A stretch of DNA of 63,295 bases, the filler included, from Aduncisulcus paluster (taxonomy: Eukaryota): assembly GCA_024181965.1 (NCBI GenBank). It is 7 parts of 7 records of this genome, joined end to end, with 100 filler letters (N's around TTAATTAATTAA, not from the genome) between each part and the next. Parts side by side here need not be neighbours in the genome. Positions count along the whole stretch, not along the records: positions 1 to 25,541 come from BQXS01000140.1; 6 more parts are not named here. One strand, given 5' to 3'. Positions 1-63,295 of the stretch are shown one piece after another (position 1 is the stretch's first letter; every line of letters starts with the position of its first letter). Below the pieces are notes generated by a model. It searched no databases and was not told where the DNA came from. It saw only the letters and a program-made list of their open reading frames with translations. The position numbers and the translations under genes are program-made.

Positions 1-3000
1 CCTCGTCCAATTCCTTTGCTTCCTTTCCCTTGCCATCCTTGGATTCTTCTTCTCCCTCTTCTTCGCCTTCCACCCGTTTCAACCAAGCAACTCTGATAAC
101 ACTGGCCAGTATCCTTCCAACTATTTCCCTCACCTCATCACTCTCACAGTCACTCACACAGATAGATAGGCATCCAATACAATTGCACACTAGAACAGAG
201 TGATTAGGGTGGTGTTGAACACATCTCTGCATCAGAGAGAGCAGAGGAGAGAGTGAATTCACAAGGGAAGAGGATGAAGAGGGCATGAGAGAATGGCCAG
301 TCATATCGCTTCCAAAGACAGACCGAGATTGGAGAGGAGTGGAATAGAGGGAGGAAGAAGAGCCAAACGATAGAGAAGAAGGAGAAATGAAAGCCTTCGT
401 CTTGGCAAGCTCATCACAGAACTCCATGGTGCAAACGGCGACTTCTTCATCATCAAGAAGGGGAGGAACAACAGCAGAGAGCGTTGTGAGAATCTCTTCA
501 CGCATGAAGAAAGCGACTTCTTCCCTCAAATCTTCTGCAGATGTTTCATTTGGGGCTCCAATTGGAATACCTTTTGAAGGTGAGAGGAAATAATTGGAAC
601 TACCATCGGGGGAATAAAGAATATTTTTGACCTTCCCTTCCCATCCCTTGGTTTTCTTCATAAGGTTTGTCAAGCAGGACACAAAGTTCCGAATACCAAG
701 ACAAGCAGTCTCTCTCGTGTCCCGAGCAACCATCCTTGCAGTGGCACATAGGAGAGGCAGTAATGGGACACTCACACCTCTTCCACAGGCAGCATGTTTA
801 GCAGTGATGCTATGTTTGAAAATGAGAGATAAAGTACCCAAGATAATGGTAATCTGGGAGTGGGAGGACTTTTGCTCTTCAGTATCTTTTGGTTCAGAGA
901 AAGCCTCACGCCACTCAGCTTCTTCTTTCTCTTCACTGCTCATTGTTTTGGTCTTTTTCTTCCTATCCGCAGATTTTCCCTTGTTTTTCCTCACTCTTCT
1001 CAACACTGTGATACTATGTGAAAGAAGATCGGGAGATGAGAACACAGAAAAAGCAGTTTCAAGGGGAGACATGCCTTCAATCAATTTCAACAGGGAGAAC
1101 AGCTGCATGCTCTTGGAAGACAAACATAAATATGTAAGAGAGGAAAGAGTGGATGACAAATCGGGTGAGAGAGAGGCAGAGAGAGTGCTCTCCTCACCTT
1201 GCTCTTGTGTATCTTCTCTTTGGCTTGGATATCTCGGAGAACGTCTCCCGCTGATTGTCATGGAGGAGGTAGCTGACACTGGGGGAGAAGACAATATCTT
1301 CTTAATCACATCTTTGCGATCCTCCTCCTCATCTCTCCATTTCTTGTCCCTCCACCTTCCAATTGTCTTTGACTCTTTCTCCCTTCTTCTCTCCTCATGG
1401 GCATTGACAATACTTGTCACAGTGCGAGTAATGACTGCAAGAGAGGGTTCAGTGGCTAAGCTTGGAAGAGAGGCCACACATGTACAGAATGACAAGCATG
1501 TGGCAACAATATCTCCTTCGGAAAGGACAGGTTGATGGTCACATTCAACAGTTGTCGTGCTGAGAGATTGCTTTGGCGGGGTAACTGGGGCATCAGGGAG
1601 AGATCCAGAGAGGCTATCAACAGAAGTGAAGGATGTTAAAGTCTTCAAAGGCAATTTGTCCAAGAGTTCAGAGGTGTGGTTGAATGTTTTCCGAAGAACC
1701 TCAGTCTCAATCACCTCTTTAACAAGAGAACTGCCTTGGAGATCCTCATCGTCCTCGAACTCATATTGGTCGCGCTGTAATTTCTCCTTGGANNNNNNNN
1801 NNNNNNNNNNNNTGTTAAAGTCTTCAAAGGCAATTTGTCCAAGAGTTCAGAGGTGTGGTTGAATGTTTTCCGAAGAACCTCAGTCTCAATCACCTCTTTA
1901 ACAAGAGAACTGCCTTGGAGATCCTCATCGTCCTCGAACTCATATTGGTCGCGCTGTAATTTCTCCTTGGACTCATCCTTTGTCTCATCTGAGAAAGCAG
2001 ACGCAATACTTTTCGTGGTGGCCGATGTCTTGAAACGACTCTTCTTCAGTCCTTGGATAAGCTTCGTCAAGGAGGACAACAATGTATGGGTGTGGGGTGA
2101 AATATTGTTTGACATTAATAAAATCATGCAAGCGGCTTGGAATACAAATTTGAGAATGTCGATCATATGCTGACTATTGATACCTATCTGCTCAGTCGAT
2201 TGTACAAGACGAACAAGATACTCGGAGAATGTGGCGCTACAACGAGAGAGTTCTTGCTTTCCCTCATCAAATTCCATGGCAGTTGAAAGAGCATCATGCA
2301 AAATGGAGATATTCTGCTGCATCTGCACATCTCTAAGCATGGAAACTTGAACCTTAGGAAGCAATACAAAGGCTACAGCATCACAAACAACGACGACATC
2401 GCCCACAATATTGCGGAGTTGCTGATGATCACTCACTTCAACCAATGACCTCGATACCTTCTTCAACAGCGCAAACAACTGTCGAGATATGGCATCTTCA
2501 CTCATTCCAGCCATTTCACCAGCACCTTCACGCTGTCTGAACAAGATATGTTTCAACACACGGGCACAGATACTACAAGCGCCAACAGACTCGACATTTT
2601 GGCACCTAGGGAGGCATTTAAACACCAAAGTCAATCCCCTCTGAAGTAAAGCGGCAGAGGCATTCTCATCCACTTGTTGCATCAGCAATCTCATTGTCAT
2701 TACGATATCAGAACAGTATCTGGAGGAAATAAAAGTGGAGGCAGTCTCCGAGGAAGGAATGAAAGAGGAAATGAGAGGTATCAACCTCTCAAGACTCGGA
2801 GATGAGACGAGGAATGATAATGGTTGCCTCATCAATTGATCCTTGTCAGCCAAGGTTATAGTCTTGACAGATTCTGGGAGGTGGAGGGCAACATCATATT
2901 TGGTGGAAGTACGATCAGCCTCTGCAGAGTGACACCGATTAACACAGACTTTAAACACATCAATAACATTTGCTACAAATAACTGCACGTGATCGCTTGA

Positions 3001-6000
3001 TAACACCTCGAAACAGAGATCAAACACAGCAACAGCAGTGGGTTCTTCATCTCCAATGGAGGTCAAACCAGGGATACGAGTGGAACTACCTCCAAAAGGG
3101 AGTGAAGAAGGGTGTGTATGGAACTCATCAGACGTAGATGAAACCTCAGAATCTGAAGAAAGTTCATCAGAGGCCCTATTCTTACCAAAGAGATTGTGAG
3201 ACAGAGATTCTCCGCATCCATAATATCTTGGGGACAACGCAAGGAATGTGGGATGTGAGAGAAGAAGTTGGGAGATGTAGAAGATAATATTGTTCTTCAA
3301 ACGTGAGAAGGGAGTAGATCCCATGTTAAATAGAGGTTTAAGCTTGGAACGCACCATAACAGTCATCTCTCCTTCCTTTTCAGCTTCATCCTCTTCATTA
3401 TCTGACTCAAAGTCATCAACTTCAGCCAAATCTCTCTGTTCCTCTCTCATTTCACGGAGAATATTGTTGATGAGACGGAATATGGATCCGAACTCGCACA
3501 AGGAGATATATTTGCTCCTCTTGGAATGGTCAGAACCATGATCTTCATCGTCAATGGAGGTGAATGCATTGTGGGCAGGGATGATGAGTGTAATGAGACT
3601 CTGGGCATCTTCTCCAGGGAGTTTTGGGGGTGGAAGACAAGGAACAAAAGCATATGTCTTGTTCTCACGTCTGGTGTCACTTGCAAACCGACGGAATGAG
3701 AGGGAAACGAGCATTAGAAGACAATACAATGATGACATGAAGAAAGTATTAATCAGACTCTCTTCAACATCATTGTGTTTACATTCTTCAGCCAAATACA
3801 GACACATCATAATATAATTCTTGAACAATACGAATCCATCATAACTCGTCACATATGAAGACACCTCTTTCCGAATATCTCTTGTGCTGAACGCATGTGC
3901 ACAGAGCTCTAAATGGAGAGGGCCAACAATGTACATCATCAGGGACATCATTTCTGGGTGGAAATGGATACGAGTAAAGATATTTGAGAGGAGACGAATG
4001 GCAGTTTCGAGATCAGATTGGCCATGTTCCGTGATACATGCTCCGAAAGTAATGGCCAACAAGGAGGTTGTAAGTGCTGATTCATCAGCAAATACTGAAC
4101 CATCATCTCTCTTCTGGATGCTGCAAATGAATCTCATTCCCTCAACAGTTGTGCTCAGAGATTCCACAAGAGTCAGCGTTGAACCGATTGATCCTTCGAA
4201 TAGGTGTAAGTTCTCCAACTTAAGTTCGACCATTGCCTTGGCACATTCCTCTTGATTGATGGGAGCTGCAAGGGTGAGAACATCGATAACTTCACCATAG
4301 ACATTCTTCACTTTCTGTCCAATGTCAGGTCTGTATTCATCCCATTGGGTCCCATAATAAATGGCCTCGCGAACAGCTACACAGAGTTCTTGCACAAGGC
4401 CATCATCACATGCCTGTTTAAACAAGCTATACACGTTGTTGCAAATGTATGTAAATGACGCAATGTATGAAGACAGAAGGTCGAGATAGGCAGTGAAAAG
4501 AAGGGTAAGCATCCGAATATCAGCAACAAAGTTATCGCTACTTTCACTTAAGGGATCAGAATCAGCAACCTTTCTACCCTCAGAGGAGCTGTCTTCCCCT
4601 CTATGCGACAATTCCTCGTGTTTCTGTTGACGAGTGACGATAATGTCATGCTCAATGTCAATACACACACGAATATACCTCATAAACTCTCTCAAAGCCC
4701 CAGTCAATTTGTGGAATGTTTCCATCGATTTCACAGAGTGGAATACCTCGGTAGATATACAATGCTCAAGACATTGTTTCTGAACCTTAATATACCCATG
4801 AGGACAGTGAGGTTTCTTCCCTGACGAGTCCTTTGAGAGTTCTACTCCATCATGGATCAGCTCATGAGGAGGAGTAATGGTGGCCAAGAATGAGAACAAA
4901 TGTGAGAGGGAAGAGAATAATAAAGGTGTTAAATTCTCACGAATGTTTTGTTGGATTGAGGCTAAATAATGTGGTTTGACAGAGGAAAGACTCTTCATTC
5001 CATCTTTGGATTCAATCATGAAATGGTGATGATCGTCATCTCCACCCAAGTTGCCCTCATCATCGCCTTTAACATCTACTTCAGGAATCATTAACTCAGT
5101 CTGACCTTCATCCACATCATACGTGTCCATCTCCTTGAGTTTGAGGATTTTCATTCCCATCATCAATCCAATTGTCAAGCTTTTGAGAAGTCCATGAAGA
5201 GAGGATATGTGGGAGGAGCAGAAATGAGGATCGCGAAGGTCTTCAACTCCTTTAATACGGTTAATCCAATCAAGTCTGGCCCGATTCATAGTAATGGTTT
5301 TCTCATCAATCTCATCGCCACTGATATCGAACAGACTCCAACGTGCCAACTGGACACACAAAATGAACTGCTCCACGCGTTTCTTCTTCCTTTCTCCTTC
5401 CTCCACAGACAGTGGAAGAGTCCCATGCATTTGAGAGGAATTAGGGGACATTCCGAGGGAAGAAGTGGAAGAAGACAATGACATGGTCGAAGAAGGCGTC
5501 GAGGAGAGAAGGTTGGGTGATGATGAACCTTCGTGGAGGCTCTGGAAGGATGAGGCTCCGGGGAATGAAGATCCATGGATAACCTTCTTTCCAAAGTTGA
5601 GGAGTTTGGTTACAAAGTCCCAGAATTCTACGTATTTACAGTTCATGATTGAGTGAACATGATGTTTGGACTTTCTTGCTTTCCCTTCAACGACCTCCAC
5701 TGTCGACATCCTCATAATTAGCACAGCAAGAGAATGAATCGAATCGCCAAAATCGTCCATCATCATATCCTTTGGAATGGTGAAGAGAAGAGAATAGGCC
5801 TGGGAAGTACTAATACTGTGGCTTATCTGGGATAATATGGATATTAAGAAGTGGATGAGGGTATAACTTGATTCGTCAACAAATGAGGCACTATCACTGT
5901 CATGTTCACTGTCTTGAACAGACTTATTCTCCTCCTCCTCTTCTTCCTCTTCCTCTTCCTCCTCTTCCTCCTCTTCCTCCTCTTCCTCAAGCTCTTCAGA

Positions 6001-8338
6001 ATCTTCTGGGACTGACTTGCCGCCGTCAGAGTCTTTCCGTGAATTAGACTTTGACTTGTCCTTCTTCTTTCTATCTTTATCAAGGCTGGAGGGCTGTTTC
6101 TTTTCTATTTGACTCGTGAGATCATGGTATTTGATTGACAGTGTCTCATGGATCCGTACTAACAAACCAATCTCTTTCAATAGGACTAAAGCGGTAGAAT
6201 TACGAGAAACATACTTCATGACTTCATTATAGCATTTTTCAGGGTGTTCAATCACAAAGGAACATAGTGATTTCCGAAGGATTCCACTCCTTGTCTTGAG
6301 AATGTACAAGGCTGTCGAATATCCAAGATGAGACAGAGTATTTGACATCGAAGCCGATGAGGACTCCTCATTTCCACTGACATACATGGTGGACACGGTT
6401 TGAATTGTGTTCATGAGAGTGGACAGTGAATTGAAGATCGACTCAAGATTGGGCTCCGCAGTGTCAATATTGCATGACATCTCAAACATTTCTTCAACAA
6501 GACACAATGCACAGCACACACACAACACAAGGTCCCATTTATCCTCAATGACACAGCTTCCAAGACCTTGGGAAGCATACGATAGACGTACACTCTGTGA
6601 GGAGGATCTGGGAGTCTCCGAGGAACCTACAGTACCTTTGCTTGAGTCTGAGGGAGCTACCAAAGTTTCAGAGGTGGACTTGGGCCACTCTTCAGCCTTG
6701 ATGTATTTTATAACCTCACCAAAGAGATATTGGCATCCGGTAAGGCCCAACACCTCTCTGCAAACAAACATCTCTTTCTTTGTTCCACTGCGACCCTCTT
6801 CAGGTCCGTGCCGATGTCCAGGCCGGAAATGATCGAACATACTCCCACTCACGCCATCGAAACAAATGTTACAAGAAAGCAGCAAAAGCGAGAGTTTCCT
6901 GATAACTGCAGTCGATTTTGATATTATTTGGTGTGGTTTAGATGACTGAGCACTCAGTAATGTCATCAAGGAGGATGTCAATAAAGAGAAAAAGCATGAA
7001 ATGACACGAGATGGAGAAGATACAGATGTAGTGGATATACTTGAGCCAGAACCTGACGAGGACAATGGTTCAGATGTATCTGAGAGTTGAAGCTCATCGA
7101 CCAATAGGTTTCTGGATGTAATATTCCTAAATATGGAGTAAACAATCGTCATACAATACTCTGCGAGGGAACTATCTGAGCAGAATGACAAGAGCATCGG
7201 AATAAGGGAGTGGTCAGCTATCGAGGGCATTGATGGGATGGGATTCTCAGTGGACGTCGTTGGGGGAGAATCGAAAGAAGTTCTATAGTCTGCATTCACA
7301 ATGTTATATAGAGTCTCGATAACAGGGTGGTACACTGGCTCAAAGGAGGCGTGGGACCACAATAACCACACACAGAGCGATACAACACTGCAGGGAGCAG
7401 TACTAACCATGGCAGCACTGGGATCACTGGAGCGAGCTTGAGAAAAAGCATGTTCAAATAATTTGATGCCTGAAGAGTATGGAGGAACATACGTTTGTTC
7501 GGATTTTACCTTTTTGGGGTCAACAAAAGGTGCGTCAGAGGACGAAGAATCCTCTTTCAACGTTGATGATATGGATGATTGATCAGAAAGATAAGAACTT
7601 GGAGGATGAATAATTGATGGGATAATGGCTGACCAACGCTTAATTCTAGCCTGACTAAGAGTAGCTGTTCCAGGAATTCCATCAGGATTATCCTTAAATC
7701 CAACCAAACTAGATGCTGTCCGCAAGAGTCTAGCAATATTCTCACAGACTTGCGCATCACGATAATGATTGGTCATTATTAATGATAATATTGTTGTTAA
7801 TTCAGAAAGAAAGTCTGGACATCCTGCACCATCAAAAAGATGGCAAATGTCATTCAAATATTTAATAGCGCCAATACAAACATCAGGATTTGTCGCATTT
7901 TGTGGAAATTTAACAAAATTTGATATAGTATTAACAGTGGGTAGGTGTTTTTGAGTATATGAGCTGACTTTATCAGTTGTGGCTAGTGTACGAACAATAT
8001 TAAGGATTTGAGTCGAATTTTCTGTTTTTAAAGTCGGCTCATTTAAAGCTTCTGACAATACTTGTAAGACTTCGAGCTGGATAAACTCATGCCAGTCAGT
8101 GGCATTGGAGGGAGGAGTCGTATCGATAAAAAATTTAACACTTTGGCATATTTCGGGAATAATTTTCTTTAAACCTTTCTTTTTGAGCTTTTTCATCAAT
8201 TTATCCAGGGATAATATTGCAGCTAGAGAAGATATTGCGAAAGAGATATTTTAAAGGATTAGAAATATAATATTTACGATAATGAATGTGAATAATGGAT
8301 TTATATTAATTGCACATACTTGCTTTTGATTTTGACAT
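1..8338 (-). CDS. Very large hypothetical alpha-helical (HEAT/ARM-like) protein, about 2,690 aa visible, runs off the left edge; one 5' intron
   Basis: ORF 1711..8199 is broken only by the gap duplication 1634..1792 = 1813..1971. Collapsed, the frame continues (LDKLPLKTLTSFTSVDSLSGS...) and was open where I translated it, near 1630 and in the first 300 nt. Exon 1 ATGTCAAAATCAAAAGCAA (8338..8320) splices in frame to 8222, giving MSKSKATAILSLDKLMKK. Poly-Glu tract near 5930-5987. Confidence 0.85.
1634..1971. other. Scaffold-gap flank duplication (assembly artefact); same pattern at gaps starting 10854, 27163, 32783, 34588, 43746, 48078, 50948, 60769, 61782
   Basis: Every 20-N gap is flanked by a 159-373 bp direct duplication ending and starting exactly at the gap. 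Confidence 0.95.
8223..8319 (-). other. Spliceosomal GT-AG intron, 97 nt
   Basis: GTATGT donor, CTAAT branch-like motif, pyrimidine-rich tract and TCTCTAG acceptor. AT-rich with an in-frame TAA. Removal joins an upstream ATG in frame to the long ORF. Confidence 0.8.
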
Positions 8339-8506
8339 TTTGGAAACTCTGCTATACAAAGAAATATTGTGGTTCGAGAAAAAGGAGTGTGTTTCGACAG
8401 GAATTTCTTAAGCTGATTTTTCTTGAACATCTCCAGCTTTTTCCCAGAAAAGATCGGATCTGTTCACTTATAATCTATTTTACATCATTATTAATTGAAA
8501 ATTAAA

Positions 8507-10317
8507 ATGAGTTCACGGAGAATTGTGGTTCCAGTTCCCGATCGCCAATTTAGCCAAAAATGCTCACAATTTTGGGAGCATTATGTTTCTGAATGTTATA
8601 AATGCTCCGGAAAGATTTTAGGAATCATTGAAAGAGAGTGCCGTGAAGCTTCGACTCATAACAGGCTTATCTCTCTTGATCTCTCCTATTCTCAACTTCA
8701 CCATGGTGATATTTTAGCTATAGTTAAGACCATACTCACCTATGATATTGTTAAATCTGTTGATTTATCCGGAAATGGAATTTCGCCAAAAACAATGAGC
8801 CTTGTTTCTCGGCTGCTTCACGGAGGAGGTACTTTAGAAATAATTAAGATGAAAGGATGTGGACTTGATCAAACCCATATGAAAGCGTTTTCCACAGCTG
8901 CAATCAAGAAAGATCAAGTCGCTGCAAAAAACTTGGATTTTTCGAGCAACAAGATCGATAAAGTTGCCTGTATAGAATTGTGTCCATTCCTTGAATCTCC
9001 TACATGCTCATTGATTTGTCTTAATCTCTCACAGAATCCTTGTAAAGATGCTGGTGCCAAAGCCATTCTTCGTGCCGTTTCTTCAGGAACTACCCAAGAA
9101 GTTATCCTCCAAAAGATCAATGCTGGTTGTTCTACTGCCAATGCTCTCCAAATTTTATTCAGTACCGGTCGAGCTTTCTCCGTCGACTTGCGATTCAATT
9201 CTATCTCGAACGATCTCCTCACTAGGGTCAAGAAATGTGAATTGGCCCGTAGAAAAGAGCTTGAGAAGCGTGTTGAAAGTGGTTTTGGTCTTTCCATGGC
9301 AATTCCAGACTCCAGGATGACTGAGATCCACCCCAGCGAGATGAGTGAGAAATCCACTGATGATGACTTGCATCCTACAGACCTTACTGGCGCTAAAACA
9401 CTCCATACAGTTCCCTCTGAAGGTGATTTGGATGCCGCATTCACTCAGAACACCATAATGTTGAAAGATGTGAAACAGAACTTCAAGAAGCTTGAAGAAG
9501 ACATTCTCAAGTGTAATGGCATCCATTCCTGCAAGATACCTAAGATTCCTCAATCGTTCTTTGCCTCCCTCGCCACTATTTCTCCTGCTGGTCTTTTGGA
9601 CTCTTTGAGTATCTTGTGTCGCTACACTCGTCGTACTTTGGCTCATTTGGAGACTCTTGAGGCTGAAAAGGACAAGAAAAACAAAGAAATAGATGCCATG
9701 GTTAAGGAAAAAGAAGAATCTAAGCAATTGGCAAAAACCAAGGACACATATATGACTCGGATGAAAGATGAAAATGATGCCCTCCGAAGAAAAGTTCAAA
9801 AGCTTATAGAAGAGAAGGAAAAGGAGGAAGAGAAAGACGAGAAGCTCGAAAGATTGAGGAGATTACAAGCCCACCAAACCAAGGAAATTGACGAGCTCAA
9901 ACTCAAACTTCATCACCAGTCGATGGCCAGACTCAAAGATGAGAAGATGCAAGACGAGTGGGAAGTGGAAGAATGCATTCAGTTGATAAGGCTGAGAAGC
10001 AGAAAACAAAGGAGAGGTTTTTGGCTCAACAGAGAATTGAAATGGAGAGGAAGAAAATGGAACAATCGAGGAGCGAGACTGACCATCAACACCTTGAAAA
10101 CATGAGTAATGATGATTTGACCGTCGATAGAAAGGTCGTATTTGCTGATTACGACACTCTTGACACCGAAGAGAAACACTTTGACGTTGGAGAGATAAAA
10201 ATAGAGGAGGACGAGGAAGAAGAGGAAGAGGAAGAGGAGGAAGAGGTCAAAGATGAAGAGGATAGCGAAGAAGATGGTGTTGTTATCAAGAAAAGCACTA
10301 ATAGTCCAGTCGTTTAA
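8507..10317 (+). CDS. Ribonuclease-inhibitor-like LRR protein with C-terminal coiled coil and acidic tail; apparent 1-nt frameshift near 9940-9985
   Basis: LRR motifs LDLSYSQL, VDLSGNGI, LDFSSNKI, LNLSQNPC, VDLRFNSI, then K/E-rich heptads. The natural-looking tail (DKAEKQKTKERF...EEEEE...NSPVV*) lies in the -1 frame (ORF 9958..10317). First ATG is at 8507. Confidence 0.8.
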
Positions 10318-10585
10318 AGAAGAGAGAAAGATGGGTTGTCTTGGACAATATTTGTAGTCTAACTAACTATTGTGACTTTATTGTTTTGGCTCTGAGATGA
10401 GCTATTTTGAAAGGAAATTCTCTTCCCTCATAATTCAATTCGATGAGATAAATAAAGTTAGTTATTTTGGAGAGGCCACAGGAAATTGAATTCGATCAAA
10501 TGATAATTGGGGTTATTCGGGACGAAACAGTTATGACAATTTGAATATTTTTTATTTATAAAATAATTCACAAAACAACCTTGTT

Positions 10586-10658
10586 GAGGGTGTAGCTCAG
10601 TTGGTAGAGCGTTCGGCTCCAGTCCGATTGGTCGGGGGTTCAAGTCCCTTCGTCCTCA
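10586..10658 (+). tRNA. tRNA-Trp(CCA) with 4-bp anticodon stem (U27:U43 mismatch)
   Basis: Cloverleaf: acceptor GAGGGTG/CGTCCTC, D arm GCTC-AGTTGGTA-GAGC, anticodon arm TTCGG-CTCCAGT-CCGAT (CCA at 10619..10621), T arm GGGGG-TTCAAGT-CCCTT, discriminator A. No intron and no encoded CCA end. Confidence 0.96.
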
Positions 10659-10660
10659 TA

Positions 10661-10677
10661 TTTTAAATTTTTTTTTT
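10661..10677 (+). terminator. Pol III oligo-T terminator of tRNA-Trp
   Basis: TTTT-AAA-T10 immediately after the discriminator base. Confidence 0.7.
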
Positions 10678-10890
10678 ATTGGGGGAATTTTTCAGCTTTT
10701 GGATGAATTACGCGCTAAATTTTAAGAAATTGAATTTATTAAAGCGAAAAATGGAAAAATATAATTGAAAAAGTTACATTTAGCAAAACAGGGAAAAGTC
10801 GACGTGTATGCGAATTAACAGGAAAATATTTCGGAAATATCAATAAAAAGTGGNNNNNNNNNNNNNNNNNNNNCACAAAACAACCTTGTT

Positions 10891-10963
10891 GAGGGTGTAG
10901 CTCAGTTGGTAGAGCGTTCGGCTCCAGTCCGATTGGTCGGGGGTTCAAGTCCCTTCGTCCTCA
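10891..10963 (+). tRNA. Second identical tRNA-Trp(CCA), probably an assembly duplicate
   Basis: Lies in the gap-flank duplication 10569..10853 = 10874..11159, which differs only in the length of one T run. Confidence 0.5.
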
Positions 10964-11168
10964 TATTTTAAATTTTTTTTTTTATTGGGGGAATTTTTCA
11001 GCTTTTGGATGAATTACGCGCTAAATTTTAAGAAATTGAATTTATTAAAGCGAAAAATGGAAAAATATAATTGAAAAAGTTACATTTAGCAAAACAGGGA
11101 AAAGTCGACGTGTATGCGAATTAACAGGAAAATATTTCGGAAATATCAATAAAAAGTGGGATATATTC

Positions 11169-14100
11169 TTATTTTTGGAACTTTAACTGATTTGATGTTC
11201 GTTTAATGATTTGGTAAGCAAATGGATGGAATATTCCGAGTTTGTCAAAATTCGAAATCAAATGGCAAGATGAAGGAACAAAACAAGACTCAACAATTCC
11301 ACCACTCGATGTCATCAATTCGTGAATACAACATGTCAAGAAATGAGCAAGATTGCAATCTTCAATGAGGATTGGAGAATAAATATTTTGATACACACCA
11401 TCAACTCCTTCCATAGAATGTTTAATATCGGGATCTTCCTCAATTTTTTGGAGAATTGAACAAATTAATTTGACGTGTTCAATAAAATCACCACGCTCTT
11501 CCCCAATTGATTGAATTAGAGAGGATTTTGAGAGGATACCATCAGATCCTGAAGAAAACAGTCCATTTTCAATCAGTGAACCATATGGACATAGCCATAA
11601 TTCAATGATTTTCCTATGTGGAAAGCCTTCAAGTGATGAGGTTGGAAACAACGGGAAATGGTTTGTCGAAAGATGAACATTAAGGTAAGCATAGTGTAAC
11701 TTCAGGAATTGCGGAATATAATGGAATTTTTTCTTTACGTCTTCATATCTTTTTCTTAATTCCCTCGATCCTTTCCATCTTTTCACGACACAATGATCCC
11801 TAACGAAAGAAACACATTCATTGATCATCGAGAAAGAACAAAATGGCAGAATAGCCGAGAAGATCTTAAGCATGGTAATCACACACATATATTGGAGACC
11901 ATAAAGGGAATTGCTTTTATGTGGACCAAAATAAGAAAACCGATAGGTGTATTTCTTGGAGGGTCTTGGAAATGGATTACAAAGCGATATAGAAAAACGT
12001 GAGAAAAGAGAAGAGAAAAAACATAAAAATTGTTTCAATAAGGGTTGAGGAAAAGAATTAATCTTGAAAAATGAATTCAAGAATAATGGTTCACTCTCAG
12101 AGGATTTTGAGGAATTATCCAGAGCCGGACTTGGAGGAACGATATCAGACGAAGATTCAGAAATAAGAGATTTATCTCCTTCTTCTGGATGTCCTTCTTT
12201 GCTTGAAGACAACAAGTGAGAGTCAATGAATTTGTCAAACTGATGGCGAATAAAATCGAATATCTTATTTGAAAGATCGGTGTTCATTTTAAGAATCCAT
12301 GCATTTACGCATGACAAACAATTCTGTAAGATCTCAAACGTAAGAGAAATATCGTGAGATTGGTACTCTAAAAGAACAATTTCCGGAGATAACATAAGAT
12401 CAAGGCAGGAAAGAGGGTCACATTTGGCAAAAGCATGGCCAAGAAGATTGAAGAATAAGAATTGGAATATCTCTGATGTTTCTTCCACAATCGGTTGCAT
12501 TATTTTTGACTCTGATTTTGTTGAAATTACATGCTCAATATATATTTCAATGGAAGGTCTAAATCGTTGGAAAATCTCTTTCGGAGTCAAATCTTTTCTC
12601 ACAATTTGAAAAGAACCTTCAGAAATTTTGAATTCTCCAACAGAAGTTAGAACAAAAGTCTCCACCATTTTTATCACGTCAAGCATTTTGATCCCCAAAA
12701 TAGATTCTTTTGAGAAATCAATGTATTGGGCACATTGGATAAAGTATGCTACGAGTGATTTGTCATGCCCATAATCCATCATTCTTTTTGGAACATGGAA
12801 ATGATTAATAAAATATACATACACTGGTGAGAAATGAGTAGAACAACAAAACCTTTTAATGTAAGAAAATGCATCATGTCGTTGATGAGTCGTCATGCCA
12901 TCAAACCAAGGAATAAAGCACTTAGACAGGATTTTAACAACATATTTTTCTTTCGCTGGATGTTCGATGAGATATTTGGATTTGCTTGAGTTATATTCAT
13001 CTTTGATAGCAAATTCAACGATGGACACGAAGCCTGAAGTTTGGTCGACATGAGTTAAAACATTGGAATGTTGCTCTAAAAGTGGGAATAAAAGCTTTAC
13101 CGACAGTTCACTTCTATCTTTTGACCCATGCACGAGATGATGGAATATTCGCAGAAGAGTTTCCAATATTTTGGTATAGAAAGCACGAGTTAAGGAGGAC
13201 TCCAAAGGACTTGTGGGGGACAAAAGATGGCATAAATGTTCAACCATATTAACAGTCCATTCGAGGATTGGAGCTGCAGAACTGGATTTGTCAAGACTCT
13301 CAAGTTTAGCAGCAACGTGAAGATGGGGATCCAATTTCAAAAATCGTTGGGGATAAAAGATAATTGCCCCCAACTCTGTGATTTTTGTTCCAAGTTCGAA
13401 AGCCAATAATGAACAGGCATCAACAAAAGAAAGAAAACTAATCATCCCATCCATTTGTCTTTTGTGAGGTATATTGGAGCATTCAAGATACATGCAACTC
13501 TTAGTGTGGGTTATAAATTGAACGCAATGGTTAATAATCGAGGGATCATCTTTCAATGTAAACTTTGACGCCATTGATAAGGATAATTGTGTTGATGAGG
13601 AGTCATTTTCAAGATGGTGAACTTTAAATGCAAGTTCATGCATGAATTTTGACACATAGTAACCCATATCGCTTGTTATATACATCATTACTGAGGGATT
13701 TAATGAGAATTCAGAAATGAGGGGAGGGATGGACAAATGAATGGGGAATCCAAAGTTATATGTGGATCTTGGTAAAGTGTGAAGCGGAGGAGAAATACCG
13801 AAAATCTTTGTGTCCTCAGAATCAGTCGATTCTAATGGCATCTTATCACATTCGTCAAACCAAAGCTGCATTCGATGGGTAAGAATTGAAGTTATCTCAA
13901 TAATATCGGGAAATAATGCAATAATACTCTCCTCAAACGTTGAATGATCAAGCTTATACCTGCAAAAGTTGCACAATGAACTCATGAACATAATATTTAA
14001 CATTGGAGGTGGATTGGAGGGAGAGAAAGCAATTGGCGAATCTGCAGAACATAGAGTTTCTGATATAATACCTAATCTTAGCCTAAATACATGAGCCAAT

Positions 14101-14777
14101 GAACATATTTCATCGACCAAAAAGATAGGATCATGGCAAAGTGATGATTTCAGACTTATTAATAATGCCATGACCTCTTGAATAACGAAATATTCTTCTT
14201 CAACACAACGTAACAATTGATAATGAATTATATCGAATGTTTTTTGTTTCAAATCCAAATGAATGATTGGACAAATTGAAAAATTAAAAAGCATTCGGAA
14301 AAAATAACATTTATAATTTAATGACGAAAAGGACTTCACTCTTTCACAAATATGAGGTAGATATGGTTTTAAACATTTATAAATCTTATCACAAAATTCA
14401 GGATCTTTAGAAAAACATAAACATCGGGATATTACCTGAAATAAAGGTCCAAGAAACAACTCTGACTGAAATATCGGGAATAATCCAATAAAACTGGGAA
14501 TTAACGAAGTAAGACAGAATTTAGACTCGTTTTGAAGATTGAATAAGTTATTTTTCTCCGAAAATATATAACATAATACATCTAACAGTTCAGAAAGGCA
14601 TTCACGATCTGCTTTATCAATCTCTTCTTTTATAGAAAAAATTGAAGATAAAAGGGTTACCATTTCATTTTTATGGGCATTAAAGTATGTTTTGACATCG
14701 ATTTCATTTTCGAACGCATAGATTTCTGTAAGAAATTTATGACATTCTGAACTTTGTGGTTCTGTAAGAAATGACAT
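11169..14777 (-). CDS. Large hypothetical protein (~1,200 aa, Leu/Phe/Ile-rich, probably helical repeat)
   Basis: Uninterrupted ORF 11169..15062. Its first ~95 codons read like AT-rich intergenic DNA, so the start is more likely MSFLTEPQ at 14777. No recognisable motif. Confidence 0.8.
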   Translation of the reverse strand: MSFLTEPQSSECHKFLTEIYAFENEIDVKTYFNAHKNEMVTLLSSIFSIKEEIDKADRECLSELLDVLCYIFSEKNNLFNLQNESKFCLTSLIPSFIGLFPIFQSELFLGPLFQVISRCLCFSKDPEFCDKIYKCLKPYLPHICERVKSFSSLNYKCYFFRMLFNFSICPIIHLDLKQKTFDIIHYQLLRCVEEEYFVIQEVMALLISLKSSLCHDPIFLVDEICSLAHVFRLRLGIISETLCSADSPIAFSPSNPPPMLNIMFMSSLCNFCRYKLDHSTFEESIIALFPDIIEITSILTHRMQLWFDECDKMPLESTDSEDTKIFGISPPLHTLPRSTYNFGFPIHLSIPPLISEFSLNPSVMMYITSDMGYYVSKFMHELAFKVHHLENDSSSTQLSLSMASKFTLKDDPSIINHCVQFITHTKSCMYLECSNIPHKRQMDGMISFLSFVDACSLLAFELGTKITELGAIIFYPQRFLKLDPHLHVAAKLESLDKSSSAAPILEWTVNMVEHLCHLLSPTSPLESSLTRAFYTKILETLLRIFHHLVHGSKDRSELSVKLLFPLLEQHSNVLTHVDQTSGFVSIVEFAIKDEYNSSKSKYLIEHPAKEKYVVKILSKCFIPWFDGMTTHQRHDAFSYIKRFCCSTHFSPVYVYFINHFHVPKRMMDYGHDKSLVAYFIQCAQYIDFSKESILGIKMLDVIKMVETFVLTSVGEFKISEGSFQIVRKDLTPKEIFQRFRPSIEIYIEHVISTKSESKIMQPIVEETSEIFQFLFFNLLGHAFAKCDPLSCLDLMLSPEIVLLEYQSHDISLTFEILQNCLSCVNAWILKMNTDLSNKIFDFIRHQFDKFIDSHLLSSSKEGHPEEGDKSLISESSSDIVPPSPALDNSSKSSESEPLFLNSFFKINSFPQPLLKQFLCFFSSLFSRFSISLCNPFPRPSKKYTYRFSYFGPHKSNSLYGLQYMCVITMLKIFSAILPFCSFSMINECVSFVRDHCVVKRWKGSRELRKRYEDVKKKFHYIPQFLKLHYAYLNVHLSTNHFPLFPTSSLEGFPHRKIIELWLCPYGSLIENGLFSSGSDGILSKSSLIQSIGEERGDFIEHVKLICSILQKIEEDPDIKHSMEGVDGVYQNIYSPILIEDCNLAHFLTCCIHELMTSSGGIVESCFVPSSCHLISNFDKLGIFHPFAYQIIKRTSNQLKFQK

Positions 14778-15106
14778 GATAATTATCTTATTTTGACAAT
14801 ACTTAATAAGTAAAAATAGGGATATATAAATATTGTCGTAGTTGTTTTCTTTGACACTTGATATGGGCAGGAAAATCATTGCTTTTGATAAAATTCCATA
14901 ACTGCTGCTTGAAAGTTCGGAAATATGAAGTAAAAAGCAATCACAAAAAAATAAAATTATGATTTTATTTGCTGTCTGCTTGTGTTTCCATGGTAACCAA
15001 ATAAAGATTATTATGTTCGAAAGAATCATGATATCAATAAATAATTTAATTGAGTATCTCACTTTACCGATGAAAATAAAATTTATATTAATAATAGTGA
15101 AATATT

Positions 15107-17302
15107 TTAGTCGTCCTTATCATTAGGTCTTCCTTTAGCTTTAGGCACCCCATCAAACACGAAATCTTCTTCGTCATCTTCATCTTCAAAATTAGCTCCT
15201 AATAAGGATGATTTATGTGTTGAAGTCACAGAACCCATAGAAGTGCTTGGCAGAGTTGAAGGAGGCATTGAAGATGAGACAGATTTGGAAGCAACAGAGC
15301 CTTGGGGAATTGCCTCTTCCTCTTGATCGCCCAATTGATCCTTGGAAGCAGCTGCATGGAGATCTTCAAGTACGATTTCATCCCTTTTATCCTCATCATC
15401 CACGATTGGAGCATTATTACGGGTTTCTGTTGATGTACGACCAGTTTGCATCATATTGACATAGGTTGGGTCACCAAGACCACCAATGTTCCGCTTGAGA
15501 GTTGCTGAAGGCTTCCAGATGAAGCACATGATAACAATATTGACGTAATACACAAATCCCCAAGCAAGATCCTTCCATTCCCTTGAACGCCAGTTCTTCT
15601 CGATAGACTGACACTCGATAATGAGGTCAATAATGAACCCAGCGACACTAACAACTGCCAGAGCTATCAAAAGCATCTTCAAAGGGTCATAAAGACTCCT
15701 TAGCATGGAACCATAGGTTGAATTCATTCCCTGGATGTGGGTCAAGGTTTTACGAATGGCAATGAATATCAGATAGGCCCACAGGAGCTCAACAATGATA
15801 CACAGAATCTCCATGAGGACGGGAGCAATTCCTACGTTTTGATAAGGAGCAAGATCAGTCAGAGTTTCATTAATAAACTGTAAAAGCAAGAAAATAAGTG
15901 ACATAATTATAAGCTTCTTGCGTTTGTCTTTAGATACCTTCTTTCGAGTGATCCCATAACCACTACAAACCAAGAATAACTCAAGAAGGAAAACGCCTTT
16001 CAGGAGGGCCTCGAGTATCTCATAACAAACAAAGAACCCTGGAACTATCTTTCCAAAGTAATTCCACATCTTAAACGTGATCACACCAGTCAAATAAGCT
16101 GCTGTAGCAATGCTGAGAAGGATGATAAGGCTCACTTGCAACTTGGTGATGAATTTCCTCTGTTTAACAGAAATAACGACGAATACCACCAAAACAACAA
16201 TATACCCAAATAACATAAGACCATCAATGAAGCCAAGGGACCAGAGTTGACCAGGAATAAGACCAAATGGATTCTTGAACACAATATCCACAGTCTCACC
16301 AACAAGAAGGTCACCAGAAAGAGACGATAACATCAAAAGTTGTTCATTAATACTGGCAATAAGAGCTTCATATGATGCTCTATCTGCTTCCTTTTGTTGT
16401 TCAAGAGCAGCAATATTCTCAGCCCATTCATCGCATTGAGTATCTTCTCCTTCTTCAGCCTCATTTTCTTCTTCAGCCTCATTTTCTTCTCCTTCTTCAT
16501 CTCCCTGTGATTCTTCCTCTTCGGTGGTATCAGCCTCGGCAGCCTGACATTGTTCATTGTATTTGGCCTGGCATTGACTAAGGGTGAGAGTATCTTCTCC
16601 ATCTGTGCAAGCCTCCATTTCATCGTAAGTAACGTCAAGATCATCGAGAGAAGCCTGGACATCGGCTTGTTTAGCTTTTAATTCTTCTGATATGGAAACA
16701 ATTTGATCGTCGATAGTAATACATTGATTCACATATAAATAGTAGAATCCAGTTTTAGAGATATTGATTTGAGTCTTTCCATCCTCAAAGAATCGTAAGG
16801 TGTCATGTTGAGACTCGGCGTGAATATTGTCAGCGAAAGTGTAATATACAGGATCGTCAGATTTATCCCCAGATGCAAGAAACTCTGTTACAATCATCAT
16901 TCCAAGGGTATCTTCAGAGCAAGCATTGGCTTCAATAGCTTCGGTTGTACAACATGGAGTGTAGCCGTTCTTCCCTTTAAATAAAACATCATCCTTGTAT
17001 TTTGATTCAAAAACTAAAGCTTCAACATGAGCATAAAGTCCGCTATCAATTAAATCGACGTCAAGAAAAGCTTCTGGGAAAAAGACATCTACATCGAGAT
17101 CAATAAAACTAGAATCGTCTTCTTCTGGGGATATTGGAGAATCTTTAGTTGTAAACATTCCTCCAAAATGATAAATATATGATCCTAGGTCTGTTCCTGA
17201 GGGGGGAACGAATTCGACATTCCGCTCGTCAAATACACTACATTCAACCCAAATCAACAGGGTTATAATAAACAACAATACACCTATTGAAGTTTTTTTC
17301 AT
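15107..17302 (-). CDS. GOST / lung seven-transmembrane receptor family protein (TMEM87/PTM1-like)
   Basis: Signal peptide MKKTSIGVLLFIITLLIW; luminal CCTTEAIEANAC, GFYYLYVNQC and FKNPFGLIPGQL motifs; seven hydrophobic helices ending FIWKPS; acidic tail; extra acidic coiled-coil insert in the luminal domain. Confidence 0.85.
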   Translation of the reverse strand: MKKTSIGVLLFIITLLIWVECSVFDERNVEFVPPSGTDLGSYIYHFGGMFTTKDSPISPEEDDSSFIDLDVDVFFPEAFLDVDLIDSGLYAHVEALVFESKYKDDVLFKGKNGYTPCCTTEAIEANACSEDTLGMMIVTEFLASGDKSDDPVYYTFADNIHAESQHDTLRFFEDGKTQINISKTGFYYLYVNQCITIDDQIVSISEELKAKQADVQASLDDLDVTYDEMEACTDGEDTLTLSQCQAKYNEQCQAAEADTTEEEESQGDEEGEENEAEEENEAEEGEDTQCDEWAENIAALEQQKEADRASYEALIASINEQLLMLSSLSGDLLVGETVDIVFKNPFGLIPGQLWSLGFIDGLMLFGYIVVLVVFVVISVKQRKFITKLQVSLIILLSIATAAYLTGVITFKMWNYFGKIVPGFFVCYEILEALLKGVFLLELFLVCSGYGITRKKVSKDKRKKLIIMSLIFLLLQFINETLTDLAPYQNVGIAPVLMEILCIIVELLWAYLIFIAIRKTLTHIQGMNSTYGSMLRSLYDPLKMLLIALAVVSVAGFIIDLIIECQSIEKNWRSREWKDLAWGFVYYVNIVIMCFIWKPSATLKRNIGGLGDPTYVNMMQTGRTSTETRNNAPIVDDEDKRDEIVLEDLHAAASKDQLGDQEEEAIPQGSVASKSVSSSMPPSTLPSTSMGSVTSTHKSSLLGANFEDEDDEEDFVFDGVPKAKGRPNDKDD

Positions 17303-17654
17303 TAGTGTAGACAAAAGAGAGAAAAAGAGAGCTAGAGACCATATTGGGCTCAGCTCATTCTGACGTCGTTGAATATTGTGAAAAATCTTGGTCCAAAATG
17401 TGTGTAAAAATGATATTACACATCCTGATTATAGCATTTTGGAAAATATTTTTCTTATCATGTCAAAATAACCCAGTGAACGAAGGTGATCTAGTTTCCA
17501 CGCTGATTTTGGCGACAAAATCTTGTTCACAAGTAAAATTGAAATGGTTTAGCTTACAATAAACAAATATTATCCAATTATCATTCATTTTCATATCTTT
17601 CTTTCCGGTTCGATACTCCCTGGAGTTTAAGTCTGAAGGTTTCCTCGCGTAAGA

Positions 17655-20600
17655 ATGACAGAAACATTATCAAGAGATGTATATCAAATAGAAATCGATG
17701 AACATTTATTTATCCGGGAACCCAGTGGGAATTCATTTGGTTTTACACATGTTGGAATCATACCAGAGATACAGAAAGACCCTGTCCAAATGTTATTCTT
17801 ATTATGTGGATATTCAAATAGAACTGAGTTAGAACATCCAATGGTTAAAAAGGTTGTCGTAGAAATGCTTAAATTTGTCGAGAAGTGCCAAGCTGATAAA
17901 TATCCTAATATTATTCCCGTTCTTGGAGTTGTTGAGGCAAAAATCACTTCTAAGACTGGTAAAAAGCCTTATTATGCTCTTGGACTTATTAAATATGAAT
18001 CTGTTGGATTTTTAATTGATGTTATTGCTGCTTGGAAACGAATTGGAGATTATGAGGTTTGTGTTAAGGCCCTTCAGCAGGCAGCAATTTGTTTGTTCGA
18101 TTTTCATCAACAAGATATTATTCATGGTTTTATTGGCCCCCGATCCTTTGTAGTGGTGGAAGAGTTTGGAGGTAAAAAAGAGTTTTCAAAATATTTCCAT
18201 GATGCCAGACACGAAGAGCCAAGTGATACTTTTTGTCTTAGTTCACGTGAATCTGAGGTAGTTTCATCCTCTGAAGATGATGGACCAACATCTACCTGTC
18301 CATTCTTCTATGTGTGTCTTGGCGACTATTTCCCTTCAGCTCTGCGGCATTCAATTATTCAATTACAAATATTTTCAACGTTAGGCCCAAATACTCCGAG
18401 ATTAGTCCCTAATGCTATCATGGATCCCCTGGCAGTAACAGTGTTCTCTTCTCCAGAACAATTGCGTGGTGAAATTGCCTCGAAGCGTAGTGATGTTTAT
18501 TCCTTTGGTATTTTAACTTTTGTTGCAGCCACAGGACATCTTCCTCATCAATACAACCCAGCCGTAAAATCATTAATAGGAGCCGTTTCCCAGGAAGGTA
18601 TACAGCGTGATTATGTCCATCATTTATTCAGATATGCTCACCCTGCTACCATTGATCTTCAACAGCAAAGTCTCTTCGCTGAGATTGGAAAGAACTCAAG
18701 TCAGTTAGCCACCTCATCAAGCCTCGGTCCACTTGTTGCCGGTGAAAGTACTAGAACCGGATCCCACAAGACTCTACATACGGGGGGTGATGGAACACCT
18801 CCCCTTGAGAAGCCTGATCAAGTATCTATTGGAAAGGGAATGGAAGAGACTGATCTTACTGATGATGCTCATCCTCAGCCTGGTCGTACACTTCAAGGTT
18901 CTCTTGATGTTCCCACTCTGAATATTAAAACTATTGCTTCCAAAATAGATGATCCTCCAATCTGTTCTTCAGGATGCAGCGCCTCACGCTCTCTTGCAGA
19001 CTCTGGCCGAATTGGTCAATCACCTTTCCCCGTCTCATATATGTCTCTCACCTCTCCCACGATGTCTTCCCTTTTCTCAGCCTTAAGTTTCTTTGTTCTC
19101 ACCATGTCGTCCTCTAATCACTTCCCTCGTCTCCATATATCCTCATATCATTCACCCCTTGTCCCTGCTCTGGCTAGGATTTATAGCAGCACTGTCAAAC
19201 ACTTCCCTCAGAACCGTGTGTCCACCGAGACATGTGTGGGGATGTTCACGATGACAGACGATGCCAGTCCACGTGTTAGAAGGGCAGAGAACTCATCAAG
19301 TCCCCGTGGAAACTCCCGTCGTGGTGCTGTCCATGAAATGAAACGGATATCAAGCTCTGGCAGTCTTCAACGCATCAAGGTCAAAGCTATCTCGAGTGAA
19401 CACTCGGAAGGCGATGTTACAGACATTTCCAACACTCTTAATGATGTGACTCCCTCAGTCATGACTCCAGTTGAACCCACAGGCCAGGTTGTGACTCCTT
19501 TCTCGACTCCAGAGACTCCTTCGACCCATCCCCATAGAGGGAGCTGTAGCAGTAATAGTAACCCTGACTTGAGCGATGAAGGTACTTCCGATGCACTCAA
19601 ACATAGATCCACTGTCGATAAGGGCGATAATCAACAGATGCCCGATGGGAAAGTGGAGTCAACTTCACGTGTTGATGCTTCCCTTGACCCCACATTGGTG
19701 AAAGGCGTAGAATTACAAGTAGATTCGGCCAGTGTCAATCACGACCGTGAGGAGACAAGTGCAATCGTTACCCCTGCTCTTGTCGATGAGCCAAGAGAGT
19801 TTATTTCGTATGAGAGTGAAGACAGTGACAACGATGGAGATTCTGCAGATATTCGGGTCATTTCAGTTGATACTGATGGGCAACAGGGCGACGGATCTGC
19901 CCAGGTTTCTCTGGTGAAAGATAAAGATGATGATCTTACAATCGATATTCCCGGTGATGAAACAAACATTTCATCGCCCAAGAAGGACACTGCAATTCAC
20001 CCTGAACATCCTTTCGATCAGCAATATCAGGATGGGGATGACCACAAGGACGATGCTCTGTTGCATCCTGCAGAAGGCTCTATTGACATTTCAATTGAGG
20101 ACAGGGATGACATGCATGCGGAGATGCAATTCAGTGATTCAGGAGAAGAGGAAGAAGTTGAAGAAGATGCAGAAGAGGAGGTCGAGGAGACATTGATGGA
20201 AAGGGCTCAGAAACATTGGGCTTTCCTAAGTACAAAACCCATTCACTCCTCCTTGCATCGTGGTGAGCGTCGTATCGATGACCAGGCTTGTGTTATGTTC
20301 AATAGCACGATATATGTTGTTGGAGAGAACGTAGGCTTATCTGCCGGATTATTAGGACAGGATGAATATGAAGAAGAAGAGGAGGAGGAAGAGGATGAGT
20401 ACACGGAGAGCTCAGACATTACCGAAAAGGCGAGACGGTTCTCTATCTATCGCTCCAGCATATCGGATGATCTCTGCAAGCATCAATTCAAGCCTATCCT
20501 TCAGCCTGATGGAGATGACGATGACATTACCTCATCGACAACGCATTTCTCTCAATCGTGTGCTGAGAACCGTTTCTTTGTATCAAAGTTCTTAGCACCA

Positions 20601-22028
20601 AGCAGCAAACTAAAGAAGGCTGTCCCGTCACGTTGTTCCGTAACTAATTCAACAGAGTCTTTTATTTTCTCTGGACTTGACTCTGGTCATATCTTGATGT
20701 ATCCCAATACTCCTTCATATTCGACTGTCCTTTCCCATCTTACTGCTCAAATTGTTATGGCATACGCAACTCAAGACGAGGGAGTTAAGAAGCTTGCTTG
20801 TCCCATGTTCAAGTCTAAATCATGCCATGTCGATGCTAATAATTTCAAGAGTGCTGATATATTCTCGATGGCGTTTCCTTTGGCTCCTTATTTGTCTGTC
20901 CCCGTAAACTATTTCTCCAAAACTTTGCCTACCCTGGATCCAGGGATCTCTGCGGCTGAGCTTCTTTCTCACGCTATTTATAAATCTTATTCACACACTG
21001 GTTTCTTCCCTCGGCCCTCTTTCTTCAAACCGATCGGTCGTAACCGTGTCTCAAGGTATGCCATCACCAGTATGGATGAGAGTGCTGGAGTTCTGGCAAT
21101 TGGTGACAGCCATGGAGTTGTGAATGTATATGGTCTTGATTACAAGGGAAAGTCCGGTTCAACCGGTGATGTTGCCGGTATGACGTCTGGAAGTAGTTCT
21201 TCAGCCTCTGAGGAAGGAGATCTTTTATCCCCCTATGACATGGTTGAGAAAGAAAAGATCACATCTCAGTATAATTATGCCATGTTCAGGGAGAAGATCA
21301 GTGCTTCTGAGGATCGGGAAACGATTGGAATTATTCAGAAGAACTCGATTGCCCCAACGATGATTAAACTCTCTCAAGTGATTCACACCTCAACGGTGTA
21401 TGATCTTTTCCTTGGGCTGAACTTCCTTGTTACATGCTCGAAAGATGGTGTTGTCAGGGGATACAATCGCACAGATTGGGAACAGAGTATGGAGTTTTGT
21501 GGGCATAAGAAGGCTGTGTTGTGCTGTGATCATTATAGGAATTTGCTCATATCTGGGTCTGCTGACCACAAATGCATGCTATGGGATGTTACAAGACAGG
21601 GGATGGGAGGAGACACCGACAGTAATAATGGAGCTGCATTGTCACACACTTCCGAGCATACCCGTTCGATCTTATCCAAACATGAAGCTCGTGTCCGTGA
21701 TGTCTGTTTTGGAAAGGATGGATCCCTCGTTGCTGCCGCCATTGGGGATGGAACTATCAGTATTCGAGACGTTAGAAGATCCGTCAAAGATCCCTTGTTC
21801 AACGAGAGTGTCCACTCCAAGTCTTCAAGTGGGGTTGGATTTGGGTCTAACTTTTTATTCACAAGCGGATACGATGGCCACGTCTGTGTGTTTGATCTTC
21901 GAAGTGCCGCAACTCCAATCAGCAAGGTGAAGGTTACCCCTAATCAAATCTGTTCGATGAAATTGAAGGGAAGGCGTGTGTACTGTACGGATACTGACGG
22001 AGCTCTTAGTCTATTGGAATGGGCTTGA
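17655..22028 (+). CDS. N-terminal pseudokinase, long acidic/Ser-rich linker, C-terminal WD40 repeats
   Basis: Kinase-like IIHGFIGPRSFVV, VCLGDY, SSPEQLRGEIASKRSDVYSFGIL. WD40 motifs LVTCSKDGVVRGY, GHKKAVLC...ISGSADHKCMLWD, LFTSGYDGHVCVFD. Ends with TGA. Confidence 0.88.
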   Translation: MTETLSRDVYQIEIDEHLFIREPSGNSFGFTHVGIIPEIQKDPVQMLFLLCGYSNRTELEHPMVKKVVVEMLKFVEKCQADKYPNIIPVLGVVEAKITSKTGKKPYYALGLIKYESVGFLIDVIAAWKRIGDYEVCVKALQQAAICLFDFHQQDIIHGFIGPRSFVVVEEFGGKKEFSKYFHDARHEEPSDTFCLSSRESEVVSSSEDDGPTSTCPFFYVCLGDYFPSALRHSIIQLQIFSTLGPNTPRLVPNAIMDPLAVTVFSSPEQLRGEIASKRSDVYSFGILTFVAATGHLPHQYNPAVKSLIGAVSQEGIQRDYVHHLFRYAHPATIDLQQQSLFAEIGKNSSQLATSSSLGPLVAGESTRTGSHKTLHTGGDGTPPLEKPDQVSIGKGMEETDLTDDAHPQPGRTLQGSLDVPTLNIKTIASKIDDPPICSSGCSASRSLADSGRIGQSPFPVSYMSLTSPTMSSLFSALSFFVLTMSSSNHFPRLHISSYHSPLVPALARIYSSTVKHFPQNRVSTETCVGMFTMTDDASPRVRRAENSSSPRGNSRRGAVHEMKRISSSGSLQRIKVKAISSEHSEGDVTDISNTLNDVTPSVMTPVEPTGQVVTPFSTPETPSTHPHRGSCSSNSNPDLSDEGTSDALKHRSTVDKGDNQQMPDGKVESTSRVDASLDPTLVKGVELQVDSASVNHDREETSAIVTPALVDEPREFISYESEDSDNDGDSADIRVISVDTDGQQGDGSAQVSLVKDKDDDLTIDIPGDETNISSPKKDTAIHPEHPFDQQYQDGDDHKDDALLHPAEGSIDISIEDRDDMHAEMQFSDSGEEEEVEEDAEEEVEETLMERAQKHWAFLSTKPIHSSLHRGERRIDDQACVMFNSTIYVVGENVGLSAGLLGQDEYEEEEEEEEDEYTESSDITEKARRFSIYRSSISDDLCKHQFKPILQPDGDDDDITSSTTHFSQSCAENRFFVSKFLAPSSKLKKAVPSRCSVTNSTESFIFSGLDSGHILMYPNTPSYSTVLSHLTAQIVMAYATQDEGVKKLACPMFKSKSCHVDANNFKSADIFSMAFPLAPYLSVPVNYFSKTLPTLDPGISAAELLSHAIYKSYSHTGFFPRPSFFKPIGRNRVSRYAITSMDESAGVLAIGDSHGVVNVYGLDYKGKSGSTGDVAGMTSGSSSSASEEGDLLSPYDMVEKEKITSQYNYAMFREKISASEDRETIGIIQKNSIAPTMIKLSQVIHTSTVYDLFLGLNFLVTCSKDGVVRGYNRTDWEQSMEFCGHKKAVLCCDHYRNLLISGSADHKCMLWDVTRQGMGGDTDSNNGAALSHTSEHTRSILSKHEARVRDVCFGKDGSLVAAAIGDGTISIRDVRRSVKDPLFNESVHSKSSSGVGFGSNFLFTSGYDGHVCVFDLRSAATPISKVKVTPNQICSMKLKGRRVYCTDTDGALSLLEWA

Positions 22029-22782
22029 TTGATTATTCTTAGAATAGTATAGATATTGAAAATATCGAAATAGTTATTAAGTGAGTTAAATTACATTTTA
22101 AAAATAGTATAGCTCTCGTCAGTATTATATTATATATTATCGTCTGGTTCAATTTCTTTCTCAACTATCTAAAAATAGAAATTATTAGGTCAACGGTATG
22201 GCGTTAGAAAAACGAAGGGAAAGAAGATGGTGAAAATTATCATTAGATAATTCTTTTATTTTAGTACCATAGCAGGATATAAATTGATTCACATTCATGT
22301 TATTTTATTTTTTTTGGTTTTATTTTTATACATTTTTAAAAAAAAAAAAATCTAATCTTTTACCTAGAATTTTCTTCTCAAACCCTTGCTCTTTTTATTT
22401 CGCCATTTTCAAATCAAATTTCTCTTTTTATCTTTTATTTATTTAATTTTTTTTTTTTCTATTTGGTATATCTTCTCTCATGATCTATTTTTATTTTTTC
22501 TATTATTATTATTATTAAACTTAATGTGACTCTTTTTCACATAATTGAATTGTGTAACGTTTGTATATGTGATTGTACATTGATTTTTGGTTTTTATGAA
22601 AGCAGAGAGATCTAAGGTTTTCCACCCTATAAGGTCGACACAACCAGAGATCCAAAACAAAAATACACAAATATATATATGTGCTTCAAATAAATCGAAA
22701 TGGTGTTGTATTGGTTTTGCCATTTCTCTTCAATCAAATTGTTTTTTTTAAAGGTGTTTTTATTCTGTCATTGGATTTATAT

Positions 22783-25541
22783 ATGAATTTCATTGGTAAA
22801 AATGCAAATATATTGATATTATTTTGATTGGAAACTCTTGCGGCTATTTGGTGTGATTCTACTCATTCTCTACGGAGAAAACTTATGCCATTAGTTAATT
22901 TACAATCTGCTTTATATCAAATACGGAAACATGTACGGGCCGGCCGTCTTGATTCTTCGAAAATAGAAATTGCTTGTCTCAACAAACCATTTTACCATAT
23001 TTTACCTTATGATGTCTATGATCAAAAATCAAAACATGGTTCCAAGTCAGCTTTTATTCGTTATAATGGAATAACCATTGTAAATCCTTCAAAAAGTATT
23101 GACGAGGTTTCGATCAGTTATAAACCCCTTAGAACCGCTCTAATGACTTTACAATCTGCCGAAGAACGTATATTAATCGATAAATCATCGGAAAAAAGAC
23201 ATGTGCAAAAACCTTCAAAATCTAAAGTGGAGAAGGCAGACCTATCGAAATCCAAGCGATCAAAAAAGAAGAAGAAACGTTTGACTCAACAGGAACGTAG
23301 GGAGGCTCAAAAAGCGCTTTGGGAAGAAGAATTATATGAGAAACATCAATATCGTTCAAAGGGACGAAAGAAGAAAATGAAACTGCATCGTCAGCGTGAA
23401 ATATTAAACAAATTGCATGAAATAGAATCATCTGGAGAGAAGGAATCCGAATATTCTGATAGTGAAATATCTGGAGATGGCGAGAAAACTCAAGGATCTT
23501 CTTCCACACTTTTCCCACGAGTTTGTTCTCATATTCATGACCATAAGACATATTCACACGCCCAAATATCAAAGAGTGACCTTGGGTCATATCGTCAAGC
23601 CCGTATAAACCTCCCTCCTTTTCCAGTCATAATGCCATATCATGTCTCTCAAATATTCCGCTATTCAAAGAATCATTCCAGTGGAAGTTTTGAAAAAGAA
23701 ACCGAATCGTCAATATATTATGCTTTACCTGGACTTTCTCAATCTATTTTTAGTATGGGTGTTGAGAATAACCTTATATTATCCACTCCTCTTCGAAGTC
23801 GAGAAAGTCAAATTAATCAGAAACGCATTGTGAAGATTGAACACCCTAAATCATGTCTTGGTGTTGAAGAAGTTTTGCAACGAGAGGGAATTTTGCGTGG
23901 ACATAAGGTTTCTGTTCTTCAAGTGTCTGGAAAAGGACGCCATTGTGTCATGCTATGTGAGTCTGGAAAAGATAGATTTCTCTGTGTATGGGGCAATAAT
24001 TCATGTGGTCAGCTTGGAATGTGTTCAAGTGGGCTTCATGGCGATGATTTTATCATCCATGGCTCAGATATTCGTTCTGTTCGATATCCATATCAATATA
24101 ACAATCATTCCATTGATGGTGAGAAACAAAGTGATCTGCCATCGGGACTTTCTCAAGATAATATAAATAGTTCCAATATTCCAAATATAGATGAGAGTAA
24201 TGAATCCGATGATTCTGCTTCTATTGTTCCTCCCACTATTATTCCATCCTCTGTCTTCTCTTCGATTCCGATTCAAATTGACACATCTCCTGCACACACT
24301 GTTGTTTTGTGTGCAGATGGAACAGTGTGGGTTGCAGGTGTGTGTGAGTATGCCGGAATACGGGGTGAATATGTCATTTCAAAGGAAAGGGAGAGAAAAG
24401 AGAGAGTTGTTCATCGAATCCGTGAACTCGAAGCTAGAATGGATGATTTGAAGGGAAAAGAAGATAAAATGACACTTGCAAAAGAAGAAGAAGATTGTAT
24501 CAATTTCGAAGATCTTCATCATGAAATGGGCGCAATTTCTATTCTTATTGAACGTTATCAAGCACAGTTATTGAGAAACGTTGTGTGGAATTCCGAAGGT
24601 GCAGTGTGTTGTGATAAATTTTTTCCTTTGAGTGAGGTGTATGTTGATGGTAGAATAGTATATCATCCAATTAAAACGGATAAGTTTCCATCAATTCAGA
24701 CACTCATTCATGAAGAAATGGGACTTTCTGAAGAGGATATTATAAAGGGAGATCCTCATGGAGATGTTGTTTATGATGAAGAGAAAGGAGTAGAAATTGT
24801 CTCAAAGGGGAAGAGGAAGTTGCTTATCGATGATGAGGATGATCCAAGTATCTCACACGATGACATGTATGGATTTGGTTCAAGTGAAGGTTCAAACGAT
24901 ATATATGCCGCATCTTCTTCATTTTCACACACTGCGGCTGCTTCCTCCTCCTCCTCTGCTTCGTACACGTTGACTGCCACCATATCTCGTCCTCTCTCAT
25001 CCTTTCCCGAGTTCTGTCTTGTTGCTTGTGGGTATACTCACACCCTTTTATTGTCTCGGTTAGGCAAGGTATTTGGATGTGGAGAAGGGCAGCATGGACA
25101 GCTTGGTCTTGGGTATTCACACCACATTAAAGTCATCCATGATGATATATATACACAGGTGTGGATGGATCAGAAGAAACAAAACGAGGAGGAGACGTTG
25201 GCAGCACAAGAGATGGAGAAGCAAGAAATGGGGGGGGACACATTCGCTGATAGGTCGTGTATCGACGAGGAGATGGATGATGATCATTCCATTGCTTCTT
25301 CAGACGAACCTGGGATTCCTCTCGATCCTTTCAATGGTGGGGATATGGGTGAACGATCAATTCCTCACGTCTCTTCCTCCACTCCATCCAATCTTATTCC
25401 AATTCCAGTTCACATTTCTTACCTTTCTACGAGGCAATTCAGACCGATATCCATCGCATGTGGGGAGAATTTCTCTGTGTTTCTCCTCAATAGTGGACGT
25501 ATCTGTACGTGTGGAGTGAACAACTGTGGTCAACTTGGGGT
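22783..25541 (+). CDS. RCC1-repeat protein, 3'-truncated by contig end; 5' structure uncertain
   Basis: RCC1 motifs VWGNNSCGQLG, HTVVLCADGTVWVAG, VACGYTHTLLL...VFGCGEGQHGQLG, IACGENFSVFL...CGVNNCGQLG. The in-frame ATG at 22783 is separated from the ORF by TGA 22825..22827; next ATG is at 22885. Confidence 0.85.
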
Positions 25542-25641
25542 NNNNNNNNNNNNNNNNNNNNNNNNNNNNNNNNNNNNNNNNNNNNTTAATTAATTAANNN
25601 NNNNNNNNNNNNNNNNNNNNNNNNNNNNNNNNNNNNNNNNN
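25542..25641. other. Artificial contig linker (also at 31116..31215, 46211..46310, 54568..54667, 56180..56279, 59026..59125)
   Basis: N44-TTAATTAATTAA-N44, a six-frame stop spacer, identical at all six sites. Confidence 0.98.
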
Positions 25642-28600
25642 CATCGACGATCACTTGCTGACATGAAGTTGAATATAAATCTGAATCATATCTGCACTCA
25701 TATCCATACTCACACCCGCCAGAACATCCATATGTCCCATCACCATTATCTGGGGAAGTACATGAAAAGTCCTCAGCAGATGTGTATGACGTGTATGAAT
25801 CACTGGCACACACAACATACCATGTGTTAGATCCAGGTTTTGTCTCACTGCAGACCTTGTTGGCATCGAGTGGAGTCGTTCCTAGATCATCAGAGGAACA
25901 TATGCAGGCTTGACCAGAAACATTCACGGTCGCAGGAGAAAACTTATTTGCAAGGAAAGTCTCAATTGCACTATCACCATCATCACCACCACAGATATAA
26001 TTATTGGACAAGTCAAGACTGATCCAAGAACTATTGCTGGACAAAGCATACAACGGGGAAGGATCAGAGATGTTATTGTTGCTCAGAGAAAGATAGGTCA
26101 CATTGGGTATGCTGGCAGCAAGATGGAACAACAAAGAGAGTGAAGTGTTGTTGGCACTAAAAGAAGTGAGAGACGAAGGAAAAAGCCCAGACTCAGTGAT
26201 ATCATATTCTGTGTTGTCATTCAAAGAGAGTGTCGTGAGCGCTGTAAATGATGTGAAATCACTATCAGCATCAAGATAAACAGCCTCAAGAGTTAAATCA
26301 GTTAATGACAAAGGAAGGTATCCAATATCAGTATTCCCAATGGACACAGAACTAGATGAAGTGCCAAAGATAGACAAAGATGTCATGTTCACAGCATGTT
26401 GTAGACCTTCAAAGGAGTCCACAATGGAAGAACTCACAGAGGTCACGGTTGCCATGTCTGAAAGAGTCAGATCATCACAGAAGAAATCATGAGCACTTGG
26501 ATTAACAACAGCCAGACACACGGCCCTTCGAAGGTGGGAGTCAGGAATGTCAACGTATTCACATGAATCACCATGGAAACCAAATGAACATCCACATGAT
26601 ACATCTGTTGCGCCAATATCAATAATTGGAACTAAAATAGCTTTCTTCTTGCACACTTGGCAACGAATAGAATCTTCAGAGGTAACAGCTTCAACACACG
26701 AATTTGTTTCTTTTTCCAAGTAATACCCATTCCAGCACTCGACTTGGTAAGCTCCATCAGAACGTTGACGACAGGTCTTGTGAGAAGAAAATGATACATC
26801 GGCCCCTTCAGAGCATGGACATGGAGATTGATTTGTAGCATTGATTGTGAAGTTAGTGTTTGTGAAGTGAGTTTGTAGCATCGTTACGATATTATCAATA
26901 TCACAGATATTATTATCACTGATGTCAAGAGTTGTGAGGAAATTATTTGGGAATATCGATTCTGTGATGAGAACAGATACATCAGAGATGATGTTGTTGG
27001 AGAGGTCAAGAGATGTCAGTTTGAACTTGTCTGTGCTTGAGTCTCCAGAAGCAATGGGAGTCAAGTCAAGCACATCACTGATAGTACTCAATCCACATCC
27101 ACTCGCAGATAATATCCTCAGACCAGAATCAATGGTTACAATTGTCACAGCCTTTGCCAAGANNNNNNNNNNNNNNNNNNNNAATGATACATCGGCCCCT
27201 TCAGAGCATGGACATGGAGATTGATTTGTAGCATTGATTGTGAAGTTAGTGTTTGTGAAGTGAGTTTGTAGCATCATTACGATATTATCAATATCACAGA
27301 TATTATTATCACTGATGTCAAGAGTTGTGAGGAAATTATTTGGGAATATCGATTCTGTGATGAGAACAGATACATCAGAGATGATGTTGTTGGAGAGGTC
27401 AAGAGATGTCAGTTTGAACTTGTCTGTGCTTGAGTCTCCAGAAGCAATGGGAGTCAAGTCAAGCACATCACTGATAGTACTCAATCCACATCCACTCGCA
27501 GATAATATCCTCAGACCAGAATCAATGGTTACAATTGTCACAGCCTTTGCCAAGATCTGAACAACCAACTTATCATACTCGGCATTCTCATTGATATCTC
27601 CACTCAAGTCATACCCATCAAGGGTCAGAGAGGTCAGTGAAGTGGCATACTCAAGACCTTGCAGAGTTGTGATGGAATTCACAGATGATATGCCCATATC
27701 TGCTACAATGGATGAGAGAGACAAAGAGGAAGAAGGACATGACAGAGAACTCCGCAATGTGGCAACACTAATCATCCCATTGGATTCAATATCAGAACTA
27801 CTCAGACATCCATTGGTGGGATCAGACAAATAAGCCCGAATATTATCATCATGAACGGTATAACACTCGCCAGCAGAGCCTTCCTTAGCAATGAATGCAC
27901 ATTGTTTCTCATTCACAGCATCGATACTGTTGTACACTTCGTTCAGAACAATGGAAGGACATAATGAAGGATTTGAAGTATCACAGTTATATGGGGAATT
28001 TCCAGGATTAGAGTTGAGAGGACAGCTATTAGAAATACAGTATGCGTCCTTATTGTCTGAGGAATGAAATGGAAAGACAGTCGTTATAAATGTCCAATAA
28101 TCGGTATCATCTTCTGATCTACAGAGAGGTATGAATCTAGAAACATGTATATACCCAATGCTCATATAATACAATCCAACATTCCTAAATGAGACAGATA
28201 TGTCATAGATTCGTTCATTCCCGAAAATATACAATATAAACAATCTATTCAATGTGAATAAAGAATTGAGATCATAAATATTGACATTATAGGTAGTTGA
28301 AGTTTGATAAAAATGTAAGCGTGATTGTTGTTCAAGGAAAGAAATAGGATAAACTGATGTTACATCCGTATTGTCTCCATGGAAATCATAAATGTTTATC
28401 AAATACTGAGCACCTTCAAAGGATATAAAATGGGAACTATTTGAGTGAAAAGTTCCACTTATCCCAGCAATTTCAAACTCTGACACATCACACAATGGAT
28501 CTAATGTAATATCATATCCGGCATAATCACACACTTTCTCTCTAAATAACTCATCTGGAATGTACACTTGATACAACTGGTCACAATCGTCACCATACCA

Positions 28601-29569
28601 GGCAGATCGACAATCAGATGTAATGAGATCTTCTGTCGTTTTGACACACATTTGATGATCATTCATATCACTGGGACATTCACCAACGGTATCTTCAATA
28701 CATGAATACTCTCCTTGGTCATAATAATAACCCTCCTCACACTCGGCTGCGTAGCGACCAGGATATACCTCATTGCAGACCAAGTGATCGTCCTCGGAGA
28801 GATACATGGAACATTCTTCAGAGAAACCATAGCCAAGGACAGAATGGAAGGAAACACACAGAACAGCCAAGAATATGAGCATGGAAGGAATAGAGTTCAT
28901 TCTACTCCCAGTAGTAAGCATAGTAGAAATAATAGAAACAACAAGAAGAGTGATGGAGAGAACAGCAATGAGGAGAAGACCAAGGGGATGTGGATGCAAA
29001 AAAGAATGGTCCTCAGAGAGTGGCATGGCGGGACAAGAAAGAATGTCTATGCTATGGGTGAGATCATTGGCGATCTCACGGGCAAGGTTATAACGGTTCG
29101 GATGGCCTGCCATAACATATCCAGGAGCAAAAGCAGAGGAACAGGCAGAACAAAGACGACAACAAGAAGAACACGAGGAAAGATGGGCATTGTGAGGTAA
29201 AAGACTACTACTCGTGGACTCAGACAATGAACTGATCAGACCCGAACTGTCAGAAGAGAAAGATGGCAACATCATGGAATAGGACGAAATGAAACAATCC
29301 CTGCAATTCATGGAGATAGTAATATCCGAGACATGTCCAAAGGCATCTCCAACATTTCTGTCAACAGCATAACCAAGGAATTCAGAAGGATGATGGGCAT
29401 AAAGGGTGGGATTGGAGTTGCCGAAAAATAATAAGGAGGACAATACCAATACCAAGAACGGTAAAATGAAATAATTCAACGGGATTCTGAAAATACCTTC
29501 AGAATTGTTCAATACGGGGAGATGAAAAGTGTCCCACATAGAAAAGTCCTGAAACGGATTTTGTTTCAT
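25642..29569 (-). CDS. Membrane/surface protein with internalin-like LRR blocks alternating with Cys-rich EGF-like modules; 3'-truncated
   Basis: Three N-terminal hydrophobic segments; caps IPDELFREKVC, VHDDNIRAYL, IPDSHLRRAVC; LRRs LTSLDLSNNIISD, LTTLDISDNNICD, LSLSNNNISD; EGF-like CRSAWYGDDC and CGCSFGFHGDSC. 26790..27162 = 27183..27555 is a gap duplication. Confidence 0.88.
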
Positions 29570-29839
29570 TGAAGTAGATATAAAATTGCTTTAAATAGTC
29601 GGTATTTTCAAAATAGATTGAATTATACTCTTAGAGCGTCGGGGAAATGGAATCCATGGATGATCCATGATGGATCAGTTTGAAATTGACCTTATGAAGA
29701 TTGAAAGATATTAAGACTATATTTATATTAAAATCGTTTTTTATTGAAATTAATAAAATTGACGTCCTCGGCGTAAGTCAGACAGCTGTATGACGTGGAG
29801 AAAAATACAAGTAGCCGCTTCCGGGAAATTATCCCCTTT

Positions 29840-29941
29840 CAAACTCCGCTAGGCATTTTGACTCTTGACCAATAAAAAGAATTCGTTGAACATCACCCTA
29901 AAGTCGTAATAGATTGCTTTGCACGGTGGAATTTATGTATT
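29840..29941 (+). repeat. Dispersed repeat: internally deleted copy of 34902..35415 (minus) carrying a thioredoxin-like fragment
   Basis: 29854..29941 matches the reverse complement of 34902..34989 at 85/88 nt. 29840..29853 (CAAACTCCGCTAGG) matches the reverse complement of 35402..35415 exactly. Confidence 0.9.
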
Positions 29942-30118
29942 GCCGATTTCGAAAAAACTGACCAAGGGAAGGTGTAAGTCATCGAGAGGGAATAAAGAAA
30001 AGTGAAATAAAAAATACATTTTGAAATTATTTCACTTGAGATTTTTTTTATTTTATGGTTAATTACCTTATTAATCTTATAATACTCCCATTAACATTCT
30101 TGGGAGTTTTTTGGACAT

Positions 30119-30859
30119 GTGCAGGGATTCGGGCATACCCCAATGCAAATTAACCTTCATTTTATTATTAAGATAAAGAGCAGTTTGCGTATTAACCGTT
30201 CCACTCCACAATACCACAGTTCCATTCGAGTTAGAAACATTCAAGAGCTTCGAGCAGCAATATTTACTTCGTTATCAGTATATATAACCGAAAAACATTT
30301 TATAGAAGATTCACCACATTCCCCACAATTTATTAAACTCAGTGGGTCCTCCATCAGTTCTATCGTCCCCCGAGGCATAGTACCAACACAACATGTGGAA
30401 TTGACAGTTGCCCAGGTTAATATATTCCTTACAAAACTTAGACCCAATGTTTTAATGATTCCCCGAAGTAGGTCTTCTCATACTCTTGAAAACGTCACCC
30501 TGCTCGATAGGGCTCGTTTATTAGCACTCACGGTCAATGAAACAACTAGATCCGCTTCCCATAGACGCTCATCGCCTGTTCTTGAACCAATTGCGGGAGC
30601 AACCGAGGATGATGAATTAAAGGTTGCTCAGGACGCAAGTCATCAAGAAGAATGCCGTTTCCGTCATGTAAATCACCACGCATTTTCTTCCGATTCCGAC
30701 AATTTTCTCTTCCTTCCTCTTCTCTCACATTCGTCAATTGTACTATCTAACCATTTCCACCTTCTCACAGTTCGTTCCGACCTATCTAATACACCCGAAA
30801 CCCAATCTTTCTTACAAAGCCCTTCCATCACCCTTTTTCCGACTTTACACCTAATATAA
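30119..30859 (+). CDS. Hypothetical ORF (246 aa); its 3' quarter is antisense to a transposase fragment
   Basis: Open frame only; no recognisable motif. Confidence 0.3.
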   Translation: MQGFGHTPMQINLHFIIKIKSSLRINRSTPQYHSSIRVRNIQELRAAIFTSLSVYITEKHFIEDSPHSPQFIKLSGSSISSIVPRGIVPTQHVELTVAQVNIFLTKLRPNVLMIPRSRSSHTLENVTLLDRARLLALTVNETTRSASHRRSSPVLEPIAGATEDDELKVAQDASHQEECRFRHVNHHAFSSDSDNFLFLPLLSHSSIVLSNHFHLLTVRSDLSNTPETQSFLQSPSITLFPTLHLI

Positions 30860-30888
30860 CGTGGTATATGCTTATTGATATGGGGCAT
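30673..30888 (-). mobile_element. Tc1/mariner-IS630-like transposase N-terminal HTH fragment (truncated)
   Basis: VSGVLDRSERTVRRWK...RRGRKRKLSESEE matches the first HTH plus GRPR-like linker of IS630/Tc1 transposases. No DDE domain follows. Confidence 0.6.
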
Positions 30889-31215
30889 TTTAATGGTATT
30901 TTCCCTTTTAGCTGTCCAAATCGATAGATAAATCTAATCTCTTAGTTCCACCATACTATGACATTTTAAAGAAATAAAACATTAATTTTATAAAATAATT
31001 AATTTAAAATTCATATTGTATAATTTATTAAAATGTCGATTACCTTCACTTTTCGGTGAGCTCCCTTACCTTTCCCTTGTTGGTGAAACGGTCACTTTTC
31101 ATGAAACCAGCAATANNNNNNNNNNNNNNNNNNNNNNNNNNNNNNNNNNNNNNNNNNNNTTAATTAATTAANNNNNNNNNNNNNNNNNNNNNNNNNNNNN
31201 NNNNNNNNNNNNNNN

Positions 31216-31774
31216 GGGTGAATCATATGCCGACATATTTCTTGTATGCGTTGCCCTGACCAATTTGTTAGTGACAAGATCCCCGTTAAGACGAGATGAA
31301 GCAGCGACGTATCGACATTTGATGAGAAAGCATTGGTATTCCCTTCCTAATAGGAGGGTAGAAGAAGACGAGGAAGAAGACGAGGAAGGTCAAGATGCAC
31401 CAGCTGAACACTCACCAAACTTATCTTTGCTCTCTCAAAGTGCCGTTTTAACCAGTGATTCACGTCCAACCGAAGAAGAAGATGATTAGATCGAGTTCAA
31501 GCATTGTAACATAATTACGAGATATTAAACAATAAATATTCATTGTTTCTGTATTTAATTAAGAAAATATCATATTTTACGATAATACAATTACGATATT
31601 AATCAATTACGGAAAAATCAATGAAATTTCACATCTGGCGGACCAATTTCAAAATTCGAACCAATTTCGAAATTGCCGACTAATTTCGAAATTGCTGACC
31701 AATAAAGTTTATTGATGGAGTAATTTCTTTATTAAAAATAATTTCGAAATACCCCCCCTATTCGGAAATTCCCC
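31216..31774 (+). mobile_element. Right end of a PIF/Harbinger-like (DDE_Tnp_4) DNA transposon
   Basis: Contig begins in frame with GESYADIFLVCVALTNLLVTRSPLRRDE, resembling the C-terminal CxALxN..PLR helix of DDE_Tnp_4 transposases; stop at 31489. Subterminal repeats follow, then ...AAATTCCCC and TAA (Harbinger-type target site). Confidence 0.6.
31638..31703 (+). repeat. Subterminal tandem repeat, ~3.5 units of 18-19 bp, consensus GCCGACCAATTTCGAAATT
   Basis: gcggaccaatttcaaaatt / cgaaccaatttcgaaatt / gccgactaatttcgaaatt / gctgaccaat, with palindromic core AATTTCGAAATT. Related copies at 31740 and 31761. Confidence 0.85.
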
Positions 31775-31823
31775 TAATGAATAAACTTTATTCATTGAAT
31801 GAAAGATATTATACAGTAATAAA

Positions 31824-33621
31824 TTAGAGGTCATCAAAGTCTTCATATTCTTGATACGAGTCCTCAAATTCTTCAACAGATTCTTCAAACCTCTCCTGCA
31901 TTCTTAACAGAGATGAATGTGATGAAAATCTACGGATTGAAAGATCCCCTCCAAAAAAGCATGTTTTCTCAAGTTTTGTCATGATATCATCTTTGGAATG
32001 TTCCCATGGCAGAAGGGATAATAGTTCACTCACAACTATTTCTTCTGGCATAGTAAATACAAGGGAGTTGATAAAGAAATTCCTCGACTTCTCCTCTTCG
32101 CCTTCTATATTTCCTTCAATCTCACATAAAATAATATTTGGCAAATCAATAGGAAGAAAATAAGATCCAGTATCATCCTTAATCATTTCAAATTCATACT
32201 TCTTATTCGTCTTCAAACCATCAGAGTTAGTGAAAGTGAAGAAAAGAGACAACTGACTATTACAAGACTTCATGCAGATATGAGCACCTTTCAGAGGACT
32301 AGGTGATGGAAAAGGGATGGAAAGATATGATAAGGATGACCAATGTTCCTCTTTCAAGATTCTTTGTGCTCCTGAACTCTGATCATACTCTTTGGATTCC
32401 TTACTCAAATCAGAAATGGTTCCTTTAACCATTGATAATGAAGATTGAACGAGTTTAGGATCATCGCGTGGGATAGGAATCAAATCTCTACTCGTCTTTC
32501 TTCCATCATCTCGGTCTTCTTCATAAACTTTGTCCTTTTTAGACGCAATCAATGGACTCACAACTGGAGTTTCAGACCAGAGCTTCTCCTTGGCTTCATG
32601 GACTTTGCACTCTTCAGGGGATTTTTCGCGAAAAAAAAGGAGAGATGGTATTTGAAAATTCCTCATTTCTCCAAATACTTCTTTATCTTCCTCGTTGGGC
32701 TTTCCGCAAATCTCACACTTAACAACATCAGGGAGATCAATGGGAAGGAAGAAGCAACCACAAGCAAATCCTTCAGGAAATANNNNNNNNNNNNNNNNNN
32801 NNGATAGGAATCAAATCTCTACTCGTCTTTCTTCCATCATCTCGGTCTTCTTCATAAACTTTGTCCTTTTTAGACGCAATCAATGGACTCACAACTGGAG
32901 TTTCAGACCAGAGCTTCTCCTTGGCTTCATGGACTTTGCACTCTTCAGGGGATTTTTCGCGAAAAAAAAGGAGAGATGGTATTTGAAAATTCCTCATTTC
33001 TCCAAATACTTCTTTATCTTCCTCGTTGGGCTTTCCGCAAATCTCACACTTAACAACATCAGGGAGATCAATGGGAAGGAAGAAGCAACCACAAGCAAAT
33101 CCTTCAGGAAATATGTATTTCTTCGATGTTAATTCGCCGTTTGAAGCAGTAAAAGTGAAGAGAAGTTCGGATGGAGGTGTATGAGCAGCATGGAGACAAA
33201 TATAAGCACCTTTCATGGGAGTAGGTGGAGTTTCAGAAAAAGGAATGGATATATGAGTGAAGGTTCCAAAGTTTTCCTCGCCAAGCATCAGAGATAGTGC
33301 TTCCTCAGTTTGAACAGTCTCATCATAATCTCCATTGTTGTAAGACGACGTCTTTTTTCTTTTATAAGCTTGGTAAGCAGGAGATTTCTTGTATTCATCT
33401 CTTGCTTCGAGAGACATCAAGTCTGGGCACCTTACATCATCTCCATCTCGGGGAATTGGAATGAAATTCCAATTGTTTTTTCCATCGGTTACAAGTTCAG
33501 CTTTGACGATTTGAACGTCCACTGAACGGTGTGGAACACCTTCTTTTGAATTTGATACAGTAGGCGCCAACTCTGGCATAATCAATTCAGTATTTGTTGG
33601 TGAACTTACGCAATTTCCCAT
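31824..33621 (-). CDS. Two-domain member of an uncharacterised ~170-aa repeat family, with predicted N-myristoylation/palmitoylation motif
   Basis: ORFs 32773..33621 and 31824..32666 join after collapsing 32472..32782 = 32803..33113. Starts MGNCVSS. Two copies of PIPRD...SIPF...KGAxIC...FTFTxSxG..KKY.F...FLPIDLP...CEI. Confidence 0.88.
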
Positions 33622-34161
33622 TTCTATGTATTTTTTGATGAAAAATTTATAAAATGAGGCTTAGAATATCAAGAGATTTGAATTAAATTTCCAAAAAAAA
33701 TTAAAAAAAACACTTGAAACTGTGGCGAATGAAGTGCAATTTATAAATAAATATACTTTTATAATGTCAAATTCCTTCTCAGGACTGGAAAATAACGTTC
33801 TATTGCAAAAACTGGAGGTCCGGACCTTGGTATAAACATCGTTTTGAACCGACCAATTGTCGGCATTTGACGTTTCAAAATATGAAGTTATTTTGCTCCT
33901 TAGCATAGATTTTTCATTGCTCTTTGAATTTTATATTGATGTATGTATATTATTTATGTTTCATTTTTTTATATAGCTCGATATTTACCATCTAAACTAA
34001 TTTTCTCCTTATTATGTGTTTTTCCCTTATATTACGATGATAATATTATAAACCGTATTTTAATATCCTTTTTGTGTAATTTTTCTCTATTTTTTATCTG
34101 ATTTTGCCATCTTTTGATCAAATTGTATTTTTTATTGTTTCAACAACAAGTAACTACAATA

Positions 34162-34584
34162 ATGTATCCTAAATCAGAGCAATTTATGCAATCCAAAACA
34201 GATAAAGCTGTTAGTGTCTGGATAGCATCCCAAATTAAAACAGAAATGACCCGTTTAATTACATGTGGGATTCATCCTGTTGCTTTGAGAGTTAAAAATT
34301 TTGGAATTGTTCATGAGAAGAGTCTTTTTGTTAATCGAGTGGAATTTATTGACATTTTGAAGTTCACGGATAAAGTTCAACTCATGGTGTCAGAGCCTGT
34401 CGAATGTGCTCCAAAAGCTCATTTTATGTATTGTAATATCGTTGTGCTTGATTCAACACAGTCTTCAACAAATTGCTTCATTTTTCCGTATGTATATGAA
34501 AGAAAGAGGAAGAACAAGTTACAAGATTGGAAATTGATCGATTCTACTGGTCGAGAATTACGTTTAAGGGTCAATTTTAAATAA
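34162..34584 (+). CDS. Small hypothetical protein (~140 aa)
   Basis: ORF MYPKSEQF...LRVNFK*, preceded by AT-rich DNA. 34608..34906 is a gap duplicate of its 3' part. Confidence 0.5.
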   Translation: MYPKSEQFMQSKTDKAVSVWIASQIKTEMTRLITCGIHPVALRVKNFGIVHEKSLFVNRVEFIDILKFTDKVQLMVSEPVECAPKAHFMYCNIVVLDSTQSSTNCFIFPYVYERKRKNKLQDWKLIDSTGRELRLRVNFK

Positions 34585-34895
34585 TACNNNNNNNNNNNNN
34601 NNNNNNNGAGTTAAAAATTTTGGAATTGTTCATGAGAAGAGTCTTTTTGTTAATCGAGTGGAATTTATTGACATTTTGAAGTTCACGGATAAAGTTCAAC
34701 TCATGGTGTCAGAGCCTGTCGAATGTGCTCCAAAAGCTCATTTTATGTATTGTAATATCGTTGTGCTTGATTCAACACAGTCTTCAACAAATTGCTTCAT
34801 TTTTCCGTATGTATATGAAAGAAAGAGGAAGAACAAGTTACAAGATTGGAAATTGATCGATTCTACTGGTCGAGAATTACGTTTAAGGGTCAATT

Positions 34896-35003
34896 TTAAA
34901 TAATACATAAATTCCACCGTGCAAAGCAATCTATTACGACTTTAGGGTGATGTTCAACGAATTCTTTAAATTGGCCAAGAGTCAAAATGGATGTAACTGG
35001 CAT
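34896..35003 (-). pseudogene. Thioredoxin-like N-terminal fragment (35 aa) lacking the CGPC active site
   Basis: Translates MPVTSILTLGQFKEFVEHHPKVVIDCFARWNLCII*, matching the thioredoxin start pattern (..F...I...K.VVVDF.A.W) up to the Trp that precedes CxxC. Confidence 0.65.
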
Positions 35004-35388
35004 TTTAGTTCAAATAGTTTGAGTAATTCGTGCAATAAGATGACAAAAACATCAAAATAACATAAAAAAATTGACGAGCCAAGAAAAACGATCCTAATAT
35101 TTATTTTATAATGGCATTGGAAATGATATCATAGTATGGAATGCTCCGAGACATGGTGCATGAGGAACTTCCTCATGGCAGAAGTCAGTTTTGCCGGTAC
35201 CTCAGGTATCTTTGGCTAAGATATCTATAGCTTGTAGCTACGCCTATTTCAGAAAAAAAAAAAAACCAATAAATCTTCACATTTTTAAGAAATTTAATAG
35301 AAAATAGAAAAAATAGTTGAATATTCCCTTCGCGCAGACGAGAACATTTTGGTTCGGTATTTCCCATCATGAGAAGTATGATACTGAA

Positions 35389-35488
35389 GCTTTATTTATC
35401 TCCTAGCGGAGTTTGGAAGATAGTTGGACACATTGGGGTTGGCGACGTAGGAAGAAGGCTCATAACCTCATGGAAGGGTGTGGAAGAG
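35389..35488 (+). repeat. Diverged repeat, inverted partner of 38663..38772
   Basis: Both copies encode LY..PSGVWK.V...GVGDV and share TCTTCCAAACTCCGCT, TGAGGTT, AGCCTTCTTC and CACACCCTT blocks in opposite orientation. Confidence 0.8.
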
Positions 35489-36450
35489 CATGAGCAGCTG
35501 ATCTATAGAGACTATAGATGAAGTCGGAAGTCACCAAATAAAACCTTAAATCTGCCCACTATCTATACCAAACCACGCCTACGGGATACACGAACGGTGA
35601 GTAAGAGGAAATAGGAGACGGTGGTTGTGGATAGTTTCTGAAGTAGCATGGCCACTACTAGTGACGGTAGTACCGTAGTGTGACAGTGGAGCTCATAGGA
35701 TTGACGATTCAAAGCATTTCCATAAGCAAGGGAGCGAGCAAGCACTACCTTGAATTCCTCTATGCAGCATTTCCCATACCGGCAATTCGTTCCAAATCCT
35801 ATTTGTGGTATAGTATACCGTTAAAATGATATTGCCTTGAATATAGATTAAATTCAGAATAAAACCTCTAAATTTTTTATAACTTTTGTATATTTATGGC
35901 TAAAACTTCATTAAAAACGAAAATAATAGCTAAAGAGGCCAGCAAATAAACTTAATTTGTGTAGGCTACAAAAATAACCAATAAAAGCAGATTTTATTAT
36001 AATAATTTTGTATATTAATCATATTTATATCCGAGAATAATGATTATTAAAAATATTATTGATTGATGCGCAAGATAGATCAAAGGACGAAGCCTTCGCT
36101 CCAGACATGGAACATGAGAAATGATTAAAAATCCAGGAGATTACTATAACAATTTTGATGAAATTAGAAAAATACCTCTTAAAATATATATTTCCGATCG
36201 CAAAGAAAAAAAAAAATATGCTCAAAGATCCCAACGCTCCCAAAAATAAAAAATCGACAAAAAAATCTTCATTCATATAATGTGAGCATTTAAGTTGCTT
36301 CCATTTCTTCACCGATAATTATGAACTATCGCTTTCAAAATGCGTCAAAAGCTCCCAAAATACTTCCAATGTCTGATATCATCAAACAGTTACAAAATTT
36401 CATCTGTATACTGAGAATGTATACTATGCTATGCTATACTATACTGATTC

Positions 36451-38418
36451 TTAATCATCGAGCCCATTGGCTTCTTCAGAAAATGTATCACGTACAAATA
36501 CCCCAGGGAACAAACTAATAAGATCTTCGATGGACAGTCCAGCTTCATCAAGAACCAGAGTAACAAGATCATGTTGAATGTGCTTTGCATCTAATTGTTC
36601 AAGCCCTAAAGAGTGAATTGGACTTTGCATAGAAGATATTAACGATAAAGTAGTGCGAAATATTTGACGGATCTCAGTAGAAATATCAGACTTAAAACGA
36701 AGGATTCCGCTTTCAACATCAGACGAATGAGCTTCTAAATAGGATATCCCAGTCAATAATCGTCCAATCTGAGTCCAAAACCCACGAATAGATATTTTCT
36801 CCATGAATTCAAACGCCTTGTTAATAAAATACACAGGTTTGCCATCAGATGTACCATCAGATTCCTCCCATAATTTCTCATATATCGGGGTGCAATGAGC
36901 TAAAGTGACAAAAGAAGATTCAATGAAATGAAGACATTCATAAGTTAGTTTAGATACGGATGGTTCCCACAATCGAGTGCTAATATGATTGACAATAATA
37001 TCCAAAAGCTCTGTATCCATTAGGAAAAGCCGAGTTATAGTACCGTTTGTCGTAAAATCATCCCCACTGATGAGATTATCAATGATTACAAATAGGACGG
37101 CCTCTATTTTTAAAAGAACTCCCAGGGGTGTTCCTTTGCTTGTTTTAGTTGTGGACCAGGATTGTATCCCGACAGTATGCACTGGAAATGCTGGATCTGA
37201 CTTGGAGAGTGACTTGGTAACAAAAGACGGTATACTTGTCGTGTACAAGCTTATGAGCAAATCAATATCAATAAGAGAATCCCTAACAACGGTATACAAT
37301 CGCTTCATGATGTCCATTGGAGGAGCAATTTGTTCATGAGCGCACATGGTCACAAGGGAACGTAGAATCCCATCTGCCAGAAGTGGGATTGTGATCCATA
37401 AATTATGATCAATTAAAGGCTGTCCCACACGAACATCTGGACTGAATATGACAGTCTCATCGGTCATACGTTTCAAGGTATCCACAAGAACAGATAAAAT
37501 ATTCTCGATGAAGGTAACAAATCCAGGTGCTGAGAATTTACCCATAAAAACCTCTACTAGCTCAAGATCGGCATGTCTGTCGATAAGATTTGTGGCCATG
37601 TAATTCAGACACCAAACACAATTTGAAATGGAATGCAAATCATGGAATTTCGGGTTGGAAAAGTTGAAAGCTGCTCGAATAAATTCACCAGAAAATGTTC
37701 TATTACAGATATTAAAACAAGCTTGATAAATGGGAGTCAATTTAGAGGCATCTCGGTAAAAACGAGCAAAATTTGACAGCAAAAAGGTACAATCTTCCAA
37801 TTCAAGGGAATGCAAACGGCCAGACAGTGTAAACATCATCAAATGTCCCATTAAACCGAGTTTTTCAACAATGGGAAATACATAAGCCCCTTCGCCAAGT
37901 ATATTTCCCATGACTCCCAAAATAACGGAAGAAATGCTACTATAGGCAGTTTTTAGCAAAATATGCAACATTGACTGTAATCCAACGTGATTAGCCTGAA
38001 CTCTACGTTGAACAATAGGAAGAGATACGGCTTGGTCAGAACTATCCAATCCTTTCAGAATAAAGATGCAAGCAGGAGACCACATGCAAATATTCTGCAA
38101 AATCCAACTACAAAAATACACACAACGATCATAAAAATTATGTGAAAGTATATGGCCATCAATACGAGGACCAGAAGCGATGGTGATATGCTCAACAGAT
38201 TTGTTGATTAACTCGAAAAAGATAGAAATGGATTGTAAAATGAGAGATTTATGTGCAGGCATGAATTCATCAATAAAGAGTGATATTTTAGAAGCCTCAA
38301 CACATTGGGAAAGACAGGCTACAAGAGCAGGAAAAGTTTCATCACCACTCCCTTGTTCTTGAGAGGTAAAAAGACCTTGAAGCTCAAAAAAACATTGATA
38401 TTCTGTATCTACATTCAT
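36451..38418 (-). CDS. Divergent armadillo-repeat protein, importin-alpha-like
   Basis: ARM helix-3 motifs WILQNIC, VMGNILGEG, TFLLSNFAR, VWCLNYMA, FVIIDNLISGDD in importin-alpha order. No basic IBB domain at the N-terminus. Confidence 0.7.
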   Translation of the reverse strand: MNVDTEYQCFFELQGLFTSQEQGSGDETFPALVACLSQCVEASKISLFIDEFMPAHKSLILQSISIFFELINKSVEHITIASGPRIDGHILSHNFYDRCVYFCSWILQNICMWSPACIFILKGLDSSDQAVSLPIVQRRVQANHVGLQSMLHILLKTAYSSISSVILGVMGNILGEGAYVFPIVEKLGLMGHLMMFTLSGRLHSLELEDCTFLLSNFARFYRDASKLTPIYQACFNICNRTFSGEFIRAAFNFSNPKFHDLHSISNCVWCLNYMATNLIDRHADLELVEVFMGKFSAPGFVTFIENILSVLVDTLKRMTDETVIFSPDVRVGQPLIDHNLWITIPLLADGILRSLVTMCAHEQIAPPMDIMKRLYTVVRDSLIDIDLLISLYTTSIPSFVTKSLSKSDPAFPVHTVGIQSWSTTKTSKGTPLGVLLKIEAVLFVIIDNLISGDDFTTNGTITRLFLMDTELLDIIVNHISTRLWEPSVSKLTYECLHFIESSFVTLAHCTPIYEKLWEESDGTSDGKPVYFINKAFEFMEKISIRGFWTQIGRLLTGISYLEAHSSDVESGILRFKSDISTEIRQIFRTTLSLISSMQSPIHSLGLEQLDAKHIQHDLVTLVLDEAGLSIEDLISLFPGVFVRDTFSEEANGLDD

Positions 38419-38662
38419 AATAGTGATTTAATAATCTAGGGTAGCAGCAAAAAATGCCAGTTTGAAAATTCTAACTTCATTTATTTCTTGATTCTTCCTA
38501 TGGGATATTTATAAAAGTAATAGATTATTTTTCGTCCCAAAATGAATAAATCTCAGATGAAATACTATTTAACTATTAGTAATAGTTCATAATTTAATTT
38601 ATTTCATGTATACTAATTAGAAACATAGGGAATGCTCGGGACTGATGAAACGATTTTGAGTT

Positions 38663-38772
38663 CTCTTTTCACACCCTTTTCTGAGGTTGTAAGCCTTCTT
38701 CTTCAGTAAGTTACGTCACCTACACCAAGGGGTTCAACTGTCTTCCAAACTCCGCTTGGAAAAAAATAAAGC
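38663..38772 (-). repeat. Diverged repeat, inverted partner of 35389..35488
   Basis: Same shared blocks as the partner; contains a ~9-nt insertion with an in-frame stop. Confidence 0.8.
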
Positions 38773-39169
38773 ATTGTCAGGATATTCATGGATTTCAACT
38801 GCAACTCATCAACATATTTTGTCACCTTATAATCCACTATGTAAACAAATGTCGAAGTTATGAAACGATTTCGTGCCAGAAGTGGACTCATAAGGATGGC
38901 ATGCAATATATGATAGAAAGAAAAATGACCATATAAATTTATTTATATATTGTATGATATTGCTTCCTGAGGTTGTCATTCGTGACTTTGTGTTTTCGTC
39001 TTCTGCTTTTCCTTCGTTGCAAGCAATTCAAGATTTACTGTATGTCATATATTTCATTAAATGCGCATTAAGACATATTTTATGCAATGTCATGCAATTA
39101 TATTCACTGTATTGTAATTAAATTTTTGTTTTTATTTTTTTCTTAGATCCCGACTCTTTTCCATTGGCA

Positions 39170-40270
39170 ATGAGTTCTTCCACCGAAATACAAATTGTAG
39201 AACCCGAGTTTATTCATGAAGGGGATATTGATTGCTGTCCAATTCCTGGAGATGCCCCGAATATTAAGAGTTCAGAGATTTCAAGTATCACAGCTATAGA
39301 TGGAACACAGGACGAAGATGACGAAGAGTACGATCAAAGTGTAAAAGCACAAAGGATGATGAAAGGAGAGTTTAATAATGGATCGTTTACCCATATCTCC
39401 ATTCCTTTCTCCCTATGTTCCCCAATGAAAGGGGCATATATCTGTCTAATTGGTGGTTTGTATCATCCAGAATATCTTACCTTCACTCTTACATCTTCGA
39501 AGGGTGATAAAATATCCAAGAAATACGAATTTTCTGGATTTGAAGATGTTCGTTGGTATTTTCTTCCTGTTGATCTCCCTGATGTTGTTCTATGTGAGAT
39601 TACAGGGAAAGGAAGAGAGAGAAGGTATTTTGATATAGACTCCCTTGTTTTCATTAGTAGAGAAGAAACTCCTGAAGAAATCAAAGCTCGTGAAGCCAGA
39701 GAGAAACTATGGTCTGAAGCTCCAGTTGTGAAACCAGAGTTTGTTAAGGGAGGAGATATCGATTGGTTTTCTAAAGATAGAGATTCTATTCCCATTCCAC
39801 GTGATGATCCAAAGCTTGTTAATCCTTCATTCTCAATGGTTAAGTGCAAGAGAGATTCATATAGTAAGAAATCTAAGTGGTATGATAAGACTTCAAGTAC
39901 AGAAAGAATGTTAAAAGGAGAATGTGGTGTATGGTTATCCCATCTTTCCATCCCTTTCCCATCACCTAGTCCAATGAAAGGTGCTTATATCTGTGTGAAA
40001 ATATTTTATAGTTCACCCTCTCTTCTCTTCACTTTCACTGATTGTGATGGTAAGAAGACATGCAAGAAGTATGAATTCACAGAACCAAAACATGATTATG
40101 AATGGCACTTCCTTCCTATTGATTTGATGAATGTTGTGTTATGTGAGATTGAAGGGAAAGGAAGGTGGGATAAAAAGAATTGTCGAGATTTCTTTATCTA
40201 CTCCCTTATATTTACAATCCCCGAAGAAAGTGAAATAATTGAACAAATTTCTCTCCTTCCATGGAAATAA
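39170..40270 (+). CDS. Two-domain member of the uncharacterised ~170-aa repeat family
   Basis: Two copies of PEF..G...PIP.D.P...MxKGE...HxSIPF..SPMKGAYIC...KKYEF...WxFLPxDL..VVLCEI.GKG. Ends LLPWK*. Clearly paralogous to 31824..33621. Confidence 0.9.
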   Translation: MSSSTEIQIVEPEFIHEGDIDCCPIPGDAPNIKSSEISSITAIDGTQDEDDEEYDQSVKAQRMMKGEFNNGSFTHISIPFSLCSPMKGAYICLIGGLYHPEYLTFTLTSSKGDKISKKYEFSGFEDVRWYFLPVDLPDVVLCEITGKGRERRYFDIDSLVFISREETPEEIKAREAREKLWSEAPVVKPEFVKGGDIDWFSKDRDSIPIPRDDPKLVNPSFSMVKCKRDSYSKKSKWYDKTSSTERMLKGECGVWLSHLSIPFPSPSPMKGAYICVKIFYSSPSLLFTFTDCDGKKTCKKYEFTEPKHDYEWHFLPIDLMNVVLCEIEGKGRWDKKNCRDFFIYSLIFTIPEESEIIEQISLLPWK

Positions 40271-40522
40271 TCCAAGGATAATGATATTGTGTATCAAAAG
40301 ATATGGAACTTTTGTTCCATTCTTCAGAAACTGCCAGTTTAAGCAGGCTGCTTTTCTTTCTTCTCAAGCTTGGAGGAACTCTTGAAGAAGACGATGTGTA
40401 GTTTTTTAAGAATTGAACCTCTAAGAATAGACTATTCAATAGTTCTTTCTGAATCATCAACACGTCTCTACTCTCCTAGAAGAATGTTATTTTGTATAGC
40501 TAATAGCTGTGTGATGCATAGT

Positions 40523-41380
40523 TTAAATGATTTTATTCTTAACGGAAAGACTTCCTCTTCCAAGGACATGCCCAAGAGAATGAGAGCAACAACCAACTCC
40601 ACAACTACCTGTCAGTGTATTACATGTTTTCGCAATTGCAATTTCTTCATGAGACCAAGCCTCTTTTCCGAAATCTCCATCTTTCCATCGTTTCTCAGAT
40701 GTTTGCAGCTGGTCTTCTGGTAACGCCAAAACAATAAATTTTGGATCGGATCGAAGCTTTTCAACCTCAGTTCTATTCGAAATTACCTTCGCTTTTGACC
40801 CAATTAGTCGTCTTTGTTGAATAAATACACCCTTGACAGTGTTAGCTTGGATAGTTTCAGACAACCATTTTAAAATACGATTTGGGGGTATTACTACGCC
40901 AATAACACGACAAGATTCCATTAATGCTCTAATAGATGGATATTTATGGACTTTATAAACATATTCCCGAAGAATTGAAGAAAGAATTGATTCATCACCA
41001 ATACTGAGGGGATTAGGTCTAAAATCAAGCGAATAAGAAATAAAAGATTTCGGTACATGAATTTTTTGGGTTTGAATCCATCCGTATTTGCTGTATATCG
41101 GGAGTAATTTTGCAGAATCGCCGGGATGTAAAGGAGGTAGGAGTGGAGAAAGTTCTGGGGGAATCCAAGTAATTCTTTTCTCGATAACATCCCCAGCAAC
41201 ATTTTTTATAATCGAGAATCGACATGGAATAATACCTTTATGGAGTAATGACGAGATAATTCGAGCTTTAACCTGTTGAATAGCAATTAGGATCTTTTTA
41301 AACTCTGCAAGATCGGAACGTATATCTTCACGAATTAGATTATTAAAATACAATGCCTTGTATAAGTCATCTTTTCGCAT
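40523..41380 (-). CDS. Hypothetical protein with possible degenerate C-terminal Myb/SANT-like motif
   Basis: 285-aa ORF. AWSHEEIAI...LGHVLGRGSLSVKNK resembles W[ST]xEE...LxGR[ST]xxxxKNR. Confidence 0.65.
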   Translation of the reverse strand: MRKDDLYKALYFNNLIREDIRSDLAEFKKILIAIQQVKARIISSLLHKGIIPCRFSIIKNVAGDVIEKRITWIPPELSPLLPPLHPGDSAKLLPIYSKYGWIQTQKIHVPKSFISYSLDFRPNPLSIGDESILSSILREYVYKVHKYPSIRALMESCRVIGVVIPPNRILKWLSETIQANTVKGVFIQQRRLIGSKAKVISNRTEVEKLRSDPKFIVLALPEDQLQTSEKRWKDGDFGKEAWSHEEIAIAKTCNTLTGSCGVGCCSHSLGHVLGRGSLSVKNKII

Positions 41381-41548
41381 CAACGAAATCTCAAATCAAG
41401 CTCTGTAAAAATTTGATTTAATATATCTACGAAAATAAAATGAATAATATGTGATTATATTATAATATAAATAAGATATTTAAATTTCAAAATAAAATAC
41501 TAATTGACATTATTGACATAGCAATATTTCTTTTCTTTTGCCCTTAAT

Positions 41549-44500
41549 ATGACATTTTTATCTGCTCTAACAGGTGAACCGGTGTGGTTACCCCTGTCTT
41601 CAACTTGGGGTGTATTTCTTTGTCCGACTCATGATGAAATAGTAGCTATTTCTTCTAGCATCACTCCTGACTCTCTATTATCTCTGAATCCGATGAGTAT
41701 AATTGATCTTTGTTATATTCCTAAAGGAATGTCAGTCAAAAATTCATCAAAATCCATTAAATTTAGGAATCATCGAATTGTCAATATCTCTTTTTGCTTA
41801 GCTTCTTCATTATCTACTAAAAAACAGCTTAATATTGGGGGAATATTTGTATCAGTCTTGTTAGAATCTACATTAGAGCCAAAATATAAGCGTAAAAATT
41901 ATAAAAAACCTAAAGATCTTAAACTATTCCATATTTCTCTTCGTTCTCACGATAGTGTTCGAACTCATGAGGTATTTCTTAAAATTGGGAAAGGACTTCC
42001 CTCCCAAAAAGAATTTTTGTCAAACATTTATACTCATATACTTCAACCTTCATTATCTGCAATAATATTGGCCGGGGAGCGAGTTAATTACTTCGATCTT
42101 GAAGTAATGACTTCTCTGCCTCATATCAGGAATGACAACATCCATTATACCATTGAATTCTCTCTTCCTATTGGAAGGATATCATCTCTTCTCGTTATTG
42201 AACAAATTCCAATTTTCCCAATTAAAAAGATCCATCAATCTCCTTTTCTCATTTTATTCGAGCCTCACATCACTGATATCGATGGTAATATCGTTGAAGG
42301 TGATGACATCGTTCGATCTGATTCTCCTCTTGTTGTTCCTCCTGTGGCATCTGTCTGGACCCTTGGCAGGATCACAGGTGCTCGTTTAGTTACCGATGGG
42401 ATGTTTGTGGCGCCAGATAAAGTTATTAGCAATGATAAATGGACTGTAGTATCGACATTCCTTCTCCCTCTATTCCCCCACAAAGGAATATGTCGCAGGC
42501 AGTCTTGTGAACTTCCCCACGCAATTCATGATCCAATTCATATCGAATCGTCCAAGGGAACAGCGAGGAGTGGAACAACCAAGGAGTCCTCTTCAACCCT
42601 CCCTTCTACAAAACATACCTCAACTCCTAATCCCAAGGACAAGTCGTCTTCCTCACATATCATCTTCCCCCCTTCGATATCTGTCCATGGCACATTCATA
42701 GCTGTGTGTAGTTCATCCTGCGTGAAGGTATGGAGTGTTGATATCTCTCTGCTTCGAGGTTTACCCAATGAAAGCAGCGATATGTTCGACAAACAGAGCG
42801 TATCATGTGTAACTCAACATACCCTGACATACCACGGGGAAGGGAAAGGGAAGAAAGTGCTTACGAGATCTGGATACCATAATCTTAGCATGCAAGAAAT
42901 GTCCCCTGATCACCCTAGCACCTCTTCACGTGCTCTAAATGCATCTGATGCATCATATATTGAAGGAGTCGATGATGAAAGCGTAATCAAACCAGACATA
43001 TCCCATGAAACAAGTCTCCTATCTCACGGAAGAAGTGTAGTAAGTCTATTTGCCGATGGAAATACAAACACTGTGACGGTGACTGTTTGTCACAATGGAT
43101 TTTTATACTCCCATACCCATTCTCATGTTGCAACACCATTGAAGGAACAGAAATTGGAGAAATATGGGAAACTGGATCGCGATTCCATGAAGAAAGAAGG
43201 TGATAAAATGGATAAGTGGGCCATGGTTGAATTCCAGAACGAATGTACAAATGGAAGTGTAAAGATTAGGCATGCTATTGTTGGTCGTTGCAGATATCTC
43301 ATGACTATTGATATGCAGCCGGCTGCTTCCCATTTTCCAACTCCCCACGCAATTTGTCTATTCAGTTCAATGAATTCTCAGCTTAATAATCGGGATATTA
43401 CGAGTCAAACTTCCCCAATGTTGTTTATTAGGCAGTATGTTATCTGTAAATTCAAACCCAGCTCTGTATTTGCTGCAATTTCTGCTCTTCCTCTTTACTC
43501 TTCTGAGAATACTGCATATTTAAAGCCTCTTATTTCCTCTTTTGTTGGTTCTATATCACATCCCTCATTACTTCCGCTGGCTCGAAGTCCTTCTCTGTGC
43601 GTGTGCTGTCCTATGAATGCCACTGGTGTTTCTTCCTCTTCTTCTTCCTCTTTCTCTCATTCTGCGATATCTTTTGATGTTTTAAAGACTTATATATATG
43701 CAACATGTTCTCATTTTTATCAGTTGACACCGGGAACTATCATTGNNNNNNNNNNNNNNNNNNNNTATCACATCCCTCATTACTTCCGCTGGCTCGAAGT
43801 CCTTCTCTGTGCGTGTGCTGTCCTATGAATGCCACTGGTGTTTCTTCCTCTTCTTCTTCCTCTTTCTCTCATTCTGCGATATCTTTTGATGTTTTAAAGA
43901 CTTATATATATGCAACATGTTCTCATTTTTATCAGTTGACACCGGGAACTATCATTGCTGTTACTAAAAATAGTATCGAATCATTATCTTCTCAAACTAC
44001 ATCTAAAATTAGATCACCACCTTTAACGAAAGCGTCCAAGACAGCCATGTCATCAAATCGTCATGCAGAAATACTTTCTTCCTCGGCTTCAAAAGGAATG
44101 TGGGTTTGTCGTAAAAAACAGGGAAAAAATGGTTCGACCGATTTACTTCCTCTCTCCTTCATTCCTTTCTCAGATTCAATGATTCCTCAAGCCCCTTTGC
44201 TTATTCAGAATAAGTTATGGTGGATTGATGGAGGATCAGTGTGGTGTATGTATGCGAATAGGGATAGGCATCTCTCGAAGAAGAAGAGACAGGCTACAAG
44301 TTCATATTCCGAGGAGACATCGCCGTCTTCCATGTATCATCGTATTTCACTCATTTCGTCCATTACAATTCCTCATGTTAGATGTGTATATACTGCTCTT
44401 TCTTCTCACCATCCAAAAATAGTACCATGCGATAGTGGAATGATGGTTATTGATTGTGGGCATCATCCGCGAGTGTATTCCATGTCCTCTTTGGGTCAGA

Positions 44501-46210
44501 TCAGGCCGAAAGCAGACTCGACGATTGGGTTATTCGGCATGATTGATGTTATTTCTGCTCTAAATGTTAATGTATCCATCTCGCAGAGTGCCTATACAAG
44601 TGCTATGGTCATCGAATGTGTTCCAAGGAAGCATAAGCATCACTCAATGGAGAAGGAGTTCTGTACAACAAAGGAGGATATTGAGGACATTTCTGAAATG
44701 GCTCATCGTGATAGTCAATTTAAGTGCTGTTTATTAATATGCAAGTTTGGTGTCTTCAATATTGATGATTTTAATTCTTCTTCTTCTTCTTCTTCTTCTT
44801 TTCTTTCATTGCCATGCCAATCTTGTTTTACTGGTAAACTGAGTGTGTTTCCATGCTTCCGTGATACTGCAAATCGATCTATCTCACTTGTGACAAAGAG
44901 AATACGTCACTTTGATATTCCTTGCATTCGACTGTCACACGTTAAAGAAGGAGAAGGGACAAAGAGTAGTGGAATTCATCACATGGGATGCTCAATGTGT
45001 TCGATCTCACCTCCTTTGTCTTCCACTTCTTCCTCCCTGTGTGAAGTGGCTGAGTTCATGAGTAAGGAATGTCTTAGTATGCTAATACCTTTATTTTCCC
45101 TTCTCTTCTCTTCCACTGTATCCGCATTCTCATCCATCTCGTCTTCTCTCCTCTCTTACCTCACTTCTCTGGCTCTAATGGTTACAAGTGTTGAAGAAAG
45201 GATAAGAGATATCAAGGGAATTGTGGGTCTCAGTGTGACTGACAACAAGGTTGAAAATAATGCCAAAAAACACCAATTGGCTAAAATCCTTCAGTATTTA
45301 CCATTTAGAGGACTCAGATCTCTCCCACCATCCACAAGGGGAAGTTCTAGGCTGTCTGTACGTTTGTTTGGAAGGACCTTTGGCTTGAATTCTGTCTCTA
45401 AGGCCTTAGAAAGTGTGAAAAGGTCGTCTTCTGATCACACCGATGCTGAGCGTGCTGGTGCTGAGCGTGATGTTGGTAAACCCTTAGGAATGGAAGGAAA
45501 TGGTTATCTTCAGGAATCACATTCTTCATCTTCCCATCTTTCTTCGTCCGTTTCTGCTTCTCTTCTTCTTCCTCAAGCTCGTGCTGGTCTGTTGCTTCCT
45601 TCAACACGAATCCTTATGCCGTCAGTTGCTGGTATTGCTTGTGAAGAAGTTGAAATATTTGAACGAAAAAGGAAGGAAGAGGAGGAAAAGAAGAAGAAGG
45701 AAGAGGCAAGAAGACTCCAAATGTTACAAATGAGAAGAAAAAGATTGATGTTGCAACAAAAGAAAGAGAGAGAAGACAAGGAAAGGGTTTCTAACTCGAG
45801 CAAGACAGAACCATCGGCTGCTGACAAGGCTTTGTATGAAAAAGTCAAGAAACTTCCTGCTCATTTGAGGAAAAAATATGCTCACCTCTTGAAGAAATTT
45901 GAAACGAATGCTGGAGTAGATGAGGGCAAGAAAGAAGGAGAAGAAAAGAAAAGGGAGGAAGCGGAAAAGAAGAGGAAAGAGGAAGAAAGAGGTGATGATA
46001 AATCCATTTCTTCTCCTTCTTCCTCCTCCTCTTCCTCCTCTTCTCCTTCTTCCTCCTCCTCTTCTTCAAGTGTAAATGATAACGTCGTTTCCATTGGTCA
46101 GGTGAGATCAGAGTTTATTTCGACCCTTTCACAGCTATTACCTTCTCTGCAGTCTCATCTGTTGTCGCATAATCATAATTGTTCTCACGTTTTCATGCAC
46201 ATTTTATGTT
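41549..46210 (+). CDS. Large Ser-rich hypothetical protein (>1,450 aa) with C-terminal K/E coiled coil; 3'-truncated
   Basis: ORFs 41549..43828 and 43705..46266 join after collapsing 43554..43745 = 43766..43957. Open to the contig end. Confidence 0.85.
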
Positions 46211-46340
46211 NNNNNNNNNNNNNNNNNNNNNNNNNNNNNNNNNNNNNNNNNNNNTTAATTAATTAANNNNNNNNNNNNNNNNNNNNNNNNNNNNNNNNNN
46301 NNNNNNNNNNTATTAATAAAACAAAATAATAAACAATAAT

Positions 46341-46875
46341 ATGTTAGAGATTCACGAAAACAAGATGGTCACCACACTGGAGGTGTTGGCCCATTACATG
46401 GATGACTCTGAACAATGGCTCACGTTAAAAGACGTATTGGAGCTGATTCCATTTGAAATTTACTTATTACAACACCCCGAAATCTTTTCTGCGGTGATTC
46501 AGAGTGGGGAACGTCCTTCCAAGAAAAGAGGCAGGAAGAAGAAATAACGTTTTGGAACATCCGCATTATTTATTGTTAATCCCTTTGAAAGGAGGGGCAG
46601 TGTTAGAATAACACGGCTGTTGCCAAAAGCAGACGTTTTTATTATTTTCTTTAAGGAGTATTATTATTGAATATTTAATATATATTTTATAATACGATTT
46701 TAATTAATATATTTATTTCGATATTAGAATGTTTATTACTATCTTATTACCGAAGATCATATTTGAAAGTTTTTGTGTTTCTTTACAGACTATATTTTAC
46801 CTTTCTTCGCGCATTCTTTTATTCTCAAACTAGTAAATTTGCTCCACCATCATTATAAAGGTTATTAAACCAACA
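46341..46875 (+). mobile_element. 3' end of an LTR retrotransposon: chromodomain-like tail, PPT and 3' LTR
   Basis: ORF LEVLAHYMDDSEQWLTLKDV...HPEIF...KKRGRKKK*; polypurine tract GAAAGGAGGGGCAG 46587..46600; LTR 46601..46875 with termini TGTTAG...CCAACA. Confidence 0.72.
46601..46875 (+). repeat. Putative LTR (275 bp)
   Basis: TG...CA termini directly after the PPT. Shares TAGTAAATTTGCTCCA (46831..46846) with the LTR at 54033..54247, ~28 nt from the 3' end in both. Confidence 0.7.
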
Positions 46876-47325
46876 ATTTTGAGTTTTCCAAAGTTGGAAT
46901 TTCAAGCAAGACCAAAAATAATTTTCCCAAAAATGTTCTCAATCTCCGCTAAAAGGCATGTCGATGTGATTTCAGGAATTCAAGTTTATTTAAGGATCCA
47001 CAGTGTGGATTCCACACGTTTAGTGGAACTTCGAGATGAGAAGGTGATAGATATAATATAAAACTTACATTATAAATATCACATAATAGGTACTCGACCT
47101 GATGAACACCAAGATGATTAGCTGTTGAGTTAACCAGTAAACAAAAAAATAAAATAAAATAGAAATAATACGAAAGGTGGAAAGAAAATCATTGTAGAAG
47201 TAGAGTAATTATATTAGAGTTTGGAGAAATCATTAAGTGAATTGAACGTAGGAAATCAACCTCAGAATCAAAATAAATCAAAAATAATTTAAATTCAGAG
47301 AGTAATGTTTTCGTATAAATTATAA

Positions 47326-49921
47326 TCATTCATCCTCAGTCCTAAAACTTGTGGAACTCTGTTTGTGCATGGTCTTCTCAGCAACACTGAAATTTCTCAT
47401 TCTGACAAGTTTGTCCAGATCCATAAAAGCACTGCTTCCTCTTCCCTTTGTCATCCCTCTCACCTCATCGACAAAGGATTGCCTAAAGACAAGCTCATGA
47501 CGTTGGATGGGGACCTTGGCGAACAATTGGGCAATGATTCCAATGAAAACGACGGGAATGGCAGTGAGATAAGCGTAATAACCCTTAGAATCATCAGTTG
47601 GGAATGTTCTTGCAAAGGTGTATTTTGTAACGATGGGATCATATGTGATAGGATTGAAAGCAATAATGGGATCAATAACGGGGTAGTAAAGATCTTGGAA
47701 GGCCTCAAAAGTGTAACCAATCAGAAGGGTAGGAACGGCACGACCAATGGAATTACCGAGCTGGGAAATACCGGTCACAGAACCACGGTTATCAGGCAAT
47801 GAGAAGAGAGAGAGCATTCCAAGGTAAGCAGCCTGGGCACAGGCCTCAGAGAAAGAACCAACGGCACTATAAACAGCAGTCGGCCACACATTCTCAACAA
47901 GGGGCTTTGTGATACCTTGAAGGAGCAAAGCCAAGAGGTTGAAAACGTGAGAGAAGAAGGTCAAGTTCAATTCTCCAGCCCTCTTGGTCATCCAGGGACC
48001 GACAACAAAGGAGAAAACAGTCATGGAACCGTATACAACAAGGGCGTTGTAGAATTGGAAGTCTGACAACCACTTGGNNNNNNNNNNNNNNNNNNNNAAC
48101 AGCAGTCGGCCACACATTCTCAACAAGGGGCTTTGTGATACCTTGAAGGAGCAAAGCCAAGAGGTTGAAAACGTGAGAGAAGAAGGTCAAGTTCAATTCT
48201 CCAGCCCTCTTGGTCATCCAGGGACCGACAACAAAGGAGAAAACAGTCATGGAACCGTATACAACAAGGGCGTTGTAGAATTGGAAGTCTGACAACCACT
48301 TGGAGTAATCGGAACCAAAGGATTTGACATCCAGAACAGTAGGGGTACCATCACCTTGGTAACCAAAGTTTTCCCAGAGGTTAGAGAAAGGAATATCAGT
48401 CAACCAACTGAGGTTGAGGTCTCTAACAATACTGTAGGCACCAACACACATGGTGTAACCAATGAACAAGAGGACAAAGTTCTTGTTGGTGATAAGCATC
48501 TTGACAACTTGCCAGAATCCTCTATGCTTGAATTCCTTGTGTTCCTTAACAGTGGTTTCTTCTTCAGTCTTCTTGCTGGCTTGCATTTCGATGGCAGCAT
48601 CCTCAGCTTCAGGTTCCTTTTGTTTCTTCATACCAGCATGTTGAGCCTTGAGCTCTCTGTTAGCAAGAACAATAGGTGATGATTCTTTCATCCAAATCAA
48701 GGCAATGATCAAAGCAACGATACGGGAAGCCATGGAAATGAGAGCAGCGTATTTCAAAATGTTAATGTAGTCATCATCTTCAGCATCATCAGGTAAGAAG
48801 TTGTGAACAAGAGCACGGTTAACAATGTAGGAGAAAATCATTCCGATGTAGATAAATCCAGTATAAAGAATCATGGAGAGGGTACGAGCCTTGGGAGGAG
48901 CAAGATCGGCAATGCAGAGGTAACCAAGAGGAGCAATAACAGCAGCAAGTCCAGAAGCAGCACGAATACCGACTATGGCCCAATATCCTCCATCTCTTCC
49001 GTTTACCCAAACAAAGGATACATCAGTGATAGCATACCAAATCAAAATTATCACAAAAGTCCATTTACGGCCAATTCTTTCACTGATAGGACCCTGGAGG
49101 AGTACTGAAGCAAAGAATTGAACAATATTGAAGACAGATACATATAGTGTGTAGTCATTGTTTGAAATATCCCTTACATTTTCATCAGTCATCAAATTCA
49201 TGTGAACTTTAAGGTGAGTGGCAAGAGCAAGAGTGATAAGACCCAAACCAAAGGCGGCAAAAGATGCCACAATACAGTTTGCAAAAACACCAGAGTTGAA
49301 AATGGTAGGCTCGTTGAGAAGATCTTTTGACACATCACGAAGGGCAACAGTATCCTCACCATAAATCTCAGTGGCGAGAGATATTTCTTCAGGAGTAAAA
49401 TACGTAGAAACTTCTTCATCGGGAACAGGAGCAGACAAGGGAGAAGAATGAGGATACTCAAGAAGGATCCATCTGATAATATCAGCAAGTTGAATGACAA
49501 ATAAGGCATGTTGCTCAGAGGAAGAAGCGTCCAAGTCAGAAATTCTAAGAGAAGAAGCAAGAGGGTGATCAAACTTGAATCCTTCGTCAGCAGCCCATTT
49601 AAGGATGGCTTTGATGTTCTTGGTTCCAGCCTTGGTCAAAGAGGTAGGAGTTTCATCGGATGAAACAATGGCAACGCGGAATTTTTGGTCTGCAGCATTA
49701 ACAAACTTGGAAAAAAGTTCTCCATTATATAATCCGGGAAGGGGATCATAAATTTCAGAAGGTTCGGAGAAATAGGTCGTTAATTCTTGCTCTTTAGAAA
49801 ATTCACGGAAGGAAACAAACAAAAACCGACGGGCTTCAAGGTAACGGCGAGCATCATCGTGGAGCTCGAGAGAGGAGGCTTTCTTGAAAGAAAACTTCTT
49901 TTTCCAGTCAGAAAAACCCAT
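47326..49921 (-). CDS. Major facilitator superfamily transporter (MFS_1, TetA/DHA1-like) with ~210-aa soluble N-terminal extension
   Basis: Motif A LQGPISERIGRK, GIRAASGL, CIADL, WMKES, and 12 hydrophobic segments. Two ORFs join after collapsing 47872..48077 = 48098..48303. Ends with TGA. Confidence 0.9.
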
Positions 49922-50460
49922 TTGGATGAATACAAAAGGGGAATTGACAAAAAAGCAGAATCAGTCACGAATTTTCCATGAATTAATTCTCTTGAATCAA
50001 TCAACAATAACAAAATTCAAAGTCCAATCACAAATTATTTCAAAATATTCAAAATACAATTTGGATATTTTTAAATTTTCCAAGAAACCTATTTGCTCGT
50101 TGAGCCTGGGAGAAGATCCGGATTACTATGATTTCAAACTCTTCATGGATTTTCTTTCCGTTCTATGGACCAAAAATCGAATAAAACAATAAATATAGCA
50201 AATCTTGAATCATCAGCATCCAGATTTCTCAGAGAAGAGGAGATTTCAAAAAAAATTCTAATTCAATGTTTTTCGGAAGGGAAAGAAAAATGATGCTGTT
50301 AAATCTTCAAAAATGAAAGCATTTTACCAAGATGAACAAAGGGTTTGTCGTCTTGCATATTCTTGATTTGTTGAATCTTGATGATCTCTTTGAATATGCG
50401 TTTAATCTGGTTTTGCTTCCCAAGTCAAACAGAAATAATCCATTTCAATAATATTTCTTC

Positions 50461-52923
50461 ATGAAGATAGGAGCGATTCAAGATTTTGCGAATGTTACAA
50501 CTATCTCCACCCTTGAAGGATCCGAGTCCTTCATTGATGACGATGATATTATCCCTGAAAATCTCGATACTGATGGTATGGACGATAAAATCACACATCC
50601 TGGGCAATCAAAGATTGGTACTATCTTTAATATCATCAATTCCATTACCGGTGCAGGTATCCTTGCTCTTCCCTCTTCTATTGCCTCTGCTGGTATAGTT
50701 AATGGTGTGATTGGGCTTGTTTTAGGAATGGGATACTCTTTATTGTGCTATAACATGTTGAGTTTGGTTGCATCAAGAGCCAAAAAGTATACTTTCAAAG
50801 AATTAGCTGTTGAGGTTTTTGGACCTTCAATTGCTTGGATCCATGATATTTTGTTGTTTCTTTTCGTGTTTTCAATTCTTTGTGCATATGTTCTGTTTGT
50901 TGGAGACTTTTTAGGAACTCAATTCACGAATTTCATATCTGACGAGTNNNNNNNNNNNNNNNNNNNNTCTTCTATTGCCTCTGCTGGTATAGTTAATGGT
51001 GTGATTGGGCTTGTTTTAGGAATGGGATACTCTTTATTGTGCTATAACATGTTGAGTTTGGTTGCATCAAGAGCCAAAAAGTATACTTTCAAAGAATTAG
51101 CTGTTGAGGTTTTTGGACCTTCAATTGCTTGGATCCATGATATTTTGTTGTTTCTTTTCGTGTTTTCAATTCTTTGTGCATATGTTCTGTTTGTTGGAGA
51201 CTTTTTAGGAACTCAATTCACGAATTTCATATCTGACGAGTCAAGTTTATCTTTTCTTCATAACCCCATCATTGTGCGTACTGTTGTTCTTTTTTTGGTG
51301 ATGTTTCCTCTCTCTTGCCTAACCAATATTAATCTTCTCGCCTATCCCAGTGCTGGTGCTGTTTTTTGTGTTATAATCACGACATTTTATGTCCTGATCC
51401 GATGCATTCAGAAGATATCAAGTGAGGGAGTCGATTGGGATAAAGTTATCATCGGCAGTATGTCTGTTGAATCATTCAACGTATTTATTATAATATTTAT
51501 GGCTTTCGCTGCCCAATTTCAGATCCCCATTCTTTTATCGTCCATTAAAGGGACTGAGAAAGGCCGAATGAAGTCTATGAAGGAGGCCAACGGAATTGCC
51601 ATTGCATTTTGCGGAGCTGTCTACTCTCTTCTATCTTTCTCTTCCACATTGGCGTTTGGCACTGATATCAACGAAAATGTCCTTTTATCATTTCCCGCCA
51701 CTGATGTCGGAAATATTATTGCACAATTTGCAATGAGTTTTGTTGTTATTGCTTCTTATCCCCTCATTCTCTGGCCCTGTCGTTTGGCCATCTATACCGT
51801 CCTTGATGAGATTAAATACCGCTCAGAGGTGAGACGCATTAAACAGGAACTTTCGGAAACAGCCAAATCTTCCCTCCTCTCTTCTCATGGTATGAGTGGG
51901 AAGTCAACTCCCTCAACCAATCCGCACCCTGACGTTGAGGCTTCTGGTGCCCACATGCAGGAATCTCGTATCTCTCGGTTATCTTATGAGGTCTCTGATG
52001 CATCTGATCTGTTGATCCACCATGATATTGTTGACCAATCACATATTGCTAAGGATGATATTCAGAGAGAAGGGCCTGATCAATCAGTTCAGCCGCCTGC
52101 TCCACGCCGTCACCCTCAATTGGCACACTTTTCAACCGCCGCCGGGTTCATTCTCTCCCCAGCAAATATGCCCTCATCCCTCTCTCTCACATCCATCGCA
52201 GAGTTATCCGAGGAAGATGGTGCTCATCGAGGAACAATGATCCATGGTGACGGTGCGAGTATAGGCATATCTGATGCCGTTCCCACGGGTTCTCCATTGA
52301 AAACTGTGACTTCTCAAATGACAGCAACGAGTCAACGTGAGGCCAAATCAAACCATCCTGCCAAGAGGTCTCCCATGCATTTGGTGTCAAACAAACCCAT
52401 TCTCCAAGTTCCCAGTAGCACCGATATTTCCATGATAGCCAATCCGCCAGTACAATCTAATATTGAATATCCCTCTGGTGATCATCGTACCACTGGTGGA
52501 TTTGATGAAGGATTGATTGCTACCCTTGTGTTTAAGCCTGGGACAAAGATAGACTCGGAAGGAGCCTCACAAGAAGAGAAGAGATCATTTCTCGTTCACT
52601 GCACAGTTGCCCTCGGTATTTCGATTGTCGCCTGGTTAGTTGGAGTTGCTCTTCCCTCCGTCCTCGATATTTTCTCCCTATTTGGGTCAACTCTTGGATG
52701 CGCTGTGTACTTTATCCTGCCCGGAATATACTGGATTGTGATGAGTGACTATCGTGATGGAAAGCATCCAAAAGCAACCGCTGAACAATCGAGACCTGAT
52801 CTCAAAGTTAAGGAGGTTTTCCAAAAAAAGAATTCATTTGCCCTCGTTTTGATCATAGCAGGACCAATGATGTGTGCGGTTGTATTCGTGTCCACTCTTT
52901 CGAGCCTTATCAATGGCGAGTGA
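50461..52923 (+). CDS. Amino acid transporter, Aa_trans (SLC38/AVT) family, with large hydrophilic insertion
   Basis: IFNIINSITGAGILALP, LFLVMFPLSCL, MAFAAQFQIP, ASYPLILWPCR, IFSLFGSTLG..VYFILPG. 50674..50947 = 50968..51241 is a gap duplicate. Ends with TGA. Confidence 0.92.
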   Translation: MKIGAIQDFANVTTISTLEGSESFIDDDDIIPENLDTDGMDDKITHPGQSKIGTIFNIINSITGAGILALPSSIASAGIVNGVIGLVLGMGYSLLCYNMLSLVASRAKKYTFKELAVEVFGPSIAWIHDILLFLFVFSILCAYVLFVGDFLGTQFTNFISDEXXXXXXXSSIASAGIVNGVIGLVLGMGYSLLCYNMLSLVASRAKKYTFKELAVEVFGPSIAWIHDILLFLFVFSILCAYVLFVGDFLGTQFTNFISDESSLSFLHNPIIVRTVVLFLVMFPLSCLTNINLLAYPSAGAVFCVIITTFYVLIRCIQKISSEGVDWDKVIIGSMSVESFNVFIIIFMAFAAQFQIPILLSSIKGTEKGRMKSMKEANGIAIAFCGAVYSLLSFSSTLAFGTDINENVLLSFPATDVGNIIAQFAMSFVVIASYPLILWPCRLAIYTVLDEIKYRSEVRRIKQELSETAKSSLLSSHGMSGKSTPSTNPHPDVEASGAHMQESRISRLSYEVSDASDLLIHHDIVDQSHIAKDDIQREGPDQSVQPPAPRRHPQLAHFSTAAGFILSPANMPSSLSLTSIAELSEEDGAHRGTMIHGDGASIGISDAVPTGSPLKTVTSQMTATSQREAKSNHPAKRSPMHLVSNKPILQVPSSTDISMIANPPVQSNIEYPSGDHRTTGGFDEGLIATLVFKPGTKIDSEGASQEEKRSFLVHCTVALGISIVAWLVGVALPSVLDIFSLFGSTLGCAVYFILPGIYWIVMSDYRDGKHPKATAEQSRPDLKVKEVFQKKNSFALVLIIAGPMMCAVVFVSTLSSLINGE

Positions 52924-54032
52924 TTGTTCCATTTGTCTGGTTTTCCGATCTCTTTTCTCTTATTTTGTTGCATAATAATGTGTCCTATTTTTCATCTTTC
53001 ACATTCCTCTTCAATCCATCATGTTGTTTAAGAAGAATATATTTCATTCTTCTGATATAATATAGTATTTGCGAATTTAGTATTTTTTTCAATCAAATTT
53101 TTATCATTCCTTTTTTTTAAGAGAATTTATTAATACTTTTTAAAAGTTTTTATTCCTTTTTCTTGCTTTTGCACCGTGTCATTAATCATTTTTATTGATA
53201 ATATTTATTATCCACTGACTGGCAGGCCTGCCATCTAAGATGGAAATATTTTTTGAGTGTTTTCCGAGAAATCAAGATCTCAGCCAGTGGCACTGACCAA
53301 ATATTTGGCGAGGTCTCCTCAAAATGGCTTGTGTATACTGCGGAAATGTGGATGTTTCCCTGTATATGTGTCCTTCTCGAAGATTGTGAAGTCCTATTTT
53401 CGACTCGTAATTCAAATAGACTATATATAGCTATAATAATAAAGATTATGAGCCTGGTTATCAGCTTGTTGTCTTTCTGACCGCATTGTCAACATCAGTG
53501 AATTTCCAAAATACTCCCTTGGAGGAGGCTCATTTCCGAATAAAATATATTTTCAGGGATAAAATAATCATTATTATTTATTTTACTCAATGAGGTTGAA
53601 AAGGTTGTCACTGACAATGGGTAGCTAGATTCCAGCGGCTAGAAATATGGGTTTTCTTGCCATTGTGTTAATATTTGATGGAAAAATTGCCAAAAAAGGA
53701 ATCTATACTTACCAAGGATCAGTAATTTTACCGGCTATTTTAATTAGGTACTCATACACATTGTAATCTGACTGTCCGAAATTTTTATTTTTATAATCTG
53801 TTTTAAAATTTACAAATGTATGTACAACATGAATGTCATGACATTGTTATTTGGTGATGTGATACTTTAAGCTTTTACGAGTTTTCTTATCATCCAATCT
53901 CAGAGGAAGAAAATCCTCTGAGAGGATTATTGTGTTTGTGCTTTTCTTCAAAACTTTTCTTTGAAATGGAGATCAGAACTGAGCTATTTTGACCCCATTT
54001 TTGTTCTCTTGTGTTATTTTCTCAAATAATAT

Positions 54033-54247
54033 TGTTAGCTGTTCTACAGAATTTATGCTTGGAGCAAATTTACTATTTTGAAATAAAATATAAATTCCCA
54101 GTTTTTGGATTTGAAACCAAACCGGAACCAAAAATAAAACATTCTTAATCCTTTAATATAATAAGATGATAACTTCAAAATAATAAATAATAATAATAGT
54201 TTCTGTCAATAATAAATAAACAACATTGTAATACCATCATACTAACA
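54033..54247 (-). repeat. Putative LTR (215 bp)
   Basis: 6-bp perfect terminal inverted repeat TGTTAG/CTAACA, abuts the PPT, and carries the shared 16-mer at 54060..54075. Confidence 0.78.
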
Positions 54248-54567
54248 CTACCTTCTTTCTTTTTATAATTCTCGTATTATGATGCTTGTTTTTTTTCCAT
54301 TAATCAGACTATCCTTTCCTTTTCCTACCAGGTTTTCTTTTAATTTTATATTTCGAACCTTGCTCAGCAATTCGATATATTAATTCCGGGTGCGAGATAA
54401 TAAATTTCTCTAACGGTAATGTTCCAATAACCTTTGGTAATGGTTCCCATTTGTCTGTACCATCTAAATATCTTGCCAAGAAAAACAAATTACTTCCTTC
54501 CATCTTATAATCTTCAATATCTTCAACCGGCCATTTAATCTCATCAAAAGAACGCATTCTTTTAAGT
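54033..54567 (-). mobile_element. 3' end of an LTR retrotransposon (Ty3/Gypsy chromovirus-like): chromodomain tail, PPT and 3' LTR
   Basis: Frame open from the contig edge: KWPVEDIEDYKMEGSNLFFLARYLDGTDKWEPLPKV...LEKFIISHPEL...KRKPGRKRKG*. PPT AAAAAGAAAGAAGGTAG 54264..54248. LTR with perfect TGTTAG...CTAACA termini. Confidence 0.8.
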
Positions 54568-54667
54568 NNNNNNNNNNNNNNNNNNNNNNNNNNNNNNNNN
54601 NNNNNNNNNNNTTAATTAATTAANNNNNNNNNNNNNNNNNNNNNNNNNNNNNNNNNNNNNNNNNNNN

Positions 54668-55233
54668 GGATTACGCCCACTTCATTGTTTTCTGATGGCA
54701 CTAAAGTTATTTCGATAAATCAATGGGATGGAAAAGCTGTCGATTATGACCTTGTATTGCTTGGTAATTTGATAGAAGATGTGGCCAAAGTTTCTCAAGA
54801 TGTCCAAAATAAGCGTCAAAAAATATTATCTTCCTCTTCTTCTTCTTCTTCTTCTTCACAAACACCCTTGAAGTTAGGTCAAGTTCAATTGCTCACAAAA
54901 TCCAATCAATCTCGTAATTCTCAACAAACTATATCTTCATTGTCAAAATCTTCCAGTTCTTCTCCTGCTTCTCTTGTAAAATCAGATCTTACGTTTTACG
55001 ATGACTTTTATAGACCCGATTTACATTTGGCTTGCCAAGTTGCTCCTTGTAAGATTGTCAAGACAGTCTCACACATTGACGCATATGATGTGAGAAGAAG
55101 TGTTAAAAGATTTTCTAATATCGGACATTTTATTGCTCCATCTGCACCCCATGTTGTTGGAGCTACCAGAAGTCTTTTCTTTCCTGCAACACCTCTTATA
55201 GATGAGCTGTTATGGTTACATAATGATTTTTAA
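54668..55233 (+). CDS. 3' end of a hypothetical protein (5'-truncated)
   Basis: Open frame from the contig start to TAA 55233, with Ser runs typical of other genes here; AT-rich 3' flank. Confidence 0.7.
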
Positions 55234-55550
55234 TATTCAATAAAAGTAAAAAAAAATTAATTTAATTTTTATTTTGTATATATTTGTTATTTGTTTGTTT
55301 TTCAGTTCGATCTCGCAGGAAAAAATAAGAATTCATTGGAATTAGATCATTATAGAAGATTTTTGAAGAGAAAATAATTGTATTTCCGATTTGATTGTGT
55401 TATTTTGTATTTTTATTTCTCCGATTGTGTATGATTTCCTCTTGTCAAATTATGCTCTACGATATAGAGGTTTTTGTTACATTCTTTGGTTATCTTTTTG
55501 TAGATTTGTATTGCCTTTTGGAAGAAAATATCAAAAAAAAAAAAAAAAAA

Positions 55551-56087
55551 AAGAGAATAATTGGTAAAATAGCTGCTGATGACGGGTATGACTATTCTAA
55601 TATTTATAAAGGGCCCTATCCTGTTGGACACTGCGATCTTTCTGAAATTGATGTGTCTGAAACCGCTCTTAAGGATTGTCTTAGTGATTGCAACCGAGAT
55701 GAATTCGCTGAATTCCTTCAAGGAAAGAGTTCTATCTGTTTCTGTCCTAATCTATTCCTTCCTTTTGCAAAGCCAAGTATTTTGCGTAAATTTTATGTTA
55801 GTCACCACAGTTGTCCCGGTGGAATCACCGATTTTAGTGCTACATTCACGACTTCTGATGGCAAGAAGATAACCAAAGAATACCGCATGGGAGAGGTTCC
55901 TCCGTACCACCACTTTTGGCAAGTGTTTCCTATTGATGTTGACAACGTTATTTCGTGCAATATTGATGTATCTCCATCGCATCTTCCGCAAGAAACTGGG
56001 ATATTCGGCATTCGATTTGTTGTCGATAAAGAGAAAGAGGCTGAGCACTTGACAATCGAACATCTTCTCACCGAACCCTGGAAATAG
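55551..56087 (+). CDS. Single-domain divergent member of the ~170-aa repeat family; start codon uncertain
   Basis: GPYPV...LFLPF...FSATFTTSDGKKITKEY...FWQVFPIDVDNVISCNI...GIRFV...EPWK*. Homology to 61278 (MVKITGK) begins at AAG-AGA-ATA-ATT-GGT-AAA after an A20 run. Confidence 0.75.
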   Translation, partial: KRIIGKIAADDGYDYSNIYKGPYPVGHCDLSEIDVSETALKDCLSDCNRDEFAEFLQGKSSICFCPNLFLPFAKPSILRKFYVSHHSCPGGITDFSATFTTSDGKKITKEYRMGEVPPYHHFWQVFPIDVDNVISCNIDVSPSHLPQETGIFGIRFVVDKEKEAEHLTIEHLLTEPWK

Positions 56088-56279
56088 TCCACTTTTATTG
56101 TTTTTTTAGCTTTTTTATTTCATTTTTTATTTATTTTATTATTATTAGTATCCCAATATCCTGATTATTTTTGTTAGTTNNNNNNNNNNNNNNNNNNNNN
56201 NNNNNNNNNNNNNNNNNNNNNNNTTAATTAATTAANNNNNNNNNNNNNNNNNNNNNNNNNNNNNNNNNNNNNNNNNNNN

Positions 56280-57065
56280 GAGGAAGCTTCGTTGATTGCA
56301 AGCAAGAAGAAGAGACGGAGAGATTCTGATAATGTTGATGAATCTATTCAGAAGGAAAGAATGTGTGCCTCCCGTATTGATTCATTGACAGGAAAACCTA
56401 TTTTGGGAAAGAGTTCTCTCCAGAATGAGAAAGTTGCTGGTGTATGGGGCGAGAACAGTGATGAAAGAAAGACTATGAGGGAGCATGGAATACTGTCTCC
56501 TGCTGAACTAGCACTTTCTTCTGATAGCTCTCAAGCTGGAGAGGAACAAGAAGAGAAGAAGACAAAGAGACTCGAAGAGTACCCCACGGTCTGTCCCATC
56601 TGCGGTGGTTATCTATATGTCCAAATACGCTTCAGAGGTCAAGCATTCCTACTGCACCAGATTAGAAAGATGGTTGGAACTGCCTTGACAATCATGAGAG
56701 GTCAGGCACCTGCTTGTTTCATTCCGGTGGCTTTCAAACAACATCTAATGCCCACACCAGTCGCACCTGGAAATGGATTGTTACTCGTTAGAGGGGAATA
56801 TGTGAGATATAGAAAAGATTTCCCGCATCATCTTGATCCGGAATTTAATGATTTGGCTTGGCAAACTACTAAATTTAGAAAAGAAATGATATGGAAAAAT
56901 ATTGTGACCCAAGAAAATGTAGTGGGACATATGGGGAATTTTTTGTCCACCCTTGATAGCGAAAAGGTTGCTGACATGTGGGAAATGTGTTCTGATGTCC
57001 TGAAAACTGAATCTAAACGGGAAGTCACACTCCGCAAACGTTTGGTCGTGATCGATGAGAAATAA
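56280..57065 (+). CDS. PUS1: tRNA pseudouridine synthase, TruA/Pus1 family, C-terminal part (5'-truncated)
   Basis: YVQIRFRGQAFLLHQIRKMVG and PVAPGNGLLL are the conserved TruA/Pus1 C-terminal motifs; LHQIRKMVG is Pus1-type. Confidence 0.85.
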   Translation, partial: EEASLIASKKKRRRDSDNVDESIQKERMCASRIDSLTGKPILGKSSLQNEKVAGVWGENSDERKTMREHGILSPAELALSSDSSQAGEEQEEKKTKRLEEYPTVCPICGGYLYVQIRFRGQAFLLHQIRKMVGTALTIMRGQAPACFIPVAFKQHLMPTPVAPGNGLLLVRGEYVRYRKDFPHHLDPEFNDLAWQTTKFRKEMIWKNIVTQENVVGHMGNFLSTLDSEKVADMWEMCSDVLKTESKREVTLRKRLVVIDEK

Positions 57066-57507
57066 GAATAATTAGGAGAAATTAACATTGTTTTCAATTT
57101 ATATATTTTACTAAAATTAATAATACGGTGAGAAACTAATCAGTGGATTTTCATTAATCTCGCCAGCGCTAGGAATGTTTATAACTGATTGTTTGAGAGG
57201 TTTATTAATGGATAGAAATTTGAAATAAAATAAAATGTGTATTTTTTGCCGTTTTCATAATTCAATGGTCATGTATTATTGGTAGATTTTCCAAGCCAAC
57301 CAATCAAATCCATGTGGAGAGAAGATAATACATCTTGCATTATTTTAAGTCGAAAAATACCCCAAACCTAATTTTTAAGTCCAAAACTTACAGGATTTCA
57401 ATGAATAAAATCACAGAATACAGCAGAACGGAGTAAGGCCCAAACCATTTGGATTCTTTGATTCGAACAGATAAGCACCGACATATTTTAACTTTAAAAA
57501 ATAAGTT

Positions 57508-59025
57508 ATGGAAGATTTATGTCGATTTGTGCTTCTTAGTGATGGCGAAGGAGTTGATCAAAGCACTCTAGATCGCTTCGCTTCCCAGCTCTCTCAAATG
57601 GAAGATGGTCCAACAGATATACCATTTTTCTCGTCGAAAAAGGATGATATATCTGATTTAATTTCACATTTGTGTCTTGTAGATCAAGATCAGCTCCCTG
57701 AACAATATGATATTCCATTGCAGGATATGATGAAGATCAGAGCTAATCCTTTCACTGTTCCATCCTCAACAGATACTCCAGGTTCTTTTTATATGGCATC
57801 CCATTCCGAAGATGAAGTTGAATTGATTCGAAAAGGAATTAGTAAGGAAGGCCATTCAAATTCATACATGCGAGGATTATTGGAAAGAGAACAGCAAAAA
57901 TATTTAAGAGATACCGGAAAAGGGATAGAATATCGCGAGACATTGCCTTCTAAGGATTTAACGAGCCTCGAATCCCAAAAACATCATAGTAACGCAAAAA
58001 CTCAAAAAAGTAGACAAAATCGTGATTCAGAATGTGAACAATCTCTTCATGATGATCAATGTCCACCTTTGAAGTCTGATGTCTCCTCAGATCACGATAG
58101 TTCAAAACGTAGGGATTCAGCCCCGTCTGAGTCGAAAGATATCCAACCAATCCCTAAAACTGCCACCGATTCTTCTCTTTGCGACTCGTCTGATGCTGCC
58201 TCGGATCCTGCTGATCGGCGAAGATCTTCTCCCTCCCGTCGTAAAATCAAGCAATCCCCATCCTCTTCTCCTCTTTTACATCAGTCAGCGTCGCATTATC
58301 CTTCTTTTTTTAGATCTTCTTTCCCTGTTCACCATCTTGGACATTCAGGACAACCTGAGCTGAAAGGTACCAAACATGTTCAGAAAAATCCTCGGCACAG
58401 TCGTCCTCACCCACTCGTGAACTATTCTTCGAAACAGGGTCATATTCATTCTTCTTCTTCTCCTTCTGCATCATCTCCCGACCATCATCTCTTCTCGGAC
58501 TCTGCTCCTTCTGCCCTCCTCGCCGAGATTCTCTCCCAATCGGTCTACCAAGGAGAATACGATTCAAGGACACACAAGCTTCTGTCTGCATTGTTTCCGC
58601 AGTTTCTGTCTAATTCCAAAATCAACAGAGTGATACGAGAGAAAGCGGCTATCCAGAAGAGACGTCAGTTAAAGCTCCAACAATACGCTCAATCATCTGC
58701 CAGCAAGCGTGCCGAGCATCGGGATTCCCCTTCGGTCGCTGTCAAAGAACAACATCATGATGATACTGGAATTCAAATGGGTCCTCAAGAAGGTGATGTG
58801 AGTCCTCGGGAAGAACGATCCGAATACTCTGATCATTCGCATTCAGATGAGCATAACCATGATGTTGTATCCTTCTCTGTGTCTGCAGATGGAAAGATCA
58901 ATATATCCCCCTCTCATTCATCGTTACCTCCCCTCTCTTCCTCTTCCTCTTCCTCTTCCTCTTCCTCTTCCTCTTCCTCTTCCTCTTCTTCTTCCTCTAA
59001 CATTGATATCCTCGTGTCTTCTGAG
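57508..59025 (+). CDS. Low-complexity Ser/His-rich hypothetical protein, 3'-truncated
   Basis: >500-codon ORF from ATG 57508 to the contig end; (TCTTCC)n poly-Ser at ~58935..58997. Confidence 0.8.
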
Positions 59026-59125
59026 NNNNNNNNNNNNNNNNNNNNNNNNNNNNNNNNNNNNNNNNNNNNTTAATTAATTAANNNNNNNNNNNNNNNNNNN
59101 NNNNNNNNNNNNNNNNNNNNNNNNN

Positions 59126-61278
59126 GAATCAACAGAGTCTTCATCATACAGAGGGATTAATGTATCAAGATCGGGCATGAAGGATCGACGATGTTCTATC
59201 ACTTGGTCATGTTCATCCTGCACTCGTTGAGCCACAGACACAGATTGTCCAGCAACTCGGACAGACAAAGCACTGAGTTCACTCTGGAGGGATATGCAAG
59301 TACGTTCCAACATCGATCCTTGCTGATCAGAATGTTGATGATGTTGACCAATGAGGGAAATGGTATCTTCAAGCTGTTTGGAATGACCATCAAGATCTGA
59401 TCGATGTTCAGAGATTGTAGTCGTGTGTTTAGTGATTGTTGTTTGCAGCTGAGATGTGGTACTAAGAAGGGTTGTGATCTGTTCTGATTGTGCTGTGATC
59501 TGCTTGCCTTGAGTTGTGATTTGGTTAGCTTGGATATTGATCTTTTTTGTTTGAGCTGTAATCCGCTTCGATTGTGATTTTATCTGTTCGGATTGTTTGT
59601 GGATTGTTTCTTCTTGCTTCCGAATAACATCACCTTGAGTGGTAAGGATGGTAGAAATGGATTCAATTTGTTTTTGCTTCTCTGAAAAATCAGATTTGTA
59701 TTCAGAAATTGAAGATTGATGCACAACGATCTGTTTGGCTTGTGCTGTGATCTGCTTGCCTTGAGTTTTAAGATCCTTCTCTTGTGTTCTAATCTGTTCT
59801 GCTTGAGTATGAATAAGGGACTTACAAGAGGATATTTCAGACATCTGTTTTTGGATTGTTTCTTCCTGCTTCCGAATAACATTACCTTGGGTTGTAATTT
59901 TTGTCTGAAGGGAGTCAATTTGCTTCTTGTTGCCTGAAAGTTGACTAACAAGAGAATCAATCTGTTTGCCAACTTGATCTCTCCATTTGCGTGTAATTTC
60001 TTCTGGATTATCAATAAAACGAATTCCTCCGAAAAAGTTATGATCATATACTCCACCCCAAGTTTCTTGGATCAGAATTTCACAAGATACAACGTTGGGA
60101 AGATCCACAGGAAACGAAATCCAAAACCATGAGGGTTCACTTCGATCAACTATTTCATATTTCTTAACAATCCTCTTTCCAGAAGAATCTGTGAATGTAG
60201 CATCAAATCGCTTGACTCCATTGGCCCAATTGTGAGTTAAAAGACAAAACTCCCCAAAATAATGAGGATATGTGAAAGGAAGATATAGGGAAGGGAAGAA
60301 ATAGAGGCCTCCCTCTCCAGCTAAAAATTTTTCCAAATCAGTTTGTCCATTTCCATTAGTAAACCGACAAGATGCCTCTGTAACATCAACCATAACAACT
60401 TGGGGGTGATTAACAGGATATAGACCACATAATACCTTAGAATCCAGCGATTTACCTGGGTAAATTTCCATGCATTCTCCTGGAATACATGGTTGATCAA
60501 TGAATTCAAAGTCTTTTGTGAGGAATCGGATGGAATATAAACGGCTTGATTCAACAACACTCCTATCCCAACATTTGAGGCTTTCAAGGTCACATTGCAC
60601 AATATCATCCAGATCAACAGGAAAAAGTTGCCAAGAGAATTTCCCACTGGGCTTTGCATATTCATATTCCTTGACAACCCTTGCTCCAGTCGAAGTTGTA
60701 AATGTTGCATTGAATTCCTTTACACTTTTGGGACTTTCATGGTAACTCACACAAAAATATTGAACATTNNNNNNNNNNNNNNNNNNNNGGATGGAATATA
60801 AACGGCTTGATTCAACAACACTCCTATCCCAACATTTGAGGCTTTCAAGGTCACATTGCACAATATCATCCAGATCAACAGGAAAAAGTTGCCAAGAGAA
60901 TTTCCCACTGGGCTTTGCATATTCATATTCCTTGACAACCCTTGCTCCAGTCGAAGTTGTAAATGTTGCATTGAATTCCTTTACACTTTTGGGACTTTCA
61001 TGGTAACTCACACAAAAATATTGAACATTATGTGGACTAACAAAAGGAAAGTGAATTCGCTTCTCGAATTCGATGTAACCTTCAGTATTTGATAAAAACT
61101 GTTTCATATTAGCTCCACCAAGATGATAATCAACCGAAGCATACCCTTCATAAATTTTAACAAGTTCAGAAGGATGGATGGGGAATGGGTCGGTGTAAAG
61201 GTGGGGAGAATCAGCATATTTGCATTCTTTTTTCTCCTTCCGATTATATCGAAGTAATTTCCCGGTTATTTTTACCAT
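59126..61278 (-). CDS. Two copies of the ~170-aa repeat-family domain followed by a long Gln/Thr/Ile heptad coiled coil; 3'-truncated
   Basis: DPFPIHP...IHFPF...FNATFTTSTG...KEYE...WQLFPVDLDDIVQC and GLYPVNHP...LYLPF...FDATFTDSSG...KKYE...FPVDLPNVVSCEI, then QxxQIxx heptads. 60528..60768 = 60789..61029 is a gap duplicate. Confidence 0.88.
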
Positions 61279-61538
61279 TTCAGGTCAAATATAAGAATAT
61301 ATTTAAAATTTCTGAATAGTGGACAAAATAAATGTCGCCAAAAGGGAGCTAGCAGAATAAATAGTTTGGGGAGCCGGTGAATCGCCGGCTGCTACCGAGA
61401 TCACAAATCCTTCTCTTCACAGGCCTTTGTTAACCATCACAATTTCAATCTAGCAAGAAAAATTTATTATCATGAAATTATATTTCTCAAATCCAGGTTA
61501 TTTTCCAATATTATCGAATTGTTGCATGATCAGATAGA

Positions 61539-61571
61539 ATCGTCGCCACTGGCGATGGTGGCATCATCTAG
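61539..61571 (+). mobile_element. Possible Helitron 3' terminus (hairpin + CTAG)
   Basis: GC-rich hairpin ATCGTCGCC-ACT-GGCGATGGT, 8-nt spacer, CTAG followed by T. No Rep/helicase sequence and no defined 5' end. Confidence 0.3.
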
Positions 61572-62304
61572 TAATACTATTTTCTGTTAAATTATAGTGC
61601 CAATTATATTTAAAAAATGACGGTATCATTTATCTCTATGTATAATTCACTTTAACTGATTGATTTTTTGAATAATGAAATTGTATGATTTCGGGAGAAT
61701 TAATCAGAATTTAGTTGCAGTATTGTATAATCAACATACGATTGATCAAGACTTTGAGACCTATTATTGCTTTCTTATAATNNNNNNNNNNNNNNNNNNN
61801 NTCACAGGCCTTTGTTAACCATCACAATTTCAATCTAGCAAGAAAAATTTATTATCATGAAATTATATTTCTCAAATCCAGGTTATTTTCCAATATTATC
61901 GAATTGTTGCATGATCAGATAGAATCGTCGCCACTGGCGATGGTGGCATCATCTAGTAATACTATTTTCTGTTAAATTATAGTGCCAATTATATTTAAAA
62001 AATGACGGTATCATTTATCTCTATGTATAATTCACTTTAACTGATTGATTTTTTGAATAATGAAATTGTATGATTTCGGGAGAATTAATCAGAATTTAGT
62101 TGCAGTATTGTATAATCAACATACGATTGATCAAGACTTTGACACCTATTATTGCTTTCTTATAATCAATATCATCAGGAAATGGAAATGATTGGGGATA
62201 TCGTTTTTACTAGGATAATGAATATATATATTGACCATATGATTCAAATACATTATCACTATATTTATAAATGTCATATAAAATATGAGAACTGTTCGTT
62301 TCTA

Positions 62305-63295
62305 CTACTTCCTCCCAAGCTTCTTCATGCACCATTCGTAGATGTTCTTGAAGAAGATGACAGCTCCTCCCCATAATGTACCAAGTAAGATCTTTCCTCT
62401 CTCAGCCCACTCAGCACGTTTCATCCAAAACTCTTCAAACATATACTTGTGAACGTCGTGGACTTTCCGGATGATTGCATCCACTTGTTCCGTCTTCACG
62501 ATATTGAAATAGACAAGACAGAAGCCGACCAACAGACTCACACCAACGATGATAACAGATCCAATAAACAAGTTCAGAATCTTCCTCGAGGTCGTGCCTT
62601 TCCCACGGGCAGTGTCCACGGCACGCTGCAACTCTGTCTTAGGCTTGCACTCGGGGAGCACAGAAACAATGGCAGGAATGCTATCTTTGATGAGTTTACG
62701 CACCAGACGAAGTCCAGGTTTGTCCAACTCGATCTCATTCCCACTTGCGAGGGTGTTGAGACCACGGGAGAACTCCATCAAAATGCTTGGATTTTCAACG
62801 GCACTCTCCTTGAAGAGCTTGAAGGCGTCCGTGTCGTTGGAGATGCTGGAGAGAAGGATGAAGGCAGAACGATGACCATGCATGATTGTCAACGACTTCT
62901 TATAGTTGAAGGCAGCAACATAGAGCTTCACAGCATCGACAGAATTGTATCCTTGCTCAAGCCAAGCCAATGAGAACAGGGAATGGGCCAATGAGGCCAT
63001 CTGAGCATTCACATGAGAACCATCTCTGTGCGCTTGAACAAGCCAAAACAAATGTGGCATGATGGACGGGGGAAACTCGGCCGCAGTGGAACTCACATCA
63101 TGCTCAGGAGTCGAGCGACGGTGACACAGACCAAGGGCACACCACAGAGCGGCATGGAGCTCCCTCTTGGAATGCTTGCGGCTGGAACAGAACTGAAGGA
63201 AGAGAGGAAGCACGGTGGAACGACCCAAGTAAGACCCAAGAAGGGCAATGGCGAAGATCTGGAGCTCGTTTGTCATACGGGTCTCCTTGATCACC
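62305..63295 (-). CDS. 3' part of a hypothetical helical protein with a C-terminal transmembrane segment
   Basis: Frame open from the right edge to tandem TAG TAG; hydrophobic LFIGSVIIVGVSLLVGFCLVYF. Confidence 0.82.
   Translation of the reverse strand, partial: VIKETRMTNELQIFAIALLGSYLGRSTVLPLFLQFCSSRKHSKRELHAALWCALGLCHRRSTPEHDVSSTAAEFPPSIMPHLFWLVQAHRDGSHVNAQMASLAHSLFSLAWLEQGYNSVDAVKLYVAAFNYKKSLTIMHGHRSAFILLSSISNDTDAFKLFKESAVENPSILMEFSRGLNTLASGNEIELDKPGLRLVRKLIKDSIPAIVSVLPECKPKTELQRAVDTARGKGTTSRKILNLFIGSVIIVGVSLLVGFCLVYFNIVKTEQVDAIIRKVHDVHKYMFEEFWMKRAEWAERGKILLGTLWGGAVIFFKNIYEWCMKKLGRK

Follow-up and report, generated by a model that had tools for sequence, protein, structure and literature searches.

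The only tryptophan tRNA found in Aduncisulcus paluster has a four-pair anticodon stem in a genome that stops at UGA

Our results show that the only host tryptophan tRNA sequence found in Aduncisulcus paluster by a DNA search, an Rfam search and two sequence patterns is a tRNA-Trp(CCA) that carries U27 opposite U43 at the top of its anticodon stem, and that UGA nevertheless remains a common stop codon in this genome. The tRNA is a structural member of the "Blastocrithidia-like" class and not a member of the UGA-recoding systems, since in-frame UGA at conserved Trp codons, the eRF1 change and a loss of UGA stops were each looked for and not found. We think it probable that it is an ordinary UGG decoder with a tolerated U27:U43 mismatch that is outcompeted at UGA by a canonical eRF1. 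The gene lies in the window, by which we mean the whole stretch of DNA that was analysed (63,295 nucleotides, filler included), and only positions 1-25541 of the window belong to its contig, C140. Where the window passes between separate contigs (25542-25641, 31116-31215, 46211-46310 and similar), two 44-N runs enclose a linker of 12 bases that has stops in every frame. The features discussed below are collected in Table 1.

Table 1. Coordinates of the tRNA-Trp gene, its elements and related features, in window positions except where a locus handle is given.
Feature	Position	Strand	Remarks
tRNA-Trp(CCA) gene, 73 nt	10586..10658	+	no intron, no encoded CCA end; G1-C72, A73, A9, C11-G24
Anticodon arm	10612..10628	+	U27 (10612) and U43 (10628) unpaired; 28:42 to 31:39 paired (sequence, Rfam)
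Anticodon CCA	10619-10621	+	followed by G37 and U38, the latter unusual
A box, an internal element of the Pol III promoter (tRNA positions 8-19)	10593..10604	+	read from sequence
B box (tRNA positions 53-61)	10638..10646	+	read from sequence
T4 and T10 runs (10661-10664, 10668-10677)	10661..10677	+	likely Pol III terminator; function presumed
Second copy of 10574-10853	10879..11159	+	tRNA at 10891-10963; behind a 20-N scaffold gap
TGA stop of 1457-aa WD40 gene (17655-22028)	22026..22028	+	genuine end
TGA stop of MFS transporter frame	47326..47328	-	
TGA stop of amino-acid transporter (Aa_trans) gene	52921..52923	+	next in-frame stop 35 codons on
tRNA-Ser(CGA)	L193:8668-8749		27:43 open
tRNA-Met(CAT)	L061:9920-9992		27:43 open
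tRNA-Asn(GTT)	L027:1501-1574		27:43 open

The tRNA-Trp gene was read from the sequence and called by both ARAGORN and Rfam RF00005, the latter at 61.2 bits (E 8.9e-13) with 27:43 as the sole non-standard pair. Sequence and alignment together confirm the four-pair stem that an earlier, sequence-only reading of this DNA had described, and the remainder of the cloverleaf, the A and B boxes and the T-run terminator, which that reading had called intact, are all present; we assigned the two boxes by their consensus. The cloverleaf, CCA anticodon, A73 and G1-C72 pair are those of a eukaryotic cytosolic tRNA-Trp(CCA), A73 and the anticodon being reported eukaryotic Trp identity elements (PMC9976931, in part). 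With its top stem pair open and the other four closed, a 7-nt anticodon loop, and A9 and G24 kept (neither the A9C nor the G24A change is present), the molecule agrees with the structural definition of the "Blastocrithidia-like" class (PMC13092985, in part), which supports the proposed architectural match to published tRNA-Trp(CCA) that has a 4-bp stem. The mismatch is adjoined by G26 and U44. The tRNA-Lys(CTT) of the same genome has the same anticodon stem, but there it is closed by A43. U38 was absent from 67 Trp-type metagenome matches (0/67; A in 62, C in 3, G in 2). The gene is surrounded by intron-poor eukaryotic genes. Its expression and charging with Trp are suggested by its being the sole Trp gene found; the RNA-like contigs X2 do not cover the tRNA-Trp bin and, as contigs alone, are uninformative on expression. 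Free folding did not return the cloverleaf (z -1.6) and is uninformative here.

Four identical copies of the gene are assembled, two in the window and one each on C11816 and C11630, according to a DNA search of the 23,235 contigs. The two window copies, on either side of the 20-N gap, are identical at 280/280 aligned bases except for one T of a T-run, and the DNA run X1 has the shorter of the two T-runs at 10973. The second copy in the window was most likely produced by duplication during assembly, and an overlap artefact of the same kind is found at a scaffold gap inside Prp8. Thus the earlier observation that both copies carry the mismatch is correct as far as their identity goes, but the pair is one locus written twice. 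A collapsed 60-nt contig of X1 spans the tRNA core at a depth of 3980 with no alternative letter, and single-copy flanks have a depth of about 1272, so that the gene is present at about three loci rather than four; X1 may be the source of the assembly, in which case it checks the assembly and not an independent isolate. One other X1 contig (depth 4.7) differs from the tRNA core at one place (position not given). The roughly three real loci all have U43, and they share an identical sequence within two different types of flank. Because all four assembled copies agree and the deep X1 contig offers neither A43 nor A27, the U:U mismatch is not an assembly error.

The patterns used to look for other Trp genes combined the D arm with the anticodon or the anticodon with the T loop, each permitting a CCA or TCA anticodon, and the Rfam search for Trp tRNAs scored 63 of 1712 candidates. 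Neither of these independent patterns picked up a further Trp gene, or any Trp(UCA) gene, of the host in this fragmented assembly. Eleven further candidate loci were checked with Rfam: ten are not tRNAs, and one is a bacterial-type Trp gene with a 5-bp stem on an 812-nt contig of 60% GC. Hence, among the host Trp tRNAs recovered by these searches of a fragmented assembly, the U27:U43 form is indeed the only isodecoder, and the combination known from recoding systems, a 4-bp tRNA as the Trp decoder and no Trp(UCA) tRNA detected, is also the one seen here. Bacterial-type tRNAs with encoded CCA ends on the short contigs C3366, C3460, C3988 and C7005 indicate that the assembly includes bacterial contigs. 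A separate observation concerns an odd tRNA called as Val(TAC), located between host genes at L005:1498-1574 (C10874; also L063:2271-2347), which is 82% like the Trp tRNA over 64 bases. Its CCA end is encoded, it has A1-U72 and G73, and its anticodon stem contains a C28:C42 mismatch or bulge. The sole UCA tRNA that we found is a tRNA-Sec (L182:1501-1589, 63 bits), which lies among host-like genes, and SepSecS is present as well (L219/L220). Given these two components, UGA probably serves selenocysteine too, at programmed sites; a search for the Rdx selenoprotein found nothing, and no selenoprotein gene was identified.

Genome-wide reassignment of UGA to Trp is very unlikely, because the conserved Trp codons of Prp8 are all TGG, the dynein frames are open and no long frame runs through a TGA. 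In Prp8, 53 alignment columns are at least 90% Trp in 18 homologs; the residue is Trp here in 41 of them, with TGG each time and TGA at 0/41, and the remaining 12/53 hold other residues or gaps. The 11 dynein heavy-chain matches are all free of internal stops and lie in frames that are open for 593-3623 codons. The long ORFs contain 850 TGG in 87,738 codons, though A-ending codons make up 60% of the Lys, Glu and Gln boxes. Of the ORFs with 200 or more codons, 61 end in TGA, and in no case is the frame beyond this TGA open for 99 codons or more; the sole frame among 187 ORFs that is open so far past its stop has a TAG there. These ORF counts come from about 2% of the assembly, namely 694 kb (overlaps included) in 118 stretches that were each read on their own; ORFs were de-duplicated by their last 30 codons and shadow ORFs removed. 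The stops are ORF ends rather than annotation, some of them being frameshift errors, and the stop tests would miss modest effects. The proposal that UGA is not reassigned is therefore supported by Prp8, dynein and ORF data alike. The TAG-bearing frame, a leucine-rich-repeat-like one of 449 codons on the minus strand of L074 (C11841), is broken by a single TAG and is then open for at least 99 codons; this TAG is probably a nonsense mutation or a sequence error. A split in Prp8 was considered as hidden UGA decoding and rejected, as it is a frameshift plus a gap duplication that ends in TAA (L188:7284-8071). Close to the N terminus, Prp8 carries long acidic insertions as well. At about 51% identity between Prp8 and its best matches, and with 11 dynein heavy-chain matches, the organism is a divergent flagellated eukaryote; searches with eRF1, Prp8 and a window transporter found no close named relative.

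UGA is not reduced as a stop codon, nor is it backed by tandem stops. The ends of 150 ORFs of at least 300 codons are TAA in 81 cases, TGA in 49 and TAG in 20. The share of TGA (33%, CI 25-41%) is close to its 37% among stop triplets of the 3' flanks (315/860; p = 0.35), the flanks standing in for a close relative with a 5-bp tRNA, which would be the proper baseline. An in-frame backup stop occurs within three codons after 8/49 TGA versus 17/81 TAA stops (p = 0.65), the off-frame rate after TGA (24.5%) being above the in-frame one, and the median extension to the next stop is 9 codons after TGA versus 7 after TAA (p = 0.68). The depletion of TGA and excess of tandem stops that had been suggested as checks thus failed to appear. 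Yeast Trp-tRNA prefers UGA-A and least favours UGA-U (PMC4748822, in part). In A. paluster UGA-A is not avoided, with A at +4 after 16/49 TGA and 22/81 TAA stops (p = 0.55). The three window genes reported to end in TGA followed by T do so, but the T is not special to them, as it follows 22/49 TGA and 36/81 TAA stops (p = 1). The TGA at 22026 is a true end, because the WD40 region of the protein reaches residue 1455 of 1457; the X2 contigs extend beyond this TGA to at least 22275. We set aside the TGA of the ORF at 8507-10105 as doubtful, since X2 contigs carry an extra G behind 9970 that shifts the frame.

The release factor is also of the canonical type. We found eRF1 at two loci, of which the contig ends leave 198 and 172 residues; they are identical in their overlap, and both retain the GTS, TASNIKS and YxCxxxF motifs. 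Ser64 aligns with human residue 70 and yeast residue 67, and Ser occupies this site in 119/120 of the eRF1 homologs retrieved, the remaining one not being parseable. The Ser-to-Gly/Ala change that had been put forward as a mark of weak UGA recognition is accordingly absent from both loci. In Blastocrithidia, eRF1 has Gly at this site (PMC12153298, in part), and whether the change is required is disputed: according to Swart et al. (10.1101/2023.10.09.561518) it is neither necessary nor sufficient for UGA decoding, and Ser67 coexists with translation of UGA in Plagiopyla, Amoebophrya and some karyorelicts. For this reason, Ser at this position weighs against UGA decoding in A. paluster without excluding it. 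A divergent eRF1 N-domain of 42% identity, with GTS, NIKS and YxCxxxF all altered, is encoded at L014:1426-3321 (C11118), where it is fused to an unrelated tail of at least 632 aa that has no other Pfam match.

An open 27:43 pair is not specific to Trp in this genome. It occurs in 4/24 distinct tRNA sequences, a list that is part of the full set and may include one or two rows that are not host genes: Trp and Ser(CGA) have U:U, Asn has C:U and Met has G:A, and Rfam alignments confirm the last three. The caveat that such mismatches also occur in ordinary tRNAs therefore holds here. In Ser(CGA) the U:U is likewise flanked by G26 and U44. C34 is present in three of these four tRNAs, which would suit the "extended superwobble" idea, in numbers too small for a test. 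Beyond this genome, an exact 30-nt pattern of the tRNA-Trp had no match in metagenomes, and a degenerate pattern matched 67 loci with 41 distinct Trp-type sequences, 4/41 of which have an open 27:43; these 41 are mostly archaeal-looking and do not make a eukaryote baseline. Two metagenome loci, L086:1-220 and L142:1-410, have exactly the same U27:U43 stem. Their flanks are ciliate-like, with in-frame TAA and TAG and frames that end at TGA, and give no proof that UGA is Trp; one TGA in L086 might belong to a 20-nt GT-AG intron or stand for Trp. We rejected horizontal transfer from a ciliate, as the tRNA is identical to these loci at 64/73 positions but unrelated matches reach 61.

If the tRNA is an ordinary UGG decoder, it would be a housekeeping cytosolic tRNA-Trp that reads every UGG codon from about three loci, and its U27:U43 would stay stacked between the four Watson-Crick pairs and G26/U44. 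At UGA it would compete with an eRF1 of canonical stop-recognition residues and lose, with so little readthrough that stop-codon use would show no trace of it. A reporter may yet reveal that it reads UGA better, by a few-fold, than a version with five pairs, an extra reading that the organism most likely does not use and has not visibly adapted to; a few percent of readthrough could pass without a genomic footprint. In 2677 standard-code bacterial genomes (about 6.5%), the only tRNA-Trp has a 4-bp stem, and all of them stop at UGA (PMC13092985, in part). What speaks against a tolerated variant is that the mismatch is fixed at all loci. UGA-decoding protists have a pyrimidine:pyrimidine mismatch at the same position, C:U in Blastocrithidia (PMC13092985, in part) and U:C in Amoebophrya and Condylostoma (10.1101/2024.09.05.611473, in part), and the standard-code relatives of recoders, Obscuromonas, Stentor and Fabrea, have 5-bp stems. 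Unpairing raised UGA readthrough about 7-fold in yeast (10.1101/2023.06.19.543857, in part) and about 2.5-fold in E. coli, with an effect that depends on the mismatch (PMC13092985, in part), and on this account we keep open a role as a natural weak suppressor, in which the open stem makes UGA leaky to Trp at the percent level and yields C-terminal extensions or a tRNA-first step of reassignment. Such a role is possible, if rather improbable. It would fit the structural definition of the class (PMC13092985, in part), the fact that all Trp-tRNA would carry the open pair if the sole gene found supplies it, the U28:A42 pair, which obeys the pyrimidine:purine rule tied to readthrough (10.1101/2023.06.19.543857, in part), and the identical stem of L086 and L142. 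It is opposed by TGA stops that are neither depleted nor backed up, by the acceptance of UGA-A, by the canonical eRF1 and by the frames of L086 and L142, which end at TGA; the literature consulted, in the parts available, contained no test of a U:U mismatch, and the ciliate tRNA sequences of Swart et al. might show a U:U case. A stronger version, a pre-reassignment state in which the sole Trp tRNA is a competent UGA reader that changed before eRF1 and the coding sequences, with Trp-tRNA, Sec-tRNA and eRF1 competing for UGA and a third of gene ends subject to measurable readthrough by Trp, seems doubtful to us. The leaky UGA or incipient reassignment suggested from the sequence alone thus found no support in the genomic tests (eRF1, TGA use, tandem stops and Prp8), although low-level readthrough is compatible with all of them.

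The mature tRNA could also behave as if its stem had five pairs, through modification (e.g., pseudouridine at 27) or editing together with stacking on G26 and U44. The same G26/U44 setting in Ser(CGA) fits this idea, as do simulations in which unpinned pairs often keep hydrogen bonds and mismatch-dependent effects (PMC13092985, in part), but bacterial 4-bp tRNAs showed no stem-restoring editing (same source, in part), and we regard this explanation as unlikely. That UGA is already reassigned or ambiguous, read as Trp inside genes and as a stop at their ends as in Condylostoma and karyorelicts, would be suggested by the architecture of the tRNA alone; with no TGA among the 41 Prp8 Trp codons, 11/11 dynein matches open and no long frame passing through TGA, it is highly improbable. 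Equally hard to credit, and if anything more so, is a pseudogene or assembly error with a 5-bp Trp tRNA elsewhere. The fragmentation of the assembly and the scoring of 63 of 1712 candidates leave some room for it, and neither pattern would catch a gene that has an intron and a differing D arm; three identical loci with two flank types, read support and the non-tRNA or bacterial-type nature of the other candidates stand against it.

The ordinary UGG decoder that we favor can be set beside the known systems. With the 4-bp tRNA-Trp of recoding protists it shares the CCA anticodon, the pyrimidine:pyrimidine top pair, the 7-nt loop and the failure to find a Trp(UCA) tRNA; as in B. nonstop and C. 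magnum, the 4-bp form is the sole Trp tRNA, and as in Blastocrithidia, Sec machinery exists alongside it. It differs from these protists, insofar as the partly available sources describe them, in having U:U rather than C:U or U:C, in that no in-frame UGA was found at Trp sites and UGA is a common true stop, and, relative to Blastocrithidia, in an eRF1 without Ser70Gly. A closer parallel in function is provided by the standard-code bacteria of Fakih et al. 2026 (PMC13092985, in part), whose sole Trp tRNA is of the 4-bp form and reads UGG while UGA stays a stop. Unlike in those bacteria, the gene is nuclear and eukaryotic and its competitor is eRF1 rather than RF2; UGA use is lower in 13/19 bacterial orders (same source, in part), whereas no reduction is seen here against the flank baseline. 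Paramecium biaurelia (10.1101/2023.10.09.561518) is likewise a eukaryote that stops at UGA and has a 4-bp Trp tRNA, but there it concerns at least one of eight genes in a ciliate with UAR as Gln, whereas here it concerns every copy under the standard code.

Nuclear 4-bp Trp tRNAs have been reported in the recoders Blastocrithidia, Condylostoma, Blepharisma, Loxodes and Amoebophrya sp. ex Karlodinium (10.1101/2023.10.09.561518; for the last also 10.1101/2024.09.05.611473, in part), and a commentary calls the 4-bp tRNA-Trp unique among eukaryotes (PMC10196215, in part). A description of UAG reassignment in fornicates makes no mention of tRNAs in its available part (PMC9161772). In the literature searched we found no report that a eukaryote under the standard code has Trp tRNAs of the 4-bp form alone; Kachale et al. 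2023 may survey more widely. What ties the 4-bp stem to UGA recoding in eukaryotes is a small number of recoders and their relatives with 5-bp stems. Since UGA is recoded in all reported eukaryotes whose Trp tRNAs are solely of the 4-bp form, as far as the partly available sources go, and A. paluster does not recode it, this organism tests the sufficiency of the short stem: either the short stem is insufficient, or U:U is not equivalent to C:U or U:C, and both call for caution when the tRNA is the sole basis for predicting recoding. Alternatively, a leaky UGA is tolerated in A. paluster, and this, if true, would reveal in which order the steps of codon reassignment occur. If open stems prove common in standard-code eukaryotes, A. 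paluster would be an ordinary case; if it stands alone, it would be a key counterexample. Collectively, the tRNA-Trp of A. paluster is most likely a variant that the organism tolerates and that serves as a useful counterexample from nature.
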